Source: Amoeboradix gromovi X-113 | Lineage: Eukaryota; Fungi; Sanchytriomycota | Length of the DNA stretch: 11,016 bases | Reading direction: 5' to 3' | Assembly (NCBI GenBank): GCA_018985225.1 | Contig: JADGIF010000320.1 | Coordinates: 1 to 11,016 of the forward strand | Shown: positions 1 to 11,016 of the stretch, one piece after another | Layout: every line of letters starts with the position of its first letter | Numbering within the stretch: position 1 is the first letter of the stretch | Translations under genes and position numbers: made by a program | The notes under the pieces: generated by a model | Seen by the model: only the letters and a program-made list of their open reading frames with translations | Told to the model about the DNA's origin: nothing | The model's database searches: none

Positions 1-334
1 GTGTCATTTGAAGATAGATAGAGATCATATGGCAGCAAGGAACATATACATCAAGTATCTGCATCCTTAATCAATCCCACCTCAGGGTAGTGCAAGCGGG
101 AGCAATCACTGTAACGGAGATCTAGCATTGCTAGTTTATCTGTGGGAATTCTCGATTTTCTCGGAAATCAGGTCTTTTAACGAGGAGTTCGTTGATCATA
201 ACCCAAATTTTTAATGAAAATGTTGCACAGATTCGCACAAATTTAGCAAAACCAATAGTTGTCATTATTTTAATGATATTAGGGATGAATTGGTTACATA
301 GCAGTGGTATTCTGCTTTGTGATAAGAAGCACAA
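1..334 (-). pseudogene. Degenerate SWIM zinc-finger coding remnant, probably a Mutator-like (MULE) transposase relic, truncated at the window edge
   Basis: Minus strand reads ORF 131-334 (...LLVKRPDFRENREFP), then after a frameshift LAMLDLRYSDCSRLHY, then VYVPCCHMISIYLQM. The pattern xDLxxxxCxC...PCxH is the SWIM signature. Frameshifts and stops are present. Confidence 0.5.
26..187. repeat. Dispersed direct repeat, copy A (partner at 9396-9555)
   Basis: Manual alignment of catatggcagcaagg...tttaacgaggag with 9396-9555 gives about 11 substitutions and 4 gapped nt over ~163 columns (~90% identity), same orientation. Confidence 0.95.
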
Positions 335-448
335 AACATGTACGTTGCTCTTAATTTTATGAAATTTATTGCTGCTGATAGCTTTGTGAAGTTTTGAGAT
401 TTGATATCTCAGTTGTTATTAGACGTACGGAACGTATGATGGTTGTGC

Positions 449-473
449 CTGATTGGCTAGGTCTGATATAAAA
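449..473 (+). promoter_or_regulatory. Candidate core promoter of the CTL gene: inverted CCAAT box plus TATA box
   Basis: CTGATTGGCTAG (449-460; reverse CTAGCCAATCAG fits the NF-Y/CBC consensus) and TATAAAA (467-473), ending 33 nt before the ATG at 506. Confidence 0.45.
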
Positions 474-505
474 ACATTCCAAAATACTTTCACCAAGCCA
501 CGCAG

Positions 506-2484
506 ATGTCTGAAGAAAAGAAAGCTCCAAAGAGAGAATACTCTACGGAAGCAGGCCCAGTAAAACAAAGAAAAGTTAAAGATGTTCCATTCATCATTTT
601 GTTTGTCTTAATGTGGGTCGGCATGTTTATCATCTCAGGACTAGCTATAAGTAAGGGAAATATCAAAAGATTGAAATACGGTCGCGACTATCTAGGAAAT
701 TTGTGTGGGGACAAGAACTCGTTTGCCCTACCAGATGGTAACAAAGTCGATTTTGATTTTACTACGAAAAAGTACTTGTATTTTGTAGATGTAGGGTTCG
801 TTAAAAATCCAAACTCTATTTGTGTAGATGCATGTCCAAGTTATAGCAACACCACTACTGTTTTAATTAAGGACATAATCGATGCCCAGTACAAGAAGGT
901 TCCGGCTGAGTTTCAAGTGAATTCTACAATTCCTCAACCTTATTATGATGTAAGATCTACTGCATATAGATGTGTACCGAGCAGCTCCTTTAAATATAAT
1001 TTTAATGTTACACAATATGGTAAGCCATTATTTGGTGGGTCTGGAAGCGCGGACCAGAACGAAGCACAAGATGCTGTTATGGCGGATCAAGGCGAGAAAA
1101 ACGGGTTATCTGCAATTTGGGAAACTCTGGAAAACTCAGTAGGATATATTGCAATAGCTCTTTTGATTGGAACGCTTTTATCAATATTATGGCTCGTTGT
1201 GATTCAGATATTTGGTAAGTTCATGATCTGGTTTACCCTAGTTTTTACGAATTTTGCATTTTTTGGCTTGGGTGCATTCTTCTTAGCGAATTACTCCGCT
1301 GCCTCAAAGGGCAAAGCAGCATCATACAGCAGTAAAGCATTCAGTTCCGCGGCGCAGAATGAGAATGTGATGTTAGGATGCGGCATCACTTGTTTAAGTA
1401 TAGGTGTACTATTACTAGCAGTTACAATATTTATGGGACGACGAATTCATCTGGCTGTTGATTTAATGTCAGAAGCATCAATTGCTATGAGAGCCATGCC
1501 TTCATTGATGTTGATGCCTGTTATAAAGTATGTGCTACTATTGGGAGTATTCGCATGGTCTTTATTTATTATGAGCTTACTGGCATCATCTGGTGACATG
1601 ATTGCCGCTTCTGTTACCAATGGCTCTGAAAAAATTGCTTCAAAATATGAACCTGACCAGGTATTGAACTATTTACAGATTTATTACTTATTTGGAACTT
1701 TTTGGACATTTAACTTTATAGTTGCTGTCGCAGAAACTATCACGGCAGGTGCAGTGGCACAATGGTATTGGACTTTAGACAGAAAAAATCTTCCAAAGAA
1801 AATCGTGTGGGATTCTGTTGTTCGAACACTAAAATATCACTTGGGGTCAGTTGCAATTGGGTCCCTATTAATAGCAATTTTGCAAACTCTCAGAGCGATG
1901 TTGTCATATGCGCAAATGCATTCTAAAAAAGCAAAAAGTATTTGGGTAAAAAGAGCTTTGAGCTGCTTATCATGCTGCCTGTTTTGTTTCGAGAAGGCAT
2001 TGAAGTTTCTGAACACAAATGCATATATTGAGGTAATTTCAGATTTATTTAGATCGCAATATATGGTTTTGGCTTCTGTGAAGCAGCCAAAGAGGCATTT
2101 CACTTGTTATGGAGAAATGCTGCTCGTGCATTGGTGGTAAATGGTGTCGGCGATTTTATCATTTTCCTCGGAAAAGCTGCCGTTACTGCATCCACAGTGT
2201 TTATAACATTCTTCCTACTAAATCGCTCGGATGACGTTTCGCAGGACAATGAAGAGTCTAAGGGATTGTTCATGATGCCTTTGTTGTTTGTTGCATTAGG
2301 AACATACTTCATAGCGTCATTATTTACCTCTGTGTTTAAATTATCAGTCCAAACAATATTTTTGTCACTTTTGGAAGATGGTGAGCGTAATGATGGCTCT
2401 GCAGCGAAGCCGTTTTATGCTCCTCAAGACTTGGTCGAATTTTTAAATCATAAACCTGCTGGTGGAATGACAGAAAAGAAATAA
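506..2484 (+). CDS. CTL1: Choline transporter-like protein (CTL/SLC44/Pns1 family), join(506..2032,2053..2484), 652 aa
   Basis: Family motifs GPVKQRxxxD, GRDYLGNLCG, ICVDACP, RCVP, AGAVAQWYW, YHLGSVAIGSLLIA and CCLFCFEKALKFLN, plus multiple TM helices. Removing 2033-2052 restores the conserved NAYIE|IAIYGFGFCEAAKEAFHLLWRN motif and fuses ORFs 506..2140 and 2104..2484. Confidence 0.93.
2033..2052 (+). other. 20-nt spliceosomal GT-AG intron (phase 0) in the CTL gene
   Basis: GAG|GTAATTTCAGATTTATTTAG|ATC. Excision restores both the frame and the family motif with no extra or missing residues. Confidence 0.9.
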
Positions 2485-3263
2485 ATAATTACTAATTATT
2501 TCTATTGGCACAACACACCATTTAATTAATTGTAATTTGCTCTGCACTAGAGTACTTTTTGTGGATACTGAGTCCTCATTCTTGTACCTTGATACTAGTT
2601 TCAAATCAGAATGAGTATCTGTCTGATGCATGCCTACAAACGGTATGCTACTCGCTTTTCCTATTAAAGCAGAGGTTTTCAGCAATACCACAAAGTAAGA
2701 AGCAAATCTTTCCATTTGCCTTTCGGGGATCAATTGCTTTTCACGTCAAATAGAGGTAGTTGCGATCTTTGAAGACACTTGTTTCTGGTAAAGCTACGAC
2801 TTCCGAAATATAATAGAACCACATGTAAAGATGACTGCCTTAGAAGTCGAAACATTCCTACTTTGCGTGAATTAAGGATGGACGCACATTCTATTAAATG
2901 ATTATCGACAAGATAAGAACTTCATGGTCCCTGCTACTCCGCTGACGCTTTTAAGAGGCCCAATCGGGAAGCACTTGAATCATAAAAATCCGCTACAAAC
3001 GCCAAATATGTACCTATTTGTTGTAGTAAATTGCTACCTTAACCTTATTATTTTTATTAGTGTTTCATATTGATTCTACAAAAAAAGGATCCAATGATTT
3101 CCTTGCCAGTAAAATGGTCTTGAGGAGCTTAAACAATGTATTTTTGGACACCTTTATTGGACGTTTACTATTTAATTCCATCTCTTTTTGCCATCCCCTT
3201 TTGCTCCCCTCTAGTCCTGTCTCGATAGAGCATCTTCTCCTGTTTAAAGATATAATTTTATAA

Positions 3264-4151
3264 ATGAGCCCCAATAATAATCAATTGAGGTACTCCAGCA
3301 CTGAGAAAAAAGAATTACAGCTTATGCTTAGCAAAAGGGCCGGTCCAGAATTTATCAGCAAGAGGGCTGGACAGGGATCAACCAAGCATAACTATATTCA
3401 AGGCTGGCATTATTTCGAACTCCTTAACGGTGTTTTTGGCTTTAATGGATGGAGCTCAAGTATTCTGGACCATGGAATTGATGACATTGAAGTTATTGGA
3501 ACTGATGAGAATCCAAAGTACAACGTTGCTACTTTTGCGACGGTTAGGTTAACGTTAAAAGATGGTACATGTAGAGAGGACCTCGGTGTTGGGGAAGCCT
3601 CTAATGCAAAGTCTAAAGCTGCTGGGCTCAAACAAGCTAGAAAAGAAGCTGTTACCGACGCAATAAAGAGATGTTTCCGACAGTTTGGATCAATAGCCAA
3701 CTATTTGGGTGATGACAATTTCAACAAGATACTACAGCAAGCCAAAAACATACCCCAAAATAAGATTGACTCAAATGACTTTGTACATATGGCTGATTTA
3801 AGGCAATTTAGATCCAATGTTAATAATAAAATAGATGCCGAATTACAAGCTGATGAAAGTAAGGAACCGAAGCTGCCTACTCACGTAGAAGTAAATCTTT
3901 CTAATCTCAAGTTGCCTATGGTGCAGCAGGACAATCAAATTCCAAGATCAAATACAGCTGCGAATGACATGGGTTCTGAATGGTCCATAGATATGGATAA
4001 TATTGACCCTGCCGATTTAGATCGTGCAAGAAGGATATCGAGAAACGATCAAGAGAATGATTCATTTTCTAAGACTCCAAAAAAATCGAATTTCACCAAA
4101 AACGTACTTGAAGTAATTTCGCCAGAGAACTCAAGGCGCAAGAAGAAATAA
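3264..4151 (+). CDS. RAD52: DNA repair and recombination protein Rad52 (Rad52/Rad22 family), 295 aa, no intron detected
   Basis: N-terminal annealing domain motifs GPEFISKRAG, YIQGW, VFGFNGWSS, VRLTLKDGTCREDLGVG and ARKEAVTDAIKR..RQFG, followed by a short low-complexity C-terminus ending in the basic NLS-like RRKKK. Confidence 0.95.
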   Translation: MSPNNNQLRYSSTEKKELQLMLSKRAGPEFISKRAGQGSTKHNYIQGWHYFELLNGVFGFNGWSSSILDHGIDDIEVIGTDENPKYNVATFATVRLTLKDGTCREDLGVGEASNAKSKAAGLKQARKEAVTDAIKRCFRQFGSIANYLGDDNFNKILQQAKNIPQNKIDSNDFVHMADLRQFRSNVNNKIDAELQADESKEPKLPTHVEVNLSNLKLPMVQQDNQIPRSNTAANDMGSEWSIDMDNIDPADLDRARRISRNDQENDSFSKTPKKSNFTKNVLEVISPENSRRKKK

Positions 4152-4168
4152 GCATTTCAATAATCTTA

Positions 4169-4180
4169 AATAAATTTATT
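4169..4180. terminator. Putative bidirectional polyadenylation signal between convergent RAD52 and GATA genes
   Basis: Perfect palindrome AATAAATTTATT gives AATAAA on + (4169-4174) and AATAAA on - (4175-4180), the latter overlapping the GATA stop codon. The two stop codons are only 24 nt apart. Confidence 0.55.
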
Positions 4181-4935
4181 CATCTAATTTTGGAGTTAAT
4201 TGCTGCACAAGTACGGATGCTTCATTTTTAGGTAAATCAACAGATTCTAATTTTGACAATGCGTCAGACAAAAATGCTTGGAAACTACTCACGGAGTTAA
4301 GCATATCTCTTAAAGATGTGGGGCTTAGCACCTGAGAACTAATAACTAAGCTATTACCAAATGTAGCTATATGCTGTCCTACAACTCTAGAATCGAAGGT
4401 TTCTAGTTTAGGGGTTGTTATTTTCGGAAGGTCAGGTAGTGCAGGTAATCTTTTTCTTCTTTTTATAGTCGGGCTCTTCATGTTAGATGGCCGATGATTG
4501 CTGTGCAATTTGAAATACAACCCACAAGCATTACAAAGAGGTGATCCATCTAGATAAATTAAAAATACCTGGAGAGCGTCTCCATAATGGAGTCGAGGAT
4601 GTACCACAGTTGGAGCAATGAATTCCGTTTGAATGATAATTGCCTTGGTTCAAAGTTGGACATCCACGACAAGCTTCATTTCCACCAGTCCCATTGCACC
4701 GAGTAGGTCCACTGCATTTTGGTTTTGGAAGTCTCAAATCCTCTATCGATGGCAAAGTGAATTGCTGTATGTCAATACTTCTTTTGGGTAACGATTTCTC
4801 AGCTATGTAATATAACCCGCATGAGTTACACACTACTTCTCCATTTGGTATATTTCTCCACATTCGCGTAATTGTTGTCTTACAGTGATGGCATATCTTT
4901 GGAGAGCTCTGAATTAGATTTTCTATTTGATTCAT
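4176..4935 (-). CDS. sreA: Iron-responsive GATA transcriptional repressor of the SreA/Fep1/Urbs1/Sfu1 type, complement(join(4176..4549,4569..4935)), 246 aa
   Basis: ZF1 CHHC-x17-CNSC; iron-sensing Cys cluster C-x5-C-x8-C-x2-C (CSGPTRCNGTGGNEACRGCP, compare Fep1 CNGTGG); ZF2 [32 protein letters not shown] has exactly x17 only after splicing; basic tail IKRRKR; C-terminal amphipathic helix. Confidence 0.93.
4550..4568 (-). other. 19-nt spliceosomal GT-AG intron (phase 1) inside the second GATA finger
   Basis: Minus strand CCAG|GTATTTTTAATTTATCTAG|ATGGA. Excision joins ORFs 4531..4935 and 4176..4607 and yields the canonical C-x2-C-x17-C-x2-C finger. Confidence 0.92.
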
Positions 4936-5644
4936 GGTGTTTCAGGGCTTTCACCCGAATTTAATACAAACCAAGCGCTAAAGACGTCTGCTTTTCCAAG
5001 GATCGAAATTTGATTATTGGCGGCTCTTCTCGCTTTATTGCGATTTACTATTGATACGTGATAGCGGGCATCCACTTAACTAACAAATTTTTACAGATAC
5101 ATTCCACATTTTCATCATGTATAAACGAAGAGAAATAGTCTTACAATCACTTCTTCTTATCAGCTTGGTCTTTCATCGTTTATAAGCAAAGATTCTCTGA
5201 CTCTAAGATGTCGTTCTTGTCTTAATAGCCTTTTAGAGTTGGAGAGGCTCAGTGGCTGCCGAAATCGTAATTGAAGAAGTAAAATAAAATCCGTGTGCGC
5301 ATTCATGTTTTCTTTTTCTTCAAAGTTTCATCTCTGGTACAAGGCTGGTGGCCTCTTTCTTTCAATTAACGGTTGATTCAAGACAATCAGAATAATTATT
5401 GCAATCGTTATGCAGGTTTCCACAAATTTATTGCAACCATGAACGACAACTCTCTAGTTAGCAAACTTTGAGCGAATTACATAGTTCATTGGCATCTTGC
5501 TTTGTAGTGACACCACTAGCAAATTTTCAAGACCAACCTTTAAAGTGCTATCTTTAGATGTTATATTTGAGTCGTTTGGCTAACATTAATACAACAAGAT
5601 ATATTTATAGAAGCAATTAGTTAGGTTATAAGTGTGTTTATTGA

Positions 5645-7669
5645 TCAGGTGGAATCACCGCCAATCCTTTTTCTTAAGTTACTGCTTGTTATTTCTAGCA
5701 CATCGTCATCCGCAATTGACTTGGCTATCGATTGGATAACGGACTGCCCCGGCAATAAATCACTAGATGATGTCGCCTTATCAAAGTCCTTTTTATCTAC
5801 CAGTTCCCATGCATTCTCGCTTGGTGACAACTTTTTAATCAAGTTTTCACCACTTGGCCATCCACTCAAGAAATTCAAATGCAGTCCAAGTTGGCTTGCA
5901 GCTACTTCATCTTCAAGATGCTTGTCAGTAAGAAAGTATATTTTGAAGTCTGGGAATAAGCTTGGTCCCAGCTCATTTATAACATAATTGACCTGGTCGT
6001 ACAGGTCTTTACGCATCTCTCTAAGTTTCTTTGTGGGCTGGTAATAGAACACTTTTGGAAATATCACATACCACAACGGTTTCAATGATTTGTAGATGTC
6101 CAGTCCAGTCTCGCCTAATCTTAGGGCACAATATGTGCCAAATGGTAGAGCAACTGTGAAGTATATTGTATATTTAATAGATAGAAGTAAAGCTATGCCT
6201 TTCCTCAGCTGAAGTATGAAAAATGCTAATGAATAAATCGAATAAAAAATGGCTAGTAGAACCAAACCAAACAATATCTTCCAGGTGCTCTGTACATCTC
6301 TGCCCCATAGTTTAACAGTGCTGTTGTTTTTGGCTTCATCCGCCTTCCTTTGACTCAATATTGATGCTATAACGGCTATTGGAAGATTTAATAATATAAA
6401 TGGAACTGCAAATACTGTATAGGTAAGTAGCAAACATAATCTAAAGCTCATTAGGTAGATTGCTCGGTTTCTGCTGATGGCTGTCTTCTCTACTTGATGG
6501 TCTCTCAATCCATAATAAGATAATGATTCGTTGTATGAGAGAACCTTTGCAGTCAAAGTTTTAATGCGTTCATCATTCATATGCTGAATATATCCCTTCA
6601 TCAATCTTCTGGTCAGTTCCAGCTTCTGCACCATGGTCAGCTTTTGGTTTAACGGTGTGTACATTCTGCGGACCGCTTGTAGAACTTCAAGAGTTTGGTA
6701 GTCTGGTGCAGTTACTGTAACATTTCTAACACCTGTAACTATCATTTCCAGTAGCTTACCACATGCTTCTCTTTTCATGGATCCTCCGGTCTTATACATT
6801 TCAATAAGTTCCACCGGAACTTCAAAAGGAACCCCAAATTCAACAACTGCACGAGACCTGAACCTGTCTGCGTGAAAATAACTAAGACCGCAAGGGACAA
6901 TTTTTAAACCACAACTAGGATATTCGCTAAGAGTTGTTAATGCCATAATGGCTATACCTGCCTTCATTGGCAGCAGCTCGCTCTGGTCATGGGATCCGCC
7001 TTCAGGAAATATGCCCAAACAATTGCCACTTGCAAGGTGTTTAGAGACACTTGAATACATGTCATCATAGTCAGTAGGCTCTTGATATTTAAAAGACAAC
7101 GGTTTGTCGAAAATCGCCAGCCAATCTTTGACTTTGCAATCCACAAGTACAGTACCATCATCAATTATCTCTACGATAGTGAAAGAATTTTTGCCAATGA
7201 GAATTACACCCTTCAATTTATAATTGGTAAACTTAGTGTCATATCCAAAGAGCTTTATACGCAACTCAGTTTCTAATGATTCTAATACTTGAGGAAACTC
7301 AGAATCAGAATCCAGGATGTTGAATGATTTAGAACGAATCATGACTTGACCAGTACCAGGTTTGGTAATATCTTGAGGCCTTTCTACTCCAATGCTGTTC
7401 ATCCAGTTAGCGTACATTCCTACTAGTTTACGCCGTAATGATGCCTTGGCAATTAAGAAAGATACCGGACGAGTAGCAGTTTTAAGAACTACAAATGGGT
7501 CTACAAATTGGTTGTGGTGAGGCGCGATACTGAATATTACAGGACCCTTTGAAGGAATATAATGTGATCCACGAGATTTTACTTCTCTAAAAAATATGGA
7601 GACCACCATAATAAAGAACCTAGAGATAATTTGGTACATCATGCCGAAATTCTTGTTCGTAGTAGGCAT
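5645..7669 (-). CDS. SCT1: Glycerol-3-phosphate/dihydroxyacetone-phosphate O-acyltransferase, fungal Sct1/Gpt2 type, 674 aa
   Basis: Acyltransferase motif APHHNQFVDP (HxxxxD), SIGVERPQD, IFPEGGSHD, MKAGIAIMAL, IVPCGLSYFHADRFRSRAVVEFG, GRDVQSTWKIL, C-terminal TM helices and DIYKSLKPL. Confidence 0.95.
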   Translation of the reverse strand: MPTTNKNFGMMYQIISRFFIMVVSIFFREVKSRGSHYIPSKGPVIFSIAPHHNQFVDPFVVLKTATRPVSFLIAKASLRRKLVGMYANWMNSIGVERPQDITKPGTGQVMIRSKSFNILDSDSEFPQVLESLETELRIKLFGYDTKFTNYKLKGVILIGKNSFTIVEIIDDGTVLVDCKVKDWLAIFDKPLSFKYQEPTDYDDMYSSVSKHLASGNCLGIFPEGGSHDQSELLPMKAGIAIMALTTLSEYPSCGLKIVPCGLSYFHADRFRSRAVVEFGVPFEVPVELIEMYKTGGSMKREACGKLLEMIVTGVRNVTVTAPDYQTLEVLQAVRRMYTPLNQKLTMVQKLELTRRLMKGYIQHMNDERIKTLTAKVLSYNESLSYYGLRDHQVEKTAISRNRAIYLMSFRLCLLLTYTVFAVPFILLNLPIAVIASILSQRKADEAKNNSTVKLWGRDVQSTWKILFGLVLLAIFYSIYSLAFFILQLRKGIALLLSIKYTIYFTVALPFGTYCALRLGETGLDIYKSLKPLWYVIFPKVFYYQPTKKLREMRKDLYDQVNYVINELGPSLFPDFKIYFLTDKHLEDEVAASQLGLHLNFLSGWPSGENLIKKLSPSENAWELVDKKDFDKATSSSDLLPGQSVIQSIAKSIADDDVLEITSSNLRKRIGGDST

Positions 7670-7786
7670 GAATCAGAGGAGTTTTAAAAAATAAGAAGTA
7701 ATAGCGACAGTACCAGTGGAAATCAGCTAAGAGCTGAGGAAAATACCGAAAATTGATAAGCGGCTCAAGAATTTTTGTTCAAGTGT

Positions 7787-8563
7787 TTATTCATCTTCGC
7801 TACTCGACAGTATTAGAGCTGGCTTGCTTGGTTTACTAGAGCTTTCAAGTTTGGTTTCCAATCCAGAAATCGAATTAAAGGTGATATTGGATGTAGCCAT
7901 TGTCTCCTCATATTTCTTCAGGTTTACTTCGTACTTTGCCATTTTCTTTTTAAGTTCTATAGCGTTCTCCTCGTCATATTTTTGCAATAAAGCTAAAGTT
8001 TTTTTTAATTCGAAAGCCGGGATGTCATCTCTTTTTACGTCTTCCATTAATCCCTTTGCCTTTTGAGATAGTATAGTCACCATATTAAAGGGTTCAGATT
8101 GATCCAAGGCCTCACCAATCAACTCGTCAGGCTTCACAGTCTTTCCTGCGATCAATCCGTTATCCTTAACATAAGCCCAAACTCTTTTCATTACGATAGA
8201 ATATGGTAGATATGCATACCCCGTAACCCTGCTCAATTTCGGGTCCAGCTTATTGATTTTACTTGAAGAAAATATTTTAATTGTAGGTTTCTTAGGCCTT
8301 TTCTTATCAGCAGGGCGTGCTTCTGCAGCTGACTTGCTGGTTTCGGAGATCTTTCGTTTCTCTGGAGTAAATTTGACTTTCTCATTTTGACAATCTTTTG
8401 CTCTTTGAAGTACAATTTTAATAAATTCCTTTTTATTAAAGTTTTTCCCCAGCGCGGATTCTACATGAATTCGGATATCTTTAGGAGATACCTGATACAG
8501 GTCCTTTCCTTTAACAAATGAGTCAATTATGTTTATTGCCCTGTCATCGAGTGCGTCGTGCAT
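7787..8563 (-). CDS. DEK-C plus SWIB/MDM2 domain protein (Uaf30/Tri1/Spp27-like), 258 aa
   Basis: First in-frame ATG is at 8563 (the ORF track starts at an upstream TTG). N-terminal IIDSFVKGKDLYQVSPKDIRIHVESALG resembles DEK-C, and LDPKLSRVTG..LPYSIVMKRVWAYVKDNGL...VKPDELIGEAL resembles SWIB. Lys-rich linker and acidic SSSEDE tail. Confidence 0.75.
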   Translation of the reverse strand: MHDALDDRAINIIDSFVKGKDLYQVSPKDIRIHVESALGKNFNKKEFIKIVLQRAKDCQNEKVKFTPEKRKISETSKSAAEARPADKKRPKKPTIKIFSSSKINKLDPKLSRVTGYAYLPYSIVMKRVWAYVKDNGLIAGKTVKPDELIGEALDQSEPFNMVTILSQKAKGLMEDVKRDDIPAFELKKTLALLQKYDEENAIELKKKMAKYEVNLKKYEETMATSNITFNSISGLETKLESSSKPSKPALILSSSEDE

Positions 8564-8697
8564 GTTTGAAATGGGACAGAGTTTACGAAAATGGCCCCAA
8601 GTATAAGTCGGGAATACTCCTTGCAAGATTTTCCAACAGTAGTAGCCTACTCAGCCTTATTTCTGTTAACCTGTTCTATAATAATTCGTCAAACAAG

Positions 8698-8720
8698 TAA
8701 ACACAGCATTTCTGTGTTTA
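8698..8720. repeat. Perfect 9-bp inverted repeat (hairpin)
   Basis: TAAACACAG-CATTT-CTGTGTTTA. Confidence 0.6.
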
Positions 8721-8954
8721 TACCAGCGCTCTTGTCCCATCAGAGGTCGTTGTTAATGTGCTGACACTACTGAGATCGTGCATCGTATTTCTGTCAGGTA
8801 TTGCTAGATTTCTACTGATACGATTCTTGGAGCATATGCCAGTAGATGGCACCATCTCTTCTTTTCACTGAAGCACAAATTAGTGGCACTCGTGCTTACT
8901 GATTGTAATTAATCCACAAGGATCATGCCAAGCTCTGCGTTATATTGAGATCTA

Positions 8955-8984
8955 ATAAGCATAGATTATATCTTCTATGCTTAT
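8955..8984. repeat. Perfect 11-bp inverted repeat (hairpin)
   Basis: ATAAGCATAGA-TTATATCT-TCTATGCTTAT. Confidence 0.7.
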
Positions 8985-9005
8985 GTACAGGCATGTAAGT
9001 TAGGA

Positions 9006-9555
9006 TTAATCCAGATTAATCTGACTAATAGGACATTTTGACTCAAGGAGGACATTTAACAGCTCGATTATTTTCTTGAATAAATCATTTATCGCGAATT
9101 TGTATGCATTTTTATATAACTTCATGACTTTCCCAGCTTTTTCCAATACTTTATTCACTCTATATTCTCCATTCTGACTAAAGGTAAATGTAATTAATGG
9201 ATGTAACCCTGAATATGTCAAATCTAAAGAAACAACAGGTACAGCATACATTCATCAACACTGAGGAACTGGTCCAAACGTGGAACAATTAGATGTCTTC
9301 CAATGCCTAAAATGAGATGAACAATAAATAAACTTGTAAACCATTTATTTAATAATCCTTGTGATTGGTCTTACCGAATATGCAACAGTAGAAACCATAT
9401 GGCAGCAAGGAATATATACACCAAGTATCTGCATCCTTATTCAATGCCACCTCAGTGTAGTGAAAGCATGAGCAATCACTGTAACGGAGCATCTAGCATT
9501 GCTAGTTTCTCTGGAAATTCTCGATTTTCTCGGAAATCAGGACTTTAACGAGGAG
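9006..9555 (-). mobile_element. Degraded SWIM-containing, probably MULE transposase, C-terminal relic
   Basis: Minus strand reads PDFRENREFPEKLAMLD / YSDCSCFHYTE (CSC at 9466-9474) / GVYIPCCHMVS (9396-9410) / SSHFRHWKTS, then two TGA codons in frame with ORF 9006..9251. Multiple frameshifts and stops. Confidence 0.45.
9396..9555. repeat. Dispersed direct repeat, copy B (partner at 26-187)
   Basis: About 90% identical to 26-187 by manual alignment. Confidence 0.95.
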
Positions 9556-9808
9556 ATGGGACATAAAAACTAGACTAACTTTCTGATACAGTTTGATTCA
9601 TTATTTCAAGTGTGTGTTAACTGATAGTAAATTAAATTAATCTGTCCAAGTAAATTATTTTAGTGTAAAAGCTTTTCATCTATCAAAATCTTCGAAACAA
9701 TGACTAATAAGAAGAGAAAACAAAAATTAAGTTATACGAAAGCTGGTAAGAAGAAAATGGAACAGATAAAGAGTATCGTCTAAGAGAATGCACCTTTTGC
9801 TTAGACAC

Positions 9809-10910
9809 TCAGAGACCTTGTATATTTGAAAGAGATAGCGGGCCATCTTGTCTTATTTTAAAGTGGGGAATGACATTAGCGAAAGAAAAGTGGTTTGAAA
9901 GAAAGACTTTTATTAATAATAGTATTTCCTCCTTGTGGAGCACCTCCTTTAAAAACGACGTTCTAGTTTTTATATTTGGTGTCCCAGATGAATTTATTTT
10001 ATACTCTACCAAACTTTCAAGCTTCTTTGTGCAATTCAATCTAATCTTCTGGCCCTGCCAACTTTGACTTTTTGGCTGAATCTAGGACAGTTTTGTTGAA
10101 TGTAATTATGCCCAGTCCAACTCTGTATAATTGTGGGATTATTTGAAGAAAATGCAAAAGTCTAATGTGTCTAGTTCCATCCTACAACGTTCAGGCTGCA
10201 TGAATTTTTTACTCTGGAGAAGGTTCGCTTGCAATTGAAAGAAGTGGGTCTGATAGTCATTAAAATCTGATGAATTCTTAACAGTTTGATTTCTTTACAT
10301 CTATTCTGGAAACAATCAATAGTCTCATTGGGCTATATAACTGATTCCCAATAACACCGTGCTCTGTAGCCAGTTCTTCCTTCAGAATACTTATGACACG
10401 TGTATATGATATGGTTGTACCAAAATGCCTACATGGTTTTATATACAGAGATACCATCGTATCAATACATGACTCGATTGAATATGGTTTAGTAGGAATC
10501 TCTGTTGCAAACGCAGCAGTTGTTTCTAAAAGAACTGAAATTTTAGTAAACTCGCCTTCTAATGCCTCATTGCATCTATCTTCAATAAACGCAACTGATT
10601 TTTGATTATGATGTGCTTGATTTCTTCTACAGGACAAGTCGCTTTGTTCATTATTTGAAAAACACCACTTGATGTACCCAAATCAATACTTTCCATTATT
10701 ACAGTCGTTTTGATTTTGAAAGGCGATAAACGCAATTAAACATTTATTTATTGATGGACTATTATATGCATCTTTTTTGAGTAAACTGTACATTGCCACA
10801 ATGTATTTGTACAATCTGCTACAACTAAAATTCTGAAAATATAGATTTTTGCCTTTGACTGACTTGAATACTACAAAAAGCAGCTTGAGATAAGCATTTC
10901 CCTCGGCCAA
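9809..10910 (-). pseudogene. Degraded minus-strand coding relic of uncertain identity, possibly a second SWIM/transposase-derived sequence
   Basis: ORFs 10683..10910 and 10278..10637 are one frame broken by a single TGA (10683-10685; KY*FGYIKW). It contains SC-x10-PCRH (PCRH at 10425-10436). A +1 frame continues ~49 codons to 10139, and ORF 9809..10039 follows. Confidence 0.35.
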
Positions 10911-11016
10911 ATTAATGCACCTGGATTAATATAATCCCGCTGACCTTAGACAGGGATAGTGATTAGGGACTAATCAAAACTAACATATGAGACATCAAAT
11001 ATAAAAACTGGACTAA

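Follow-up and report, generated by a model that had tools for sequence, protein, structure and literature searches.

Chlorarachniophyte nucleomorphs have introns of 18-21 nt, and the window that we analysed, a stretch of 11,016 nt from Amoeboradix gromovi X-113, belongs to a sanchytrid, a fungus parasitising algae. In the heterotrich ciliate Stentor coeruleus introns are of 15-16 nt (PMC9505925), and in Mikrocytos, where only U2, U4 and U6 and 17-19 proteins were shown, of 16-17 nt (PMC10245619). Myxobolid myxozoans and dicyemids have median lengths of 22-27 nt (PMC13644364); Encephalitozoon cuniculi has fewer than 40 introns, of 22-76 nt, many of them 5'-biased in ribosomal protein genes (PMC3629993, PMC6349667). 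Yarrowia lipolytica has long introns, with a median of about 200 nt, a strong consensus and a fixed branch-AG spacing, ACTAAC-AC-AG (PMC2483917).

Tiny introns are already known, then, in ciliates, mikrocytids and nucleomorphs, and in sanchytrids they are new as far as we could find: the literature searched, with subscription journals mostly outside its coverage, held no report on sanchytrid nuclear introns. The 19-20-nt introns described below are shorter than any fungal intron that we found reported, and apparently the shortest in Fungi. With Stentor they share the GUA start, the AU-rich body, a predicted 5-nt 3' tail, five snRNAs and undetected Slu7 and Prp18, but they exceed those of Stentor by 4-5 nt, retain the branch consensus T-N-A-Y, reside in a fungal host and are 3'-biased where the ciliate's are 5'-biased (PMC9505925). 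Nucleomorphs and Mikrocytos resemble them in a narrow near-minimal size class, a reduced genome and hundreds of introns; the sanchytrid introns, in contrast, occupy a main fungal nucleus in which many more parts of the spliceosome, the U1 snRNP included, are retained. E. cuniculi is likewise a holomycotan parasite with GT-AG introns and a short branch-to-AG region, but it has a highly reduced spliceosome, and in comparison with its introns those of sanchytrids are shorter, more numerous (about 1,000) and 3'-biased. Similar to the fungus Yarrowia, the predicted branch A at -6 is fused to the acceptor without a polypyrimidine tract, in introns of 19-20 nt and not in long ones with strong consensus signals. 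Myxobolids and dicyemids, also parasite lineages with the 5' signal cut to GTA and with U2 box and U2AF kept, are animals, and in them the length range is wider and the branch A shifts with intron length.

Two interrupted genes of the window

The preliminary description had pointed to two tiny introns, one in a choline-transporter-like (CTL) gene and one in a GATA factor gene. We find both of them at the positions proposed, with GT-AG ends (Table 1), and relatives are broken at the same codons.

Table 1. Features of the window with their positions
Feature	Position	Strand	Remarks
CTL/PNS1 (PF04515) exon 1	506..2032	+	509 codons, end ...NAYIE; Pfam profile 1-218, E 9e-56
Intron, CTL gene	2033..2052	+	20 nt, GT-AG, phase 0; same site interrupted in relatives
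Predicted branch-point A, CTL intron	2047	+	position -6, within T-N-A-Y; putative function
CTL exon 2	2053..2484	+	143 codons, start IAIYG; Pfam profile 220-325, E 2.4e-28
Rad52/Rad22 gene	3264..4151	+	intronless, single copy, syntenic in relatives
GATA factor exon 2	4176..4549	-	rest of finger 2, basic region, tail; GATA profile 18-34
Intron, GATA factor gene, inside zinc finger 2	4550..4568	-	19 nt, GT-AG, phase 1
Predicted branch-point A, GATA intron	4555	-	position -6; putative function
GATA factor exon 1	4569..4935	-	finger 1, Cys-rich C-x5-C-x8-C-x2-C segment, first half finger 2
Glycerol-3-phosphate acyltransferase (GPAT) gene	5645..7669	-	intronless in window

Spliced models were searched one exon at a time, and in these comparisons removal of either segment restores the conserved reading frame to the exact residue, as had been claimed for the CTL motif NAYIEIAIYG and for the GATA spacing C-x17-C; both now match uninterrupted homologues exon by exon. 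In a chytrid CTL homologue exon 1 aligns to residue 500/501 and exon 2 from 502, and in another uninterrupted homologue, with NAYIEIAIYG, exon 2 aligns from residue 86. The GATA protein has two C-x2-C-x17-C-x2-C fingers around a four-cysteine segment, which places it with the iron-responsive SreA/Fep1/Urbs1 factors, and C-x17-C is present in the second finger of 148 of 149 SreA-type homologues. Aligned to the uninterrupted Sanchytrium orthologue, exon 1 reaches residue 117 and exon 2 continues from 119; residue 118 is D, in agreement with the split codon G|AT of the GATA intron. Retention of the GATA intron results in a frameshift and a stop at 4531; that of the CTL intron, in a frameshift and a stop at 2140, which corresponds to the 544-aa read-through found in public protein sets. 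A 10-nt reading of the CTL intron via the internal CAG at 2040-2042 was rejected, as it leaves the frame broken.

Orthologues of the CTL protein are 59-62% identical to it, and its codon is interrupted in three further sanchytrid-like genomes, by 19 nt in L002, by 20 nt in L004 and by 20 nt in S. tribonematis (the last length was deduced from a read-through protein). The finger of the GATA factor is interrupted by 19 nt in L002 and, including an in-frame stop, by 21 nt in L004, and is continuous in S. tribonematis. All six orthologous introns at the two sites have an A at -6.

The assembly originates from a low-input mixed sample, and the search for sequencing runs containing this DNA gave one run, of DNA and probably its source, so single-base assembly or amplification indels could be thought to mimic the frameshifts, with the GT-AG segments being coincidental coding sequence. 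Nevertheless, no indel occurs across 400-5100 in an independently re-assembled Logan contig from run X1, which is probably the source sample, and a segment kept as coding would add 6-7 surplus residues to the fixed C-x17-C finger. Since orthologues in independent metagenome and GenBank contigs of other species break at the same codons, and the Sanchytrium finger is uninterrupted with the predicted residues, assembly indels are excluded; chance is excluded because the orthologues differ in intron sequence and length at the same codons and because of the genome-wide length peak described below. This explanation, therefore, retains practically no probability.

It may also be argued that the true introns are longer, with more distant splice sites, and that 19-20 nt is a sub-segment: further frame-restoring GT-AG pairs are present near both sites, and a 5-nt branch-to-AG tail is very short for most fungi. 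However, every such pair within 110 nt costs 2-30 extra conserved codons, among them those for zinc ligands or for IAIYG, and either misses the 3' motif or has a weak donor. Longer GTA...YTRAY...YAG candidates joining open reading frames, counted in 146 kb, show no excess either (9 versus 11-12 for control trinucleotides), which makes longer introns extremely improbable. Both segments are confirmed as real, and they are very probably U2-type spliceosomal introns, whose splicing we infer from these genomic comparisons.

A genome-wide class of mini-introns

The introns have a shared format, GTA followed by 8-10 AT-rich nt and T-N-A-Y-N-T-A-G. In the whole genome (assembly of 10.55 Mb; GC of the window about 37%, nearest named protein from S. 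tribonematis) the pattern GTA...TNAYNTAG is counted 158, 180, 835, 463 and 241 times at 17, 18, 19, 20 and 21 nt, and 216 times at 24 nt, where about one fifth is a single repeat. These figures are pattern counts, direct reading having covered about 1% of the genome; their baseline is the neighbouring lengths, the reversed-pattern control being another word set that varies within 330-554. In 104 kb of the organism's own DNA, motif matches joining two open frames number nine at 19 nt, six at 20 nt and two elsewhere in 13-40. The 3' motif was drawn from the first candidates, which accounts for part of its invariance; the length peak does not depend on this choice. A test of length-locking gave the sharp peak at 19-21 nt, with a motif that itself fixes the branch position and with about 1% of the genome read. 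The mini-introns sit towards the 3' ends of genes (with a 30-codon filter applied), the reverse of the 5' bias in other intron-poor genomes.

We estimate about 1,000 such introns per genome, with a sharp floor at 19 nt and abundance falling from 19 to 20 to 21 nt. The length histogram, taken as pattern counts, thus extends the earlier suggestion of near-minimal introns in fungal-type genes to a whole genomic class in a sanchytrid host. Very probably the two segments are U2-type introns of this class, lineage-wide in sanchytrids and length-locked (19 > 20 > 21 nt, about 1,000 per genome).

Microsporidia splice their short introns with low efficiency, most of those in Encephalitozoon below 20% (PMC6349667, PMC3629993), and by analogy the segments could be rarely spliced remnants acting as an expression throttle, or could be bypassed by translational recoding. 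In that case about 1,000 genes would be hit; retention truncates the transporter and ruins the zinc finger, yet the downstream exons are conserved at 61-74% identity, and segments of 19, 20 and 21 nt at a single site would need three recoding events as opposed to a single splicing rule. We regard this as very unlikely; low splicing efficiency is compatible with regularly spliced mini-introns, absence of splicing is not.

Spliceosome inventory and a possible mode of recognition

All five snRNAs, U1, U2, U4, U5 and U6, were found by genome search, together with Prp8, U1-C, U1-70K, a U2AF65-like gene, Yju2 and Isy1. U1 scores 37.8 bits, under the Rfam cut-off, and has its 5' arm (ACUUACCU) and Sm site intact; U2 keeps the GUAGUA box and carries one extra U directly ahead of this branch-binding box; U6 keeps the ACAGAGA box and the AGC triad. 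Slu7, Prp18, SF1-HH and DBR1 gave no match in an assembly about 92% complete (PMC8371127), in which the essential N-terminal domain of SF3b1 was likewise missed. Loss of the U1 snRNP, a mark of reduced spliceosomes of the microsporidian/mikrocytid type, is not seen here, as U1 snRNA, U1-C and U1-70K are present. The snRNAs, Prp8, U1-C, U1-70K and the U2AF65-like gene make it likely that the U2-type spliceosome is mostly standard. In the inventory that had been proposed as a check the major spliceosome is broadly complete, and the modified spliceosome that the preliminary description took to be implied is not established, the hints at it being the extra U of U2 and the unmatched Slu7, Prp18, SF1-HH and DBR1.

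It would be logical to suggest that position and a fused branch/acceptor signal define the intron for a largely standard spliceosome. The branch-type consensus A/T/C-T-N-A-Y at -9 to -5 could pair with the GUAGUA box, which would cover about -11 to -5 and bulge the A at -6, giving a lariat loop of 14-15 nt and a tail of 5 nt. The first AG might then be joined without a polypyrimidine tract, at a distance where yeast can spare Slu7 and Prp18, a short branch-to-AG distance being known to make these factors dispensable (PMC3392075, PMC10158995). The 19-nt floor would reflect how closely the U6/5'-splice-site and U2/branch helices can be packed sterically, with some 2 free nt left, and together with the Stentor-like 5-nt tail it suggests shared geometric limits. 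More tentatively, and with considerable doubt, we may propose that a fungal spliceosome was re-tuned to a 19-nt minimum, where the extra U of U2, lying between U2/U6 helix I and the branch helix, and a true loss of Slu7 and Prp18 (perhaps also SF1) fit a 14-nt lariat, and that the 3'-biased introns, about one per gene, were kept or gained for 3'-end processing or mRNA surveillance.

Origin of the introns and consequences for annotation

As a weaker inference, most of the class may be ancestral introns shrunk in the course of genome reduction, with turnover continuing. For the two window introns themselves the presumed ancestry is weakly supported, because the four chytrid CTL genes and the two other fungal SreA genes examined have no intron at these positions; at that CTL codon an intron-rich eukaryote (L031) does carry a 5' splice site. 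The four sanchytrid-like species are not resolved by a tree built from six CTL proteins, and therefore both gain and loss of the GATA intron are compatible with it. No further sanchytrid loci were present in the JGI metagenome contigs scanned.

Presence of the introns varies among close relatives: Sanchytrium has no GATA intron, and only L002 has one in GPAT, of 20 nt, with flanks that match residues 331|332 of the GPAT protein of the window with zero gap, as a reciprocal control. A few GT...AG strings, of 19, 24 and 30 nt, also recur in identical form in the genome, which would fit recent, introner-like copies of a mobile element in place of shrunken old introns. Against this, the middle parts of the introns are mutually unrelated, and the CTL intron is common to four species whose proteins are about 60% identical, so that we consider such an origin very unlikely. 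We discarded the recurring 30-nt string as a candidate mobile intron, since its flanks are shared within a larger dispersed repeat; flanks were seen for this string alone, and the window introns resemble no family of near-identical introns.

The mini-introns of sanchytrids add an independent origin of near-minimal introns, in a nucleus retaining the U1 snRNP and most core factors. The parts are fungal and therefore testable in yeast, so that the smallest intron acceptable to a spliceosome can be studied more directly than in ciliates or nucleomorphs. Published sanchytrid proteomes rest on ORFs called from genomic contigs (PMC8371127), and thus the genes split or truncated are expected to number on the order of 1,000; for this phylum the protein counts, the "lineage-specific" proteins and the gene losses claimed need re-annotation. 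The miscalling foreseen from the sequence is already visible in EukProt, where the window CTL gene is represented by the 544-aa read-through and the Sanchytrium gene by two separate pieces.

The interrupted genes of the window

Two very small introns, of 20 nt in the choline-transporter-like gene (CTL, PF04515) and of 19 nt in the gene of a SreA/Fep1-type GATA factor, had been proposed in the preliminary description, and both are borne out by comparison with homologues, splicing being predicted from DNA throughout. In the CTL gene the Pfam profile PF04515 is matched over positions 1-218 by exon 1 and 220-325 by exon 2, and with a chytrid homologue as reference exon 1 reaches residue 500/501 while exon 2 starts at 502; a second, uninterrupted CTL homologue itself carries the rejoined motif, NAYIEIAIYG. 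The junction in the GATA gene is matched to the residue by the orthologue of Sanchytrium tribonematis, a plain ORF with an uninterrupted second finger, located on the same contig as the Sanchytrium CTL: exon 1 of the window gene ends at Sanchytrium residue 117 and exon 2 restarts at 119, residue 118 being D. Near both sites alternative frame-restoring GT-AG pairs cost 2-30 additional codons. The spliced models were compared exon by exon, and the script check of junction frames was limited to stop codons. It had also been foreseen that gene prediction would miscall such genes, and the EukProt entry indeed presents the window CTL gene as a 544-aa read-through protein; A. gromovi proteins were predicted by TransDecoder straight on genomic contigs (PMC8371127).

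Introns, intronless neighbour and repeats located in the window
Feature	Position	Strand	Remarks
CTL intron, 20 nt	2033-2052	+	GT and AG ends; between codons ...NAYIE and IAIYG...
GATA intron, 19 nt	4568-4550	-	splits Asp codon, G from AT, within second zinc finger
DEK-C + SWIB/MDM2 domain protein	7787-8626	-	intronless; syntenic in both uncultured relatives
Dispersed repeat pieces	1-187, 9058-9557, 9768-9994, 10981-11016		families on many other contigs, 70-94% identity

Conserved positions and origin of the introns

The organism is fungal, as had been supposed: a sanchytrid, and the closest named proteins to those of the window are from S. tribonematis. The gene order CTL, Rad52, GATA, acyltransferase, SWIB is kept in both uncultured relatives, L002/L003 and L004, which come from freshwater-type metagenome assemblies. 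Beyond the SWIB gene, where the window passes into repeats, synteny stops. At least two undescribed sanchytrid-like species (L002, L004) are present in public metagenome assemblies, and the L002 type also occurs as a contig (L032) inside GenBank assembly GCA_043777775.1.

The CTL proteins of L002 and L004 are ~60% identical to that of the window, and an interruption of 19 or 20 nt, respectively, sits in their genes at the codon where the window intron lies; for the Sanchytrium CTL protein the run-off pattern implies a 20-nt interruption. In the GATA gene, too, both relatives are interrupted at the codon of the window intron: L002 has 19 nt there, and L004 has 21 nt that contain an in-frame stop. 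Assembly indels had been named as a possible source of such segments, but re-assembly of the reads gave no indel and several species carry differing lengths and sequences at identical codons, and therefore assembly error is excluded.

The acyltransferase gene has no intron in the window or in L004 and a 20-nt segment in L002, on either side of which the sequence matches residues 331 and 332 of the window protein. Since intron presence differs among sanchytrids, intron turnover appears to continue in this group. The S. tribonematis GATA protein is read from an ORF without the window's intron, yet it ends 16-19 codons further on at ...LHGSIR; a different mini-intron just downstream of the window intron site is suggested. 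In L002 the GATA intron (12390-12372) ends in TAG followed by GAG, the first AG giving a C-x18-C finger and the second (22 nt) C-x17-C, a possible tandem acceptor.

An old CTL intron that shrank is favoured, because this CTL codon is also where a 5' splice site lies on a contig of an intron-rich eukaryote (L031, introns ~45-50 nt), the 3' end being masked by adapter. The end of that contig (1470-1521) is Illumina adapter that imitates a 3' splice site. Against shrinkage, introns are lacking here in four chytrid CTL genes and in two further fungal SreA genes. A CTL tree of six proteins gave no resolution of which changes are gains.

A genome-wide class of tiny introns

Candidate introns all begin with GTA, are rich in A and T in between (13% GC) and close with T-N-A-Y-N-T-A-G, the 3' motif having been taken from first-pass candidates, which makes its invariance partly circular, with length left free. 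Exact pattern counts over the whole assembly, searched as 10,549,678 bases in 1,319 contigs (the published A. gromovi genome has 10.5 Mb, 36.27% GC and 1,167 contigs, PMC8371127), gave 158 matches at 17 nt, 180 at 18, 835 at 19, 463 at 20 and 241 at 21, with a baseline of ~170-200. At 24 nt there were 216, of which one repeat accounts for about a fifth. A genome-wide length histogram had been called for at the outset; these pattern counts peak at 19 nt, followed by 20 and 21, and their excess over the baseline would correspond to roughly 1,000 introns. The floor at 19 nt is abrupt and, as 17 nt is not divisible by three, not merely avoidance of in-frame lengths.

Direct reading covered ~1% of the genome: in 104 kb of own DNA, motif matches joining two open frames numbered 9 (19 nt), 6 (20 nt), 1 (22 nt) and 1 (34 nt), and the same test at 19-21 nt gave 5+1 in L002 and 1+2+1 in L004. 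With the branch distance left free, candidates for longer introns were no more frequent than matches to control trinucleotides in a small sample (146 kb). More coding sequence lies upstream than downstream of the intron in 21 of the 23 complete cases, a few of them mutual orthologues, a count made with 3' bias already expected; no candidate was located closer than 30 codons to a start.

Two near-identical kinds of string that fit the motif, one 24 nt long (start GTACTCTAAAG) and one 19 nt long (start GTACTTCAAAA), recur on many contigs; they may belong to repeats or be introns in a gene family with many copies. One dispersed repeat contains a 30-nt GT...AG string frequent in the pattern counts. 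Window segments 19-187 and 9389-9555 are two copies of one repeat, and the dispersed repeats of the window are probably decayed transposons.

Tiny introns are known from heterotrich ciliates (15-16 nt), mikrocytids (16-17 nt) and the chlorarachniophyte nucleomorph (18-21 nt) (PMC10245619); those of Encephalitozoon measure 22-76 nt (PMC3629993), and some myxozoans have a median of 22 nt (PMC13644364). Nuclear introns are not discussed in the sanchytrid genome paper (PMC8371127), and the literature search, with most subscription journals outside its scope, found no prior report of them for sanchytrids. They are apparently the shortest in Fungi. Tiny introns per se are not new; those of sanchytrids would be numerous, 3'-biased and accompanied by a retained U1 snRNP.

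Spliceosome and predicted geometry

The inventory of snRNAs and spliceosomal proteins, which had likewise been suggested, returned five snRNAs: U2 (102 bits), U5 (82.5), U6 (65) and U4 (53) above the Rfam cut-offs, and a U1 candidate (37.8 bits) that falls under its cut-off but bears the arm ACUUACCU together with an Sm site. Both ACAGAGA and AGC are retained in U6, whose internal stem-loop shows a compensatory change; U2 (L005 1501-1695 = G000:C363:3739-3933) retains GUAGUA and has one additional nucleotide versus the Rfam consensus, between the helix-I arm and this branch-binding box and immediately upstream of the latter. Genes for Prp8, U1-C, U1-70K, a U2AF65-like protein, Yju2 and Isy1 were found. 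Slu7, Prp18, the SF1 helix-hairpin and the DBR1 domain had no match in the genome; the SF3b1 N-terminal domain was likewise missed, so that search sensitivity is limited and loss of the former four is not established.

The A at position -6, counted back from the 3' end, is the predicted branch point, because it stands within the usual T-N-A-Y context pairing with U2; branching there would give a lariat loop of 14-15 nt and a tail of 5 nt. U6 contacts the intron at about +4 to +6 and U2 at about -11 to -5. A 19-nt intron would leave ~2 nucleotides free between these contacts, and the floor could then be read as steric. The same 5-nt tail is found in Stentor (PMC9505925), and Yarrowia has a branch spacing equal to the predicted one (PMC2483917). 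For the second step of splicing in yeast, Slu7, Prp18 and Prp22 are dispensable if the branch-to-AG distance is <7 nt (PMC3392075, PMC10158995), and Stentor is also without detectable Slu7 and Prp18; loss of these two factors in sanchytrids would therefore be expected rather than surprising.
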